NCBI GenBank assembly: GCA_963765675.1
Contig: CAVXXK010000001.1
Coordinates: 416,001-480,000 of the forward strand
Direction of reading: 5' to 3'
Length of the DNA: 64,000 nucleotides
DNA from: an uncultured delta proteobacterium
GTDB taxonomy: Bacteria > Desulfobacterota > Binatia > Binatales > Binataceae
The translations under genes and the position numbers were made by a program. Below, one piece after another: positions 1 through 64,000 of the stretch. The notes beneath the pieces were generated by a model. The model worked only from the letters and a program-made list of their open reading frames with translations, made no database searches and was not told where the DNA came from. Numbering within the stretch: the stretch's first letter is position 1; each line of letters starts with the position of its first letter.

Positions 1-65
1 ACCACTCGCGTTCCCCCGCAGCAACAAGATGGTGCCACGTCCGGCATCGGACCAAGGAGACCACA

Positions 66-1724
66 ATGTCACATGAGATTGTAATTAGAGGCGGCACTAT
101 TGTCGATGGAACCGGCGTGGAGCCATTCGCGGGCGACCTGGCAATCGACGACGGCCGAATCACCGAAATTGGCGCAAAGATCGGCAGCGGACGGCAGGTG
201 ATCGACGCCGCGGGAATGGTCGTCTCGCCGGGATTTGTTGATATCCATACTCATCTCGATGCTCAGATCGGATGGGATCCATATCTCACGCCGGTGAGCT
301 GGCACGGCGTTACCACTGCATTGATGGGTAACTGCGGCGTCACTTTCGCGCCGTGCAAACCCACTGATCGGGAGTTGCTCGCCGGGATGATGGAGACGGT
401 CGAGGATATCCCACGCAACGCGATCCTCACCGGTCTGCCCTGGACGTGGGAAGACTACGGCGGGTATCTCGATTCGATCGAGAAGCTCAGGCCCGGGATC
501 AACGTGGCCGGGATGGTCGGCCATTGCGCGGTGCGCTTTTACGTAATGGGTGAGCGCGCGGTCGAGGAACAGGCGACCGAAGCTGAGCGGCGCAGGATGG
601 CCGAAATCGTAGGCGAGTCCATCGATCGCGGCGCGGTCGGGTTCTCGACCAATCGTCATCCGCCGCACAAGCTCCCCGACGGGCGGTCGATTCCTGGAAC
701 CTTCGCTGATCCGATCGAGCTCGTCGATATCGCCGGCCAAGTCTGGTCGCGCGACGGCCTGGTTCAGTTCGTTGGTGACGACCCCAAAGCCCTCATGGCG
801 ATCGTGAAAAGCGGCAGGGGCCGCTTCCTGTTCAGCTATGGCGCGGGCGAGGACGAGAGTTCCGGCACGCAACGGCGCGAGGTCCTTGACCGGCTATGCG
901 CCGGGCGCGACATCACGGCGATCACTCAGGTGCGCGGCTCGGGCGGTATGTTTGGGCTGCAATCCCCGCAGCTGCCGCAATTGGGTGAAACTTGGAAACG
1001 CTTGCAGAAGATGGGATTCCCCGAACGCGTGTCCGCGCTGAATGATCCCGACTTGTGCGCCAAGCTGATTGAAGAAGGCCGCCGCCAGAATCCCACCCCG
1101 GCCGAGATGAAGTGGGTCTACTATCTGGGCGCGGGCACCTCGCCTGATTACAGAGATGCGCCGGAAAACAATCTGCTCGCGATTGCCGCCGCGGCCGGCG
1201 AGCACTGGTCGGAAACTTTCCTGCGGCTCTCGCGCGAGACCAAGGGCAAAGCGCTCTTCAATTTCATCATGCACAACCGCAACCTCAAGGCGCTGAGCGA
1301 GGTGATCAAGAGCGAGCACTGCTTCCCGGGCTTGGGCGATGCCGGCGCGCACGTCTCGCAAATGATCGACGCGGGATGGGCGAGTTTCGTGCTCTCTTAT
1401 TGGGTGCGCAAAACCGGCCTTTATTCGATCGCGGAAGCGATTCGCCGCATGACCTCGGGTCCCGCGCGAGTGATCGGGCTGAAAGATCGCGGGACGCTCG
1501 CGGTAGGCATGCGCGCTGACGTGAACGTGTTTGATGCGGACAAAGTCGCGGAGTTGCAGCCCGAGTTGGTGAACGATTTCCCAGGCGGCGCGCCGCGATG
1601 GACTCAGCGCTCGATCGGCTACAAGGCGACCATCGTAAACGGCAAGATAAACGTGCTCGACGGTCAACACACAGGAGCCCGCGCAGGCGAGGTGATCCGC
1701 CACGGTAAACCGGCCGCACGATGA
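66..1724 (+). CDS. N-acyl-D-amino-acid deacylase family amidohydrolase
   Basis: PGFVDIHTHLD metal motif, HGVTT..GNCG, LGDAGAH, and C-terminal GTLAVGMRADVNVFD typical of amidohydrolase_3. Confidence 0.85.
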   Translation: MSHEIVIRGGTIVDGTGVEPFAGDLAIDDGRITEIGAKIGSGRQVIDAAGMVVSPGFVDIHTHLDAQIGWDPYLTPVSWHGVTTALMGNCGVTFAPCKPTDRELLAGMMETVEDIPRNAILTGLPWTWEDYGGYLDSIEKLRPGINVAGMVGHCAVRFYVMGERAVEEQATEAERRRMAEIVGESIDRGAVGFSTNRHPPHKLPDGRSIPGTFADPIELVDIAGQVWSRDGLVQFVGDDPKALMAIVKSGRGRFLFSYGAGEDESSGTQRREVLDRLCAGRDITAITQVRGSGGMFGLQSPQLPQLGETWKRLQKMGFPERVSALNDPDLCAKLIEEGRRQNPTPAEMKWVYYLGAGTSPDYRDAPENNLLAIAAAAGEHWSETFLRLSRETKGKALFNFIMHNRNLKALSEVIKSEHCFPGLGDAGAHVSQMIDAGWASFVLSYWVRKTGLYSIAEAIRRMTSGPARVIGLKDRGTLAVGMRADVNVFDADKVAELQPELVNDFPGGAPRWTQRSIGYKATIVNGKINVLDGQHTGARAGEVIRHGKPAAR

Positions 1725-1791
1725 TCGAGCTGGGACTCGTCAAACCAGCGCTCAAGTAACATCCGTCAAGGCGCAAGCCGCAGAGGTCTCG

Positions 1792-2679
1792 ATGGCTCGA
1801 AAAGGAAAGCAGGCGAACATCAGTTCGACGTTTGAAAGAATCCGTTACGAAAATCCCGCGCCGCATATTGCTCGCGTGGTGCTGGCCCGGCCCGAGCAGC
1901 GCAACGCGCAGGACCGCAAGATGCTCTACGAGATCGACCGCGCTTTTCGGATCGCGGTTGCCGATGACGACATCAAGGTGATCATCATATCCGCCGACGG
2001 CCCGCACTACTCATCCGGACATGATCTGAACGATCGCGCCGACCTGAACGACTTCGACACCGTGAGTCTGTGGGGCGGATTCGATGAAGAGGGTCAGGCC
2101 GGCATGATGAACGGCGAAGAAGAGATCTACCTCGGGTTTTGCTGGCGATGGCGCAATCTGCCCAAACCGACGATCGCGCAAGTCCATGGAAAAGTTATCG
2201 CCGGCGGCCTGATGCTGGTGTGGCCGTTCGATATCGTAGTCGCGAGCGAGGATGCGACCTTCTCTGACCCCGTGGTTGCCTTCGGCGTGAATGGCCACGA
2301 GTTTTTCGTTCACACCTGGGAGCTCGGCGCCCGCAAGGCTAAAGAGATGCTGTTCACGGGCGCCGCCTTGAGCGCTCAAGAGTGCCACCAACTCGGAATG
2401 GTCAATCTGGTGGTCCCTCGGTCGGATCTGGAGTCCGCCACCCTCGAACTGGCCGAGCGTATCGCCAAGCGTCCGGCGATTGGACTTAGACTGGCGAAGA
2501 TGGCCGTCAATCAAAGCCTCGACGCCCAAGGGCAGTGGACAGCGATCCAGGCGGCGTTCTCGCTTCATCACGTCGGACACGCCAACGCGAGAAGCAAGTA
2601 TGGCTACCCGGTCGAGCCGTCCGGAGCCGAACTGATTCGCGACGACGCAAAGGGCCGCAAGGCTAAAGGTGAGCGTTAG
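1792..2679 (+). CDS. Enoyl-CoA hydratase (crotonase superfamily, EchA13-like)
   Basis: RPEQRNAQ, YSSGHDL oxyanion motif, PKPTIAQVHGKVIAGGLML. Confidence 0.88.
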   Translation: MARKGKQANISSTFERIRYENPAPHIARVVLARPEQRNAQDRKMLYEIDRAFRIAVADDDIKVIIISADGPHYSSGHDLNDRADLNDFDTVSLWGGFDEEGQAGMMNGEEEIYLGFCWRWRNLPKPTIAQVHGKVIAGGLMLVWPFDIVVASEDATFSDPVVAFGVNGHEFFVHTWELGARKAKEMLFTGAALSAQECHQLGMVNLVVPRSDLESATLELAERIAKRPAIGLRLAKMAVNQSLDAQGQWTAIQAAFSLHHVGHANARSKYGYPVEPSGAELIRDDAKGRKAKGER

Positions 2680-2681
2680 CC

Positions 2682-3494
2682 ATGGAGCGAACCTATGTGG
2701 TCACAGGCGCCGCGTCGGGCATCGGAGCCGCGACAGCGCTTTATCTTCGGGAGCGAGGAGACCGGGTCATCGTCTGCGATCTCCGCAATGCAGATGTCGT
2801 CGCAGATTTGACGACCACCGCAGGACGTGCCGAGTTGTTCGAAGGTGTCACGCGCCTGTCGGGAGGCAGGATTGACGGGATCGTCGCCAATGCCGGTGGC
2901 GGGCCGCCACAGACCAGCCTTTCGCTGAATTTCTTCGGCGCGGTGGCCACGCTCGAGGGCTTGCGCCCACTGCTTAAGGCCAGTTCTGCGCCTCGCGCCG
3001 TCGCGGTGTCGTCAATCGCCTCGTTTGGTCCTGCGGATCCAGGACTGGTCGCAGCTTGTCTGAGTATGGACGAACACGCAGCAAATGCGGCCGGGTGGGA
3101 GTTCGCCGCGAAAACTGCGCCCCTGGACAAGCTGACCACGGCCCAGGCGATAAAGATCGGTTTGGATCTGTATGGCGCTGCCAAGCATTCCTTGAACTGC
3201 TGGTGTCGAAGAGTCGCGGTGAAACCAGAGTGGGCTGGCGCCGGGATTCCGCTGAACGTGGTTGCTCCAGGATTTATCGACACGCCAGCGGCTTCATACA
3301 TCCTGTCAGATCCAGACCGGAGCGCGGCGATGGAGCGGATGGTGCCGATGCGCGGGGTCTATCCAGCGCGTCCAGAGCAGATGGCCGCGATCCTGGGCTG
3401 GTGCGTGAGCCCGGAAAATTCGCTGATGACGGGACAAATCCTCTTTGTGGATGGTGGCGCTGAGTGTCTGGCGCGCGGAGAGCGTGCCTGGTGA
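2682..3494 (+). CDS. Short-chain dehydrogenase/reductase (3-alpha-HSD-like)
   Basis: TGAASGIG, ANAG, YGAAK catalytic motif, TGQILFVDGG. Confidence 0.88.
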   Translation: MERTYVVTGAASGIGAATALYLRERGDRVIVCDLRNADVVADLTTTAGRAELFEGVTRLSGGRIDGIVANAGGGPPQTSLSLNFFGAVATLEGLRPLLKASSAPRAVAVSSIASFGPADPGLVAACLSMDEHAANAAGWEFAAKTAPLDKLTTAQAIKIGLDLYGAAKHSLNCWCRRVAVKPEWAGAGIPLNVVAPGFIDTPAASYILSDPDRSAAMERMVPMRGVYPARPEQMAAILGWCVSPENSLMTGQILFVDGGAECLARGERAW

Positions 3495-4996
3495 GCGTTG
3501 ATTCAAATTCAGGGCGCCCGCCGCTGACATTTTCGACCAATGTCTTGTACGGCGTCGGATCGGTCGCGTTTGGGGTGCACACGACCGCACTCTCGCTTTT
3601 GTTGCTGTTCTTCAACCAGGTCGTGGGACTGCCGGCGGCATGGGTGGGCACGGCGCTGATGATCACCCTGATGTTCGATGCGATCTGTGATCCGTTGATC
3701 GGGGAATGGTCGGATCACACGCGCTCGCGATGGGGCCGGCGGCATCCTTTCATGTACGCTTCCGCGGTCCCGGCCGCAGTCGCGTTCTATTTCCTGTTCG
3801 ATCCTCCGCTCGGATGGCCCAAAAGCTACCTGTTCGTGTACGTGGTCGCGATGCTGGTGATCGTGCGGGTGCTGCTGAGCCTGTATGAAATCCCCAGCTC
3901 TGCGCTGGGACCGGAACTCACCCTCGACTACGACCAGCGCACCGGCCTGATGAGTTCGCGATTTTTTTTCGGAGCCATCGGCGGCGCGGGGATGTCGATC
4001 CTCGCGTTCCAGGTCTTCCTGCGCAAGGACGCGACGCATCCGCTGGGCTTGCTCAACCGCGCGGGCTACAGCGAATACGCGCTGGTCGCGAGCATCGCGA
4101 TTTTCCTCTCGATCATGATCTCATGTCTGGGCACTCATCGCTTCATCGAGGCCCTGGTCCATACTCCGGTCATACGGGGCTCATGGCGCGAGAAGTTCCA
4201 CGAAGTCAGCGGCACGTTGACCAATCGATCATTTCTCGCGTTGATGATCGCGGGAGTAATCTCGGCCATTTCAGGCGGCCTCAGGCAGGGGCTCAGCATC
4301 TACATCGCAAATTATTTCTTTGAGCTGACGCCCGCCCAACTTTCGTACCTTGCGATGGTCGGGCTTTTGGCCGCGTTTGCCGGAGTTGCGTTCGCGCCGG
4401 CAATCTCAAAGCGGTTCGGGAAGAAGCCGACGATGATCGGCCTCTTTTTCGCCTCGCTATTCGCGTCAATCATACCGATCACGCTGCGTCTGCTCGACTT
4501 GGCGCCCCCCAACCGCACCGGCGGATTGCTGGCGCTCGTGATCGTCTTCGAGTTCATCGCCAGCACCCTCGGAATTGCCGGATTCATCATCGTGGCCTCG
4601 ATGATGTCAGACGTGGTCGAAGATGCGGCGGTGTCGACCGGACAGCGTTCGGAGGGGCTGCTGTTTGCGGCCAACGGTCTCATCTCGAAATGCGTCACCG
4701 GCGTTGGCATCTTCCTTTCCGGACTTATTCTCGCCTGGGTCAACTTTCCGCAGCATGCGGTGCAAGGCGGCGTGGACCCGGCGATTTTGCGCCACTTCGG
4801 CTTGATCTTCGTGGTGCTGGTGACGACGTTCAGCGCGATCGCGATCGCGGTCCTGCTGTTTTACAACATCGATCGCTCCAGGCATCAGCAAAATGTCGAG
4901 CGGCTGGAAAGCGCGGTTGAGTTTGATTCAGACGCTATCGCTAAGGGGAGCGCGCCCGGCGCCGAGAGCGTAGCCGCATCGGCGCAGATCCTGTGA
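3491..4996 (+). CDS. MFS transporter, glycoside-pentoside-hexuronide (MelB-like) family
   Basis: DAICDPLIGEWSDHTRSRWGRRHPF, ELTLDYDQRT, TGQRSEGLLF; GTG start overlaps the SDR stop (GTGA). Confidence 0.88.
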   Translation: MSVDSNSGRPPLTFSTNVLYGVGSVAFGVHTTALSLLLLFFNQVVGLPAAWVGTALMITLMFDAICDPLIGEWSDHTRSRWGRRHPFMYASAVPAAVAFYFLFDPPLGWPKSYLFVYVVAMLVIVRVLLSLYEIPSSALGPELTLDYDQRTGLMSSRFFFGAIGGAGMSILAFQVFLRKDATHPLGLLNRAGYSEYALVASIAIFLSIMISCLGTHRFIEALVHTPVIRGSWREKFHEVSGTLTNRSFLALMIAGVISAISGGLRQGLSIYIANYFFELTPAQLSYLAMVGLLAAFAGVAFAPAISKRFGKKPTMIGLFFASLFASIIPITLRLLDLAPPNRTGGLLALVIVFEFIASTLGIAGFIIVASMMSDVVEDAAVSTGQRSEGLLFAANGLISKCVTGVGIFLSGLILAWVNFPQHAVQGGVDPAILRHFGLIFVVLVTTFSAIAIAVLLFYNIDRSRHQQNVERLESAVEFDSDAIAKGSAPGAESVAASAQIL

Positions 4997-5067
4997 TCCG
5001 CGACTGTTGAACCGGGGCGCGGATCCTCGTGAGGGAAAAATAGCTTTCGGAGAAGAGCGAATCGATC

Positions 5068-6012
5068 ATGGCATCAGCTACGCTCACGGTGCGCGAACTC
5101 AGAAAATCCTTCGGCGAGCGAATCGCCGTCGATCGAGTCAGCTTCGCGATCGATGCGGGTGAAGTTTACGGAATGCTCGGACCCAATGGTGCGGGCAAAA
5201 CCACGTCGATTTCGATGATCGCCGGAATCCTGGCGCGCGACGGCGGCGAAATAACTATCGACGGCATCGGCATCGACGCCGGTCCGCCGGCGCGCGCCCG
5301 GATCGGTATCGTCCCGCAGTCGATCACGATTTATCCGGACCTGACCGCGCGCGAGAACCTGAACTTCTGGGGACGAATGTACGATCTGAGCGGCGACCGG
5401 CTCAAAATTGCGGTGGACGCTGCACTGGGCGCTGTCGGCTTGACCCCGCGCGCCGACGATATTTCGAGCACGTTCTCGGGCGGCATGCAGCGCCGCTTGA
5501 ACCTGGCTTGCGGCATTCTGCATCAGCCCAAGCTCTTGATACTCGATGAGCCGACGGTCGGAGTTGATCCGCAGAGCCGCAGCGCAATCTTCGATCTGGT
5601 CGAACGCCTGCGCGATGAGGGAACGGCGATCCTCTATACCACTCACTACATGGAAGAAGCCGAGCGCCTATGTACCCGGATCGGCATTATCGACGCGGGC
5701 AAGCTTATCGCGGAAGGCACTCGCTCGGAGTTGGTCGCCAAGCTCGGCCACGATGCGCGGATCGAGATCGGTTTGGGTCGTGGCGAGAGACTCGAAGGCG
5801 CGATACCGGTGATCACCGCGCTCGAAGGGGTGCGCTCCGCGCAAGTGATTGATGAACGCCTGAGCGTGTCTGCCGACCGCGGGGCGTACCGGTTACCCGC
5901 GCTCTTATCGGCGCTCCTAAGCAAAGGCCTGGTCGCGGAAAGCATCAGGGTCGTCGAGCCGAATCTGGAAGATGTCTTTCTGTCGATGACGGGCCGCGCG
6001 CTGCGTGACTGA
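5068..6012 (+). CDS. ABC-2 type exporter ATP-binding protein
   Basis: GPNGAGKTT, FSGGMQRR, LILDEPTVGVD, THYMEEAE. Confidence 0.92.
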   Translation: MASATLTVRELRKSFGERIAVDRVSFAIDAGEVYGMLGPNGAGKTTSISMIAGILARDGGEITIDGIGIDAGPPARARIGIVPQSITIYPDLTARENLNFWGRMYDLSGDRLKIAVDAALGAVGLTPRADDISSTFSGGMQRRLNLACGILHQPKLLILDEPTVGVDPQSRSAIFDLVERLRDEGTAILYTTHYMEEAERLCTRIGIIDAGKLIAEGTRSELVAKLGHDARIEIGLGRGERLEGAIPVITALEGVRSAQVIDERLSVSADRGAYRLPALLSALLSKGLVAESIRVVEPNLEDVFLSMTGRALRD

Positions 6013-6017
6013 CTCGT

Positions 6018-7133
6018 ATGCATTACGCATGGCAAATCTGTTTGAAGGATCTCCGCCAGCGATTTCGCGATCGCACCCTTCTGATTGTCGCTGTGATCGC
6101 CCCGCTGGCGCTGACCGGGCTAATCGGTCTGGCTCTAGGCGGATCGAGCAGCATTCGCATGCGCCTTGCGATCGCGAACCTCGACCACACTCAGCTCTCT
6201 CGCAGCTTCGTCGATTTCGTAAAGCGGCCGCCCCGTCCGCCACTGCGCGAGGAAATTGTTGTGCTCCCTATGAACTCGCGCTCGGCGGCCGAAGCCGCCA
6301 TCAAAGCACACGAGGTTGAATCCGGAGTGGTATTGGCTCCGGGTTTCGCGCAAGCGGCCCGAGCCGGCAATTCCGGATCGGTCGAGATCCTTGCCGCCGG
6401 CAACGAGCACTTCGCGATGATGATGACCGACGCACGGCTCCGTGATTTCCTGAACCGCGTCGCCGCCCAGTCCGACGGAGTCAGGATTGCCTCGGTAATA
6501 CCGCGTTCTCCTGGCGGCCTGCTCAGAGTCGTTGATTTCTTCGCGGCCTCGATGACGGTTCTGTTCCTGACTTTCGCTGTGCTCTCCGGCGTGCAGGCAA
6601 TGCGAGCGGAGGTAGACGACCGGACAATTTTGCGGCTGATGGCCTCGCCCGCCGAGCCGGCCGCGATACTCGCCGGGAAGTTCGGCGCACTCCTGGTGCT
6701 CGGACTTACCCAAATGATTGTAATGATCGCGGCGACGTCTGTGCTGTTCGGGACCAAATGGGGCAACCCGTTTCTGGTGGCGGCACTGGTCTTAACCAGC
6801 GTGCTGATGGCAATCGGGCTCACCGCGTTCCTGATGAGCCTGGCAAAGAACGCTGATCAAGGGACAGGGATAGCGGCGCTCGTGATCGCGTTGCTGTCGG
6901 TGGTGGGCGGCCAATTCCTTCCGCCGCACGGTCTTCCAGACGTGTTCGAGACGCTTACTCGTCTGACGCCGAACGGACAGGCATTTTATGGCTTTATCGA
7001 TCTGTCCGCCGCCGGGAGCCACGGCAGCCTTGGGACTATCGCACAACCCTTGTTGGTTACCGGACTCGTTGGGGTGGCAGGGATCGCGTTCGCCGCGTAC
7101 AGAGCGCGCTCGGCATTGCAGAGCATGACTTGA
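6018..7133 (+). CDS. ABC-2 type exporter permease
   Basis: N-terminal TM, extracytoplasmic loop and multi-TM C-terminus; follows the ATPase. Confidence 0.82.
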   Translation: MHYAWQICLKDLRQRFRDRTLLIVAVIAPLALTGLIGLALGGSSSIRMRLAIANLDHTQLSRSFVDFVKRPPRPPLREEIVVLPMNSRSAAEAAIKAHEVESGVVLAPGFAQAARAGNSGSVEILAAGNEHFAMMMTDARLRDFLNRVAAQSDGVRIASVIPRSPGGLLRVVDFFAASMTVLFLTFAVLSGVQAMRAEVDDRTILRLMASPAEPAAILAGKFGALLVLGLTQMIVMIAATSVLFGTKWGNPFLVAALVLTSVLMAIGLTAFLMSLAKNADQGTGIAALVIALLSVVGGQFLPPHGLPDVFETLTRLTPNGQAFYGFIDLSAAGSHGSLGTIAQPLLVTGLVGVAGIAFAAYRARSALQSMT

Positions 7134-7137
7134 GAAT

Positions 7138-8221
7138 ATGCGAACCGGACTAAATGTTATCGCGGCAGCCTCCGCTGCCAACGGTGCCAGCACCAGGCGC
7201 AACCAGCGCAGGCTTGCAGCGCTGTTCCTGGTGCCTGCCGCCGTGATGGCGATCATCGGAATTGCGATGGGCGGTTACAGCGACCCGTCCATGGTCGTAG
7301 GCGTTCTCGATCGCGCGGGCACAAGCGCGAGCGGCTCGCTATCGGCAGCCATTCGCGGCCGATCAGCAGATGCGCATCCGCACGTACACCGATCAGGCGA
7401 AATTGCGCCTCGCCGTGTTCCGCGGCCGGCTGGACGCGGGGGTCATCATTCCGTCTGGGTGGCGAGTCACCGACGACCTCGAAGTTTACCTATCGCCCGC
7501 CAACGCTGAGGCGCCTGTGCTCGAGGCAATGATCAATGCCGACCTGAGCCGTCTCGCTCGCGGGACAAAACCGCCCGACGTAGCAGTCGTTTACCCGGGC
7601 GGCGGACGCGCAGAGGCTCCCCGGCTCGGCTTTCAGTACACCGCACCTGCGAATCTGGTGCTGTTCGTGATCATCAATGGATTCATCTCCGCACTCGCCA
7701 TCATTGAACTTCGCCGCAGCGGGCTTTCGCAGCGACTACTCGCCACCCCGGCGCGAACGTGGGAGCTGTTCGCGATGCTCACGGTCGGGCCGTTTCAACA
7801 GATGGTCGGGCAAGCGGTTTTCTTGATCCTCATGGCGTGGCTATTTTTCGGAGTCCACTGGGGCGATCCGCTCGGAGTCTTTATCCTGACCGCCGCATTG
7901 ATCTGTTTGGGCGTGTCGCTGGTCCTGTTCATGGGAACCATTTTCCGAAACTCCCAGCAGCCCGCTTCGTTGGGGCCGTGGCTCGGTGTGTTCCTCGGCA
8001 TGCTTGGCGGGTGCATGTGGCCGCTGGAGGTTGTCCCACCCATCATGAAGACCCTTGCATTTCTCTCGCCTGCCGCGTGGGCGATGGATGCGTATCTGGC
8101 ACTGATCTTCGGCCACGCCTCTGCTCGCGCAATCATGCCGGACGTAGCAGTCCTCTTACTATTTTCCGCAGCGCTGGCGATTGTGGGAGCGTTGCGGCTT
8201 CGTCCCCAGCTTTCGAGATGA
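7138..8221 (+). CDS. Second ABC-2 permease, split by a frameshift near 7360-7370
   Basis: ORF 7138 gives the N-terminal TM and ORF 7370-8221 continues the permease (GMLGGCMWPLEVVP); together they make one ABC-2 permease. Confidence 0.75.
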
Positions 8222-8265
8222 CGGTCAACCCAAGGAATTCAGATGAAGATGAGGATCTTTAATCA

Positions 8266-10140
8266 ATGAACAGAAGAGCGTTCTTGAAAACAATCGGATC
8301 GGCGGCGGTGCTTCTGCCGATTTTGCCACGCCGCCTTTGGGCGGCTACTACGAATTTCAGCCGGCGCCGTCCTTCCGATGCCGCGTGGCCGTCGCAGGCG
8401 GCGTGGAAGCAACTGAGTGATGCGGTCGGCGGAAATCTGATTCCAGTAAACTTTCCGCTTTCGGCATCTGATCCGACGGCCTCCGCGGCCGCGCTTAGCT
8501 CGAAGGATCTGAAGAATCCATATTATATCGGCGATCAGCCGGGCCTCACCGAGACCTTGGGGTGGGTTGACGCATGGGCCACCAAACCAAGCGCCTATGC
8601 CGTCGCGGCAAGAAATGCCAACGACATCGCAGCAGCGGTGAACTTTGCCCGCGACAATAATTTGCGCCTGGTGGTCAAGGGAGGAGGCCATAGCTACCAG
8701 GGCACCTCGAATGCGCCCGATTCACTTCTGATCTGGACCCGGCATATGAACGATATCGAGATGCATCCGGCATTCGTCCCGCAGGGATGCGAGCAAACCA
8801 TGCAGCCGCAACCGGCTGTGACGCTCGGCGCGGGAACCATCGACATCCAGGCCTACGAAGCGGTTACGACCAAGGGCGGGAGATACGTCCAAGGAGGAGG
8901 CTGCCTGACCGTAGGGCTGGCGGGCCTGGTTCAAGGTGGCGGGTTCGGTAGTTTCTCGAAGCACTATGGTTCGGCCTCGGGAAACCTGCTCGAAGCCGAA
9001 GTAGTCACGGCCGACGGCCAGATACGCATCGCGAATGCATGCACAAATCCGGATCTGTTCTGGGCGCTGAAAGGCGGCGGGGGCGGCAGCTTCGGCGTGG
9101 TGAGCAAGTTGACGGTACGCACCCACGATCTTCCCGAATTCTTCGGCTCCGCCAGCTTCAAAGTCAAAGCCCCGTCGGATGATGCCTACCGCAGCCTGAT
9201 CCGCGAGTTCATAAGCTTCTACAAGGAGCATCTCTTCAACGACCATTGGGGAGAGCAGGTCCAGTTCAGCCCCGACAATACGCTCGAAATCAGCATGGTC
9301 TCTCAAGGATTGAGCGCGGAGCAGCCGAAACAGATCTTCCAGCCATTTCTCGACTGGGTCGCGCATTCATCCAACGGATGTTCGCTTGAAGGGCGGACAC
9401 CTTTCGCGAGCATACCGGCCCGGCACTTCTGGGACCCGCAGTGGTGGAAAGAGCATTGGCCGGAAGCCGCTTTTCCTCGAAATGGCAGTATCTTGCACGC
9501 GCTGCTTGACGATGTCCTGGTAAAAGTGATTCCGCAGCCTGTTTTGGACTTCGACCCTCGGCCCGGCCCGAGCTCTGAGAACGCATGGTGGAAGGGGAAC
9601 ACGGGGGAGTGCGGCTGGTTCATTTGGGGGTACGAGTCGCTTTGGATACCCGCGTCGCTGCTCGAGAGTGACGCGCAGGCTCGTCTCGTCGACGCGTTGT
9701 TTGCAGGCTCCCGGATTTCTGGATTGAGCCTGCACTTAAACAAGGGACTCGCCGGTGCGCCGCCCGACGCGATCGCCGGGGCCAGAGACACCGCAATGAA
9801 TCCAGCGGTGCTGAGCGCCTTCGCGCTCGCGATCGTGGCCGACGGTCAGGATCCCGCCTACCCTGGAATTCCGGGGCATGAGCCGTCGGTGGCGGAGGGA
9901 AGAGAAGCCGCGAAGCGCATTGATCAATGCGTCAATCAACTTCGAGCCGTCACGGGAGAAACCGGAGCCTACTGGGCTGAGAGTAATTATTTCGAGAAGG
10001 GATGGCAGCAGGCGTACTGGGGCAGCAACTATTCTCGCCTCGCTGAAATCAAGAAAAAATACGATCCCGACGGGCTGTTCTTCGTCCATAACGGAGTTGG
10101 TTCGGAACAGTGGACTACGGACGGCTTCACCAAGCTATGA
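8266..10140 (+). CDS. Tat-exported FAD-linked oxidoreductase (berberine-bridge-enzyme/VAO family), copy 1
   Basis: Tat motif NRRAFLK; KGGGHSYQG (His flavinylation site); GGGCLTVG (Cys site); BBE tail YWGSNYSRLAEIKKKYDP. Confidence 0.9.
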   Translation: MNRRAFLKTIGSAAVLLPILPRRLWAATTNFSRRRPSDAAWPSQAAWKQLSDAVGGNLIPVNFPLSASDPTASAAALSSKDLKNPYYIGDQPGLTETLGWVDAWATKPSAYAVAARNANDIAAAVNFARDNNLRLVVKGGGHSYQGTSNAPDSLLIWTRHMNDIEMHPAFVPQGCEQTMQPQPAVTLGAGTIDIQAYEAVTTKGGRYVQGGGCLTVGLAGLVQGGGFGSFSKHYGSASGNLLEAEVVTADGQIRIANACTNPDLFWALKGGGGGSFGVVSKLTVRTHDLPEFFGSASFKVKAPSDDAYRSLIREFISFYKEHLFNDHWGEQVQFSPDNTLEISMVSQGLSAEQPKQIFQPFLDWVAHSSNGCSLEGRTPFASIPARHFWDPQWWKEHWPEAAFPRNGSILHALLDDVLVKVIPQPVLDFDPRPGPSSENAWWKGNTGECGWFIWGYESLWIPASLLESDAQARLVDALFAGSRISGLSLHLNKGLAGAPPDAIAGARDTAMNPAVLSAFALAIVADGQDPAYPGIPGHEPSVAEGREAAKRIDQCVNQLRAVTGETGAYWAESNYFEKGWQQAYWGSNYSRLAEIKKKYDPDGLFFVHNGVGSEQWTTDGFTKL

Positions 10141-10290
10141 TTTCGACGCGAACAATGAACCGAAGAGCATTCTTGAAAACCCTCGGATCGGCGACGGTGC
10201 TCCTGCCGATTTTGCCACGCCGCCTTTGGGCGGCAACTGCGAATTTCCGCCGATGCCGCCCGTCCGATGCCGCGTGGCCATCGCCAGCGA
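10137..10290 (+). pseudogene. Truncated 5' end of a third copy of the flavoprotein gene
   Basis: MISTRTMNRRAFLKTLGSATVLLPILPRRLWAATANFRRCRPSDAAWPS nearly matches the N-terminus of 8266; similarity stops near 10288. Confidence 0.85.
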
Positions 10291-10312
10291 CCGGTCGGGA
10301 GATGGCGCTCAA

Positions 10313-10996
10313 TCAATGCGCCGCCGGCTGACGCACGCTCCTGATCAGCTGCTCCGTGATCTCGTTGGCAATCCAGTCAAGCTTCCACTTCCCGCCCTCC
10401 CGATACCAGTTGGTAACGGTATTGGCGGCGCGCAGGATTACGAAGGTCATCAGTTTCGGGTCGCCCCGCGCGAACACTCCCTGCTTCATTCCGCTGCGCA
10501 GGACCCCTATGAACATCTGCTCGATTTGGCGTGACAGGGTTCGAACGCGCTTCAGACTCGCCGGGCTGAGCGATACCGGGTTACCCATCTCCGGTTCGTA
10601 GCGTTCTTCCCGATGAGAGAATCTGGTGATCAGGCAGGATATGGATTTCCGCAGTACCAGTTCCGGATCGTCACCGCCTGCGCGCGCGATAGCGTCCAAT
10701 TGTCCGATGATCCGGCTCATTGCGTCGACACGGATCTCCGTGAAGATTTCCTCCTTGCTACGGAAGTAATGATAGATGTGTCCCTTGGCCAGGCCGCACT
10801 CGCTGGCAATCTGATCCATGTTGGTTCCGTCATAGCCGCCATGCGCGAAGGCGCGCGCGGCGCCGGTCAGGATTTCTTGGCGGCGCTCTTCCGCTTTGGC
10901 GACATTGCGAACACGATGCCCGCGGACCCCGACTTCGCCGCGAGCGGTGGCGATCAAGTTGCGTTTCGAGGCCATCGCTCTCTCCGGGTTCCTCAT
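10313..10996 (-). CDS. TetR/AcrR family regulator (KstR2-like C-terminal domain); start may be 10975
   Basis: HTH GYDGTNMDQIASECGLAKGHIYHYFRSKEEI; NWYREGG tail. Confidence 0.88.
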   Translation of the reverse strand: MRNPERAMASKRNLIATARGEVGVRGHRVRNVAKAEERRQEILTGAARAFAHGGYDGTNMDQIASECGLAKGHIYHYFRSKEEIFTEIRVDAMSRIIGQLDAIARAGGDDPELVLRKSISCLITRFSHREERYEPEMGNPVSLSPASLKRVRTLSRQIEQMFIGVLRSGMKQGVFARGDPKLMTFVILRAANTVTNWYREGGKWKLDWIANEITEQLIRSVRQPAAH

Positions 10997-11003
10997 ACTT
11001 GAC

Positions 11004-11033
11004 TCGAACGTCTATTTTAGAATATTCGTTCTA
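11004..11033. promoter_or_regulatory. Candidate TetR operator (two related inverted 16-mers)
   Basis: tcgaacgtctatttta and tagaatattcgttcta in the AT-rich divergent spacer between tetR and flavoprotein copy 2. Confidence 0.5.
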
Positions 11034-11127
11034 CCAATTGCGAGGTCCTGAAACCATTTTGAGGCACGCGAAAGAGACCCTGTTCCACCGCGCGAGCAAT
11101 TATGCGCATTGAGCCACCGAGATCACA

Positions 11128-13044
11128 ATGTCAGATGAAATCGTAGTTAAGGGCGGAAGCATCAGAAGAAGGACATTTCTCAAGACGATCGGAATGGCGG
11201 CGCTCCTGCCGATATTGCCGCGCAGCCTCTGGGCGGCTGCGACCACACCGAAGCGGATCAGGTGCCGTCCTACCGATGCGTCGTGGCCGTCGAAGTCGGC
11301 GTGGAAGCAGCTCAACGACGCGGTGGGCGGCAACCTGGCTCCGGTGGACTTTCCGCTCTCGGTACTCAAATCCGACACGGACGGTGCTGCCGCCAAGGAG
11401 CTTCTCGCGAACCTCAAGAATCCTTACTACATGCGCGAGCAGGCTGGGCTGACGCAGAGCCTCGGATGGATCGACGCATGGAAGACCAGCCCTAGCGTCT
11501 ACGCGGTCGCGGCCCGAAATGCGCAGGACATCGCGGCGGCCGTCAACTTTGCTCGCAACCACAACTTGCGTCTGGTGATCAAAGGCGGCGGCCATAGCTT
11601 CCAGGGCACCTCCGATGCGCCCGATTCGCTCCTTATCTGGACGCGCAACATGCACGACATCGAGATGCATGACGCATTCGTGCCACAAGGATGCGAGCAT
11701 ACGATGAAGCCGCAACCGGCGGTGACGGTCGGCGCCGGAACGATCGGGATTCAGGCGTACGAGGCGGTGACCACCAAGAGCGGCCGATACGTTCAGGGCG
11801 GCGGATGCCTCACTGTTGGCCTTGCGGGTCTGGTTCAAAGCGGAGGATTCGGGAGTTGCTCAAAGCACTATGGAACCGCCGCGGGAGGCCTGCTCGAAGC
11901 CGAGGTAGTGACCGCCGACGGCCAAATCCGAATTGCCAATGCGTGTACCAATCCCGATCTCTTCTGGGCGCTCAAGGGCGGGGGTGGCGGCACCTTTGCG
12001 GTCGTCAGCAAGATGACGTTGCGCACGCACGATCTCCCCGACTTCTTCGGCGTCGCCACCTTCAAGGTCAAGGCTGCGTCGGACGATGCATACAGGCGAT
12101 TGCTAGGTGAGTTCGTAAGCTTCTACAAAGAGCATCTTTTCAACGACCACTGGGGAGAGACGGTTCACCTGAAACCCGACAACACGCTTGAGGTCAGCAT
12201 GCTCTCGCATGGGTTGGATGGCGAGCAGGTGAAAAAGACCTGGCAACCGTTTATGGATTGGGTGGCGCAGTCGTCCAATGGATGCTCGATTCAGGGGCGA
12301 GCCAATCTAGGGAGCATCCCGGCGCGACATTACTGGGATCCGCAATGGTGGAACGAGCATTGGCCCGAGATCGTTTTTCCTCGAAATGGCAGCTTACTAC
12401 GCGCGGTGCTTGACGATGTCCTCGTACGGGCTATGGGGCAGCCTTCCCTGAATTTCGATCCGCGGCCCGGCGCGCAGGCGAATAACGCGTGGTGGAAGGG
12501 AGACACCATCGATTGCGGTGCCTTCTGGTGGGGATTCGAGTCGCTATGGCTGCCGGACTCGCTACTCGAGACAGACGCCCAAGTTCGTCTGGCAGACGCG
12601 CTATTTGCAAGTTCGCGGATCTTCGATGTCCAACTGGCGTTCAACAAGGGGCTCGCCGGAGCTCCACCCGACGCGATCGCCGGAGCAAAGGACACTGCGA
12701 TGAATCCGGCGGTTCTGACCGCCTTCGCACTGGTGATCGTTGCTGGCCTGCAAGGACCCGCTTATCCGGGAATCCCCGGTCATGAGCCGTCGGTCGCCGA
12801 AGGCCGGAAAGCTGCGGCGCGGATCGATCAATGTGTGAATCAACTGCGCGCCGTGGCCGGCGATAACGGAGCCTACGTCAGCGAGAGCAACTACTTCCAG
12901 CGGGATTGGCAGCAAGCGTACTGGGGCAGCAATTACGCGCGCCTTGCCCAGATTAAACAGAAATACGATCCGGAGGGGCTGTTTTTCGTCCATAACGGAG
13001 TTGGTTCGGAACAGTGGAGCACGGACGGCTTCACTAAGCTGTGA
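11128..13044 (+). CDS. Tat-exported FAD-linked oxidoreductase, copy 2
   Basis: RRRTFLK Tat motif, KGGGHSFQG, GGGCLTVG; collinear with 8266-10140 along its whole length. Confidence 0.9.
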   Translation: MSDEIVVKGGSIRRRTFLKTIGMAALLPILPRSLWAAATTPKRIRCRPTDASWPSKSAWKQLNDAVGGNLAPVDFPLSVLKSDTDGAAAKELLANLKNPYYMREQAGLTQSLGWIDAWKTSPSVYAVAARNAQDIAAAVNFARNHNLRLVIKGGGHSFQGTSDAPDSLLIWTRNMHDIEMHDAFVPQGCEHTMKPQPAVTVGAGTIGIQAYEAVTTKSGRYVQGGGCLTVGLAGLVQSGGFGSCSKHYGTAAGGLLEAEVVTADGQIRIANACTNPDLFWALKGGGGGTFAVVSKMTLRTHDLPDFFGVATFKVKAASDDAYRRLLGEFVSFYKEHLFNDHWGETVHLKPDNTLEVSMLSHGLDGEQVKKTWQPFMDWVAQSSNGCSIQGRANLGSIPARHYWDPQWWNEHWPEIVFPRNGSLLRAVLDDVLVRAMGQPSLNFDPRPGAQANNAWWKGDTIDCGAFWWGFESLWLPDSLLETDAQVRLADALFASSRIFDVQLAFNKGLAGAPPDAIAGAKDTAMNPAVLTAFALVIVAGLQGPAYPGIPGHEPSVAEGRKAAARIDQCVNQLRAVAGDNGAYVSESNYFQRDWQQAYWGSNYARLAQIKQKYDPEGLFFVHNGVGSEQWSTDGFTKL

Positions 13045-13054
13045 TTTCGACGCG

Positions 13055-13390
13055 GATACCTCTGCTCCACCGGCACACTATACGCGCCATTACCGTCCGA
13101 ATAATCGGCCGGGTTCACGCTTTCCGCATCTGTGGCTCGATCCAGCGCGCCGGTACTCGACGCTCGACTGGTTTGACCGGCAGTTCGCGGTGGTCGCCGG
13201 CTCGATGGGTTCCCAATGAATCGAAGCCGGCGGGCGCGTTTCCGCAAAGATCAACCTGCCGCTCGCTCTTCACACGCTTCCCACGGCGAATCCCGGCGAC
13301 GGATTCCTCATCGGGTTGCGCGGCACCGGGCCGGTGCGTCCTGACGGACACGTCGGATGGCGGATGCCATGGCGCCGCACTGCTGCGCTG
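13055..13390 (+). pseudogene. C-terminal remnant of a PheA/TfdB-type FAD-dependent monooxygenase
   Basis: RPGSRFPHLWL..STLDWFD..F.VVAG and, further on, VRPDGHVGWR; no start, internal stop. Confidence 0.7.
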
Positions 13391-13424
13391 AAAGACCAGG
13401 CTCCCCGCTTGTCTAACGATCGTT

Positions 13425-13535
13425 CGTGTTTTGTTTTCTTTTGAGCCACTAAGAAATTTACCAAACGAACCCACCGAAAATTGCCGAGATCGAAAATTCG
13501 AAGGCATCCGCGTGTCCAGATTCGCGCCAGACGAG
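13425..13535 (-). repeat. Dispersed intergenic repeat (GGGTTCGTTT-core), copy A
   Basis: Reverse complement of 13459-13480 is identical (22/22) to 54649-54670; flanks are also similar. Confidence 0.7.
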
Positions 13536-13603
13536 TACAGAACGCTCTCCCGCACCACTGCGATTTCTTGATAGGGTTCTCGAACACTGCGGAGGTTTGC
13601 GCC

Positions 13604-14677
13604 ATGGCCGACACCAAATCCAATCTCGACTGGAACGTCATCAAGTCTTTCTCCAAGCAGGTCTCGATCGATATCGGAGCCGCGATGCTCGGCGCGATGA
13701 GCTATATCGGCGACCGGCTCGGCATTTTTAAAACTCTCGCGGATTCCGGCGCGGTCACCTCGGCGGAACTCGCGGCCAAAAGTGGCCTCAACGAACGCTA
13801 CCTGCGCGAATGGCTGGGCGCGATGACCGCGGCCGGATACGTGAGCTACGATCCGGCCACCCGGCGCTACGCGATGTCGCCGGAGCATGCGATGGTTCTG
13901 GCGCGTGAAGATTCGCCCTTCTTCAGCGGTGGATTTATCCAGGGAATTATCGCCAACCTCTCCGTCACGCCGAAAGTGATGGAGGCATTCAAGACCGGCA
14001 AAGGCGTCGCGCAGAGCGAGTATCCGCCCGAGACCTTCGAATCGATGGAGCGAGCGTCGGGCGCGATGTATCGGCATCAGCTCGTCCGCAAATGGCTGCC
14101 GACGATGCCGCAAATCGGCGCCGCGCTCGAGGCGGGAGGCTCGGCGGCCGACGTAGGATGCGGCAGCGGGCGCGCGGTGATCGCACTCGCACAGGCGTTT
14201 CCCGCCGCCAAGATTTTCGGCTTCGACGCGCATCCGGGCTCGCTCGAACGCGCGCGCGCGAACGCTCGCGCCGCAGGCCTCGGCGAGCGCATCACGTTCG
14301 AGGTCCGCGACTGCACCAGGCTTCCGACCGCCGCGTTCGATTTCATCTCGACCTTCGACGTGGTGCATGACTCGATCGATCCGCTTGGACTGCTGCGCTC
14401 GATTCGCGCCGCGCTCAAGCCCGGCGGCACCTACTTGATGCTCGAGGTCAACGTGTCATCGCGCGTCGAGGACAATATCAATCCGATGGGCCGGCTGATG
14501 TACTCGATGTCCACGCTGTACTGCATGAGCGTGTCGCTCGGCGGCGGCGGCGCGGGAATCGGCGCCTGCATGGGCGAGGAAAAGGCCCGCGAGCTAACCC
14601 GCGAGGCAGGCTTCACCCAATTCCGCCGCCTGCCGATCGAGGATCCATTTTCGGCGCTCTACGAGCTTCGCGCGTAG
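13604..14677 (+). CDS. Class I SAM-dependent methyltransferase with N-terminal wHTH (Rv2258c-like)
   Basis: IGDRLGIF, GLNERYLREWL, DVGCGSG, FDVVHD; GGAGG RBS upstream of ATG 13604. Confidence 0.88.
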   Translation: MADTKSNLDWNVIKSFSKQVSIDIGAAMLGAMSYIGDRLGIFKTLADSGAVTSAELAAKSGLNERYLREWLGAMTAAGYVSYDPATRRYAMSPEHAMVLAREDSPFFSGGFIQGIIANLSVTPKVMEAFKTGKGVAQSEYPPETFESMERASGAMYRHQLVRKWLPTMPQIGAALEAGGSAADVGCGSGRAVIALAQAFPAAKIFGFDAHPGSLERARANARAAGLGERITFEVRDCTRLPTAAFDFISTFDVVHDSIDPLGLLRSIRAALKPGGTYLMLEVNVSSRVEDNINPMGRLMYSMSTLYCMSVSLGGGGAGIGACMGEEKARELTREAGFTQFRRLPIEDPFSALYELRA

Positions 14678-14719
14678 TCACTACGATTTCGCGAAGATCG
14701 CAACCATCAGCGCCACGCG

Positions 14720-16544
14720 CTATCGCAGACGATTGCGCAGCGCGTTCGTCAGCGTGGGCAGGATCGCGGTCCAGTCGGCGACCAGTCCGATGTTCGCGCG
14801 CTCGAAGATTGCCGCCTCGGGGTCGTTGTTGATCGCGACCACGCATCCGGCGCGCTTTATGCCGACCGTGTGATTCGGCTGACCGCGAAGGCCGATCGCG
14901 AAATACAGACGCGGATCGATCGACTTGCCCGTAAGACCCACCTGCAACTGCCGCGGCACCCATCCCGCGTCAGTCACGCGCCGCGTGGCGCAGAGCGAGC
15001 CGTGCAGCACGCGCACCAACGCGGTCGCCTGCGCGACTCCGTCGGGTCCGCCAATTCCGGTCCCGACGCCAACCACCACCTCCGCGCCTTCAAGCGGCTC
15101 GATCGAGGGATCGAGCAGCGAGTGCGACGCAATCAGGCGGATGAGGGCCGGCGCGATCTCCGGCTGAACCACTTCGACCGGCGCGCGCTTTTCCGCTTGC
15201 GGCTCCGCCAGCTCGAGCACGCCCGAGCGCACCGTCGCCATTTGCGGATAGGTCTTCGATAGAATCGGTGCGACCACATTGCCGCCGAACGCCGGCTTGA
15301 GCGCCACCATCCTGTCGTCCGCGTCGATCTCGATTCCGATCGCGTCACCAGTCAGCCCAAGGCCGAGCCTTGCGGCCAAACGCGGACCCCAATCGCGTCC
15401 GCACTCGCTGGCGGACAGCAGCAATCCCCACGGCGAGCGCTCTCGCACGAGCTGCGCGACAGCCTCGGCCAGGAGCGCAGGCGAATAACCGTCGAGCCCG
15501 GCGTTGCCGAGCACCAGAACGCGATCGGCGCCGTAGCTCGCGACGATCGCCGCGTGCTTGGCGAATGACGCCGGATACCCGACTGCGATCACGGCGCCGC
15601 CGAGGCGCGGGGCCAGCGCGTCGGCCTCGGAGAGCAATTCGAGCGAGCCGCGCGTCACCCGTTGCTCGAGATCGGTTTCGCAGGCGACCCACAGGTCGCG
15701 GCCGCGCACGCTCGGGCGGATTTTCGCCGAGACCGCGCGGCGCGTGTACTTTCGCGGCTCGAGCGCGCCGAGCGCGTCCAGCTCGTCGATCAACGCGGCC
15801 GCGGCGCGCTCTGGGTCGGACGCATCGATCATCCGGCACTCGGTTTTCGGCGGCGGCTGGACGCGCACCGACTGCACCCAGGTCGGCGAGCCGGCAAAAC
15901 CGAACGCCGCAGGATCGCCGCTCAGCTCGCCCGCCCGCACCGTGAGGATCGGCTTCGACTTCGCTTCGTCCTGCGCGCCCGGCTTCATCCTGATCGGTTG
16001 CGCCACGCGCTCGGCGCAAGTCAGCACCGCCGGCATCCGCGCCTCGACTTCGTCGTAGCCCTCGTCGCTCTCGCGTTCGGCGCGAATCAGTCTTGCCCTC
16101 GATTTCGACTTTGCGCACGCCGGTGATTTGCGCGGCGGCGATCAACTCGGCGATTTCGGGACCGACCTGCCCGGTCTCCGCGTCGAGCGAATATTTTCCG
16201 AGCAGCAGCAGATCGAAACTCTCCCGCGCGAGCCAGGTCGCAAGCGCACGCGCGGTCGCCAACGTGTCCGAGCCGGCGAACGCGCGATCTTCCAGGTGCA
16301 CCGCCCGATCCATCCCCATCGCAAGCGCGTCGATCAGCGCGCCGCGCGCCTGCGGCGGCCCCATCGTGATGACCGTGGTGTCAGCGCCGTGGCGCGCCTT
16401 GAGCTCGACCGCGAGCGCGATCGCGCGCAGGTCGAAGGCGCTGATGACCGCGGGTCCGTCGCGCTTGATGGTCTTGGTCTCGGCGTCGAAGTTGGCGTCT
16501 TCAATCAGCGGGATCTGCTTGATGCATACGGCGATCTTGAGCAA
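14720..16544 (-). CDS. Electron transfer flavoprotein beta-alpha fusion, frameshift near 16095
   Basis: EtfB N-terminus (IAVCIKQIP, GSDTLATA, DAETGQVG) continues in another frame to GSPTWV and EtfA motifs (QVGLTGK, AINNDPEAAIF). Confidence 0.8.
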
Positions 16545-16654
16545 GTGCGATCTCCTTGGCTACCGCTGAAGCTAATCGACGCGTGCGCGCGGATGCAACA
16601 TCGCGCGCGGCGCGACCACTTACGGCGGCCTGCGGGATCGGGTACCTTCGCGGG

Positions 16655-17533
16655 ATGACTGGCGCATCCGCACGCGCGCGCACAACTATGATCGCCGCAA
16701 TATTTTGCGCGATTTTCTGCGCCGCGCCCGCTCTTGCGGCAAGCGCAAGCCGCGCCCAGCGAATCGTCTCGTTGGCGCCGTCGGTGACCGAGACTCTGTT
16801 CGCGCTGGGCGCAGGCGACGAGGTCGTCGGCGTGTCGCAGTACTGCGACTATCCTCCGGCGGCAACGCGACTGCCGCGAGTCGGCTCGTTTCTGACCCCG
16901 AACGTGGAAGCGATCATCGGCCTTCGCCCGACCCTGGTGATCGGACTTGGACTCTCCTCCGACACGCGCGAGCTCGACGTGCTGCGCGCGACCGGATGCG
17001 GCGTGATGATCACCAGCGACGACTCGCTGGCCGAGATCGAGGAGGGCATCGTCGAGGTGGGGGCGAGGATCGATCGTGCACAGGCGGCGCGTGCGATGCA
17101 GTCCTCGATCAACGCCGAGATCGATTCGGTGCGTGCGAAAGTCGCAGGTACGCGGCGACTGCGGGTATTGATGCTGGTCGGGCACGAACCGATCTACGCG
17201 GTCGGCGCGCGAACCTACCTCGACGATCTGCTCACGATTGCCAATTCCGAAAACGTCGCCGATTCTTCCGGCCAGCAATGGCCCGAGTTGAGCATCGAAT
17301 ACATCATAGCGGCGCGTCCCGACGTGATCCTCGACGGACAGATGGGCACCGGCGCCGTGGCTCCGAGCCATTTCTGGGAGCGCTTTCCGATCATTCCGGC
17401 CGTGCGGAATCATCGCGTGTACGGCTATCCGCAAAATCCGGTGCTGCATCCGGGACCGAGAGTCGGCAAATCGCTCGAGCTGATCGCCGCGATGATTCAT
17501 CCGGAGCGGTTCACCGCGGAGGCGGCGCAATGA
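16655..17533 (+). CDS. BtuF/FecB-like substrate-binding protein (cobalamin or Fe-chelate ABC)
   Basis: Signal peptide, RIVSLAPSVTETLFALG, CDYP, HPGPR; start approximate. Confidence 0.82.
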   Translation: MTGASARARTTMIAAIFCAIFCAAPALAASASRAQRIVSLAPSVTETLFALGAGDEVVGVSQYCDYPPAATRLPRVGSFLTPNVEAIIGLRPTLVIGLGLSSDTRELDVLRATGCGVMITSDDSLAEIEEGIVEVGARIDRAQAARAMQSSINAEIDSVRAKVAGTRRLRVLMLVGHEPIYAVGARTYLDDLLTIANSENVADSSGQQWPELSIEYIIAARPDVILDGQMGTGAVAPSHFWERFPIIPAVRNHRVYGYPQNPVLHPGPRVGKSLELIAAMIHPERFTAEAAQ

Positions 17534-18561
17534 GCGAGCCGACCCCGTTGGCGCGAGCATACCTGACGCGCGGGCGGATGCTCGCAATCCTGGGCGGGCT
17601 TGGCGCGCTGACCGTGGTGTCGGCGATCGTCGCGACTGCTTTCGGCAGCGTGCATATCAGCCTTGCGCGCGCGCTCGCGGATCCGGCCAGTCCCGACCAC
17701 GTGATCTTCTTCGCGGCGCGGCTGCCGCGCGTAATGATGGGAATCGCGGTGGGCGCTGTTCTCGCCAGTGTCGGAGCGGCTCTGCAAGCGCTCGTGCGCA
17801 ATCCTCTCGCGGAGGGTGGAATTTTGGGGATCTCGGGCGGCGGCGCGCTCGGCGCGATTATCGCGCTGGTATTCCTGTCGCGAATTGGCGGCGGCGAAAC
17901 CATCGTGCCGATATTCGCCTTCGGCGCCGCGCTGTTCTCGACCCTCGCCGTCTATCGAATCGCGCTGGTGGACGGCCAGCTCGAACCGTTCACGCTGCTG
18001 CTGGTCGGCGTGATCTTCAACGCGTTTTGGGGCGCCGCGATCATGCTCGTCAACAGTGTGGTGGACTTTTACTACGCGCACACGATCCTGTTCTGGCTGA
18101 TGGGAAGCCTCGAAGCTCCGACCTGGCGCGAAGTCGGGACCGTCGGCGTGCTCGGCGCCGCGGGTTTCGCCGTGCTGATGTATAAGGCGCGCGATCTGAA
18201 TCTGCTAAGCCTGGGCGACGACGCGGCGGCCGAGCTTGGGGTCGAGGTCAACGCACTGCGGCGCACGATCTTCATCGCGACCTCGGTGATGATCGGCGCG
18301 GCCGTGTCGGTGAGCGGGATCATCTCGTTCGTCGGATTGATCGTGCCGCACGTGCTGCGGCTCGCGTTCGGCTCGGACCATCGGCTGCTCTTGCCGGCGT
18401 CGCTGCTCGGCGGGGCGGCCTTCATGGTAATTGCCGATCTGGCGGCTCGCGTCGTGATCTCGCCGGCGGAGATTCCGGTAGGTGCGATCACCGCGTTATG
18501 CGGCGGTCCGTTTTTTATCTATATGCTGCGGCGTCAGGAGCGCCGTCCGCTTTCACTGTGA
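17530..18561 (+). CDS. FecCD/BtuC family permease
   Basis: RLPRV, QALVRNPLA, GIISFVGLIVPH, EIPVGAITA; ATGA overlap with the upstream gene. Confidence 0.9.
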   Translation: MSEPTPLARAYLTRGRMLAILGGLGALTVVSAIVATAFGSVHISLARALADPASPDHVIFFAARLPRVMMGIAVGAVLASVGAALQALVRNPLAEGGILGISGGGALGAIIALVFLSRIGGGETIVPIFAFGAALFSTLAVYRIALVDGQLEPFTLLLVGVIFNAFWGAAIMLVNSVVDFYYAHTILFWLMGSLEAPTWREVGTVGVLGAAGFAVLMYKARDLNLLSLGDDAAAELGVEVNALRRTIFIATSVMIGAAVSVSGIISFVGLIVPHVLRLAFGSDHRLLLPASLLGGAAFMVIADLAARVVISPAEIPVGAITALCGGPFFIYMLRRQERRPLSL

Positions 18562-19367
18562 ACACTGACGCGACAGGCGCTGTCCGCGCGACGGGTATTC
18601 GCGCCGGTTACGACGCGCACGACGTGCTGCACGGCGTATCGTTCTCGGTCGATCCCGGACGGATCTTCGCGATCGTCGGTCCCAACGGCAGCGGCAAGTC
18701 GACGATCCTGCGCGTGCTCTCGGGCGCGATGCGGCCGCGCGGCGGCGCCGTCGAGATTTGCGGCCGCGCGCTCGAGTCCTACGATCGTCGGGCGCTTGCG
18801 AAAGTCATCGCTTCGGTCGCGCAGGAAAATACCGTTGCGTTTCGATTCACAGTGCTCGAAATCGTGCTGATGGGGCGCGCGCCGCATCTGGGCGCGTTCC
18901 GGTTCGAGAGCGGCGCCGACCTGAAAATCGCACGCGACGCGCTCGAGCGCTTCGATCTGCTCGAGTTCGCGCATCGCCATGTCGAAGAGCTTTCGGGTGG
19001 CGAGCGCAAGCGCGTGTTCCTTGCGCGCGCTCTCGCGCAGGAGCCGCGGGTCGTGATGCTGGACGAGCCGACGGCGTTCCTTGATCTGCGCCACGTCGCT
19101 GGAATCTTCGCACGGTTTCGCGAACTGGCGTCTGAGCGCGGACTGGCGGTAATAGCGACGCTGCACGACCTCAACGCGGCTGCGACCTACGCGGATCGCG
19201 TGATGCTGCTGAAAGATGGCGCGGCAGTGGCGATCGGAACTCCGATCGAGGTATTGACCGAGGACAATCTTACCAAAGTTTACGAAACCGAGGTTTATGT
19301 CGGACGCAATCCGAACACGGGCGCGCTTGCGATTTTTCCGTCCGGCCGTCCGCAGCCGCGCGCCTGA
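18558..19367 (+). CDS. FepC/BtuD family ABC ATPase
   Basis: GPNGSGKS, LSGGERKR, LDEPT, HDLN. Confidence 0.9.
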   Translation: MNTDATGAVRATGIRAGYDAHDVLHGVSFSVDPGRIFAIVGPNGSGKSTILRVLSGAMRPRGGAVEICGRALESYDRRALAKVIASVAQENTVAFRFTVLEIVLMGRAPHLGAFRFESGADLKIARDALERFDLLEFAHRHVEELSGGERKRVFLARALAQEPRVVMLDEPTAFLDLRHVAGIFARFRELASERGLAVIATLHDLNAAATYADRVMLLKDGAAVAIGTPIEVLTEDNLTKVYETEVYVGRNPNTGALAIFPSGRPQPRA

Positions 19368-19427
19368 TCGCTAGCCATGCGCGTCGCCAGATTGCCCGGC
19401 TGCGCGCGTGCCGGTAAGTTTGAATTG

Positions 19428-20132
19428 ATGAGTGCAAATTCCCGCGAGCCGCGGCATCTGATTTTCGACGCCGACGACACGCTCTGGGACTCGAACATCC
19501 ATTTTCTCGAAGCCTTCGCCCAATTCGCCGCGGCAGCCGCGCGCAGCAATCCGGGAATCGCGGAAAAGTCCGCCGCGGACGCGGTGCGGCGCGCCGAACT
19601 CAAGCTGATCGAGACGCACGGCTATGGGCGGCGTCCGTACGTGCTGGCGCTGCACAACGCAGCCGATCAACTCTCGCCCAACGGCGGCGGAGAGGCACTT
19701 CACGCTGCGATCGAGGAGATCGGAGAGCGTCTCTGCACCCGGGAGTGTCCTCTGTTGCCCGGCGTCGCCGAGACGGTCGCCGCGCTCGCGGGGCGCCATC
19801 GCCTGGTACTCTTCACCAAGGGTCAGCGCGACGAACAGTTGCACAAGCTCGCTCGCTCCGGCCTGGAAAAATATTTCAGCCGGGTCGAGACGCCGCGCGA
19901 AAAGGACGTTGACGCATACCGGCGGCTGATCCTCGACGCGCAGTTGCATCCGGAGCGAGCATGGATGATCGGCAATAGCCCTCGCTCGGACATTAATCCG
20001 TCGGTGCGCGCCGGCCTGCGCGCGGTTTTCATCCCGCATCCGCATACCTGGGAGCTCGAGGACGAGGAGCTTGATATCGACGACCGCATTGTGCGCTTGG
20101 GTAGCTTTCGCGGCCTCCTCGATCTGTTCTAG
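19428..20132 (+). CDS. HAD-superfamily hydrolase
   Basis: FDADDTLW, TKG, MIGNSPRSDI. Confidence 0.85.
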   Translation: MSANSREPRHLIFDADDTLWDSNIHFLEAFAQFAAAAARSNPGIAEKSAADAVRRAELKLIETHGYGRRPYVLALHNAADQLSPNGGGEALHAAIEEIGERLCTRECPLLPGVAETVAALAGRHRLVLFTKGQRDEQLHKLARSGLEKYFSRVETPREKDVDAYRRLILDAQLHPERAWMIGNSPRSDINPSVRAGLRAVFIPHPHTWELEDEELDIDDRIVRLGSFRGLLDLF

Positions 20133-20145
20133 TATAGCGGTCCTG

Positions 20146-21156
20146 ATGTCCACGGCGGAGTTAATCGCCGATCCCCCTCGTTCGAAGCATGCCGAGCACG
20201 CAAAGCCGCGCAAGCGCAGGCCGCCGCTCGCGCTGCGTCCGCTGCATCGCATGTGGCGGCGAACGATCGACGAACTCGACGTCACGCGAATCGAGCTCCC
20301 GATGCGCGGCCTCGCGGAAGTGCATCACGGCGTGGTCGCGTGCCAGATCAGCGATTTCCACGTCGATCGCGACGAGGACCTGGCGCGGCTGCACGTCGCG
20401 GTCGAGGCGATAAATCGCGAACGTCCCGAGCTGGTGTTTCTGACCGGAGATTATTTTTCCGGGCCGGATACGATGCAGCGCTATCTGGCGCCGTTTCGCG
20501 AGGCGCTGTCAGGACTCAAGCCGGCGCACGGCGTGATCGCCATTCTAGGGAATCACGATCACTGGTCGTCGGCCGACAAGATCACCGCCACGCTTCGCGC
20601 CGCAGGCGCCGACGTGCTGTGCAACGAAAACCGTCGCATCGCGATTCGCGGACGCGAGTTGATCGTTGTCGGAATCGACGACTTGTGGTCGCGGCACGCG
20701 GAACCCGCGCGGGCGTTTGCGGGTGTCGAGCCCGGCGAAAGCGCGATCGTGCTGGCGCATAATCCTGACACCGCTCTGTACGCGCGCCATCTGCATCCGG
20801 GCGTGATGCTGTCGGGACACACGCACGGCGGCGTGGTACGAATTCCGTATTACGGCTCGCCGCTCAAATCGATTCTCCGAATCGGCAAGCGGTTTTACTC
20901 AGGCCTCAACCGCTACGAAGATTTTTTCATTTATACCAATCGGGGGCTCGGCACCTTTTGGCTGCGGATCAGAATCAATTGCCGCCCCGAGATCTCCCGC
21001 TTCAGCCTGGTGCCGCTCGATCCTGCCACGCTTCAGTCCGCGATCGCATCAGAGACGGCGCCGGAATCGCTGCCCGATGAAGTAGTCCGCCGAAAGCGCC
21101 GCCGAACCAAACCGGCTCGCGTCAAACGGCCGCGGCGCCCGCGCAAGACGCATTAA
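20146..21156 (+). CDS. Metallophosphoesterase (YkuE/YaeI-like)
   Basis: SDFH, TGD, GNHD, LAHNP, SGHTHGG, NRGLG; basic tail. Confidence 0.88.
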   Translation: MSTAELIADPPRSKHAEHAKPRKRRPPLALRPLHRMWRRTIDELDVTRIELPMRGLAEVHHGVVACQISDFHVDRDEDLARLHVAVEAINRERPELVFLTGDYFSGPDTMQRYLAPFREALSGLKPAHGVIAILGNHDHWSSADKITATLRAAGADVLCNENRRIAIRGRELIVVGIDDLWSRHAEPARAFAGVEPGESAIVLAHNPDTALYARHLHPGVMLSGHTHGGVVRIPYYGSPLKSILRIGKRFYSGLNRYEDFFIYTNRGLGTFWLRIRINCRPEISRFSLVPLDPATLQSAIASETAPESLPDEVVRRKRRRTKPARVKRPRRPRKTH

Positions 21157-21177
21157 CTACACGGGCAAGGGTGCCTG

Positions 21178-22560
21178 ATGCTCGACCTCGCAATTGCAGG
21201 CGCGACCGCGGTGACGCCCGGCGGCGTGCTCGCGACAGACGTCGGCGTGCGCGCGGGCAAAATCGTTCAGGTCGTCGCGCCGGGAACTCTCGAAGCTGCG
21301 ACAACCACGATCGACGCGCGCGGGATGCTGCTGCTGCCGGGCGCGATCGATGCGCACACGCATCTCGATGCCGAGATGTACAACGCTCACACGATCGACG
21401 ACTTCGAGTCCGGCACCATCGCGGCGGCGGCTGGCGGCGTCACCTCGATTATCGACTACGCATTCCAACCCGAAGGCGGCACGCTTACCGACGCGATCGC
21501 CAAATGGCATGCGAAGGCTGATAGCCGCGCGGTAATCGACTACGGGTTTCATGTAGCCATCCTCGATCCGTCGCCGGCGACGATCGCGGAGATCGCTTCC
21601 ATAGCCGAGCGCGGCGTGACGAGCTTCAAGATTTTCATGATGCGCGGATTCGAAGCTCGCGCCCGCGATTTTATGCGCGCGTTTCGGGCTGTTGCCGATG
21701 CGGGTGCGATGCTCGCGATCCATGCCGAAGACGAGCACGTGATCGGATACTGCACCGAGCGGCTGCTGGGTGCCGGAAAATTTGAGGTGGCGAATTTTCC
21801 CGCCAGCCGCCCGCCGCTGTCGGAGGCCGCCGCCGTCGAGCGGGGGCTCGCGATGGCGTCGAGCGCAAATGCGCCCGCCTATTTCGTTCATCTGTCCACT
21901 GCCGGCGCGCTGAACGCGATTCGCCGTGCACGCGTCCGCGGGCAGGACGTACTCGCCGAGACGCGCCCGATATATCTCTACCTGACCGAAGAGCGGTTCC
22001 TCGAACCGCGCGGCGAGAAGTATGTTGGATTTCCGCCGCTCCGGTCCGAGCGCGATCGCGAGGCCGTGTGGGAAGGGATCGCCGACGGCACTATCGACGT
22101 GCTCGCGACGGACCATTGCAGTTGGAACCTTGCTCACAAGAGTGCGCCGGATCGTTTCAGCCGGATCCCGCCCGGCATGGCGAATCTCGAAACTCTGGTG
22201 CCGATGCTGTATTCCGAGGGCGTCGTGAAGCGCCGCCTGCCCCTGGCGCGCTTTGTCGATCTGATCGCCACGAATCCAGCGCGAATCTTCGGGCTGTATC
22301 CGCGCAAGGGGGTGATTGCCGAAGGCAGTGACGCGGATCTGATTGTGTTCGATCCAAATCGGCAGGTCGTGATTCGCAGCACCGAGATGCACTCGCGAGC
22401 GGACTACGACGTGTTCGAGGGCTTCGAGGTTACGGGATGGCCGCGGGAGACGATCGCGCGCGGCGAGGTGGTCGCGATCGATCGCAAACCCAGCGCCCGC
22501 GCCGGACGCGGGCGCTACCTCGAGCGCGCACGTTTCAATCCCGCGTGGCGAAGCCTGTAG
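21178..22560 (+). CDS. hydA: Dihydropyrimidinase / D-hydantoinase
   Basis: PGAIDAHTH, AAAAGGVT, SFKIFM, HAED, ATDHC, GLYPRKG. Confidence 0.85.
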   Translation: MLDLAIAGATAVTPGGVLATDVGVRAGKIVQVVAPGTLEAATTTIDARGMLLLPGAIDAHTHLDAEMYNAHTIDDFESGTIAAAAGGVTSIIDYAFQPEGGTLTDAIAKWHAKADSRAVIDYGFHVAILDPSPATIAEIASIAERGVTSFKIFMMRGFEARARDFMRAFRAVADAGAMLAIHAEDEHVIGYCTERLLGAGKFEVANFPASRPPLSEAAAVERGLAMASSANAPAYFVHLSTAGALNAIRRARVRGQDVLAETRPIYLYLTEERFLEPRGEKYVGFPPLRSERDREAVWEGIADGTIDVLATDHCSWNLAHKSAPDRFSRIPPGMANLETLVPMLYSEGVVKRRLPLARFVDLIATNPARIFGLYPRKGVIAEGSDADLIVFDPNRQVVIRSTEMHSRADYDVFEGFEVTGWPRETIARGEVVAIDRKPSARAGRGRYLERARFNPAWRSL

Positions 22561-22629
22561 GTTTTCGCCGTCAAATTTTTCCGCTTGTTCATTATTGCGC
22601 GTGGGGGCCTAATTGAGAGGGACGCGTGC

Positions 22630-23544
22630 ATGGACGAAAAGACTATTGCCGTCGCTGGAGGCTCGGGGTTCATCGGCCGCGCGATTGTGCGCCGGCTGGC
22701 CGCGATTGATTCACTCAAACTCCGCGTGCTGAGCCGCAACCCGGAGAAGGCGCGCACACAGCTCTGGGAGTCTCACGCGGAGTTCGTCGAGACCGACATC
22801 TCCAAGCCGGAATCCGTGCGCGCCGCACTCGACGGCGCCGCCGCCGTAATCGATGCGATCCAGTTCGACGGCTACCCGGTCGAGAATCCGCGCCGCGGGC
22901 TGACCTTCGAGCGAATCGATCTCGGCGGAGTGCTCGCGCTGATCGCGGCGGCCAAAGCAAACGACGTCAGGCAATTCATCTACATCAGTGGCGCGTCAGC
23001 CAACGAGACTTCAGCGCATCCGGGCTTTCGCGCCAAGGGCAAAGCGGAGCGCGCGATTCGCGAATCAGGACTCGACTACACGATCTTCCGGCCGTCGCTG
23101 GTGTACGGGCCGGAGGACGCGGTCGTCAACAATTTCGTCAAGCTGCTGAAATTCGCGCCGGTGTTCGCGGTGCCGGGAACCGGACGGCAGAAGGTGCAGC
23201 CGGTCCTGGTCGACGATCTGGCCGCGTGCGTCGCGCTCGCGATCTCCGGACGCGGAAAGAATGGCATCTACGAGGTCGGCGGTCCCGAGTTGATGACCTT
23301 TGACGAGATGATGCGAACTATCATGGAGGCGAGCGGGCATCGGCGTCCGATCGTCCACATTTCAGAGGGCTTGATGCGCGGGATCGGCGCGATCGCTGAG
23401 AAGCTGCCCAAGCCGATGCTGTCGCGCGACGCGGTCACCTTCGTCACCGCGGACAATGCCTGTGATATCGCGCCGCTGGTCGCGGAGTTCGGAATTCAGC
23501 TCACGCCGGCGCGCGTCGGGATGCGGTACCTGGCAAAGAAGTAA
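22630..23544 (+). CDS. NAD(P)-binding epimerase/NDUFA9-like protein
   Basis: GGSGFIG, RPSLVYG, QPVLVDD. Confidence 0.8.
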   Translation: MDEKTIAVAGGSGFIGRAIVRRLAAIDSLKLRVLSRNPEKARTQLWESHAEFVETDISKPESVRAALDGAAAVIDAIQFDGYPVENPRRGLTFERIDLGGVLALIAAAKANDVRQFIYISGASANETSAHPGFRAKGKAERAIRESGLDYTIFRPSLVYGPEDAVVNNFVKLLKFAPVFAVPGTGRQKVQPVLVDDLAACVALAISGRGKNGIYEVGGPELMTFDEMMRTIMEASGHRRPIVHISEGLMRGIGAIAEKLPKPMLSRDAVTFVTADNACDIAPLVAEFGIQLTPARVGMRYLAKK

Positions 23545-23551
23545 TTTCCCG

Positions 23552-24466
23552 CTACGCGCGGCGCCACCCGATATTTTCGTGGCCGAAATTGAACGCCTCG
23601 GGATGAAGCAGCTCGGCCAGGATCTCGAGCGACTCGACCAGGCGCGGGCCGGGGCGATTGAAGTATTGATTTCCGTCCGCAATGAACACGCGGCGCTCGC
23701 GTGCCGCGCGCAGCTTGCTCCATCGCGGATCGCGCGTCAGCGCGGGAAGCTCGATGAGCGTGCGTGCGATATCGAAGCCGCACGGCGAAATCATGATCAC
23801 TTCGGGATCGGCCGCCGCAAGCTCTTCGAACTTCATCCACGGCGAATGCTCGCCCGCGCGGCCGAAAAGATTGTCGCCGCCTGCCATCGCCGCCAACTCG
23901 GGCATCCAGTTGCCCGCCGACATCATCGGATCGATCCACTCGATACAGGCAAACGTCGGGCGCGTAGCGAGCACGCCGGCGCGCGCGGCGATCGCGTCCA
24001 TTCGATTGCGCATTTCCACTACCAGCGCGTCTCCACGCTCGGTGGCTCCCAGAGCCTTCGCGACGCGCTTGATGTCCGCGAAGACATCCGCCAGGGCATA
24101 GGGCGCGAGCGACACGATCCTGGGCAGAATACCGAGCCACTGCGCGACCGCAGCCTCGACGTCGCGCTCGCTGACCGCGCAAACCTCGCATTGCGATTGC
24201 GTGACGATAACCTCGGGACGAAGGTCACGCAGCCGGTCCGCATCGACCCGATACACCGACAGCGCGTCGCCGACGATCTGCTTCACGCGCTGGTCGATCT
24301 CGGCGCTGGTGCCTTCGACTTTGAATTTGGGTTCAGTAAGCGCGGGCAACTTTGCGATGCTCGACGGATAGTCGCATTCATGCGAGCGGCCAACCAGATC
24401 ATTTTCAAACCCGAGCGCGCAGACGATCTCGGTCGCGCTCGGCAGCAGGGTTACGATTCGATGCAT
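23552..24466 (-). CDS. BtuF-like (TroA fold) binding protein without signal peptide
   Basis: RIVTLLPSATEIV, SHECDYP, QCEVCAV, FNRPGPRL. Confidence 0.8.
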   Translation of the reverse strand: MHRIVTLLPSATEIVCALGFENDLVGRSHECDYPSSIAKLPALTEPKFKVEGTSAEIDQRVKQIVGDALSVYRVDADRLRDLRPEVIVTQSQCEVCAVSERDVEAAVAQWLGILPRIVSLAPYALADVFADIKRVAKALGATERGDALVVEMRNRMDAIAARAGVLATRPTFACIEWIDPMMSAGNWMPELAAMAGGDNLFGRAGEHSPWMKFEELAAADPEVIMISPCGFDIARTLIELPALTRDPRWSKLRAARERRVFIADGNQYFNRPGPRLVESLEILAELLHPEAFNFGHENIGWRRA

Positions 24467-24483
24467 CTTGTAATCCCGGGGTT

Positions 24484-24915
24484 CTATTGCGGCGTACGAG
24501 TTGATCCGATCTCGTCGAGGCCGGTAGCGCGATCGACCTTGGTGAGCGTGACCTGGCTCGATGCGAGTCCGCCCGAAACAACTTCGCGCACGAAGTAATC
24601 GTTCTCGGGCCGCGCCTCAAAGATGACCGGAGCGGTGCCCGCGCTCGCGGCGGAGCATTTGATCGTTCCCGGCGCCTCGACGAAAGCGTGATAACCACCT
24701 GACCCGATCGCGATCGTGTCGCTGCCGCAGGTTATATCAGGTTCGTCGCTCGCGCCAAAAAACTGATACGGGCGATAGACATAGACGACCGCCTTGGTGC
24801 TCGGACGCGCCATCCGCGTGAACGCCGGCCCCTCGACCTCGCATCCGGCGAAGATAAGGATCGCGATCATCGACGCGGCGAATTTCCCGAAGTTCCTGGA
24901 ATGGATTGATCTCAT
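24484..24915 (-). CDS. Putative lipoprotein (DUF2846-like)
   Basis: Lipobox FAGC followed by AVVYVYRP. Confidence 0.6.
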   Translation of the reverse strand: MRSIHSRNFGKFAASMIAILIFAGCEVEGPAFTRMARPSTKAVVYVYRPYQFFGASDEPDITCGSDTIAIGSGGYHAFVEAPGTIKCSAASAGTAPVIFEARPENDYFVREVVSGGLASSQVTLTKVDRATGLDEIGSTRTPQ

Positions 24916-24977
24916 CGTTTCCGATTCGGCTCCTGCGCGCGATTCTAATCGCGCCGTGCCTGAATGCGAAACGGCGA

Positions 24978-25796
24978 TCATCCGCCCGGCTTGACCGCGC
25001 GCACGTAAAAGAACAGCGGCATATGCTCGCGCCATCGCACAAGCCATGGATTCGCGCGGCAGGCTTCTTCGGTGGGACGCGGTTCGTGAATTTCTTTCAG
25101 CGCGAAGCCGGCGGCAACGACCGGGTTGATGTAGTCCGAAAGGATACGATCGAAACGCGGCACGGAAAAATCTTCAACTTGCGGAGCGCCCGGTGCTTTC
25201 GAGAACTTCCATCGCTCAATCCACGGTTGATTGTTGAAGTACTCGGCCCCGGTGTATCCGGTCTCGCGTCCACTCTCGTCATGAATCCATCTGAACCCGC
25301 GAGTCATGAAACAAGGATGAATGATGCTGAAACAAAGCTGAGCGCCGGGGCGCATCACGCGAAAGATCTCGCGCATCGCGGACGGGAAATCGGGTCCGTC
25401 CATCAATGCCATGAACGACACTGCGGCGTCGAACGAATCCGCCGCGAATTGCGGCATCGCGGTGTATGATGCGACTTGGTACTGGATCCCAAGCGGCTCG
25501 CGGCGCTCCTCCTCGCGCGCCAACTCGATCATCCTGCTCGAGATGTCCGCGCCGATCATCTTTGCGCCGCGCCGCGCCAGGATGCGCGTGTTGTGCCCCT
25601 CGCCGCATCCGGCGTCGAGGACGCGCTTACCGGCCAGATCACCGATAAAGGCGATGAACGCCGGATTGTTGTAGTGCTCGCGATAAACGTCGTGTCCGGC
25701 GCGAACCTCGGCGGCCCACAGGTCGGCGTTGCGATTCCAGTTATCGGCGACTTCGGCGGCGGAAATCCCTGAAGGCGGCTCGTCGATTTTGCGCAC
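24978..25796 (-). CDS. Class I SAM-dependent methyltransferase
   Basis: VLDAGCGEG, FSIIHPCF; AAGGAGG RBS before GTG 25796. Confidence 0.85.
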   Translation of the reverse strand: MRKIDEPPSGISAAEVADNWNRNADLWAAEVRAGHDVYREHYNNPAFIAFIGDLAGKRVLDAGCGEGHNTRILARRGAKMIGADISSRMIELAREEERREPLGIQYQVASYTAMPQFAADSFDAAVSFMALMDGPDFPSAMREIFRVMRPGAQLCFSIIHPCFMTRGFRWIHDESGRETGYTGAEYFNNQPWIERWKFSKAPGAPQVEDFSVPRFDRILSDYINPVVAAGFALKEIHEPRPTEEACRANPWLVRWREHMPLFFYVRAVKPGG

Positions 25797-25833
25797 GCGG
25801 ATCCTCCTTGTTGCACGAGACGACGCATAGCGG

Positions 25834-25860
25834 AAAAGAAAAGGGCCGAAATCTCGGCCC
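25834..25860 (-). terminator. Intrinsic terminator upstream of the methyltransferase gene
   Basis: gggccga-gatt-tcggccc followed by ttttctttt on the minus strand. Confidence 0.65.
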
Positions 25861-25910
25861 ATCGTTTCCGCACCGTCGGTGCGTTTTTCGGTCATCCTTA
25901 GGGTTTGGTG

Positions 25911-25939
25911 AATTTATACGAAATGCTCAACGTTGACAA
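25911..25939 (-). promoter_or_regulatory. Sigma70-like promoter
   Basis: TTGTCA-17 bp-TAAATT on the minus strand in an AT-rich patch. Confidence 0.5.
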
Positions 25940-25996
25940 CGATTCTGCGCAACCGGATTCTCGACGGATGACTCAACCTCGCGCAGTTCTCACCTC

Positions 25997-27310
25997 ATGA
26001 GCGCGCCGATCCACGCCGTCGGGCTGGATTTCGGCACCACCAACAGCGCGATCGCGATCATCGGCGGCGACGGCGCGGTGCGCCTGGCGCGCTTTGCCGC
26101 CGACATCGCGGACGCGCCCGAGACCGAAACCTTTCGCTCGATTCTGTTTTTCGAATCGACCGAAGAAACCGGCGGCACTGAGGCGGCGCTGTCGGTCGGC
26201 AACGACGCGATCCGCCGCTACCTTGCCGCGGGCGGCAACGGCAGGCTCATCCAGTCGCTCAAGTCGTTTCTGGCTGATCGAACGTTCCAATCTACCGACA
26301 TCATGGGCGAAGACTATTCGCTCGGAGATCTGATCGCGCCGATTCTGATCAAGCTGCGCCAGAGCGCGGAAGCGCAGTTCGGACCGCTGCCAGCGCGTAT
26401 CGTCGTCGGTCGCCCGGTGCATTTTTCCGACGCACAAACCTCTGCCGACGACGACGCGGCGCGCGCCCGCCTTGACGTTGCGGTCCGGCGCGCGGGCTGG
26501 GACGAAGTTGTGTTCGAGTACGAGCCGGTCGCTGCGGCGTATGACTACGCGAGCCGAATCAGTCGCGACGAGACGGTGATGATCGCGGACTTCGGCGGAG
26601 GCACCAGCGACTTCTCGATCCTGCGGCTCAAGGCTCCGCGCGCAGGCTCGGCGGAGCCGCGCGAGCGATTCGAGATTCTTGGCAACGACGGCGTCGCGAT
26701 CGCGGGCGACGCATTTGACGGGCGGATGATCCATCACATCGTCGCGCCAGCGCTCGGACGCGGCTCGAAGTATCGCTCGCCATACGGTGCGACGTTGCCC
26801 GCGCCGACCTGGCCGTACGCAAGGCTCGAGCGATGGCATCATCTGTCGATGCTCAAGACGCGCGCGACGCTGTTTCGGCTGCGCGAGCTCGAACGCGAGT
26901 CGCTCGAGCCGGCGAAGATCGCGGCGCTGATCAACGTGATCGACAGTGACCTGGGCTACTACATATTTCGCGAGATCGAACGCACCAAGCTCGCGCTATC
27001 GGACGATGAATCCGCCGAGTTCGACTTTACCGATGGGCCGACCGAGATCCGCCGCGTGATTGCGCGCGGCGAACTCAACGACTGGATCGCGCGCCTGCTC
27101 GCCGAGATCGCGGGATGCGTTGATCGGCTGATGCGGACGGTCGCGATCGATCGTAAAGCAATCGATAGCGTATTTCTGACCGGTGGCTCGTCGTTCGTGC
27201 CCGCGGTCCGGCGAATATTTGAAGAGCGCTTCGGCGCGGACAAAATCCGGATGGGCAACGAATTCACCTCGGTCGCCCGCGGGCTCGCGCTACGCGCGCT
27301 GGAGACCTGA
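25997..27310 (+). CDS. Hsp70 family protein (YegD-like)
   Basis: GLDFGTTNS, GRPVHF, YEPVAAA, DFGGGTSDF, FLTGGSS; lacks a substrate-binding domain. Confidence 0.88.
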   Translation: MSAPIHAVGLDFGTTNSAIAIIGGDGAVRLARFAADIADAPETETFRSILFFESTEETGGTEAALSVGNDAIRRYLAAGGNGRLIQSLKSFLADRTFQSTDIMGEDYSLGDLIAPILIKLRQSAEAQFGPLPARIVVGRPVHFSDAQTSADDDAARARLDVAVRRAGWDEVVFEYEPVAAAYDYASRISRDETVMIADFGGGTSDFSILRLKAPRAGSAEPRERFEILGNDGVAIAGDAFDGRMIHHIVAPALGRGSKYRSPYGATLPAPTWPYARLERWHHLSMLKTRATLFRLRELERESLEPAKIAALINVIDSDLGYYIFREIERTKLALSDDESAEFDFTDGPTEIRRVIARGELNDWIARLLAEIAGCVDRLMRTVAIDRKAIDSVFLTGGSSFVPAVRRIFEERFGADKIRMGNEFTSVARGLALRALET

Positions 27311-27416
27311 GAGTCGTCATTGTGAGGCCGCCATCGACGGCGGGCGAGCCGCGGCGGTGTTTCTCGCGCGGCGACCCGTGAGGCGGCGTCCGCTACTGCT
27401 GTGCCCGAACGCTCGC

Positions 27417-28175
27417 TCAAGCGGCGGCGTGCGGATAGCCGGAAGTCAGCGCGGGAAGTGCGATTCCGAGCTGCTCGCAGCGCTTGCTAATCATCGCGAG
27501 GTACAGGTCGGCGAGTTCCTGGTTGTCGCGCGTCTTGAGGCCGTATCGAATACAATCGTAAGTGAAGCCCGTCCCCGGCGGTCCGAAAAAATTAACCGCG
27601 CGCGGAAGCCATTCGCGCAATGCCGCGCCGACTCGATCCGCGCCAAAGTGCTCCACCGCCTCGCCCAGTTGATGGCTCGCGAAGACTTCGTGATCGGCTT
27701 CTTCTTCCAGGATTATCTCGGCCGCGCTCGCATGCGGCGCGTAGCTCGAATCGCGGTAGTTCACGCCGATCATGATTAGGCCAGTCGCGTCGAGCGCGAG
27801 CGCCGCCATCAGCAGATCGAGCTCGTCGGCCGCGTGCTGCGCAAAATGCACTGCGGCCGCGAACGAAGGCGCCTTGACGATCGTGATCATCGCGCGGTCG
27901 GCCTGCTGCTCGGTCACGCCCAGCTCGGCCAGCGCGCGATAGACCAGCCGCGCGTGCTTCTTCTCTTCGCGGAAATTCTTTTCGAGCGTCGGTCGCAGCA
28001 CGGGATTGTCGATGGTCTCGATCGCCTGCTGGTAGCCGAGCGCGGTCAGTTTTTCGGCAAACGCATGCGCGGAGAGCAGGCGCACCAGGATCTTGCGGTA
28101 GTGGCTGTCGATGCTGCCGCTTAGAACCGCGGCCGCATCGATCGATCGCGGGGGATACTCACGCCGGATCGGCAT
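27417..28175 (-). CDS. Ferritin-like di-iron protein (PaaA/PaaC-like)
   Basis: Two ExxH motifs (EEKKH, EEADH); WLPRAVNFFGP and GLKTRDNQEL resemble the PaaA C-terminus. Confidence 0.65.
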   Translation of the reverse strand: MPIRREYPPRSIDAAAVLSGSIDSHYRKILVRLLSAHAFAEKLTALGYQQAIETIDNPVLRPTLEKNFREEKKHARLVYRALAELGVTEQQADRAMITIVKAPSFAAAVHFAQHAADELDLLMAALALDATGLIMIGVNYRDSSYAPHASAAEIILEEEADHEVFASHQLGEAVEHFGADRVGAALREWLPRAVNFFGPPGTGFTYDCIRYGLKTRDNQELADLYLAMISKRCEQLGIALPALTSGYPHAAA

Positions 28176-28187
28176 CGCCGCACCTTG

Positions 28188-28631
28188 TTACGTCGCGTGA
28201 CCGTTCTTCGAGGGCAGGATCACGGTCGCGCTGCCGGGAGTGGTCTTTTCGCCCTTCGCATTTTCGAGCCAGATTTCGCAATCGACCATGTGATGTCCGT
28301 GCTCGGAATATTTCTTCGCGACCTTGCCGCGGCACACGACCTTGGTCCCGGGCTGATCCATCCCGCGATAAGTCACCGAGAGTTTGCGGACCCATCCGTG
28401 CTCGCCCGCGAAATCGGTCACGAGGCGGCCCAGGAACGCGTTCTTCAGCGCGCCGTGCAGGATTACACCCGGCAACTTGTTGGCGAGCGCAAAATCCTTG
28501 TCGTAATGAATCTGGTAGAAATCGCCCGAGGCGCCCGCGTACTTCACCAGCTGCTGGGTGGTCGGGTGTATTTCGAGCGGCCCAATTTCCGCGCCCACTT
28601 CGATATCTTCAATGTAGTGCTGCTTCGTCAT
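28188..28631 (-). CDS. MaoC/HadB-like hot-dog dehydratase
   Basis: YAGASGDFYQIHYD, LPGVILHG. Confidence 0.88.
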   Translation of the reverse strand: MTKQHYIEDIEVGAEIGPLEIHPTTQQLVKYAGASGDFYQIHYDKDFALANKLPGVILHGALKNAFLGRLVTDFAGEHGWVRKLSVTYRGMDQPGTKVVCRGKVAKKYSEHGHHMVDCEIWLENAKGEKTTPGSATVILPSKNGHAT

Positions 28632-28663
28632 CGTGGTTAACCTCGCGTGGTAACGGCCGCGGC

Positions 28664-29119
28664 CTAGTAGCGAATTCCGGTCGAGCGCTGCGTCGCGCAC
28701 ACTTCGCCGAACTGGTTGGTGTAAGTCGTCTCCATCGTGATGAACACCATCACGCCGAGCCGCCCTTCCGATTCGCGCAGATCGGCCAGGCGGGTCTGCA
28801 CGCTGATACGGTCGCCGACTTTAATCGGATGGAAATATTCCCAGTCCGAGCCGCCGTCGAGTCCGCGAAATTCCTTGCCCATCCCCGGCAGCTCGATTCC
28901 CGGAATCGGCGAGCCCATCGAGCGGCAGAACGTCGGTGGCGCGATCATCCCGCCGAAGCGGGTCTTGCGCGCCTCACGCTCGTCGTTGAAGAGCGGGTTC
29001 GGATCGCCTATCGCCTCGGCGAAGCGGCGAATCGCGCCGCGCTCAACCTCGTAGGTGCGAATCTCGCCGGTCGTGCCGATCTGCTTGCGGACTTCGTCGG
29101 TAACGTATTTGTTCGCCAT
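28664..29119 (-). CDS. MaoC-N/HadA-like hot-dog subunit
   Basis: VERGAIRRFAEAIGDPNP, IAPPTF. Confidence 0.85.
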   Translation of the reverse strand: MANKYVTDEVRKQIGTTGEIRTYEVERGAIRRFAEAIGDPNPLFNDEREARKTRFGGMIAPPTFCRSMGSPIPGIELPGMGKEFRGLDGGSDWEYFHPIKVGDRISVQTRLADLRESEGRLGVMVFITMETTYTNQFGEVCATQRSTGIRY

Positions 29120-29260
29120 GACCTGTTTCCTTTTCCCGAACTGGCTGCCCCTTTTATTACCACAGCCTGCGGCCGGGCCGATAACTCTTCATAGCGGCCC
29201 GCGGCTAGTGCGGCTACGATCAAGATACGCGCGGCGCTCGCCGCGCCGGAGGTGCATCGG

Positions 29261-29557
29261 ATGGCAAAGCTCGACGCCGGACAGATTTCATCGAAGCTCT
29301 CCGCGCTTCCCGGATGGGAGCATCGGCAGGACGCGATTGCCAAGCAATTCGAATTCAAGGAATTCATGGACGCGATTCGCTTTGTCGAAAAGATCGCCAA
29401 GATCGCGGAAGCCGCCGACCATCATCCCGACATGCTGATCAACTATCGGCGCGTGACTTTCACCTGCTCGACACACGATCAGGGCGGTATCACCGAGAAG
29501 GATTTTCGCCTCGCCGCGAATATCGAGGCCGCGTACAAATCCGCGCACGGAAAATAA
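29261..29557 (+). CDS. phhB: Pterin-4a-carbinolamine dehydratase
   Basis: AEAADHHPD, STHDQGGITEKDF. Confidence 0.9.
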   Translation: MAKLDAGQISSKLSALPGWEHRQDAIAKQFEFKEFMDAIRFVEKIAKIAEAADHHPDMLINYRRVTFTCSTHDQGGITEKDFRLAANIEAAYKSAHGK

Positions 29558-29579
29558 TTCGCGCGGATCGGCGGAACGA

Positions 29580-30263
29580 TTAATCTCGGGCAAAGATAAG
29601 CCCGGTAGCCTTCGCCAGATCGTCCAGCGCCTGCGCCTCGGTGACGACCTTGATCGCCGTCATGCCGAGTTGCGCCGCGGGCTTGCAGTTGACACCCAGG
29701 TCGTCGAGATAAACGCACGCCTGCGGCTTGACCGCGAGCAGCTCGCACATCATCAGGTAGATTCTCGGGTCGGGCTTGCGGATGCCGGCCTTCGAGCTTT
29801 CGATGATCGCGTCGAAGTACTGCATGATATCGCGAGCGCGCGTGGCGCCCTGCGGGCTCGCCGCCATCCCGGGGCCGTGGCCCTGCGGCATGTTGTTGGT
29901 GATGCATCCGAGCTTGAAGTGGCGCTTGCACACCAGCAGCGCCGCGACCATCCGCGGCCGCACATCGCCTGACAGCAGCGGCAGGATTTCCGCGCCGCGC
30001 ACGGGATGACCGAGCGCGGTCGATTCCTCGAGGTACTTGCGGTCGAAGCCGTGCGCGTCGATCTCCGCGCGTTCGAACAGCGCCCACGCGTTGGAATCGG
30101 GATTGGTCGAGTTGACTTTGCGGATATGATCGCGCGGGATCCCGCGCTGGATTTCATAGCGACTGAAAGCCTCGAACGGAGAAGTCGTAAACACACCCCC
30201 GAAATCCCAAATCACCCCCTCGATCGCCACGCTGCCTTTCTCCTCGTCCCTGTTGCTCGTCAC
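29580..30263 (-). CDS. HAD-IA hydrolase (epoxide-hydrolase N-terminal-like)
   Basis: WDFGGV, ITNN, RKPDPRIY, LDDLGVN. Confidence 0.88.
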   Translation of the reverse strand: MTSNRDEEKGSVAIEGVIWDFGGVFTTSPFEAFSRYEIQRGIPRDHIRKVNSTNPDSNAWALFERAEIDAHGFDRKYLEESTALGHPVRGAEILPLLSGDVRPRMVAALLVCKRHFKLGCITNNMPQGHGPGMAASPQGATRARDIMQYFDAIIESSKAGIRKPDPRIYLMMCELLAVKPQACVYLDDLGVNCKPAAQLGMTAIKVVTEAQALDDLAKATGLIFARD

Positions 30264-30440
30264 TCAAATCCAGATCGCGATACCGATGCAAGCGGCGCCT
30301 CGCAATCGTCTAGATCGGCGACCCTGCTGTCGCGCGGGCCTCATCCGTTGATCCGCTTCTGGCTCGGTACTCACCACCAGTTCGCTAATTCTTCGCAAAC
30401 CTCCGCAGGTTCGAATGAGAAACGACACCCCGGAATACGT

Positions 30441-30477
30441 AAAAAAGAACGGGCAGTCTATCGAGAGGCTGCCCGTT
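30441..30477 (-). terminator. Intrinsic terminator closing the low-GC islet
   Basis: aacgggcag stem, loop, ctgcccgtt, then cttttttt-like U tract on the minus strand. Confidence 0.65.
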
Positions 30478-30499
30478 TCAGGTCAAATGACGCCTATCG

Positions 30500-31085
30500 C
30501 TAGGATCTTAATGTGACTCGGTGAACTATGACACTCAGAAATTCCGATGCAAGCCACTTAGAAAACTGCTTTTTGTCTGACAGCAATAGAGGAATCTCTT
30601 CGCGGCCAAAATTTAACTGATCCAGCTTTTCAGTGGCTTTTTCGGCCTCTTGTTGCACCCTTGCTATCACTGATTTCTCTGTGATTTCGCGTACCATAAA
30701 TTTCAAAGGCTCCTGAATATTGGACGAATTCCTTCTACCACTAATTCGATATAATAGACCAGTGATCGTCCAGCAAAACTCGCGCCAAGGCCGCGGCATA
30801 AGGTCTATGAAGGCTTGGATGGATATGCTGCCTGCTGTGAATCATTTTGCTGAATCTGCTGGAGCGAAACAGTGCGAGAGTTAACGATGCCTCAATGTCA
30901 CTTGGCAGCGGAGGCGTAGAGATGAGCGTTGGCGGAGACATCACAAGAGCGAAAATTGCTGCATACACTATTTTCGCTACTCCAATTAATTCACTGGTGT
31001 GGTTTTGATAGTCCGAGTAAAGACTTTGACTTTGGAGGTTACTTCGATCCTGGTGGGTCGAAATCGGCTGATGAGTCGACGCCAT
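30500..31085 (-). CDS. Hypothetical protein(s): overlapping ORFs 30741-31085 and 30500-30799, possibly one frameshifted gene
   Basis: Low-GC ORFs; the first starts 1 nt after the upstream stop and the second ends just before the terminator; no motif recognised. Confidence 0.35.
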
Positions 31086-31086
31086 T

Positions 31087-31425
31087 TTAGTGCATGTACC
31101 AAAAGGCCATTCCCAGACTAACGATTGTTAGTCCGATTGCCGAAGTGCCAAGCCCCAACGATAGCGTCTCGTCTATTCGCCCTGAGGGCGTCAGCAGATA
31201 AAGTGGCGTTAGCGTTGTCGCGCAGTTCATAAATCCCAACACCGCCAAGAAACGACACAGCTTTCGTAGCGTGATCGCGATCTGCGGTCTCTCTATCTCC
31301 GGCTGGGACATGTAGAGCGCGTATACGGAATAAAAGATTCCGAAAACTCCGAAGAGGATTGCTCCGAACGCCAAAGACGCCGTGAACAGCGTCGCCAGAA
31401 ACTCAGTCTGATTCAATTCTCCCAC
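31087..31425 (-). CDS. Hypothetical membrane protein (about 3 TM)
   Basis: Three hydrophobic segments in 112 aa; lower GC than flanks. Confidence 0.55.
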   Translation of the reverse strand: MGELNQTEFLATLFTASLAFGAILFGVFGIFYSVYALYMSQPEIERPQIAITLRKLCRFLAVLGFMNCATTLTPLYLLTPSGRIDETLSLGLGTSAIGLTIVSLGMAFWYMH

Positions 31426-31572
31426 CCTGCAGAGCCAGCCTACCTAACTAGCTGTTCACTAGCGGTCAGCGCAAGTGCTCCACAAGAGTCGTCCGCTCGC
31501 GCCGAACTACGTCCCCTTGAATGGTTTGTATGATGTTCCACAGAGCACCGCCAATAGAGGCCTTCCCGTGCA

Positions 31573-32211
31573 TCATCCCTTGCGCGGGACGAAGTATTGC
31601 GTGCCGGGGCCGGCGGCGTCGATCTCGCGGATCAGATCCGTCAGATCGGCGGGATTGGCGACGAAATCTATCTCCGACGAATCCACTACGAGCAGCGGGG
31701 CTTCATCGTAGTAGAAAAAGAAGTCGCGATATGCCGACGAGACGCGATCCAGATATTCGTAGCTGATGTGCTTCTCGAAGTCGCGATTGCGCTTGCGCAG
31801 GCGCTCGCCCAGCACCTCGACGCGGGCGCGCACGTAGACCACCAGGTCGGGCTTGGCCATCTGAGCGTCCACCAGCTTGTACACGCCTTCGTAGAGTTTG
31901 AGCTCGTCGGGCGCGAGATTCAGATTGGCGAAAATCCGATCCTTGGCGAACAGATAATCCGCAACCGTCGCCTGTTCGAAGAGATCGCGCTGCAACAGTT
32001 CGCGCTGCTGATTGTAGCGCGTGAGCAGAAAGTAAAGCTGCGCGGGAAAGGCGTACTTTTCGGGCTCGGCGTAAAAGCGCGGCAGGAAGGGATTGTTGTC
32101 GGCGTCTTCGAGCAGCAGCCGCGCGCTCAATTCCTTAGCCAGCATCTGCGCCAGACTGGTTTTGCCGACGCCGATCGGTCCTTCGACGGCAATATAGCCG
32201 CGCCGCTTCAT
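31573..32211 (-). CDS. Deoxynucleoside kinase
   Basis: EGPIGVGKTS P-loop, QLYFL, DYLFAKDRIFA, PDLVVY. Confidence 0.9.
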   Translation of the reverse strand: MKRRGYIAVEGPIGVGKTSLAQMLAKELSARLLLEDADNNPFLPRFYAEPEKYAFPAQLYFLLTRYNQQRELLQRDLFEQATVADYLFAKDRIFANLNLAPDELKLYEGVYKLVDAQMAKPDLVVYVRARVEVLGERLRKRNRDFEKHISYEYLDRVSSAYRDFFFYYDEAPLLVVDSSEIDFVANPADLTDLIREIDAAGPGTQYFVPRKG

Positions 32212-32273
32212 CAGGTATGCGGTTTCAGCCCTGCGCGTTTCGCGCCGCGTGCTGCGAGTCTCGCGCGCGAGGG

Positions 32274-33167
32274 TCAGCCCTTCTTGCGATGCTTCTTCGC
32301 CTCGTCACGCAGCTTCTTGACCTCGGCGTCGGGCGCGCCACCGCGCTCCTCGAGGTCGGCCGCGGTATCGTAATCGGGCGGAGTGCGGCGGAGATAGACC
32401 TGCGCCAGCTCGATATTGGCGCTCTTGTTGTCGGGATCGAAAGTGAGGACATCATTCAGCAGCCGGAACGTCGCGTCCGGCGTGCCCGCCGAGTTGGCGG
32501 CCTCGTTGGCTGAATGCAGCACGGCATCCGATGCGGGGTCGAGTGTATGCTTTCCCTGCGCTTCGGCCAGCATGATATAGCCGCGGACCGCCTGGTCGTA
32601 GGTCGTGACCGCATCCGCGTATTTCTTGTCTTTGACCTGCTGGTCGCCCTGCTGCACGACCATCGGCACCGCCTGCGCGACCACGGCGGTAACCTTGGCG
32701 CGGGTCGATTGGCTATGCGTCGCAAGCAGCGCGTCCTTGAGCGCGGCCATCCCGCCCGCGGTGTCGCCCGACTTGATCTGGTCGAGCGCCTTGTTTGCGT
32801 TATCGACCATCTCCTGGATCGCGCGGTACATCCGCGCCTTCTGCATCAGCTTCTGATCGGTCGGGTCAAGGGCAGAGGCTTCGTTGAAGTCCTTGCCGGC
32901 GTCATCCTGATGCCCCAGCACTTCGTCGAGCTGGCCCAGCAGCTTCCACGCGTCGAGGTTCTTGGGGTCGTCCTTGACCGCCTCGTGCAGCATGTCGCGC
33001 GATTGTTCGAGCAGCTTCTCGCGATCGTCGGGAGAAGATTCCATCGCTTTCTTGGCGGTGTCGTTGGCCTGAAAGACCAGCTTCTCGGACTTGGTCTGGC
33101 ATCCGCTGATGACCGGAAGCAGAAGCAGGATTGGAATGATCAGCGCGCGCGCGACGGCTCTTCGCAT
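32274..33167 (-). CDS. TPR-repeat lipoprotein
   Basis: Lipobox ISGC; TPR-like helices (DPKNLDAWKLLG, DPDNKSANIELA). Confidence 0.7.
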   Translation of the reverse strand: MRRAVARALIIPILLLLPVISGCQTKSEKLVFQANDTAKKAMESSPDDREKLLEQSRDMLHEAVKDDPKNLDAWKLLGQLDEVLGHQDDAGKDFNEASALDPTDQKLMQKARMYRAIQEMVDNANKALDQIKSGDTAGGMAALKDALLATHSQSTRAKVTAVVAQAVPMVVQQGDQQVKDKKYADAVTTYDQAVRGYIMLAEAQGKHTLDPASDAVLHSANEAANSAGTPDATFRLLNDVLTFDPDNKSANIELAQVYLRRTPPDYDTAADLEERGGAPDAEVKKLRDEAKKHRKKG

Positions 33168-33273
33168 CGACGTTCTTCCTCTCGAGGATTATCACCCGAC
33201 GGACGGGTCGGGATGAGTTTTCAGGCAACGCGACGGGATTGTCAAGGCGGGAGCAGCCGCGATGGCCGCGCGA

Positions 33274-34218
33274 TCAGTCCGCGGGCATCGGGAGCGGGAA
33301 ATGCACGCGCTCTTTGGCGACGCTCATCAGCTCGACGGCGGCGCCGCGATCCGCGAACGCGCCGATAATCTCCTCGACCAGCCATTCCGGTGAAGAGGCG
33401 CTCGCGGTCAGTCCCAGAGCCTTCACTCCGGCGAGCATCTGGTCCTCGACGTCGGCCAGCGAATCGACCAGAAAAGCGCGTGCGCCGCGCTGGCGGGCAA
33501 CCTCGACCAGGCGGTTCGCATTCGAGCTTTGTTTCGATCCTACCACCAGCACCGCGTCCGAAACGGCGACCAGCTCCTTGACCGCGTTCTGCCGATTCTG
33601 GGTCGCGTAGCAGATGTCGTCGGTCTTGGGCGTGAGCATCGCGGGAAAGCGCGTTCTGAGCGTCTCCATGATCTCGCGGGTGTCGTCGACGCTGAGCGTC
33701 GTCTGGGTGACCGCCGCGCATCGCGACGGATCGGAAATCTCACACGCGCGCGCCTCATCGACCGAACCCACCAGCACGACTTTGCCGGGAGCGACGCCGA
33801 GGGTGCCCTTCACTTCCTCGTGTCCCTGATGCCCGACCAGCACGACGGTGCGCCCTTCGTTGGCGTAGCGCTCGACTTCGTCGTGGACCTTGGTCACCAA
33901 GGGGCATGTCGCATCGATCACGCGCAGGCGGCGGTCCTTGGCATGATCCCACTCGCTCGGTGCCACGCCGTGCGCGCTGAAGATGACGCGCTGGCCCGCA
34001 GGGACCGCGTCGAGGCTATCGACGAAGATCGCGCCCTCGGCCTCGAGCGCCTCTAGCACGAAGCGATTGTGCACGATCTGGTGCCGCACATAGAGCGGTC
34101 GCCCGAACGAACGCAGAGCACCGCGCACCGCCTCGACCGCGCGATCAACGCCGGCGCAGAAGCCGCGAGGCTCGGCAAGGATGATCTTTTCAACGGAAGT
34201 TTCGCCCAATGACATCAT
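33274..34218 (-). CDS. ispH: 4-hydroxy-3-methylbut-2-enyl diphosphate reductase
   Basis: PRGFCAGVDRA, IVHN, SAHG, DATCPLV, ICYATQNRQ, SSN. Confidence 0.95.
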   Translation of the reverse strand: MMSLGETSVEKIILAEPRGFCAGVDRAVEAVRGALRSFGRPLYVRHQIVHNRFVLEALEAEGAIFVDSLDAVPAGQRVIFSAHGVAPSEWDHAKDRRLRVIDATCPLVTKVHDEVERYANEGRTVVLVGHQGHEEVKGTLGVAPGKVVLVGSVDEARACEISDPSRCAAVTQTTLSVDDTREIMETLRTRFPAMLTPKTDDICYATQNRQNAVKELVAVSDAVLVVGSKQSSNANRLVEVARQRGARAFLVDSLADVEDQMLAGVKALGLTASASSPEWLVEEIIGAFADRGAAVELMSVAKERVHFPLPMPAD

Positions 34219-34247
34219 CTGAGATGTATCCAACGCTGTCCGTTCGG

Positions 34248-34955
34248 TCAATGCGAGTGTTCCGGCTCCGGCGGGTGCGAGGTTTGGCAGCCTATCCAGA
34301 CTTCGCCGCCTTCGAAGTGTTCTTTTTTCCAGATTGGCACCACTTCTTTTAGACGATCGATTGCGAAGCGGCAGGCTTCGAAGGCTTCGGCGCGATGCGC
34401 CGCGGCAACCGCAATCGCTACCGAGGTCTCGCCTATCTCGACGACGCCGATCCGGTGCGCGATCGCGATTCGCACTATCGGCCACCTTTTGCCCGCCTCG
34501 CGCGCGAGCTTGCGCATCTCGCGCAGTGCCATCGGCTCGTAGGCTTCGTACTCGAGGCGCGTGACTTGGCGGCCCGCGTTGGTCTGGCGGGTCGTTCCGG
34601 CGAACGTGACGAGCGCGCCCGCGGCGGGGCTTGAAACGGCGCGCTCGAGCGCTGCTATATCGATCGGCGCGCGCCCGATCGTTATCGGGCCAATAAAGGA
34701 ATCATCCGCGCCGCCGCTGACTGGCGGGATGAACGCGATCTCGTCGCCCGCGTGCGGCTTGAAATCACCCTCGACGTATTCCTGGTTGACCGCGAAGCCG
34801 ACGGAATCGCGATGACCGCCGAGCGCGGGGAACTCGCGCACCATCGCACGCCAGATTTCCGCGACCGTGGTGCCGTCGGGAAATTCCCGCGAGAGTTCTG
34901 TCTGCCCCGCGCGCTCGCGCAGCGTCGCAAAAAGCTTGAGCGTGATTCGATTCAT
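34248..34955 (-). CDS. Molybdopterin synthase MoaD-MoaE fusion
   Basis: MoaD ending IPPVSGG is fused in frame to MoaE (LEYEAY, HRAEAF, PIWKKE). Confidence 0.9.
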   Translation of the reverse strand: MNRITLKLFATLRERAGQTELSREFPDGTTVAEIWRAMVREFPALGGHRDSVGFAVNQEYVEGDFKPHAGDEIAFIPPVSGGADDSFIGPITIGRAPIDIAALERAVSSPAAGALVTFAGTTRQTNAGRQVTRLEYEAYEPMALREMRKLAREAGKRWPIVRIAIAHRIGVVEIGETSVAIAVAAAHRAEAFEACRFAIDRLKEVVPIWKKEHFEGGEVWIGCQTSHPPEPEHSH

Positions 34956-34962
34956 CGCGCGG

Positions 34963-35460
34963 TCACTCCGCGAGCAGATACGCGATATGCCCGATCTCGG
35001 GCAGGATCAGTTTTTCCATCGCGAGCCGGCACGCGGCGGTAGAGCCGGGCAGCGCCGCGATGAATTTTCCGTGGACGATTCCGGCGACCGCCCGCGAGAG
35101 CATCGCGGCCGCGCCGACCTCCTGGTACGAGAGCATCCGGAATATCTCACCGAATCCGTCGAGCTTCTTTTCGAGCATCGGCTCAACCGCCTCGATCGTC
35201 GAGTCGCGCCGCGCCACCCCGGTCCCGCCGGTTACGATAATCGCGTCGAGATTGGGCAGGTTCGCGGTTATCGCCGCCGCGATCTGCTCGCGCTCGTCAG
35301 GAATGACTTCGTAGTGGGCGACGACGTGCCCTGCGACTTCCAGCATCTGGCGGATCAGCGCGCCGCTGCGGTCAGTCTCGGCGATACGCGTATCGCTGGC
35401 GGTGATTATTCCGACCCGGAGATTTCGGCGCCCGTGCGCGTGATGCTCGTGCGATGCCAT
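34963..35460 (-). CDS. moaB: Molybdopterin adenylyltransferase MoaB/MogA
   Basis: SDTR, TGGTG..RDST.EA, AAMLSRAVAG, LPGS. Confidence 0.88.
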   Translation of the reverse strand: MASHEHHAHGRRNLRVGIITASDTRIAETDRSGALIRQMLEVAGHVVAHYEVIPDEREQIAAAITANLPNLDAIIVTGGTGVARRDSTIEAVEPMLEKKLDGFGEIFRMLSYQEVGAAAMLSRAVAGIVHGKFIAALPGSTAACRLAMEKLILPEIGHIAYLLAE

Positions 35461-35629
35461 TTCTTCACCAAACCGCTTGCGCCCCGATTATATGCATCAA
35501 TTACAAATCGCGCACCCGGCTCGGTTACGTCTTGACATCACCCCCATGACTCGCGCGGCCCGTATGCTACTCTCTAAGGCTGATTCTGCGACGGGTTGTA
35601 GTGCCTGGCGCGCGATGAGGGGGACGACG

Positions 35630-36796
35630 ATGCGGCTGATGATGACGCGGTTGATGAAGGTATCGGCGGCGGTGGCGGTGCTGATGCTGGGGGCGGCGGC
35701 GACTGCGCGAGCAGGCAGCGTTCCCGACATCAAGAGCAGTCCGATCCAGAATCAGGTCCTGATCGCCGGCGGCGAAGATATGCCCGGCGACGCGCTGGAT
35801 ACCGCCGAGCTTTACAACCCCAATCTTCAGACCTTCACCCTCGTCACCACCACGATGAGCGACGCGCGGATGTATCACACCTGCACGCGCATCAATGGCA
35901 AGCTGCTGCTGATCACCGGTGGCGAGAACGCGACCTCAACGGCGCTGGGGAGCGCCGATCTGTTCACCGTCAAAACCCTGGCGCTGACACCCACGCATGA
36001 GATGATGGTCTCGCCGCATACGCGGCAAACCGCGACGCTGACCAAAGCGGGCAAGGTGCTTATCGCTGGCGGGCTCGATGATACCGGCGCGGTGACCGGC
36101 GTCGCCGAGAACTTTAAGGATAATGCGGGAGGAACCTTCACCGCCGCCGCCAATCCTCTGCGCACCAAACGCGAGTTCGCCACCGCGACGAAGATCAAGG
36201 GCGGCCTGGTGCTGATTGCCGGCGGAATCGGTGCGGGCCCCGTGGTGCTGCAAAACGCCGAGATCTTCAATATCGCCAACGGCACGTTCAATTACACCCT
36301 CGGCAACATGGTCAATCGCCGGTACGATCACACGGCGACGCTACTCAACAACGGCAACGTTCTGATCACCGGCGGATACAATAGCAATGGCGTCCCGCTC
36401 AGCACGGCGGAGATTTTCAACCCTACCACCCGGTTATTCACCGCGGTGGGATCCATGAACTACGCGCGCGCGCAGCACACCGCGACGCTGCTGCAGGGCG
36501 GCCGAGTCTTTATCGCGGGAGGAGTGGGAACCTCGAAAATTCTCGCCACCGCCGAGATTTATGATCCAACGAGCGGTAGTTTCACCACCGTGGGACCGAC
36601 GATGACCGACAGCCGCGCCGGCCATACTGCCACCCTGCTCAACAATGGCACGGTGCTGATCGCGGGCGGAGTCGACCAGGCTGGCGTGATCGTGAACACT
36701 GCGGAGATTTACAATTCGGCGGGTTCGAGCAGCTTCAAGGCCACCGGTTCAATGAACTCGGCACGCATCTATCACACGGCCGTGCTCATCAAATAG
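35630..36796 (+). CDS. Secreted kelch-repeat beta-propeller protein
   Basis: Signal peptide plus seven repeats of R..HTAT.L..G.VLIAGG...AEIY. Confidence 0.85.
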   Translation: MRLMMTRLMKVSAAVAVLMLGAAATARAGSVPDIKSSPIQNQVLIAGGEDMPGDALDTAELYNPNLQTFTLVTTTMSDARMYHTCTRINGKLLLITGGENATSTALGSADLFTVKTLALTPTHEMMVSPHTRQTATLTKAGKVLIAGGLDDTGAVTGVAENFKDNAGGTFTAAANPLRTKREFATATKIKGGLVLIAGGIGAGPVVLQNAEIFNIANGTFNYTLGNMVNRRYDHTATLLNNGNVLITGGYNSNGVPLSTAEIFNPTTRLFTAVGSMNYARAQHTATLLQGGRVFIAGGVGTSKILATAEIYDPTSGSFTTVGPTMTDSRAGHTATLLNNGTVLIAGGVDQAGVIVNTAEIYNSAGSSSFKATGSMNSARIYHTAVLIK

Positions 36797-36891
36797 CCGC
36801 GGCAGTTGCGCACAACCGCGCTGTCAGAGTCGATAGCATTCGCGTTGGCGGCGCGCGATCTGTATGAGTTCCTATGCTCCGCGACGCCGCA

Positions 36892-37602
36892 ATGACTGAA
36901 GAGTCCAACTCCAAACCACGCGAACGCCGCGCATGGCCGTGGCTCGTAGTGGTCGCGCTTGCGCTGGTCGCCGTGATCCTGCTGGGGCGGCGCTTCGGCG
37001 GCGAACTCTCGATCCTGCTCGACCGGATCCGGACCCTCGGACCCGCCGCGCCAATCGCGTTTATCGCGATCTACATCGTCGCCTGCGTATTGTTCATTCC
37101 CGGATCGATTCTGACGATCGGCGCCGGAGTGTTGTTCGGCGTCGTATGGGGTTCGATCTATGTCTCGATCGCGGCGACGGCCGGTGCGAGCGCCGCGTTT
37201 ATACTCGGGCGATATTTTTTGCGCGCGATGGTCGCACGGCGGATCGAGGGCAACCGGTCATTCAAGGCGATCGATGAAGCGGTTGCGCGCGAAGGATGGA
37301 AAATCGTCGCGCTCACCCGCCTGTCACCGGTCTTCCCGTTCAACCTGCTGAACTATGCTTTCGGTCTGACCCGCGTCTCGTTTGCCGACTATGTAATCGC
37401 ATCGTGGGCCGGGATGATCCCCGGCACCGTGATGTACGTCTATATCGGCTCGATAAGCGGAGACCTTGCGCGCGCCGCGTCGGGGAATCATCCGCGTCCC
37501 GCTGCGGGATGGATCCTCAATGTGGTCGGCCTGGTGGCGACAATCGCGGTAGCGGTCTATGCGACGCGGATCGGCTCGCGCGCGCTCAAAGAGCGGACTT
37601 GA
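36892..37602 (+). CDS. TVP38/TMEM64 (VTT/DedA) membrane protein
   Basis: PGSILTIGAG, LTRLSPVFPFNLLNYAFGLT, GMIPGT. Confidence 0.9.
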   Translation: MTEESNSKPRERRAWPWLVVVALALVAVILLGRRFGGELSILLDRIRTLGPAAPIAFIAIYIVACVLFIPGSILTIGAGVLFGVVWGSIYVSIAATAGASAAFILGRYFLRAMVARRIEGNRSFKAIDEAVAREGWKIVALTRLSPVFPFNLLNYAFGLTRVSFADYVIASWAGMIPGTVMYVYIGSISGDLARAASGNHPRPAAGWILNVVGLVATIAVAVYATRIGSRALKERT

Positions 37603-37632
37603 GGCAGCAGGATCGCGAGAGGGAAATCCCCG

Positions 37633-39156
37633 ATGGATTGGCAGTCGCTCGAAATCATCCCGCTTGATGATCATAACCTCGCCCTGCTGGAAAATGTTCA
37701 TCCCGCCGAATGGACGAATCCCACGCCTTCTGGACGTTACAACCTGGTCGTCGTCGGAGCCGGCACCGCGGGGCTGGTCTCCGCAGTCGGTGCAGCGGGT
37801 CTGGGCGCAAAGGTTGCCGTCATCGAGCGTGACCTGATGGGTGGCGATTGCCTGAACTTCGGATGCGTTCCGTCCAAGGCGCTAATCGCCTCGGCGCGGG
37901 CGGCCGCGGGGGCGCGTGCCGCGCACGAATTTGGAATCGAAGTGCCGCTCGGAGTTCGCGCGGACTTCGCAGCCGTCGCCGCGCGGATGCGCGCGCTGCG
38001 CGCATCGGTTGCGCACAATGATTCGGCGGCGCGCCTGCGCGATCTCGGAGTCGACGTATATTTCGGCGCCGCGCGGTTCGTCGCTCGCGACGCGGTCGAG
38101 GTCGAGGGCACGCGGCTCACCTTTCGCCGCGCCGCAATCGCAACCGGAGCGCGCGCCTCCGCTCCGGCGATTCCCGGACTTGCGGAAACCGGTTACCTGA
38201 CCAACGAAACCGTTTTCTCGATGACCGAGTTGCCGGCGCGGCTCGCGATAATCGGTGGCGGCCCGATCGGATGCGAGCTGGCGCAGGCGCTGCGGCGTCT
38301 CGGCGCCGAGGTCACACTGCTGGAAGTCCTGCCGCACGTGCTCGCGCGCGAAGATCGCGACGCCGCCGAAGCAGTCGAGGCCGCGCTCCGGCGCGACGGC
38401 GTTGCGATCGCCGACGGCTGCACGATCCTTCGGGTCGAGCGCCGCGGCCATGACAAGATTCTGCGTATCGAATCTGAACACGCGCAGTCGGAAATCGCGG
38501 TTGACCAAATTATCGTCGGCGCGGGACGCGCTCCAGCCGTCGACGGGCTTGGACTCGAAGCCGCCGGGGTCGCGTACGATCGCGTCGCGGGAATCCATGT
38601 CGATGACTACCTGCGCACCAGCAATTCGCGCATCTACGCCGCCGGAGATTGCGCGTCAGCGCTCAAGTTCACGCATCTGTCGGACGCACACGCGCGAATC
38701 GTTTTGCGCAACGCCCTGTTCCGCGGCCGCCAGAAGGTGAGCGCGCTCACGATCCCGTGGTGCACCTATACCGATCCGGAAATCGCACACGTCGGCCTTG
38801 GCGAGGAAGAGGCACGCGAGCGAGGAATCAAGATCACCACCTTCACGCAGCCGATGGCGGAGGTCGATCGCGCGATCCTGGAGGGACAGACCCACGGCTT
38901 CGTGAAGATTCACGTCCGCGCCGGAACCGATCAGATCGTCGGCGCGACAATCGTCGCAGCGCACGCGGGCGAGATGATTTCCGAAATCACGCTTGCGATG
39001 ACCGCCGCAGTGGGGCTCGGCAAGCTCGGCGACGTGATTCATCCCTATCCGACCCAGGCCGAGGCGATTCGAAAGGTCGCGAATCAGTACGCGCGCACCC
39101 GGCTCACGCCGTTTGCGGCGAAGCTGTTCAAGCGATGGTTCGCATGGACCCGCTAG
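37633..39156 (+). CDS. Pyridine nucleotide-disulfide oxidoreductase (Lpd/mercuric-reductase-like)
   Basis: GAGTAG, GGDCLNFGCVPSK, GGGPIG, HPYPTQAE; no C-terminal CysCys. Confidence 0.88.
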   Translation: MDWQSLEIIPLDDHNLALLENVHPAEWTNPTPSGRYNLVVVGAGTAGLVSAVGAAGLGAKVAVIERDLMGGDCLNFGCVPSKALIASARAAAGARAAHEFGIEVPLGVRADFAAVAARMRALRASVAHNDSAARLRDLGVDVYFGAARFVARDAVEVEGTRLTFRRAAIATGARASAPAIPGLAETGYLTNETVFSMTELPARLAIIGGGPIGCELAQALRRLGAEVTLLEVLPHVLAREDRDAAEAVEAALRRDGVAIADGCTILRVERRGHDKILRIESEHAQSEIAVDQIIVGAGRAPAVDGLGLEAAGVAYDRVAGIHVDDYLRTSNSRIYAAGDCASALKFTHLSDAHARIVLRNALFRGRQKVSALTIPWCTYTDPEIAHVGLGEEEARERGIKITTFTQPMAEVDRAILEGQTHGFVKIHVRAGTDQIVGATIVAAHAGEMISEITLAMTAAVGLGKLGDVIHPYPTQAEAIRKVANQYARTRLTPFAAKLFKRWFAWTR

Positions 39157-39171
39157 CGCTGGAGGCTTTGT

Positions 39172-39375
39172 TCAGCGCAGGCGCAGATTGAATGCTTGCC
39201 GCCCCTTCTCTCCGGGACGAACCTCGAACTGCACCTCCGCGCCCTCGCGCAGATCCTCGAAATAAACTTTGGGCGACAGCCGCGATCGATGGAAAAATAC
39301 TTCGTCGCCGCCGTCGTCGGGCTCGATAAATCCAAACCCCTTGTCCTTGACGACTTTCTTGATCGTGCCAAACAC
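39172..39375 (-). CDS. Cold-shock domain protein
   Basis: KGFGFI (RNP1), VFFHRS (RNP2); GGAGG RBS. Confidence 0.9.
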   Translation of the reverse strand: MFGTIKKVVKDKGFGFIEPDDGGDEVFFHRSRLSPKVYFEDLREGAEVQFEVRPGEKGRQAFNLRLR

Positions 39376-39476
39376 TGCGTTGTCCTCCGACGATGCTTTG
39401 GTAGCCGCTATTGTTGAGCTTACGGCGCCGTCACCGTATGTAAAGGGAATCGCGCGCCGCGCGGGATGATTAAATT

Positions 39477-39710
39477 ATGCTGAAAGCCGTCACCCTGAAG
39501 GAAATCGAGCGGATTTTCGAAATCCTCGACGCGATGAACATCTCGCGCGAGGCGGTCGTCATCCCGCTGCGCCCGGAGCATCCCGGCCGCGTCTCGATCA
39601 TGAAGGATGGCAAGCTCGAAATCGTGGTCGAGCGCGACGGCGACTTCGAGGACTGGGTCAGTGGGCTTCGCGCTCAGATTGATTCGCTGATGAACCCGGA
39701 ACCGGACTAA
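39477..39710 (+). CDS. Small hypothetical protein
   Basis: Host-like codon usage, globular-looking 77 aa, divergent from csp. Confidence 0.6.
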   Translation: MLKAVTLKEIERIFEILDAMNISREAVVIPLRPEHPGRVSIMKDGKLEIVVERDGDFEDWVSGLRAQIDSLMNPEPD

Positions 39711-40182
39711 GCTCGACCAACACCGCGCCGTGATCGATATTGTCGCCTGGCGCGACGCGCACCCGCTTGACCATCGCGTCGCTCTCGGCCGCAAGCGCGG
39801 TCTCCATCTTCATCGCTTCGATCACGACCAGCGGCTGTCCCGCGGACACACGGTCGCCGTCCTTGACCAACACCTTGAGCACCTTACCGGGCATCGGCGC
39901 AGTCACCTCGGACGCGGCCAGTCCGCCACGCGCGCGGCGCGCGCCAGATTCGGCGGGAACGAAATCGAATGTGCGCGGCCCGACGGCGACCAGGATCGCG
40001 TCTTTTCGGCGCGCGCCGAGAATCCGAAACCGCCGCTCGCCGATCGACAGGATCGCGCTCGCGTCGCCGAGCTGGTCGATCGTGGCCGATACGTCGCGAC
40101 CGTCAACGCGAGCGCGAATCGCGCGTCCTTCGCGCGAAATAATCTCGACCTCATGCTCTGTCGCACCGAGCTTGAGTTTCAC
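39658..40182 (-). CDS. Biotin/lipoyl carrier protein
   Basis: APMPGKV, EAMKME; GTG start overlaps the upstream stop. Confidence 0.88.
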   Translation of the reverse strand: MKLKLGATEHEVEIISREGRAIRARVDGRDVSATIDQLGDASAILSIGERRFRILGARRKDAILVAVGPRTFDFVPAESGARRARGGLAASEVTAPMPGKVLKVLVKDGDRVSAGQPLVVIEAMKMETALAAESDAMVKRVRVAPGDNIDHGAVLVELSPVPGSSANQSEREAH

Positions 40183-41690
40183 GAGCGTCTCCAGAGCTCG
40201 AAGCCGCGCAGCGCCGCCCACGGCGAGCGGTCGACTGTCGCGTTGGAAGAGTTTGCCGTCACGCGATTCCCAAGGCTTGCTCCTGGAGCACTCGTCGAGG
40301 TGAGTGCCGCCGCGATCAGTGCCGCGTCGGTCGTGGCACTATCCTCGGCCGGCCAGCGGGGAAAATGCTCCTCGATAAATCTCGTTGACAGATCGCCGCG
40401 AGCGAATGCCTCGCTCGCGATCACATCGCGCAGGAATCCCGCCGTATTGGTGACGCCAAGAATCGCAAGCTCGTCGAGCGCTCCGAGCATCCGCGTGCGC
40501 GCCTGCTTGCGGTCGGCGCCATAGGTGATCAGCTTGCCGAGCAGGCCGTCGTAGAATGCGCCGACCTCTGTCCCGCGTGCGAGATAACTATCGAAGCGGA
40601 CGCCCGGGCCCGCGGGAACGCGCAGCTCGAGCACGGTTCCAGTGGCGGGACGAAAACCCGCGGCGGCATCTTCGGCATTGATGCGGCATTCGATCGCATG
40701 GCCGCGCGGCGCGCTGGGCGCGGTTATTTTTTCGCCGCGCGCGATTTTGATCTGCTCGGCGACCAGATCGCATCCGAAACGAATCTCGGTAATCGGATGC
40801 TCGACTTGCAAACGCGCGTTCACTTCCAGGAAATAAAATTTTCCGTCTTCGACCAGGAACTCGGCCGTGCCCGCATTCGTATATCCCGCCGCTTGCGCAA
40901 GACGCGTGGCCGCCGCGAGCATCGCGTCGCGCGTTGCCTCGCCAAGTCCGGGCGCGGGTGACTCCTCTATGACCTTCTGATGCCGCCGCTGGATCGAGCA
41001 GTCGCGCTCGCCCATCGTGACGACGGTTCCATGCTCGTCGCCGAGAAACTGCACTTCGACGTGGCGCGGCCGCGCGAGGTATTTTTCTATGAACACGCGC
41101 CCGTCGCCGAACGCGGCCAGCGCCTCGCGCGATGCCGCTTCGAGCGCCGCGTCGAGGCCCAGCGCAGCCTCGACCACGCGCATCCCACGCCCTCCACCGC
41201 CCGCCGCCGCCTTGACCAGGATCGGATAGCCCTCGCGCTCGGCGAACGCGCGCGCGGCGGCCGGCTCCGCGGTTTCGATTCCGGGAACTACAGGAACGCC
41301 CGAAGCGAGCGCGAGTTTGCGCGCGGCGACTTTGTCGCCAAGCTGCGCCATCACGTCGCCACGCGGCCCGACGAAAATAATCCCGGCGTCGGTGACGGCG
41401 CGCGCGAAATCCGGCCGCTCCGAGAGAAATCCGTAGCCCGGATGAATCGCGTCGGCGCCGGCCTCGCGTGCGGCCGCGATTATCGCCGCGATATTCAGAT
41501 AGCTCTTCGCAGCTTCAGCCGGACCGATCAGGCGCGCATCGTCCGCCGCCGCAACGTGCGCGCCGTTCGCGTCGGGCTCGGAATATACCGCGACGGTTTT
41601 GATCCCCATCGCGCGCGCGGTGCGGATGATCCGGAGCGCAATCTCGCCGCGGTTGGCGACCAGCAACACGTTTAGCTTTCGCAGAGCCAT
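40179..41690 (-). CDS. Acyl-CoA carboxylase biotin carboxylase subunit
   Basis: ANRGEIA, HPGYGFLSE, GGGGRGM, ERDCSIQRRHQK, LQVEHP. Confidence 0.92.
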   Translation of the reverse strand: MALRKLNVLLVANRGEIALRIIRTARAMGIKTVAVYSEPDANGAHVAAADDARLIGPAEAAKSYLNIAAIIAAAREAGADAIHPGYGFLSERPDFARAVTDAGIIFVGPRGDVMAQLGDKVAARKLALASGVPVVPGIETAEPAAARAFAEREGYPILVKAAAGGGGRGMRVVEAALGLDAALEAASREALAAFGDGRVFIEKYLARPRHVEVQFLGDEHGTVVTMGERDCSIQRRHQKVIEESPAPGLGEATRDAMLAAATRLAQAAGYTNAGTAEFLVEDGKFYFLEVNARLQVEHPITEIRFGCDLVAEQIKIARGEKITAPSAPRGHAIECRINAEDAAAGFRPATGTVLELRVPAGPGVRFDSYLARGTEVGAFYDGLLGKLITYGADRKQARTRMLGALDELAILGVTNTAGFLRDVIASEAFARGDLSTRFIEEHFPRWPAEDSATTDAALIAAALTSTSAPGASLGNRVTANSSNATVDRSPWAALRGFELWRRS

Positions 41691-41781
41691 CGAAGCCGGA
41701 GCGTACCATATAGACGCCGCGCCTCAAGCGCGCAGCGCCGAGATTGCAACTGCCGGCCGCCTGAGATAATCCGGCGATACG

Positions 41782-42228
41782 ATGCCGCACTACTTCGACG
41801 ATTTCTCTCCGGGCCAGCTCTACAAACATTGGCCAGGCCGCACCATCACCGAGTTCGACAACACCTGGTTCACGCTGATGACGATGAACACCAACCCCAT
41901 TCATTTCGACGCGGCGTACGCGGCCAAGTCGCAGCACGGGCGATGCCTCGTCAACGGACTGCTGGTGCTCTCGACCGTGGTCGGAATGAGCGTGAAGGAT
42001 ATCAGCGAGAACGCGATCGCGAATCTCGAATACGAGTCGGCGCGGCATAGCGCCCCGACTTTCGCCGGCGACACGCTTTACGCCGAGACCACGATCCTGG
42101 AAACCACGCCCTCGCGAAGCAAAGCCGACCGCGGAATCGTCTACGTCGAGACGCGCGGGCTCAATCAGAACGGCGAGCAGGTGATGATCCTGCGCCGCCG
42201 CGTGCTGATCCCGCGCCGGCCGGCATGA
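41782..42228 (+). CDS. MaoC family dehydratase
   Basis: HWPGRTITEFDN, MNTNPIHFD, AIANL. Confidence 0.88.
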   Translation: MPHYFDDFSPGQLYKHWPGRTITEFDNTWFTLMTMNTNPIHFDAAYAAKSQHGRCLVNGLLVLSTVVGMSVKDISENAIANLEYESARHSAPTFAGDTLYAETTILETTPSRSKADRGIVYVETRGLNQNGEQVMILRRRVLIPRRPA

Positions 42229-42252
42229 ACGCGCAGCGCGAATAGTATTTCG

Positions 42253-45034
42253 ATGGATCAACTTTACTTCGTCGTTCATACCCATTGGGACCGCGAATGG
42301 TATCAACCGTTCCAACAGATGCGCGCGCGGCTGGTCGCGATGGCGGATCGGATGATCCCGCGGGTCGAGAGCGGCGAGATTCCGTTCTTCCACTTCGACG
42401 GACAGACGATCGTTCTCGACGACTACCTGGAAGTGCGGCCCGCGATGGCGCCGCGGCTGCGCGCACTTATCCGCGCGGGCAAAATCCAGGTCGGTCCGTG
42501 GTACGTGCTGGCCGATAGCTTCCTCGTGAGCGGCGAATCGCTCATTCGCAATCTCGAGATCGGAATCGAAACGGCGCGCCGCTTCGGCCGTCCGCTCGAC
42601 GTCGGCTATATTCCCGATCAGTTCGGACATATCGCGCAGCTCCCGCAGATTCTGGCCGGGTTCGGATTTTGCACCGCCGTGCTATGGCGCGGAGTCGGCG
42701 CCGACGTCACCGCAAATCGTTTCACGTGGGAAGCGCTCGACGGCTCGGCGGTCAGCGTCGTGTACCTGCCGTTCGGCTACTCGAACGGCGCAAATTTTCC
42801 GCTCGAGTCGGTCGAGAGTTTTCTTGTCCGCGCAAATCAGATCGCCGAGCGCGAGCGCGCGTATGCGCGACGGCGGTCCGATTCTGGTGATGACCGGCAC
42901 TGACCACACCGAGCCCGACCCACGGCTGGCCGCGCGGATTCGTGAAGCGCGCGAGGTCTCCGACTTGAGCGTCGAGCTCGGCCCACTCGAAGGCTTCGTC
43001 AACCGCGCGGACGCGCTCGCGCCCAATGGGCTGGCGCATCATCATGGCGAGATGCGCTCGCCCCTGCGCGCGCATCTGCTGCCCGGAGTCACGTCGGCAC
43101 GAACCTGGATCAAGCAGCGCGACTTCGCCAACTGCTACGCACTCGAGCGGCTGGCCGATCCGGTCGCGGCGCTCGCGTCGGCGCTCGGCGAGACTTCGAA
43201 GCATCGCGAATTTCTCGATCTCGCCTGGCGCCTCGAGCTGCAGAATCATCCGCACGATTCGATTTGCGGATGCTCGGTCGATCAGGTGCATACCGACATG
43301 CGCTACCGCTTCGATCAGGCCGCAATAATCGCGGAGAACGTGGTGCGCGCAGCCGCGGCGGAGGTTCTCGAGCACGGCGACGGCGGGCTGGGCGCGGCGA
43401 TCGCGGTGTTCAATCCGAGTTTCGCGCGCCGCGCGCTGGTCACGGGCGAGCTCGAGCTTCCCGATCCGGCCGCGAGATATTTCGTCCGCGAGCCGGACGA
43501 AGTGGCGATTCCGATCGCAGTCGAAGTTACCCGCGCCGCGCGCGCATTCGAAATGGAGCTGCGCGCCTCGGAGTTCAAACCGATGGTTGCGGCGCTCGTT
43601 CATCCGACCCTGATGAGCCGAACCGTCAACGGCTACGAGCTCAAGCAAGCCGGCGCGGGCCGGGTCGAGCTCGCGCTGACGATGAGTCGCGCGGCGACGA
43701 GCGAGCTTGACCTCGAGGAATTTCGCAACGCGATTCGTACGCAAATTGCTGACGACGCGATGATCCACATTCGCGCGACGAATGTCGCGCGATGCGCCAT
43801 CTCCTTCGTGGCCAACAACCTGACCCAGGCCGGTTTTACGTTCTACCGCCTGGAGCGTGAGCCTTCATCGACGGCGCCGGAGCATGCGACGCCGCGCGAT
43901 CGGATCGAAAACGAATTCTATCGGCTGGGTCCCACGTCCAACGGAATCGAAATCGAAGACCTGCGCGCCGGGCGGCGGCTCGCGCTGCACTTCGAGGACG
44001 ACGGCGACCGCGGCGACGAGTACAACTTCGATCCGGTCCTCGGAGCTGCGACGATTACCGCGCCCGCGAAGATCTCGTCACGCGTCATCGAGGACAGTCC
44101 GGCCCGCAAGCGAATAGCCGTCACGCTCGAATATGCGATTCCCGCCGCGTTAGCTCGAAACCGCGCCGCGCGCGACGCTCGGACTGAACCGCTCGAAATC
44201 GGGTTGTGCGCGACGCTTCACTCCGGTCTCGATCGGATCGATCTCGAAGCGCGCGTAAATAACCGCTCGCGCGATCATCGTCTGCGCGCTGCTCTGACGA
44301 CGCCGGTCGCCGCATCCGAATCGGTCCATGATACGAGTTTCGGAATTTTGCGGCGCCAGCTTGCCTACGCGGAACCTAAGGGAACCGAGGACCTCTATCC
44401 CACGGGACCGCATCGCACGTTCACCGCGGTCGAGTCGGCGGACTTTTCGGCGGCAATGATTAGCCGCGGCATCTACGAGGCTGAGGTGCGTGCGGATGCC
44501 GCGGGATCGACGATTCTGCTCACGCTGATTCGCGCGGTCGGGTGGCTCTCGCGATCGGATCTGGCCACGCGCCGCGGCGGCGCCGGACCCGAGCTCGAAA
44601 CTCCCGGGGCGCAGGAGCTGGGTGAGCATCGCTTCGAGTTCGCGGTCACCACCGCGAACGGCCGTCTGCTCGAGGGCGGGATCGTTCAGCGCGCCGCGGC
44701 ATACGCGGCGCCTCCGAGGATGTTCGCCGCACCGCGCACCGCCGGGGCACTGCCGAGTTTGATTTCGTGTGATAACCCGCGGATCGCGTTTTCAACCGCG
44801 CGCCCCGGCCCGCGCCCGGGCTCTTACTGCGCCAGGGTTTTCAGCAATTCGCCCGAGACCGAGCATGCGCAATTCCGCTTCCACGAGGCGATGCGTGCGC
44901 GCGTCATCGATCTGGCCGGAAACGCGGTGAAGCACGCCGGGATGAGCCGCAAGCGCGGCGGCGCGCTTGAGCTCGAACTCCGGCCGTTCGAGATCGTCAC
45001 GTTCGAGGTCACGCGACGCAAGCCGGCGCAGTGA
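42253..45034 (+). CDS. GH38 alpha-mannosidase/mannosylglycerate-hydrolase-like protein, frameshift near 42865
   Basis: HTHWDREWY, DGQT, PDQFGH in frame 1; GTDH, HPHDSICGCSVD, DRGDEYNF, DHRLR in frame 2. Confidence 0.85.
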
Positions 45035-45142
45035 AGAAAAATATTTTCGCCAGAGGCCCGCAAGTCATTGATCAACGCGCGCAAATCACTATTTTGGATC
45101 GTGCGAAAGGCGTTACGCGCATCCGCGCGGCGCGACGAAAGT

Positions 45143-45168
45143 GGAACTGATGAGAACGAAGGAGCGTT
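45143..45168 (+). promoter_or_regulatory. Candidate ECF sigma promoter
   Basis: GGAAC-17 bp-CGTT, ending 12 nt before ATG 45181. Confidence 0.5.
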
Positions 45169-45180
45169 AGCCGAAGAAAA

Positions 45181-45399
45181 ATGAACGATCGACCCACCGC
45201 GGTCCGTACCGTGTACGACTATCCCGTCGCGAGCCACCTGTGCAGCGACGGAAGCGTGCGCTACGTCAAGCTGGTCCGCAAATCCGGCAACCCACAGCCG
45301 GAAGGCACCTGCACCACCTGCCAATTATCTTTTCAATACCGCAAACCCAAACCTTCGTCCGTACGGCATCCAGAGGGCGAAGGCATCACGCACTTTTAA
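45181..45399 (+). CDS. Small hypothetical protein with HLC and CTTC motifs
   Basis: 72 aa ORF filling an intergenic gap, host-like codon usage. Confidence 0.55.
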   Translation: MNDRPTAVRTVYDYPVASHLCSDGSVRYVKLVRKSGNPQPEGTCTTCQLSFQYRKPKPSSVRHPEGEGITHF

Positions 45400-45421
45400 G
45401 CCGACCGCCACCCCGCGCGTA

Positions 45422-46249
45422 TCACCTGAGCGGCGTCTGCTGGGCAGCATCCTCCGATGCCGCAGGCATCGTTGTGCGCGCGAGCAGGATGTCCGGGCCT
45501 TTATAGAATCGCGCGAGCGCCGCGCCGACAAACTCCCAGCCGTGATGCGGGTCGAACCACGCATTCAGATGCGGGACGAACGGCGCCATGATCAAATTGA
45601 GCCATCCAAAGTCTGGCTTCAGATCGACTTCCACCATCCCTGGCTGATCCATCGGCGAATTAGTCTGGGCTTGGGCGATCGATACCTTAACCGGAAAGAT
45701 CTTCGGGCTTGGCGCGCAATTGAAAACGTGCGTCTGGAGTGTGCCGAAGCCACCGCGGCGCAAATAATCCTGAATCGGAACCATCACCGAGGCTCCGGCC
45801 CAGATGTCTGCTGGCGGGGTAAGCTGGATCGTCTGGGTCTCGGGCGGCTGGCTGCGAAAATCGATGCAGGTTGCAAGCCCCGACTTCACGTCGAAATTGC
45901 TCTGAAACTCCGGCGCGCCGTTGGCCAGAAAAAAATAGTGATCCGCGGATGCAAGGACCGGCAGCTCACCGGCCGGCCTATCGAACCGATCGGTTTCGAA
46001 ATCATACTGGCCGCTGGCATAGCGGTCGTCGCCGTGCAGCGCGAGCCCGTCGCCCTCCTTCGTAACGGCATAGTGCGCGTGGCCGATTACGCTTCGGCTC
46101 GCGGGATCCAGAATCTCGAAGTCGGCCGACGAAAATCCCAGCAATGTGCTCGCTGGAGCGGCCACCGCCGGCGAACGGGATATGGTAAGCGCCCCCAGAA
46201 GGAGAATCGTCGCCGTCGCCGGCATCCGGATCGAACGCAATAGTTTCAT
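45422..46249 (-). CDS. Exported hypothetical protein
   Basis: Signal-peptide-like N-terminus (ILLLGALTISRSPAVAA); the upstream part of the ORF-track call is a shadow of the MFS gene. Confidence 0.65.
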   Translation of the reverse strand: MKLLRSIRMPATATILLLGALTISRSPAVAAPASTLLGFSSADFEILDPASRSVIGHAHYAVTKEGDGLALHGDDRYASGQYDFETDRFDRPAGELPVLASADHYFFLANGAPEFQSNFDVKSGLATCIDFRSQPPETQTIQLTPPADIWAGASVMVPIQDYLRRGGFGTLQTHVFNCAPSPKIFPVKVSIAQAQTNSPMDQPGMVEVDLKPDFGWLNLIMAPFVPHLNAWFDPHHGWEFVGAALARFYKGPDILLARTTMPAASEDAAQQTPLR

Positions 46250-46330
46250 CCTGGCCCGCATAGTCGCGCAGGGTAAGGCTTGCTCCGGGCGCGGCAATTT
46301 GGGAGCTTGATCGCCTCTGAGATTTTCCGT

Positions 46331-47659
46331 GTGAATCCCCCGCAAGACAACCCCGAATCTTCCGTCCAGGGCGAGCGTGCGGCAATCGCGCTCGACATTG
46401 CGCCGCGCAGCGCCAACTACCTGTGGATGCTGCTCGGGCTGCTGATGTCGGTGACCATTTTCGAGGGTTACGACGTCACCATCTTTCATCTCTGCACGCC
46501 CGATATCGCGCGCTCGTTTCATCTCGACAATCGCGCGATCGGAACCCTTGCGTCGCTGGTCAGGCTCGGAGGGATGGCCGCGTTTCTGCTGGTGATGGCT
46601 TCGGACCGGGTCGGACGCAAACCGATCGTTTCCGGAACAGTTCTGTTCTACACCCTGTTCACGCTGCTGACCGCGCTTTCGACCGGGCTCGGCAGCTTCA
46701 CGATCTTCCAAAGCCTCGCGCAGCTCTTTTTGTCGGCCGAATTCAGTATCGCGATTATCATGGTCAGCGAGGAATTCCCCGACAACCTGCGCGGACGCGG
46801 AATCGCCGCGCTGCAGACCGTCGGCCTGTTCGGCGTCGTCGCCGGCGGCGAACTGTACGGCGTCGTAGCGGATTCGCGATGGGGCTGGCGCGGAATGTAT
46901 TTCATCGGAATCCTTCCGCTGCTGTTGGTCGCGTTTCTGCGCCGCGGACTGAAGGAAACCGCGCGTTTCGAGGCGTTCAAAGCCTCGCGCGTTGTGACGG
47001 CAAACTGGCTCAGCGAGATCGGCGCGGCTTTGCGCACCGCGATCGAGCCGATTCGCGGGCCTTATCGGAGCCGCGTGCTGCTGGTGGCGCTGCTGTGGAA
47101 TTGCGTGGGCATCGTCGGCTCGCCGGCGGTCACGTTTTTCAGCCTCTACGCCAAACGCGATCATCATTGGACTTCGTCACAGATCGGGCACGCCGTCGTG
47201 CTGGCGTACGTAATCGGCGCGCTCGGCAATATCGTCGCCGGATGGGCGCTGGATCGGATCGGGCGCAAGCCCACGACCGGAACCAGTTACGTCGTCGGCG
47301 CATTCGCGATCCTCGCGCTGTTTCAGACCGAGAGCCACAGCGCGATGCTGACGGCGCTGGTCATCACCGTGTTCGCATTTCAGTGCGCACGCACCGCGAC
47401 CGCGACTTATTCGGCGGAGCTGTTCCCGACCGAAATCCGCGCGACTTCGTACAGCATGACCGTGCAGCTCTTCGGACAGATCGCCAGCCTGCTGACGCCG
47501 TTTACGATTGGCGCGCTCTCGAATTCGGTCGGCGGACTCGGCAACGCGGTTGCGATCGTCTCGATCGGTCCGGTGATCGGCGCGCTTCTGGTCTGGCGTT
47601 TCGCGCCGGAGACGCGCGGGTTGACGCTTGAGCAACTCGAAACCCGAGGAGTGGGTTAA
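46331..47659 (+). CDS. MFS transporter (sugar/aromatic acid type)
   Basis: EGYD, SDRVGRK, EEFP..LRG, DRIGRK, ELFPTEIRA, PETRG. Confidence 0.9.
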   Translation: MNPPQDNPESSVQGERAAIALDIAPRSANYLWMLLGLLMSVTIFEGYDVTIFHLCTPDIARSFHLDNRAIGTLASLVRLGGMAAFLLVMASDRVGRKPIVSGTVLFYTLFTLLTALSTGLGSFTIFQSLAQLFLSAEFSIAIIMVSEEFPDNLRGRGIAALQTVGLFGVVAGGELYGVVADSRWGWRGMYFIGILPLLLVAFLRRGLKETARFEAFKASRVVTANWLSEIGAALRTAIEPIRGPYRSRVLLVALLWNCVGIVGSPAVTFFSLYAKRDHHWTSSQIGHAVVLAYVIGALGNIVAGWALDRIGRKPTTGTSYVVGAFAILALFQTESHSAMLTALVITVFAFQCARTATATYSAELFPTEIRATSYSMTVQLFGQIASLLTPFTIGALSNSVGGLGNAVAIVSIGPVIGALLVWRFAPETRGLTLEQLETRGVG

Positions 47660-47669
47660 GAACGCCGCG

Positions 47670-48296
47670 ATGCTCGACACGATCCTCGGCGAGAGTTCTG
47701 ACATCCGGAAGCTACAATCGGTGCTCGCGCGCGCGATGTTTCGCGTCGGCGTCAGCGCGAATCGTCGCCACCGCGCTCGCGGCGATTACCGGAATCGCGG
47801 CGGGAATCGCGTTCGGCGAAAGGCTCCGCCGGATGGGGGATCGCGATGCTCGCGCTGAGCGCCGCGCTCGACGCGATCGACGGCACGATCGCGCGCGAGT
47901 GCGCCGCGCCGAGCGCGCTCGGCGGCGTTTTCGATCTGGTCTCGGACCGCGTGGTCGAGACCGCCGTGATAATCGGCATCGCGTGGGGCCACGCCGAGCT
48001 TTACTTCCCCGCGCTCGCGCTGGTCGGAAGCTGGTACGTGAATATCACGGTGTTCCTCGCGGTCGGCGCGGCGCTCGAGCGCCACGGCCCCAAGCTGATC
48101 GAGTATCCGCCGGGAATCCTCGAGCGCACCGAGGCGCTCGTCGTTCTTCGTGATCCTCGCCAGCGTCGAGTCGATCGGGTTTCTCCATCCAGCCGGACCA
48201 ATCCTGTGTTATGCGATGACCGCGCTGGAAATAGTAACCGGCGCTCAGCGCCTTATCTTCGGATGGCGGATGCTCTCCTCCGCGCCGCCGCGCTGA
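47670..48296 (+). pseudogene. CDP-alcohol phosphatidyltransferase family gene with frameshifts
   Basis: DAIDGTIAR..GGVFDLVSDR signature and ERTEA; N- and C-terminal parts lie in other frames. Confidence 0.75.
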
Positions 48297-48314
48297 TCAA
48301 GAAACAAGACGGCC

Positions 48315-49224
48315 ATGTCGTCCGACGCGACGCTGGTTCTGCGACTAAGACCTTCGCGAAGTAAAGCGCGAGAGGCGGCGGTCGCCGAGGTTCTCGCTCT
48401 TCTTCGCGGCCTCGACGCGCATGCATCGTCCGGTCCGTTGTCAGAAGTTTCCGGGGTCGCCTGGGTCGCGCTTCCCGAAGCTAACCTCAAAAGCGCGGTG
48501 AGCCGCCTGCGGCCATTGGGCTACACCGGGTCAATCGATCTGGTTGCTCCGCTGAAAAATGTCGGTCCAGCACGACCGGAAAGAAACCGCGCGATGGAAA
48601 GGACGCGAATTCGCATTGGTTCGCCTGTACGAGGAATCAGACGAGACCCTCAGGATCAACGCTCCCGATCAACGGACTTTTCTTCTGGAGTGCGGTGACG
48701 GCGTGGTTCGCGCCATCGCGGGATACCGGGGCGGAAGAGGAGCGCTGGAGCATCGTGCGCTGCCGGTAGCCGACGCCCGGCTTCTCGTAAATCTGGTTAC
48801 ACCTCTGCGCAGTGGCCGCCTGCTCGATCCATTCGCCGGTGCGGGGGGCGTTATTCTTGAGGCGAATTCGAGAGGGTTCGCTACCGTTAGTTTGGACCGC
48901 GATCCTGCCCTTCGATTTGGACTAAGTGGAATCTCGGCCCACCACATCGTGGGTGATGCGGCCGCGCTGCCCTTCGAAGCGCGCACATTTGATGCGGTCG
49001 CGACAGAGCCGCCGTACCACGCAAGTGCGCTCGATAAGATCATTGCCTCGATCTCAGAGGTGGCAAGGGTGATCCGGCGCGGCGGGCGCATTGCATTCCT
49101 GGTTGCATCCAAACAAACCGCCGTCGTCCGCAGTGCCGGCGAGCGTGCGGGTTTGACACTGGAACTCGAAGCTGCGATCAACCGCAAAGGCGTCGAGGTC
49201 ACGTGCATATGCTGGCGCCGATAA
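48315..49224 (+). CDS. TRM11/UPF0020-like methyltransferase, frameshift near 48575
   Basis: ARLLVNL, LLDPFAGAGG, ATEPPY; N-terminal part in ORF 48315. Confidence 0.65.
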
Positions 49225-49296
49225 TGATGGCGCCAAGAACGCATTTGCGCGCTGGTCGGCGGAGCAGGGGCCGAACTGGGTAGTGACAGAACTGTC

Positions 49297-49998
49297 GTGA
49301 AGCACATCGGCATTGTCGCGGTTAGCGCCGAAGGAGCAGCGCTTTGTTACCGCACGATCTGTCTCGAAGGCGCGGCGATTCTTGGGCCGCATGACCATCC
49401 GGAGATCAGCCTGCACGGGTTCTCGCTCCGCAGATATCAGCGCCTCATCGACGACGATCATTGGGCCGCGGTGGGTGGGATGATGCTGGAGTCGGCCGCG
49501 AAACTCGTCGGGTCCGGAGCGCAATTGCTGATCTGCCCCGACAACACTGTCCACCAGGGGCTCGATCTTGTCCGCGAGCGTTCACCTGCGCCGTGGATCC
49601 ACATTGCCGAGGAAGTCTCCGATGAGGCTCAGCGGCGCGGCTTCAGGCGGCTCGCCATTCTCGGAACGCGCTTCCTGATGGAAGGTCCGGTGTATCGGTC
49701 CAAGCTCGCAACAGCGGGCATCGACTGCCGCGTTCCGAACATAGAGGAACGCATGCGTATCAATCAGATCATTTACGATGAGTTGGTCTACGCGCGCTTC
49801 CTTCCGGAGTCGCGCGCGTATTTTCAAAATGTAATCCGCGAGCTTGGCGAGGGCGGCTGCGATGCGGTCGCGCTGGCCTGCACCGAGATTCCGTTGCTCA
49901 TAAGCGCCGCCGACTCTCCGTTGCCGATCCTCGACTCGACGCGCATCCTCGCTCGGGCAGCTCTCCGTAGGGCGACTTCACCGGAGAACGCAAAATAG
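49297..49998 (+). CDS. Aspartate/glutamate racemase family protein
   Basis: CPDNTVH, LGTRFLM, LACTEIPL. Confidence 0.88.
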   Translation: MKHIGIVAVSAEGAALCYRTICLEGAAILGPHDHPEISLHGFSLRRYQRLIDDDHWAAVGGMMLESAAKLVGSGAQLLICPDNTVHQGLDLVRERSPAPWIHIAEEVSDEAQRRGFRRLAILGTRFLMEGPVYRSKLATAGIDCRVPNIEERMRINQIIYDELVYARFLPESRAYFQNVIRELGEGGCDAVALACTEIPLLISAADSPLPILDSTRILARAALRRATSPENAK

Positions 49999-50022
49999 TT
50001 ACGGTCGTAGAGGTTAGGTCGA

Positions 50023-50391
50023 ATGGCATCGGAAAAGACGCTCTACAAGAGGATTGGCGGCTACGATGTGCTCGCGGCAGTCGTGGATGAGTTCCTTCGC
50101 ACGCTCTCGTCCGATCCGCGGATGGCGCGGTTCACGGCGAGTTACGAATCGCGCAAGCGCAACCGCCAGCTCACACTTGACTACCTCTGTGCGGCGACTG
50201 GAGGTCCGACTTTCTATCTCGGCAGAGATATGAAAACCGCGCATGCGGGTTTGGGGATCTCCGCGGACGAGTGGACGATGTCGCTGGATCACATCCAGCG
50301 TGCGCTCGTCAAATTCAAGATAGCGGAGCCGGAGAGCAGAGACCTCGTCGCGCTGTTTTCCAGTCTTAGGGATCAGGTGGTCGAGCGCTAG
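50023..50391 (+). CDS. Group I truncated haemoglobin
   Basis: LYKRIGG, ATGGP..Y.GRDMKTAH (proximal His). Confidence 0.88.
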   Translation: MASEKTLYKRIGGYDVLAAVVDEFLRTLSSDPRMARFTASYESRKRNRQLTLDYLCAATGGPTFYLGRDMKTAHAGLGISADEWTMSLDHIQRALVKFKIAEPESRDLVALFSSLRDQVVER

Positions 50392-50428
50392 CACCTGCAT
50401 CAGCGGGTCGCGAAACCCGCTAATATGG

Positions 50429-50664
50429 CGGGTGGGAGAGGTGAGAGTTTTCTATGTCGTCACGGCCGAAACGGTTGAAATCCTCGGGATCGTCACAAAA
50501 GGCGGCCGGCGTCCTTGATCGGTTTCGAAAATGACGACGACTGGTTCGATTATCGCCTCGAGCACGATCGCGAGTTTTTGCGGCGGGTGGCCGATGCACG
50601 AGAAGCGCTCCGGGCTGGGCGCGGTGTTCGGCTCGAACAACTGCCGCCCAGGCGGTCTGGTTGA
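50429..50664 (+). pseudogene. Collapsed RelE toxin / Phd-YefM antitoxin remnant
   Basis: RVGEVRVFYVVTAETVEILGIVTK (RelE C-terminus) joined to LIGFENDDDWFDYRLEHDREFLRRVADAREALRAGRGVRLE (Phd C-terminus). Confidence 0.7.
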
Positions 50665-50706
50665 CAGTCGGCCGCTGAGTTCGCAGCATGGCGGGCGTAG
50701 GTCAAA

Positions 50707-51630
50707 ATGACGCTGATGTGCGCTCGGAGAATGCATGCAGACGAGGTGGACACCGACGTCTCTCTCGTCGGCCGGCTGCTCGCGGCGCAGTTTCCGCAGT
50801 GGGCAAATCTCCCGATCGAGCCGGTCGCCTCTACCGGGACAGATAACGCGATCTATCGGCTCGGCGACGACATGGCCGTCCGGCTGCCGCGCACCGATCG
50901 GGTCACTATTCAACTGGATAAGGAGCATCTGTGGCTCCCGCGACTCGCTCCGCACCTGCCGCTTGCGATCCCCGCCCCGCTCGCGAAAGGGATTCCTGGC
51001 GAGGGCTACCCCTGGCATTGGTCGGTTTACCGATGGCTCAGCGGCAGGAACGCCGCGATCGAGCCCGTCGCGGATCTGCGCGAGGCGGCCGCGGCGTTGG
51101 CGCAATTCATAACTGCCCTGCACAGGATCGATCCTACCGGCGGCCCGCGCCCCGGTGGGCACAACTTTGGCCGAGGCGTGCCGCTGGCAACGCGAGACGC
51201 CGCGACGCGGACCGCGATTGCAAGCCTGAAAGGAATGCTCGATACCGACGCAGTTAGCGCGGCGTGGGAGGCTGCCCTTGAGACGCCGAGGTGGGAAGAC
51301 CAACCCATGTGGATTCACGGAGACCTTCTGCCCGCAAACCTGCTGGTCGAACGAGGCCGGCTCCGCGCCGTCATCGACTTTGGCGGTTTAGGCGTGGGCG
51401 ATCCCGCGTGCGACTTGATGCCGGCGTGGATTCTCTTCTCCGGCGAAAGCCGGGACGCATTCCGCGCGGCGCTCTCCGTCGATGATGCGACCTGGGCGCG
51501 AGGTCGCGGATGGGCGCTGTCCTGGGGTTTGATCTTCATCCCGTACTATCTGGAATCCAACCCTGGCAGCGTCGCGATCGCTCGACACGCGATCGAACAA
51601 GTCCTCGCCGATCACGCGCACGCCGCATGA
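50707..51630 (+). CDS. Aminoglycoside phosphotransferase family kinase
   Basis: GTDNAIYRLG, WIHGDLLPAN, VIDFG, GDPACD. Confidence 0.88.
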   Translation: MTLMCARRMHADEVDTDVSLVGRLLAAQFPQWANLPIEPVASTGTDNAIYRLGDDMAVRLPRTDRVTIQLDKEHLWLPRLAPHLPLAIPAPLAKGIPGEGYPWHWSVYRWLSGRNAAIEPVADLREAAAALAQFITALHRIDPTGGPRPGGHNFGRGVPLATRDAATRTAIASLKGMLDTDAVSAAWEAALETPRWEDQPMWIHGDLLPANLLVERGRLRAVIDFGGLGVGDPACDLMPAWILFSGESRDAFRAALSVDDATWARGRGWALSWGLIFIPYYLESNPGSVAIARHAIEQVLADHAHAA

Positions 51631-51694
51631 CGCGGATGAGGAGTCCGCTTCCGGCTACTTCTTTTCGTCGGAGGGGCGGAAGAGCTTCATCAAT

Positions 51695-52771
51695 TCATCG
51701 ACGCTTGCCGGAGGACGCGCAGGCTGCGGCGAGCGTGTCGCTCACGTGCTCGACGCTTTTCATTCCGACCAGCGCGACGTTTATTCCCGGCGTCGAGCGG
51801 ACGAACTGGATCGAGCGCTGCGCGTCGGAAGAAAAATTCGGAAAAGTCTCGCCGAGAATTTCCGGCAGCCCTTTCGCGAGGCGACCCTGCAATAGCGATG
51901 CGCTGGCGCACACGCCCAGGCCCATCGCGCCTGCGACAGTCAGCGTCGTGCCCTTCTGATTTCCGACGGTCTGATTCGAGCGCGTGACCGCCTCGGGCAT
52001 CGCGAGGTTGTAGGGAAGTTGAAGCGCGCGAAAGTGATGCGCTTCGCCGGCGACTTCGTGCGCCAGTCGCCAGAGCTCGTCGAGCGAAAGAAAGCCGCGT
52101 TCAGTCGCCGGGGCGCGGAGGCCGTTCCAGGTCGCGATCCCATAAACGCCGATTTTTCCGTCCGCGGCGGCCGCTTCGAGCGTCTCGAACGCCGCGCGCA
52201 TCCGCTTCAGAAACTCCGCGCGCGAGATCTCGCCGAGCTGAGTCTCGGGATTGTGGATGTAATAGATATCGATCGTCTCGAGGCCGAGGTTCGTGCGCGA
52301 CATTTCGAGCATCGTCGCGAGCCACTTGGGCGTCATGCAGTGCGAGCCCTCGACCAGATCGCTCTGCGCGACAATCCCGCTGCGGATGTAATGCTCGTCG
52401 AACCATCCGCGCGGGTCGGGCGGCACCTCGCCGTCAAACGTGATGTAGCCGCCCTTGGTCGCGACGACGATCTCCTCGCGCTTGATCGTTCCCGCAGCCG
52501 TCATCGCGGCAAGGACCTTGCCGATCGTCCGCTCGCTGCGCTGAAAGCGATAGTTCACCGCGGTATCGACCAGGTTGATTCCCCCGGCGAGCGCCGCGGT
52601 CAGCGCGGCTTCGTAGTCTGTGTCAGTCTCTGCGTCGGGCTCGCCAAGATAGGTGCCGATCCCGATCGACGAAACGCTGAGCCCGATCATCGGGCGGAAG
52701 TTTCCCGGGAGATTAGCGAATCGGCTGGCGTATGCCGCCGACGCCTGGGCGGTTGCGCGGCCTTTAAGCAT
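51695..52771 (-). CDS. Aldo/keto reductase
   Basis: SSIGIGTY, DTAVNYR, TKGG, YYIHNPE, QLPYNL. Confidence 0.88.
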   Translation of the reverse strand: MLKGRATAQASAAYASRFANLPGNFRPMIGLSVSSIGIGTYLGEPDAETDTDYEAALTAALAGGINLVDTAVNYRFQRSERTIGKVLAAMTAAGTIKREEIVVATKGGYITFDGEVPPDPRGWFDEHYIRSGIVAQSDLVEGSHCMTPKWLATMLEMSRTNLGLETIDIYYIHNPETQLGEISRAEFLKRMRAAFETLEAAAADGKIGVYGIATWNGLRAPATERGFLSLDELWRLAHEVAGEAHHFRALQLPYNLAMPEAVTRSNQTVGNQKGTTLTVAGAMGLGVCASASLLQGRLAKGLPEILGETFPNFSSDAQRSIQFVRSTPGINVALVGMKSVEHVSDTLAAACASSGKRR

Positions 52772-52802
52772 CGACTTTCTCCAGCGCAGACCGGTGCGCC
52801 CG

Positions 52803-53198
52803 TTACGAAGTGAACCGGATCGCGCTTGCGGCAGGCTCGTAGAGCGCCTGGATCACGTTGCCATCGGGATCGCGGATATAGAAAGACACCGAACCGTCGC
52901 GATGATGTTTGAGCGGATGCACGATTTCCAAATGCTCAGCCTGCGCCCATCGCCATCCCGCTTCGACCTCGGCGATACTCTCGACGATAAAACCCAGATG
53001 GTCCATGCGCTGCGCGGCAGGATCGCCGCTGTCGCCGCGATGCAGCGCAAGATTGTCGCATCCCGAGCTCAAGTAAGCATTCTCCGGATCGGGCTGCCAG
53101 ACGACCTTCATGCCGAACACGCGCTGATAAAACGCTTTGGCGCGTTCGACGTCTTTGACCTTGAGCGCCAGATGGCGCAGCCCGCGATTCTTTATCAA
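52803..53198 (-). CDS. VOC/glyoxalase family protein
   Basis: LRHLALKV, DHLGF, FYIRDPDGNVI; TTG start overlaps the upstream stop. Confidence 0.85.
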   Translation of the reverse strand: MIKNRGLRHLALKVKDVERAKAFYQRVFGMKVVWQPDPENAYLSSGCDNLALHRGDSGDPAAQRMDHLGFIVESIAEVEAGWRWAQAEHLEIVHPLKHHRDGSVSFYIRDPDGNVIQALYEPAASAIRFTS

Positions 53199-53836
53199 AT
53201 GGTTGCCTCGCGCTTGCGGTAACCGACGACGGCCCAAATCGGATCGCTCGGCGGATCGGTCGGGTCGCTCCTGTCGATCGCATCCATATTCTCAAACCCG
53301 CCCGCATCCATAAAGTACCGCGCGACGAGGCCGACGCGATCATGCTCGTTCAGATGATGCCAGATCGCGACGGCTTTGGTCGGGAACATCCGATTCGAAA
53401 ACGTCACGACGAACGGCGCGCCCGGCCGTATCACGCGCGCGACCTCGCGAAAGGTCCGCACAGGCTCGACCATGTATTGAATCGAGACCGTGACCACGGC
53501 GCCATCGAACTCGGCGTCGGCGAAAGGAAGCCGCGCCTCGCGATTGAGATTGTGGATCACGATCTCGGTCAGTTGCGGATTATCCGTCATCTCGGCCTGA
53601 TTCATCCCGAGCCCGACGACTCGCGCCGGATGCAGACTATCGGGTAGATGCGATCGCCAACTGCTCATCAGATCGAGAATCGCGCCGCCTTGCGGAAGAA
53701 GCCGCGCGTAGATCTCGCCGACCTTCGCGATCGCGCCGTCATCGATATGCACCACGCGCCGCGGCGAAGTGTAAAACAGCTCATCGTCCGAGTCGTCGAT
53801 ACGTCCAAAAAATTCTGGCGGGAACGGATTAGGCAT
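53195..53836 (-). CDS. Methyltransferase type 11 family protein
   Basis: DDSDDELFY.SPR.V.HIDD, LDLMSSWRSH, FSNRMFPTKAV. Confidence 0.88.
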   Translation of the reverse strand: MPNPFPPEFFGRIDDSDDELFYTSPRRVVHIDDGAIAKVGEIYARLLPQGGAILDLMSSWRSHLPDSLHPARVVGLGMNQAEMTDNPQLTEIVIHNLNREARLPFADAEFDGAVVTVSIQYMVEPVRTFREVARVIRPGAPFVVTFSNRMFPTKAVAIWHHLNEHDRVGLVARYFMDAGGFENMDAIDRSDPTDPPSDPIWAVVGYRKREATI

Positions 53837-53859
53837 GATGGAACCGAAACCTGATTTGA

Positions 53860-54253
53860 TCACGGCTTGCGATAGGGAACAATCACTCCGCGCAGCATCG
53901 GGAAGTGGCGCGCGTTGAGAGTTACCAGCGCGCTTTGCGATGCGACCGCACTGGCCGCGATCGCTGCGTCAACCAGGCCGGTGCCATGACTTCGGCCATA
54001 CTCGCGGCGGAACAATCCGGCCTGCACCGCGATGTCGCGATCAACCGCGACTGGCTCGAGCAGCTCCTCGAGCCGGGCCATCGCTTCGCGCTCGGCGTCG
54101 TCTCGCACGCCGACGTACAACTCGGTGAGCGTGAGGCACGAGACTCGATGCGGCGCCGATCGCGGCCTTCAGGTAGGCAAGAGCCTTGGGCTCGCCGCGA
54201 AGATAGTCGATCAGAACGTCGGTATCGATGAGCAGGGCCGATAGTGCTGGCAT
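53860..54253 (-). pseudogene. vapC: VapC PIN-domain toxin, frameshift near 54140
   Basis: LIDTDVLIDYLRG in one frame; ELYVG, DAAIAASA, LVTLNARHFP in another. Confidence 0.82.
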
Positions 54254-54258
54254 CCGAG

Positions 54259-54528
54259 CTAGGCTTGGCCGCGGACAGGTCGGACCCTATCGGCCTCACG
54301 CCGCAGGGCGTCGAAGTCGGGCAGATCGGTGCGTCCGCGCCAGAGGCCGGCGACGGCCTCGAGGACCTGCGCGCGCCCGGCGGCCGTCGTCTGTTCCAGC
54401 CAGTGATCCACCGCGGCGCGGATTATCTCGCTTTGCGGACGGCCGGTGCGTTTGGCCAGGCGCCGCAAGCTCTGATGCTCGCGCCGGGTCAGATAAATCT
54501 GGGTTCTCACCATCGCCTGGTTCTTCAT
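54259..54528 (-). CDS. vapB: CopG/RHH antitoxin
   Basis: RTQIYLT..SEIIRAAVD RHH pattern, AGLWRGR tail; directly upstream of the PIN gene. Confidence 0.82.
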   Translation of the reverse strand: MKNQAMVRTQIYLTRREHQSLRRLAKRTGRPQSEIIRAAVDHWLEQTTAAGRAQVLEAVAGLWRGRTDLPDFDALRREADRVRPVRGQA

Positions 54529-54549
54529 GATGTATATCTATGATGTATA
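54527..54549 (-). promoter_or_regulatory. Candidate antitoxin operator (TATACATCAT direct repeat, 13-bp period)
   Basis: atgatgtata at 54527-54536 and 54540-54549, overlapping the vapB start. Confidence 0.55.
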
Positions 54550-54594
54550 GTTCCTTTTCAAGCGCGGGTCCATCCGAACGGTTAGTTGTGTGCG

Positions 54595-54745
54595 CGCTCC
54601 TGCCCGATTTTGGGCAAGGTGGGGCCTTGGATTTTTTGAATTGGGCACTTTTCGGTGGGTTCGTTTGGTATCTTTTCTAGTCGCTAAAAAAATAAACTCC
54701 TTGAAAATGCTGCCGATTCCGGGGCGATTGGGTTCGATTCTGCAG
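54595..54745 (+). repeat. Dispersed intergenic repeat (GGGTTCGTTT-core), copy B
   Basis: ttttcggtgggttcgtttggta matches the reverse complement of 13459-13480; a second degenerate core ttgggttcgatt lies near 54728. Confidence 0.7.
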
Positions 54746-54779
54746 CTTTTTCGGTCATCGATTTTCGGGAAGAAAAACT

Positions 54780-54890
54780 AGACACGAAGACACCAAGGAA
54801 GACCAAGACACTAAGACACGAAGAACACGCATTTCCGCGCGCGGCGCGCGAAAATGCGTCAGTTCTTTGTGCCTTTGTGTCTTGGTGGTT
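54780..54890. repeat. Long imperfect palindrome made of octamer units
   Basis: acacgaag/acaccaag/acactaag units, central acgcattt-cgcgc..gcgcg-aaatgcgt hairpin, mirrored ctttgtgc/ctttgtgt/cttggtgg units. Confidence 0.7.
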
Positions 54891-55136
54891 GGATTGATGA
54901 TTGTGTCTGGTCGCGAAAGCATCTCCCTGCAAAATGGTGCGCGGTAGTGAGCGGGTTGCTTCCACTCGATCAGCTTTTGCACGAAGTGGATTCAGGCATA
55001 AGGCTGAACAGTTCAGCCATGAACAAATCTGGCAAAAACCCGAACGAGTGTTAGGGAGACGGATGGCGGCTTCAGAAAGTGTGGAACCGCAAGATAAAGC
55101 CTGTGCCACAAGGAGTTCGGCGGATTAGCGGCGTGC

Positions 55137-55167
55137 GGAGACGGGCGCGTCCCGACGCGCCTCTACG
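55137..55167 (-). repeat. GTAG-type REP
   Basis: Reverse complement reads cGTAGaggcgcgtcgggacgcgcccgtc. Confidence 0.65.
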
Positions 55168-55273
55168 AAAATGGGCAGATCATCGAATCGCAATTTGTAG
55201 GATTTGCGAGCCGCCGCGCGTCTTCCCTCGCAGTCCGTCTCCAGGCGCTAACTTTCCTCCCGCATGAGCGATC

Positions 55274-55372
55274 GTCGTCGATGGGCACGACTCGTGCCGG
55301 TGCTATGTAAAACGGTTCATCGTCCGAGTCACCGAATCGGCTGAAAAATTCTGGCGGGAATGAATTCAGCTT
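55274..55372 (-). pseudogene. Stranded, diverged copy of the 5' end of the methyltransferase gene 53195-53836
   Basis: LNSFPPEFFSRFGDSDDEPFYIAPARVVPIDD vs PNPFPPEFFGRIDDSDDELFYTSPRRVVHIDD, collinear at offset 1536; ATG replaced by AAG. Confidence 0.8.
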
Positions 55373-55465
55373 AGCTTAAGCTTTGTCATCAGTTCGGATT
55401 ATATAGAGAATTACTCCGTAAAATCAGCTATTTAGGTTAATTTCGCGGTATTTTGCGTAAGGGCG

Positions 55466-55495
55466 TTGACTTGGTTTCGGCACGCCGTCTAAAGT
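55466..55495 (+). promoter_or_regulatory. Sigma70-like promoter of iclR
   Basis: TTGACT-18 bp-TAAAGT with AT-rich upstream DNA. Confidence 0.5.
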
Positions 55496-55559
55496 AAAAC
55501 ACTTTTCCAAAGCGCTTCTTCGGCTTGGTCCCGTCGGCTGCGTCGCGCGTGGAATTTCG

Positions 55560-56342
55560 ATGGTCAGACGCGACAAGACCAACTACGTTATACAATCCGT
55601 TGCGCATTCGCTCGACGTGCTCGAGCAATTTTTCGGCGACGTTGACGAACTCGGCGTGACCGAGCTTTCCAAGCGCCTCAAGCTCCACAAGAACAACGTC
55701 TTCCGCCTGCTCGCGACGCTCGAAGCTCGCGGCTATATCGAGCAGAATAAATCGACCGAGAATTACCGGCTCGGGATCAAATGCCTCCTGCTCGGGCGGC
55801 GCTATATTCATCACATGGGACTCGTGCGGCAGGCGCGGCCTACTCTGGCCGAGCTTGCGCGCAAATGCCGCGAGAGCACTTACGTCGCGATTCTGCGCCG
55901 CGACGGCGTAGTTCCGCTCGAAGCGGCGGAACCCGAGGATCGCGCGGTGCGAATCACGCCGCCGATCGGCAACACGCTGCCGCTGCATTGCACGGCGGTC
56001 GGCAAGGCGCATCTGGCCTTCGACACGGAGGAGCAGCTTCGCGCGGCGCTGCCGGAGCATCTGAAGCGCTTCACCGATCGCACGATAATCGATCGCGCGG
56101 CGCTGCTCGAACAGCTAACCGGCGTGTCGAGCACCGGATATGCGACCGACGCGGGCGAGTACGTCGAGGAAGTGAACTCGATCGCGGTGCCGATTCGCGA
56201 TTACACGCGCTCGGTGGTGGGCTCGCTCGCGATCGCGGGGCCGGCCTATCGGATGGCGCCCGAACGAATCGCCGCCGAGCTCGCGCCGACGCTGCTCGAA
56301 GCGGGCGGCGAAATCTCCCGCCGCCTCGGTTTTAACGAGTAA
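55560..56342 (+). CDS. IclR family transcriptional regulator
   Basis: GVTELSKRLKLHKNNVFRLLATL HTH, PLHCTAVGKA, IAVPI. Confidence 0.92.
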   Translation: MVRRDKTNYVIQSVAHSLDVLEQFFGDVDELGVTELSKRLKLHKNNVFRLLATLEARGYIEQNKSTENYRLGIKCLLLGRRYIHHMGLVRQARPTLAELARKCRESTYVAILRRDGVVPLEAAEPEDRAVRITPPIGNTLPLHCTAVGKAHLAFDTEEQLRAALPEHLKRFTDRTIIDRAALLEQLTGVSSTGYATDAGEYVEEVNSIAVPIRDYTRSVVGSLAIAGPAYRMAPERIAAELAPTLLEAGGEISRRLGFNE

Positions 56343-56378
56343 CGGTTTTTCGCCCTTACGTAACCGGTCGAATCGCGT

Positions 56379-57491
56379 TCAAGCGAGACCGAGGCCATCG
56401 TAAATCGCGTCTAGCGTGGAAACTATCCGCGCATCGTGGCGGTTTTCCTGCGACTCGAGCATCCCATTAAACACCAGCGCGACGACGACCTTGTTTTCGG
56501 GATCAAGAAAGGCCGACGACGAGACGTAACCGTTGTGGCCCCACGTGCGCCGGGAGCATCGATTACCGAACCACGCGGCCGCATTGCAGTACTGTTTCGA
56601 ATCGATCACGACGCCGAGTCCCCGGTCGAGCGGATAGCCGAAGGTATGGTCGCGCGTTGCGACCAGATGGCGCGCCGAGATCGCCTCGACGGTCTGCGGC
56701 CGGATAACTCCGCCTCCGCCTGCGAGCATCGCTTCGTAGAATTTTCCGAGGTCGTGAATCGGCCCGCGCGCGCTGCCTCCCGGACGGCATACCGCGAGCG
56801 CCTCTGCGCTGTCGCTCCAGAGCGGATAAGTGTGCGGCATCGGTTTCGAGAGGCCGGTCGCGAAGTGCATCGGCGCGATTCGACGATCGGCCGCATACTC
56901 GCGATAGCGTTCCGGCGGCATCCCGAGCCAGGTGTCATTCATCCCTAACGGCTCGAAAATTTCCTCGCGCACGTATTGCGAATACGGCCGGCCGTCGATA
57001 CGCCGCACGATCTCCGCGAGCGCATACCATCCCGACGCGACGTGATAGCCCATCCGCTCGCCGGGCACCCATCCGGGGGCGAGCGACGCGGCGCAAAGTT
57101 CGGCGATAATTTTTTCCCAGGGATCGGTGGACCACGCCAGGACCGCGCCCGGGAATCCGCCAGTGTGAGTCAGGACGTGACGAATCGTGACGCGTTCCTT
57201 GCCCCTGACGCCGAACTCCGGGATGTGCCGCGCGACCGGATCGTCGAGCTCGAGCTTGCCCTGCTCCCACATCTTCGCGATCGCGACCGCGGTGATCGGC
57301 TTGATCGACGACATCCACAGCATCAGCGTGTCGGGGCGCATCGCGACGCCCTCGCGCGCCTCGCCGAACGCGAGATCGCCGAGCACTTCGCCGTCGCGCG
57401 AAACGTACAGTTGCGCGCCGAGATGCAGCCGCGCCTTGATCCCGCGCTCGATCACCGAAGCGGCTTTTTCGAGTATCTGATGTTGGCTCAT
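56379..57491 (-). CDS. Serine hydrolase, beta-lactamase class C-like
   Basis: SSIK (SxxK), VLTHTGG, GYH, WGHNG. Confidence 0.88.
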   Translation of the reverse strand: MSQHQILEKAASVIERGIKARLHLGAQLYVSRDGEVLGDLAFGEAREGVAMRPDTLMLWMSSIKPITAVAIAKMWEQGKLELDDPVARHIPEFGVRGKERVTIRHVLTHTGGFPGAVLAWSTDPWEKIIAELCAASLAPGWVPGERMGYHVASGWYALAEIVRRIDGRPYSQYVREEIFEPLGMNDTWLGMPPERYREYAADRRIAPMHFATGLSKPMPHTYPLWSDSAEALAVCRPGGSARGPIHDLGKFYEAMLAGGGGVIRPQTVEAISARHLVATRDHTFGYPLDRGLGVVIDSKQYCNAAAWFGNRCSRRTWGHNGYVSSSAFLDPENKVVVALVFNGMLESQENRHDARIVSTLDAIYDGLGLA

Positions 57492-57507
57492 GCGGTTCTC
57501 CGATACC

Positions 57508-57963
57508 TCAACGATGCCGCCGCCGGTCCTTATTGCCGTTGTCTTCGGCGAGAGCATCCAGCGTGCCGAGCACAATGGCAAGGGCATGCCGCACGGCGGG
57601 GCCCTGCTCCTGAAGATGGCGCCGGACGATCGCGATCTTCCTTCCGCGTGCCAGCGCGACGAGGTTCCGGCCCTTCGCCGTCACCTCGACCAAGACGCCT
57701 CGCCCATCCGAGGGATCCTTGGCGCACCGAACCAGGCGCGCGCGTTCCATATCGTGGATCAAGCGGGTCATCGAGGGCCGCCGCACGCGCTCGAACGCGG
57801 CCAGTTCTCCGACATTTGCGCGGCCGTGGAAGACGAGACTGGTTAACACCGAAAACCGCGCGGGGCTCAAATTCAGCTCGACATCGATGTCCCGCAGGCG
57901 TCGGCCAAAGTGCTGGACGAACAGATACAGGCGCTCGGCCTGCTGATCGATAACGCTTGCCAC
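57508..57963 (-). CDS. MarR family regulator
   Basis: LSPARFSVL, ELAAFERVRRPSMTR, DPSDGR, TAKGR. Confidence 0.88.
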   Translation of the reverse strand: MASVIDQQAERLYLFVQHFGRRLRDIDVELNLSPARFSVLTSLVFHGRANVGELAAFERVRRPSMTRLIHDMERARLVRCAKDPSDGRGVLVEVTAKGRNLVALARGRKIAIVRRHLQEQGPAVRHALAIVLGTLDALAEDNGNKDRRRHR

Positions 57964-57979
57964 GTCCGCGAGAGTAATA

Positions 57980-57998
57980 TAGTTAGTAATGCTAATCA
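57980..57998. promoter_or_regulatory. Candidate MarR operator
   Basis: ttag-taatg-ctaa palindrome in the short AT-rich divergent spacer. Confidence 0.45.
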
Positions 57999-58016
57999 AT
58001 ATCGGAGAGGTGATGA

Positions 58017-58577
58017 ATGGCGACCATACCACGGACCAGGATCGAGGGACGCCGATTCGGCCTGCTGGCCGACACTCATGACAATCTCGTGAAGTGGCCG
58101 GAAATTCTCGAGCAGGTTCGGACCGCGTTGGGACCGGTCGACGGGATCATCCACTGCGGTGACTTATGCACGCTACAGGCGCTCAACGATCTGTCCAAAG
58201 TCGCGCCGGTCTGGGCGGTCAGAAGCGGCGCGGACCCCGCGGCTTCGCCTCCAGAGCTTGTTGACGGACCCAGGATCCTTGAAATCGGCGAAGTGCGGAT
58301 CGGAATCGTGAACTCGCTGAGTTCCGATCCGATCAAAGCGGAGGTGGAACCGGGCCTGCGCTTTCCTCATGTCAGGGGCTCCGAAGTCGCGGCGACCGTT
58401 TTCGGCCATTCCGTCGACGTGTGCATCTTCGGAGGATCTCACCGAACCGCAATCGCCTCGAGCGGCGGCACGCTCTTCGTGAACCCGGGTAGCCCCTCTC
58501 TCGCCGAGAAAAAAACGGCGGGTATTCTGACGGTCGATCAAGGCATGGTCTCGGTAGAGATTGTCGCCGTGTCCTGA
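58017..58577 (+). CDS. YfcE/MJ0936-like metallophosphoesterase
   Basis: ADTHDN, HCGD, VNPGSP; some canonical motifs are altered (RSGAD, GGSH). Confidence 0.75.
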   Translation: MATIPRTRIEGRRFGLLADTHDNLVKWPEILEQVRTALGPVDGIIHCGDLCTLQALNDLSKVAPVWAVRSGADPAASPPELVDGPRILEIGEVRIGIVNSLSSDPIKAEVEPGLRFPHVRGSEVAATVFGHSVDVCIFGGSHRTAIASSGGTLFVNPGSPSLAEKKTAGILTVDQGMVSVEIVAVS

Positions 58578-58578
58578 A

Positions 58579-58904
58579 GGTGGCACCGGCTTTAGCCGGT
58601 GATTCTTCCGAGGGAGACGGGCGCGCCGCAGGCGCGGTTTCCAATGAGTTCGGTCCGCGCGAAAATCGAAGAGCCATAGCTGGTTGCACTAATCGCTTCG
58701 CGGAGATCCTTCGCCTGCGGCTCAGGATGACTGCAACGAGTTGACTGAAATTGCGATACTCATCGCCCCACATACATTCGTGGCAGGCGTGACGAGTATC
58801 GAGGCATTCTGATTGATCGAAACTGCGTGAAAGACGGGCGGCTCGCGAGCCGCCCCTACGAAGACTGATTCGCACGGATTCAATTCGTAGGGGCGCCTCG
58901 CGAT
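58579..58904. repeat. Cluster of REP-like palindromes
   Basis: ggtggcaccggctttagccggtg (58579-58601); GTCATCCTGAG..GCGAAGGATCTC type on the minus strand (58703-58731); inverted GTAG REP pair (58833-58862 and from 58884). Confidence 0.75.
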
Positions 58905-58920
58905 GGGAAGTATGCGGCAC

Positions 58921-58949
58921 TTGACTACCGGATGATTCTGCGCTATTCT
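58921..58949 (+). promoter_or_regulatory. Transposase promoter overlapping the left TIR (probably leaderless mRNA)
   Basis: TTGACT-17 bp-TATTCT, with ATG 7 nt after the -10 box. Confidence 0.65.
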
Positions 58950-58956
58950 CCCTTGC

Positions 58957-59892
58957 ATGAAGCAAACAGAATTATGGGAACAGAAGGAACCGAAATTTGT
59001 CCGCCAGATGACGGTTCACCAGTTCGAGGAAATGTTCCCGAACGAAACCGCCTGTTGCGAATTTCTGCTCCACCGGCGCTGGCCCGCTGGCGTTCGCTGC
59101 GCGCGCTGCAACAACGATCATGTGTACGCCAGCAAGGCGCGTCCGTGGCACTGGCAGTGCAAGAAATGCGGAAAGAACAATCGCGCGCCCTACCGCTTTT
59201 CGCTCAAGACCGGAACGATTTTCGAGGAAACCAAGCATCCGTTGCTGACGTGGTATCGCGTGCTGCATCTGATGGTTACATCCAAGAAAGGAATCAGCGC
59301 CCTACAAATCCATCGGATGCTCGGCTTCGGGTCTTATCGAACCGCCTGGTACATGTGCATGCGGCTACGCGCGGGCATGGCCGATCCTGATTTTCGGCAT
59401 CTCATGGGCATCGTGGAGATCGATGAGACGTTCATCGGCGGGAAAGAAAAAAACAAGCATCTCGGCAAGCGTAACCCCAAGAATCTAGGCGGCAAGGGAA
59501 AGGCCGTTGTGATCGGTGCGATCTCGCGCAAAGGGAATTTGGTTTGCCAAATGATCGAAACAGCGGACCGCGACACTATGATGCGGTTCGTTCAGAAAAC
59601 CGTAGCGCGTGGCGTCGATCTGGTAGTAACGGACGAACACAAGGGCTACGACACGATAGTTGATAGCGGGCGTCCGCACGAGGTTATCCGGCACAGCGAT
59701 AACGTGTACGTTCGCGGCATCGTGCATACCAATTCAATCGAGGGATTTTGGGCGCTGCTCAAACGCGGAATTATCGGCACCTACCACAACGTCAGCCGCA
59801 AGTATCTCCCGCTGTACCTGAACGAGTTTCAATTCAGGTACAACAACCGGAGGCAGGCGGACATCTTCGGCAAGGCGATAGCAGGGTGCTGA
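58957..59892 (+). CDS. IS1595 family (ISXO2-like) DDE transposase
   Basis: Zn ribbon CARC..CKKC, TGTIFE, KKGISA, VEIDETFIGG, TDEH, HTNSIEGFW, YLNEFQFRYN. Confidence 0.95.
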   Translation: MKQTELWEQKEPKFVRQMTVHQFEEMFPNETACCEFLLHRRWPAGVRCARCNNDHVYASKARPWHWQCKKCGKNNRAPYRFSLKTGTIFEETKHPLLTWYRVLHLMVTSKKGISALQIHRMLGFGSYRTAWYMCMRLRAGMADPDFRHLMGIVEIDETFIGGKEKNKHLGKRNPKNLGGKGKAVVIGAISRKGNLVCQMIETADRDTMMRFVQKTVARGVDLVVTDEHKGYDTIVDSGRPHEVIRHSDNVYVRGIVHTNSIEGFWALLKRGIIGTYHNVSRKYLPLYLNEFQFRYNNRRQADIFGKAIAGC

Positions 59893-60099
59893 GACGTGGG
59901 AACTGGCGACCGTCTCAGCTATCCCGCGAGACGACGCCAGCGGAAGTGAAGCAGTTGGAATTTTCATTTGTCTCTCTGAGTCCACACAATCACGCGAATA
60001 ACCAGAACGACTAAAAGAGCAATATACATGTAGCGGTTTACCTTCTTGATGATACTGTCTGCTCGCTCGTAATCATCTGCCGTCCAACTCGAAGCAAGA

Positions 60100-60948
60100 A
60101 TGAAACCTGAGCTAGAAACGAGCCTCAAATTTTGGCGGATGTGGAGAGACATCGGAACATACACACTAATAGTAGGCGTCCTCGCCGAAAGCCTGCTTGA
60201 TTTGTTTTGGAAGGAAAAGCAGCCAGCCATTACGTTGGACGTTCGCACGAAGGCCGAAAAATTTTGCGCTTGGTGGAACCCACGAAACATAGCGATATTG
60301 GTCGTGATATTTGTCGTTGCCATAGGCATCGGCATGGAGATGGTCTTCGGCGATTGGGCTGACGACATCGCCGACCAAATGCGCGTTGATTCAACCGCGG
60401 AACTGACGGCGTTCGTAAGACTTGAAAGCGGAATCCGGGAAATTACTCGCGACGATCCGACATATAAATTGAAGCCCTTTGCCGGGACGACAATTGTCGT
60501 TCGTTTTATCGCATCACCCACCGTGTTCGGCAGTTGGACGATCGATGAGTGGTGGGAGGCGCAAAGCTTCGCCGGAAGCTTTGAAGAACTGGCGGCGCCT
60601 TGGTTGGGATGGAGATGCCGGATTCTATGGAAAACCCCGGTTTTGGCAGGAGTAGGGACAAACGATGTCACGATATATTCAGCCGCCGTCATAGGTGGCC
60701 ACAGCAAATTCAAGCGTCCTCCCGCCGGTACGCCAGAGCGCAAAGGATGGGATGCTGCCCACGCCCTCCTTTCGTTTCTGAACAATGACCTGAATCTTTG
60801 GACTGCCCGGTACGTGCCCTTGGAAAGATTTGACCAATGTTCGGGACCGGGAATAGGCAGGGATGCCGTGTGCGTGGAAGTCGGCGTTAACCATCCCACC
60901 CAAAACGTGGCCGCCTTTTTAGAACACAAAAACGAAGAGAACCGATGA
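60100..60948 (+). CDS. Passenger hypothetical protein with two N-terminal TM helices
   Basis: 282 aa ORF within the TIRs, lower GC, hydrophobic segments near aa 18-36 and 63-83. Confidence 0.6.
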   Translation: MKPELETSLKFWRMWRDIGTYTLIVGVLAESLLDLFWKEKQPAITLDVRTKAEKFCAWWNPRNIAILVVIFVVAIGIGMEMVFGDWADDIADQMRVDSTAELTAFVRLESGIREITRDDPTYKLKPFAGTTIVVRFIASPTVFGSWTIDEWWEAQSFAGSFEELAAPWLGWRCRILWKTPVLAGVGTNDVTIYSAAVIGGHSKFKRPPAGTPERKGWDAAHALLSFLNNDLNLWTARYVPLERFDQCSGPGIGRDAVCVEVGVNHPTQNVAAFLEHKNEENR

Positions 60949-61173
60949 AGGCGAAATACGCTCAGAAAATTCTGTTCTTCTACTGCTACAAGTGTCGGAG
61001 CTACGAACCGAAAACCAGTCCGCATTACCGGGCGCAGAAACAGCGCTTGTCCCGCCGTAAGGCAAAGCAAAAGGCAGAACAGAACGGTGACACTTCCGCG
61101 CCCATTGCGCCATAATCGCCGTTCGTCACCGTCGAAATCTGAAACAGAGTTAGAATCCGGCCTGTCAGGAGAA

Positions 61174-61202
61174 AGTGTAGCCGTTTCGTCAATGGTAGTC
61201 CA
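61174..61202 (-). promoter_or_regulatory. Inward-facing promoter overlapping the right TIR
   Basis: TGGACT-17 bp-TACACT on the minus strand, in the same register as the left-TIR promoter. Confidence 0.5.
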
Positions 61203-61261
61203 GAGGGGCATACTTCCCCTCGCGATGCGCCCGTCGTCGCGTGACGACGATTGCCTGAACA

Positions 61262-61338
61262 CCCTCTCCCCACGGGAGAGGGCGACGCGGCGCGATGCTT
61301 GCGTTTTTTTCGCAAGCATCGTGACGCGTGGGTGAGGG
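61262..61338. repeat. CCCTCTCCC/GGGAGAGGG-type REP with internal hairpin
   Basis: ccctctccc-cac-gggagaggg, cgatgcttgcg-T7-cgcaagcatcg, gggtgaggg. Confidence 0.7.
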
Positions 61339-61372
61339 TGCTGCTCTGCGATTTATGCTCCCATAAATTCGT

Positions 61373-61399
61373 TGTCACATTTCGGCAGGCCGCCTCGTC
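61373..61399 (+). promoter_or_regulatory. ECF41 (SigJ-type) target promoter
   Basis: TGTCACA-16 bp-CGTC, the published ECF41 consensus, upstream of an operon encoding an ECF41 sigma factor. Confidence 0.8.
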
Positions 61400-61425
61400 T
61401 GGTTTATAGAGAGGCAGGATTCGTG

Positions 61426-61869
61426 ATGCGCACCAAGCTCGCATGGCTCCTTGGATTGCTGTCGGCCGCAAACGGAGTTTTTATGATGCTGGCGCCGGCG
61501 CTCTGGTATGGAAGCATCCCCGGCGTACCGGAGACCGGAGCGTTCAACCCTCACTTCGTCCGCGACATCGGTGCAGCCTATATCGTCAGCGGAGCGGCTC
61601 TGGTGTGGTTCGCACGCGACTCGAGGGCGCGGCCTGCGGCGCTGGCGGCGTTTGCTTTTTTCGCACTCCACGCGCTGGTGCACGCGCACGACTTTATTAT
61701 GGCGAGCGAAACTTTGCGTTACGCGGCGCTTGATGTTCCGTCGATATACTTGCCGGCGGCGCTTGCGTTTTGGATTGCGTGGCCTCAACCGGACTGCGCA
61801 AAAGGAGAAATATCCGATGATCAAATGGCTGATTCGACGGCGGCTCGACGCGTTCGAACGCGAGTATGA
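61426..61869 (+). CDS. Small membrane protein (about 4 TM)
   Basis: ANG.FM.LAP..WY, FNPHFVRDIG, FALHALVH; hydrophobic. Confidence 0.7.
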   Translation: MRTKLAWLLGLLSAANGVFMMLAPALWYGSIPGVPETGAFNPHFVRDIGAAYIVSGAALVWFARDSRARPAALAAFAFFALHALVHAHDFIMASETLRYAALDVPSIYLPAALAFWIAWPQPDCAKGEISDDQMADSTAARRVRTRV

Positions 61870-62362
61870 CTATGACCTCAGCTATGGGCGCGATATCCTT
61901 GATGCCAGCGTGCGCGCCGCGGTCGCGCTTTCCCGGGTCATGAGCTTCTCGAACTATCGCGAGGATGCTCCGGCAAACGCCTGCTGCGCTGCCGGAATAG
62001 CGGGAACCGTGGCGGAGGATTGCGGACCCTGCACCCAGCTCGCGGTAACGATGGCGGAGCGTGGAGGCGTCGCGCCGGCTACGATCAAGGCGATCCTGGC
62101 AGGCGACGAGCGCGCGATGCCGCCCGATGCGGCGCTGGGCTTCCGGTTTGCGCAGGCGGTCCTGCGTCATGATCCCGAGGCCGACACCTTGCGCGAGGAA
62201 ATCGTGGCAAAATGGGGTAAGCGTGCATTGGTCTCGCTGGCCTTCGCGGTTACTTCGGCGCGGCTGTTTCCGACGCTCAAGTATGCGCTCGGCCACGGCC
62301 GCTCGTGCATGAAAGTCAGGGTCGCAGGATCGGACACGATGGTGGCGCGGCACGCCGCATGA
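61817..62362 (+). CDS. AhpD/carboxymuconolactone decarboxylase-like protein
   Basis: EDCGPC CxxC motif; AAGGAG RBS; usual ECF41 partner class. Confidence 0.7.
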   Translation: MIKWLIRRRLDAFEREYDYDLSYGRDILDASVRAAVALSRVMSFSNYREDAPANACCAAGIAGTVAEDCGPCTQLAVTMAERGGVAPATIKAILAGDERAMPPDAALGFRFAQAVLRHDPEADTLREEIVAKWGKRALVSLAFAVTSARLFPTLKYALGHGRSCMKVRVAGSDTMVARHAA

Positions 62363-63258
62363 CGGACGCATCAGACAACAAGGCGGCCGACGACTTCGAA
62401 GCGCATCGGCGCCATCTGACCGGGCTCGCCTACCGGATGCTCGGCTCGATCGCCGAGGCGCAGGATGTGGTGCAGGAAACTTACCTGCGATGGCATCGGG
62501 CCGATCGCGCAAAGGTCAGCGATGCGCGGGCGTTCCTGTCGCAGACCGCGACGCGGCTATGCCTGGATCAACTGAAATCGGCGCGCGCGCGGCATGAGCA
62601 TTACGTCGGGCCCTGGCTTCCGGATCCGGTGCTGGACGAAGCCGCGCTCGCCGCCGAGAGCGCCGGCGACTATGCGCATGACCTTTCGGTCGCGCTGATG
62701 CTGACGCTGGAGCGGCTCTCGCCGCTCGAGCGCGCGGCGTTTTTGCTGCATGACGTGTTCGACATGAATTTTGACGAGGTCGCGGAGACGCTGGACCGCA
62801 GTTCGGCTTCCTGCCGCCAACTGGCTACGCGGGCTCGAGCCCGCGTGCGCGCCTCGCGCCCGCGCTTTCGTCCGTCCGAGCAGGAATGCGAACGGCTCGT
62901 CACCGCTTTTGGCGCCGCCGCTCAGAGCGGCGACGCCGCGGCGCTGGCAGGATTGCTCGCCGATGACGTGATCTATTATTCGGACGCGGGCGGCAGAGCG
63001 ACCTCAGCCCTAAGGCCGATAGCAGGACGCGACAAGGTCGTCCGCCTGGTCACCGGGCTCTCGAGGAAGGGCCTCGCGACGATTCGAAAGATCAGCGCGA
63101 CGCAGATCAACGGATCGCCGGGCTTCATCTTCGAGCGCGCGGGCGGCGAAATTCTGACCATGGCATTCGATTTCCGCGACGGCCGGATCGCGAATATCTA
63201 CCTGACGATGAACCCCGAAAAGTTGCGCCATCTCGGCGCGAGCTCGACGCCGACTTAG
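62359..63258 (+). CDS. sigJ: ECF41 sigma factor with SnoaL-like C-terminal extension
   Basis: AYRMLGS, YVGPWLPDP, LERAAFLLHDVF, SDAGG, NPEKL. Confidence 0.9.
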   Translation: MTDASDNKAADDFEAHRRHLTGLAYRMLGSIAEAQDVVQETYLRWHRADRAKVSDARAFLSQTATRLCLDQLKSARARHEHYVGPWLPDPVLDEAALAAESAGDYAHDLSVALMLTLERLSPLERAAFLLHDVFDMNFDEVAETLDRSSASCRQLATRARARVRASRPRFRPSEQECERLVTAFGAAAQSGDAAALAGLLADDVIYYSDAGGRATSALRPIAGRDKVVRLVTGLSRKGLATIRKISATQINGSPGFIFERAGGEILTMAFDFRDGRIANIYLTMNPEKLRHLGASSTPT

Positions 63259-63259
63259 A

Positions 63260-64000
63260 TCATCGCGCGAGTTCCTTTACATAGTAATACGCCCGGTCCA
63301 CCTCGACGAAGCCGCATGACGGGTACAGCACGCGCGCGCGATCATTCACACTTGCGGTAGCGACCAAAGCGGTGTGCAGGCCACGCGACTGCATCCGGCG
63401 CAGGCCCTCGATAGTCACGGCGCGGGCGTATCCTCGTCCGGTGAAATCGGGGCGGCATCCGACCGGCTCGAAATGTCCGATGCGGTTGGCAGTGTCCTGC
63501 CATCCGATACAGTAGCTGAGGAATCTGCCGGTGGCGTCTTCCAGCACCACGTCAAGTTCCGGATCGTAGAGTGGCGCCGAGCGGAGCTTGCGATAACCGT
63601 CGATGGTTATCTTTGACGGACCCCAGACCGACCATGCGTCGCGATGGACGTCGACGCGCGCTTCGAGGTCGGCGTCGGTCGCGTGTCTTAGACGTAATCC
63701 CGCCGCCAGTTTCGGTTGAGCAATAGGAGCTGCGACCAGACTGAGCGAATAGAGGACGTCGAATCGGCCGGCCCGCGTGTAGCCATTTCGCTTCAGCAGT
63801 GCGATACGCTCAGGATCGCTATCGAGCACATGGGTTGAGAGCGTATTCTCGCCCAGCATCGCCCACGCCTTCGGGATTTTTTTACTGCCAGGGTGCAACA
63901 GACTCCGCCGTTGGCCTTCGGCCCATTTAAGGATTTCGCCCGCAAGCGAATCATCCAGCGACACGTCGGGTCCGATGTCGAAATCAAAATATAGCGGCGG
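63260..64000 (-). CDS. GNAT acetyltransferase (5' end lies beyond the window)
   Basis: FEPVGCRPDFTGRGYARA acetyl-CoA motif, N.RARVLY...GF; frame stays open to the window edge. Confidence 0.8.
   Translation of the reverse strand, partial: PPLYFDFDIGPDVSLDDSLAGEILKWAEGQRRSLLHPGSKKIPKAWAMLGENTLSTHVLDSDPERIALLKRNGYTRAGRFDVLYSLSLVAAPIAQPKLAAGLRLRHATDADLEARVDVHRDAWSVWGPSKITIDGYRKLRSAPLYDPELDVVLEDATGRFLSYCIGWQDTANRIGHFEPVGCRPDFTGRGYARAVTIEGLRRMQSRGLHTALVATASVNDRARVLYPSCGFVEVDRAYYYVKELAR

Follow-up and report, generated by a model that had tools for sequence, protein, structure and literature searches.

An insertion sequence of the IS1595 family lies at the exact centre of a GTAG REP in the genome of an uncultured bacterium of the Binataceae, and from the sites occupied by its relatives we consider it likely that this lineage prefers targets in which two arms enclose a core, that REPs act as its hot spots, and that the symmetry of the duplex is what is recognised. 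The element is an intact, cargo-carrying IS1595-family insertion sequence in which a transposase is accompanied by a small zinc-knuckle-like basic protein and an orphan passenger. It occupies positions 58905-61218 (2314 bp) of the window, by which we mean the whole 64,000-nucleotide stretch of DNA analysed, has GG-tipped inverted ends, and is flanked on both sides by a perfect 8-bp TSD, CTCGCGAT (ctcgcgat).

Organization of the element and its insertion site

The features of the locus are listed below.

58832..58862, minus strand: intact partner GTAG REP, of the CTCGCGAG-core subtype, in inverted orientation to the split REP and kept in the G009 and G001 orthologues
58884..58896, plus strand: left half of the split GTAG REP, ttcgtaggggcgc, joined to the right half in orthologous empty sites
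58897..58904, no strand: left TSD copy, CTCGCGAT, equal to the REP core (sequence reading)
58905..58928, plus strand: left terminal inverted repeat, GGGAAGTATGCGGCACTTGACTAC, matching the right end at 20 of 24 positions
58957..59892, plus strand: IS1595-family transposase of 311 aa; zinc ribbon at the N terminus, DDE domain (Pfam, NCBIfam)
60100..60948, plus strand: passenger ORF of 282 aa (open reading frame inside the IS ends)
60945..61115, plus strand: small conserved ORF of 56 aa, C-x2-C ... P-H with a basic tail (homologues in related elements)
61195..61218, minus strand: right terminal inverted repeat (comparison with the left end)
61219..61226, no strand: right TSD copy, CTCGCGAT (sequence reading)
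61227..61235, plus strand: right half of the split GTAG REP, gcgcccgtc (sequence reading; orthologous empty sites)

Both terminal inverted repeats begin with GGGAAGTATGC, and the ends of two relatives, L032 and L134, are near-identical to those of the window element. The 282-aa ORF lies inside the ends, as expected of a transporter IS, which carries a gene unrelated to transposition between the transposase and the inverted repeat. The element divides the GTAG REP exactly at its centre, and 21 bp (58863-58883) separate the split REP from its upstream partner, which in reverse complement reads ttcgtaggggcggctcgcgagccgcccgtct. The initial annotation had proposed an IS1595-family element with internal cargo and an 8-bp TSD, set exactly within a REP whose intact inverted partner lies about 20 bp upstream. 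All of this is borne out, the membership by the Pfam and NCBIfam domains of the transposase, the cargo by the ORF between the ends, the TSD by ctcgcgat at 58897-58904 and 61219-61226, and the position by the sequence together with orthologous empty sites.

The transposase matches Pfam DDE_Tnp_IS1595 (PF12762) at 7.5e-40 over profile positions 2-153 of 153, Pfam Zn_ribbon_IS1595 (PF12760) at 7.3e-08 (32.7 bits; cut-off 25.4) and, in NCBIfam, NF033547 at 6.1e-59 (199.5 bits; cut-off 75). The two IS1595 domains are its sole Pfam matches, the transposase domains of the IS3 (rve/OrfAB) and IS110 (DEDD with Transposase_20) families being absent. At least 98% of 61 relatives retain D156, D226 and E290, and 97-100% retain C33, C48, C51 and C68. 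The element thus has the DDE_Tnp_IS1595 domain, N-terminal zinc ribbon, 8-bp TSD and GG-starting inverted repeats by which members of the family are recognised, and an 8-bp TSD is found in 68 of 79 distinct complete relatives. Merlin transposons are the eukaryotic kin of this bacterial family, and the N-terminal zinc ribbon is absent only from its IS1016 group. All of the plasmid-borne IS1595 transposases found have less than 40% identity to the window transposase, and the best of them are annotated only as 'IS1595 family transposase'.

Cargo varies among the relatives, and the elements at the sites listed are 1562 to 3656 bp long. The 282-aa passenger has hydrophobic N-terminal segments, as judged by eye, and no match in Pfam, NCBIfam or PADLOC. 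A thresholded search of a collection of 5.8 billion sequences recovered one homologue besides the window's own protein (51% identity, 95% coverage), and none is encoded in the other 60 related elements at 1e-6. The 56-aa protein has a homologue in 34 of the 61 related elements, beside the transposase or at the far end, and is thus an accessory gene of the IS lineage and not cargo. The C-x2-C ... P-H columns are invariant in the alignment of its homologues. It matched 654 database proteins; among the 120 matches listed all are unnamed or hypothetical and none has a Pfam domain. The protein itself belongs to no Pfam, NCBIfam or PADLOC family and has no relative among solved structures (best E 0.73). 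A role as target selector is unsupported, as the REP or hairpin occupants L031, L087, L095, L085, L089 and L090 lack it.

The interrupted REP and its empty sites

By a strict pattern the 4.52-Mb genome contains 40 intact copies of the GTAG REP, which fall into two subtypes, one with GTCGCGAC/GTCGGGAC and the other with CTCGCGAG/CTCGGGAG as core, and several inverted pairs lie 20-40 bp apart, the pair at this locus included. The repeat is thus a short GTAG-tagged palindrome with many extragenic copies, often in inverted pairs, as is typical of REPs and REPINs. Candidates for a cognate RAYT (Y1 transposase) gene are four Y1_Tnp matches above the cut-off in the genome; about 1 kb downstream of one of them, at C1:912829-913074, there is a REP pair. 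With 40 copies in 4.52 Mb, the chance that a random insertion falls on a REP centre is about 1e-5.

Orthologous intergenic regions from two genomes of the same genus (G009:C3 and G001:C381) contain both REPs intact and no IS, and the flanks in G009:C3 are 87-91% identical to those of the window locus. The struck copy had a variant core, CTCGCGAT in both TSDs as opposed to GTCGCGAC in both orthologues. The site had been described as an 8-nt loop, and although its position is correct it is not a true loop, since the consensus core GTCGCGAC is itself palindromic; 'centre' is the more exact term. In the sequencing runs, low-depth contigs yielded pieces identical to the cargo in three runs. No empty-site allele can be claimed from them, as the joints across the IS had sides of 22-35 nt or fell in flanking repeats.

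Insertion sites of related elements

A census of 190 loci with a transposase match gave 87 with both ends and a TSD, of which 79 are distinct; the counts exclude 63 loci without a right end, 27 without a left end and 13 with ends and no TSD. The tolerant end finder used here replaced a stricter one that needed exact GG tips and an 8-bp TSD, and that overlooked 9-bp TSDs and tip mismatches (L059, L068, L070, L084). Spurious end pairs that the stricter finder had reported for L014, L023, L043, L068, L083, L088, L100 and L103 were discarded. The census shows only insertions that survived selection and does not sample transposition at random.

The closest relatives all adjoin REPs. Six elements have at least 74% transposase identity, four of them complete (the window element, L032, L033 and L134) and two with a left end only (L141 and L180), and all six abut GTAG-REP halves in the same register, at unrelated loci and with differing REP arms (GGGGCGC, GGGGGCG, GGGGCCG, GGGGTCG, GGGGCGG). 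The possibility that L180 had entered the partner REP of the same locus was rejected, since alignment places it at a different locus. A quick tree with SH-aLRT supports groups the window element with L032 and L033 in a single clade. Rebuilt empty sites of L032, L033 and L095 are identical to uninterrupted REPs present 34 to 148 times per genome, compared with none in controls. The orientation of the IS relative to the GTAG end is unbiased (four left, four right, one two-sided).

In the wider set, GTAG-REP centres are occupied by 7 of the 79 distinct complete relatives, and a further 13 of the 79 lie in other hairpin repeats with the TSD exactly filling the spacer. At least five of the six bases abutting the TSD are complementary at 20 of 79 sites, compared with 0.79% both at 311,210 control positions and over the whole genome, and all six are complementary at 8 of 79 compared with 0.06%; the binomial contrast overstates independence, since many sites share few repeat families and few IS clades. 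A perfect stem of at least 5 bp lies near 47 sites and is centred exactly on the TSD in 24 of them. A second, unrelated hairpin family, CTCTCCCG-N8-CGGGCGAG, mostly with 8-nt loops, is present in 7 to 40 copies per strand in each of five genomes (control counts 0 to 3), and has been entered at least ten times, the TSD coinciding with the loop in every case. Seven insertions lie in CCTAACCCC...CCCCTTCCCG-AG-CGGGAAGGGG repeats, 2 to 3.5 nt off the true centre of the palindrome; in these, short C-rich and G-rich runs adjoin the TSD and three or four of six flanking bases are complementary. Five of the 79 sites abut a resident IS1595-type end and 37 fit no nameable class. Identical IS copies are found also in non-hairpin DNA (L111/L112, L071/L072). 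A recurrent TTTGCATA target was considered as a sigma-54 promoter and dropped, the spacing being unsuitable by eye.

The 50 non-hairpin sites with 8-bp TSDs have a symmetric composition. Positions -4 to -1 are C/G-rich and positions +1 to +4 G/C-rich, with almost no G at t1-t3 (1 of 50 at t3) and almost no C at t6-t8 (1 of 50 at t7), such that GC-rich arms surround an 8-bp core with A/T-rich outer positions. The pattern SSS-YTCGNGAR-SSS occurs 110 times in the genome of the window, with 16 occurrences in REPs, or 16 of the 45 in regions masked as non-coding; since the crude coding mask covers only 69% of the genome, the non-coding counts are maxima and the true REP share is probably higher.

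The proposal that this is a REP-targeting IS is thus supported, as independent insertions recur at one fixed REP position at unrelated loci (six of six close relatives, 7 of 79 complete ones), always with the central 8 bp of the REP as the TSD. Entry of other copies into non-REP DNA at background frequency would have counted against it, and is not what the elements with at least 74% identity show. The wider lineage is not specific for REPs, as it is also found in other hairpin repeats and in several non-hairpin sequence classes. The use of REPs as safe harbours, which the initial annotation also proposed, is a hypothetical adaptive interpretation.

Target recognition

In the mechanism that we favour, integration would take the course usual for DDE enzymes, strand transfer being staggered by 8 bp at the exact centre of the GTAG REP. 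The preferred target of the lineage would consist of a GC-rich arm, an 8-bp core (approximately YTCGNGAR in the window's clade) and a complementary GC-rich arm, the TSD being the 8 bp between the arms. A two-fold symmetric transpososome would presumably read, in ordinary duplex DNA, both arms together with the A/T-rich outer positions of the core, so that an extruded hairpin would be unneeded. The REPs of these bacteria fit the target architecture almost perfectly and would thus act as hot spots, and because they are extragenic such insertions would be harmless and persist. The symmetric composition of the non-hairpin sites favours recognition of the duplex over recognition of hairpin structure; the loops TGAAATAA and TAAAGTAA of the CTCTCCCG family fit the core consensus poorly, suggesting that in this family the arms or the structure may carry more weight. 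In the window's clade the sites may be sufficiently explained by a simple motif together with selection.

Targeting could instead be structure-specific, an extruded hairpin or cruciform, or a single-stranded hairpin at a fork, being recognised and the IS ends joined at its stem-loop junctions, so that a stem of any sequence would serve if its spacer were about 8 nt long. The stems that flank TSDs do vary widely yet stay complementary (GCGC/GCGC, GGCG/CGCC, GCCG/CGGC, GTCG/CGAC, CCCG/CGGG, GGTG/CACC), the CTCTCCCG family is entered in spite of its variable loops, about half of the nearby stems (24 of 47) centre exactly on the TSD, and 9-bp TSDs coincide with 9-nt loops both in L070 and in L044, a Burkholderiales relative of 54% identity that lies in ccctccccc-AAGTGCGTT-gggggaggg. 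Complementarity belongs to the repeats themselves, however, and so does not speak independently for an enzyme that reads pairing. Symmetric composition is common to non-hairpin sites too, insertions in the CCCCTTCCCG-AG-CGGGAAGGGG palindromes are consistently off the structural centre, and no orientation bias is seen relative to the asymmetric GTAG end; a cruciform would moreover put the joining points at opposite hairpin tips, which would be awkward for concerted integration. We regard this explanation as rather unlikely. A related suggestion, which we also think unlikely, is that the DDE transposase reads architecture and not sequence, accepting any complementary GC-rich arms 8 (or 9) nt apart and joining the ends at the arm-spacer borders, the target possibly being an extruded hairpin or a mimic of an abutted right-end/left-end IS junction, with the small zinc-knuckle protein as a possible cofactor.

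That there is no real targeting seems to us quite improbable. Insertion would then be near-random, or guided by a weak preference for the 8-bp core, with purifying selection clearing genes and leaving neutral REPs and hairpins; REPs and hairpin repeats are indeed extragenic and neutral, surviving insertions alone are visible, and by a crude count REPs may hold a third or more of the non-coding core-motif sites. Selection cannot set the register, however, and the TSD fills the spacer exactly at 20 of 79 sites, while the break falls at the same REP position in all seven complete insertions into GTAG REPs and at the two junctions with a left end only. There are 7144 copies of TCGCGA in the genome of the window, as against 24 of the 40 intact REPs that contain it (cores GTCGCGAC or CTCGCGAG), and random non-coding insertion predicts about 0.8% hairpin-framed sites where 25% are observed. 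It is more improbable still that the REP halves are part of the element, its ends being built from a hairpin, or that the arrangement reflects recombination between two REPs. The halves do flank the element in inverted orientation, like terminal repeats, but the 8-bp repeats that separate the REP arms from the GG-tipped inverted repeats are direct, not inverted, and relatives with the same ends occupy quite different sequences; both readings are refuted by the orthologous loci with a whole REP and no IS.

The sites described here show a whole lineage of IS1595 elements in Binataceae-type soil bacteria integrating with base precision between REP or hairpin arms and duplicating the spacer. This supplies a target rule that can be put to the test, for a DDE family that has received little study and in which we found none described, and a natural account of how a cargo-carrying IS may spread without damage to genes. 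A split REP or hairpin together with an 8-bp repeat is also a practical marker, with which elements can be delimited and empty sites rebuilt in metagenome-assembled genomes. Should recognition prove to depend on architecture and not on sequence, its interest would extend to targeted integration more widely, and an enzyme that reads architecture would be a structure-guided integrase whose target could be re-written by altering the hairpin.

Comparison with known elements

REP-occupying insertion sequences are known in the IS3, IS110, IS4, IS256 and IS5 families; our literature searches returned no report of a REP or hairpin target preference for the IS1595 family, and subscription papers or ISfinder/TnPedia may state one. 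The present elements resemble that family in their catalytic domain, zinc ribbon, single transposase ORF, 8-bp TSD, GG-tipped repeats and internal extra genes, and differ from its described members in the small CxxC...PH basic protein that accompanies 34 of 61 elements. Siguier, Gagnevin and Chandler are said to have included 'transporter IS' members with passenger genes in the family in 2009. A single transposase gene is part of the family description in the available portion of PMC8101967.

IS1397 and ISKpn1 of the IS3 family insert into the palindromic units of enterobacterial REPs or BIMEs, according to the available portion of PMC1525189. As far as they are described there, the likeness lies in a fixed mid-REP position, independent events in different REP copies, and harmless extragenic insertions. 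Unlike these two-ORF elements of IS3 type, the elements described here have a transposase of an unrelated family. The TSD of IS1397 and ISKpn1 is short, 3-4 bp, whereas here it is 8 bp and comprises the whole spacer, and the present lineage also uses non-REP hairpins.

Among other elements with symmetric targets, IS231A (IS4 family) prefers GGG-N5-CCC, and IS30 prefers palindromic hot spots and its own ends. Like them, the present lineage has a DDE transposase and a symmetric target of short inverted GC-rich blocks around a spacer, and as in IS30 there is insertion beside resident IS ends, at 5 of 79 sites here. It differs from both in family, spacer lengths and TSDs.

The REP occupants given in the available part of Tobes and Pareja (2006) include IS621, ISPpu9, ISPpu10, ISPa11 and ISRm19 of the IS110 family and ISRm22 of the IS4 family. 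IS110 elements, as far as the sources at hand describe them, have no inverted repeats and use site-specific, RNA-guided recombination, unlike the window element. The sole IS1595-family members in that part of Tobes and Pareja (2006), IS1016 (2/17) and IS1016C2 (1/3), have low REP association. The occupants given there share with the window's clade a high REP association, which is 4/4 to 10/10 within a genome for them and 6/6 across genomes for the clade.

An IS1595-family element inside a GTAG REP

The initial annotation described an IS1595-family cargo element lying exactly within a GTAG-tagged REP (a short extragenic palindromic repeat) and flanked by an 8-bp target-site duplication (TSD); the window sequence agrees exactly with its account of the element, the duplication and the split REP, as follows.

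Features read from the window sequence
58832-58862: intact REP of the sister subtype, inverted, 21 bp upstream of the interrupted REP
58884-58896: left REP half ttcgtaggggcgc
58897-58904: left TSD copy ctcgcgat
58905-61218: IS1595 element
58957-59892: transposase ORF, 311 aa (Pfam DDE_Tnp_IS1595 7.5e-40, Zn_ribbon_IS1595 7.3e-08)
61219-61226: right TSD copy ctcgcgat
61227-61235: right REP half gcgcccgtc

The assignment to IS1595 stands, as every family feature tested is present, these being taken from the summary of defining features in passages of PMC8101967. The 311-aa ORF also matches NF033547 ('IS1595 family transposase') at 6.1e-59, the four cysteines of its zinc ribbon, like D156, D226 and E290, are kept in at least 97% of 61 relatives, and the element ends are inverted repeats identical at 20 of 24 positions and starting GGGAAGTATGC. 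There is a single copy in its own genome (4.52 Mb, 16 contigs).

A 282-aa ORF has no family match in Pfam, NCBIfam or PADLOC and, beyond the window's own protein, one relative (51% identity) among 5.8 billion sequences at the thresholds used. Of the 61 relatives, 34 carry a homologue of a 56-aa ORF, placed next to the transposase or at the opposite end of the element, separated from the transposase by variable cargo. These homologues share an invariant C-x2-C, Y, K and P-H as well as a basic tail. The databases contain 654 members of the family, of which the 120 listed are all unnamed or 'hypothetical' and show no Pfam domain. The 56-aa ORF is therefore a lineage-specific accessory gene; among the 61 relatives its presence does not track the target class of the element. 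In another clade the same position, ~100 bp past the transposase stop, is taken by a second family of small basic proteins (MPKAKPISLHPLTFHEALK...) that shows no sequence relationship with the CxxC...PH protein (loci L012, L013, L031, L102, L108 and L109).

The target REP and its empty site

By a strict pattern search the same genome has 40 intact GTAG REPs, frequently arranged as inverted pairs; one subtype has arms GGGCGC and core GTCGCGAC or GTCGGGAC, and the other arms GGGCGG and core CTCGCGAG or CTCGGGAG. There are four Y1-transposase (RAYT-type) matches, one of them ~1 kb from a REP pair. When the flanks were compared against the ten other genomes of the genus, the orthologous intergenic region was found in G009 (contig C3; flank identity 87% and 91%) and G001 (contig C381), and in the alignment both carry both REPs intact and without an IS. 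The REP core is GTCGCGAC in both orthologues as against CTCGCGAT in both TSD copies of the window, and the simplest reading is that the REP copy that was hit had already been altered at the two outer core positions before insertion; across 68 lineage sites, G at the first core position (5 sites) and C at the last (4 sites) are rare.

The same intergenic region contains a repeat of ~60-70 bp (58667-58739) that each genus genome carries in dozens of near-identical copies; a query containing it gave 66 matches in the window's genome and 84 in G009. A further repeat of ~90 bp (61255-61350) looks like a MITE, having an inner hairpin and ends that are inverted (caccctc...gagggtg); a query containing it gave 45 matches in the window's genome, and the orthologous spacer in G009 and G001 lacks the repeat.

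Insertion sites of related elements

Transposase matches at E <= 1e-40 are common in the family, being present in 118 of 165 Candidatus Binataceae MAGs, a tally that includes seven unpublished genomes that enter no other count. The locus set includes the 60 best-ranked additional matches from published family genomes and 79 metagenome loci. Transposase matches were present at 190 loci. Both ends and a duplication (one mismatch allowed) were recovered for 87, of which 79 were distinct; excluded were 63 loci without a right end in the available DNA, 27 without a left end and 13 without a duplication.

Where transposase identity to that of the window is at least 74%, every element occupies a GTAG REP, and always in one register. 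A quick tree groups the window element with L032 and L033 as one clade (SH-aLRT 93).

Close relatives of the window element (left flank / TSD / right flank)
L032, 77% identity, 3440 bp: ggtagggggcg / TTCGGGAA / cgccccgtt
L033, 74% identity: gagggccg / TTCACGAA/TTCTCGAA / cggcccctacgg
L134, 79% identity: ggtaggggtcg / TTCGCGAA / cgacccctacc
L141, 75% identity, left end only: cgtaggggcgg / TTCGTGAA
L180, 95% identity over 146 residues on contig, left end only, locus unrelated to the window locus: gacgggcgg / CTCGCGAG

The REP targeting inferred in the initial annotation is supported by the sequence check that it proposed. Its refuting condition, other copies in non-REP sequence at background frequency, does not hold for these elements, and the rebuilt empty sites have the same sequence as uninterrupted REPs plentiful in the same genomes: the pattern GTAGGGGNNNYTCNNGARNNNCCC has 148 matches in G036, 34 in G014, 47 in G116, 52 in G009 and 10 in G119, with 0 for the control in each. 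Three further GTAG-REP insertions (L031, L087, L095) belong to two other clades.

Hairpins of other kinds are occupied as well. At least five of six complementary bases directly adjoin the TSD in 20 of the 79 sites, and all six in 8 of 79, compared with 0.79% and 0.06% for 311,210 control positions (same loci; also genome-wide, in the window's genome). Thirteen of these 20 sites are not GTAG REPs. A second hairpin family, CTCTCCCG-N8-CGGGCGAG, accounts for 10 of the 13, or 11 if L066 with its degenerate right arm is counted; five genomes each have 7 to 40 uninterrupted copies of it per strand, against 0 to 3 for controls. The loops of this family are mostly 8 nt, for example TGAAATAA or TAAAGTAA, the same sequences that are duplicated around the IS. 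In L044 (Burkholderiales MAG, 54% identity) and L070 a 9-bp TSD fills a 9-nt loop.

A CCTAACCCC/CCTTCCCG repeat holds seven sites, each displaced by 2 to 3.5 nt from the palindrome centre. Five have a TTTGCAWA core; a TTTGCAWA duplication recurs one base after a ctctcc-N5-ggagag hairpin (L034, L062, L096, L145; left ends L142, L147, L027, L007), a second, non-central target class for the clade that is sister to the window element's. Five adjoin a GTTTCACGTGAAAC palindrome. One spot, flanked by ttctcctgaa and the palindrome gtttcacgtgaaac, is occupied in different genomes by different IS1595 clades whose TSDs differ (L036, L056/L057, L060, L061, L155; left ends L047, L156), reflecting either a conserved regulatory site as hot spot or an old shared insertion. 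Five sites abut the end of a resident IS1595-type element, recalling the end-targeting of other IS families; the new element lies directly against the resident tip in L042, L072, L158, L174 and L198 (also L026), and that of L198 sits between two abutted ends. The remaining 37 of the 79 are unclassified. Many insertions of a single clade, in genomes unrelated to one another, have a conserved motif of ~22 nt at their border, tcgcataagaNaNattatgtMa (L017, L028, L042, L026, L174, L157, L181). Perfect 20-bp inverted flanks (actccaccctaaccctcccc ... ggggagggttagggtggagt) frame the L100 element, but the 8-mers adjoining its ends differ, pointing to recombination between two copies or to a larger loop.

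Basis of the probable target preference

Because the base-exact register of insertion is not explicable by selection alone, a real target preference by this IS1595 lineage is the best reading. For the window's own clade, a plain motif combined with selection keeps some residual plausibility; SSS-YTCGNGAR-SSS occurs 110 times in the window's genome, with 16 occurrences in REPs, and a crude mask places 45 occurrences, those 16 among them, in non-coding DNA.

As to how the preferred sites are recognized, we infer that the element would read ordinary duplex DNA symmetrically, an extruded hairpin being unnecessary. The symmetric composition of the hairpin sites recurs in the fifty 8-bp sites that are not hairpins, C/G-rich at -4 to -1 and G/C-rich at +1 to +4 of the flanks and A/T-rich in the outer core, with G nearly absent at core positions t1-t3 and C at t6-t8. 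Insertions into CCCCTTCCCG-AG-CGGGAAGGGG palindromes disregard the structural centre, in a register where short C-rich/G-rich runs adjoin the TSD and 3 or 4 of 6 flanking bases are complementary. The shared composition and this off-centre register both argue for symmetric duplex reading, which also fits the absence of any preferred IS orientation with respect to the GTAG end (4 left, 4 right, 1 two-sided). The stem is centred exactly on the TSD in 24 of the 47 sites having a nearby perfect stem of at least 5 bp. Recognition of the extruded structure itself is an unlikely basis for the targeting.

Comparison with known REP-occupying elements

No description of IS1595 elements targeting REPs or hairpins came up in full-text searches of the openly accessible literature. 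Passages of PMC1525189 record REP targeting in the IS3, IS110, IS4, IS256 and IS5 families; in the same survey the IS1595-type IS1016 and IS1016C2 are REP-associated in just 2/17 and 1/3. The phenomenon is known in those other IS families and is seen here in an IS1595 lineage.
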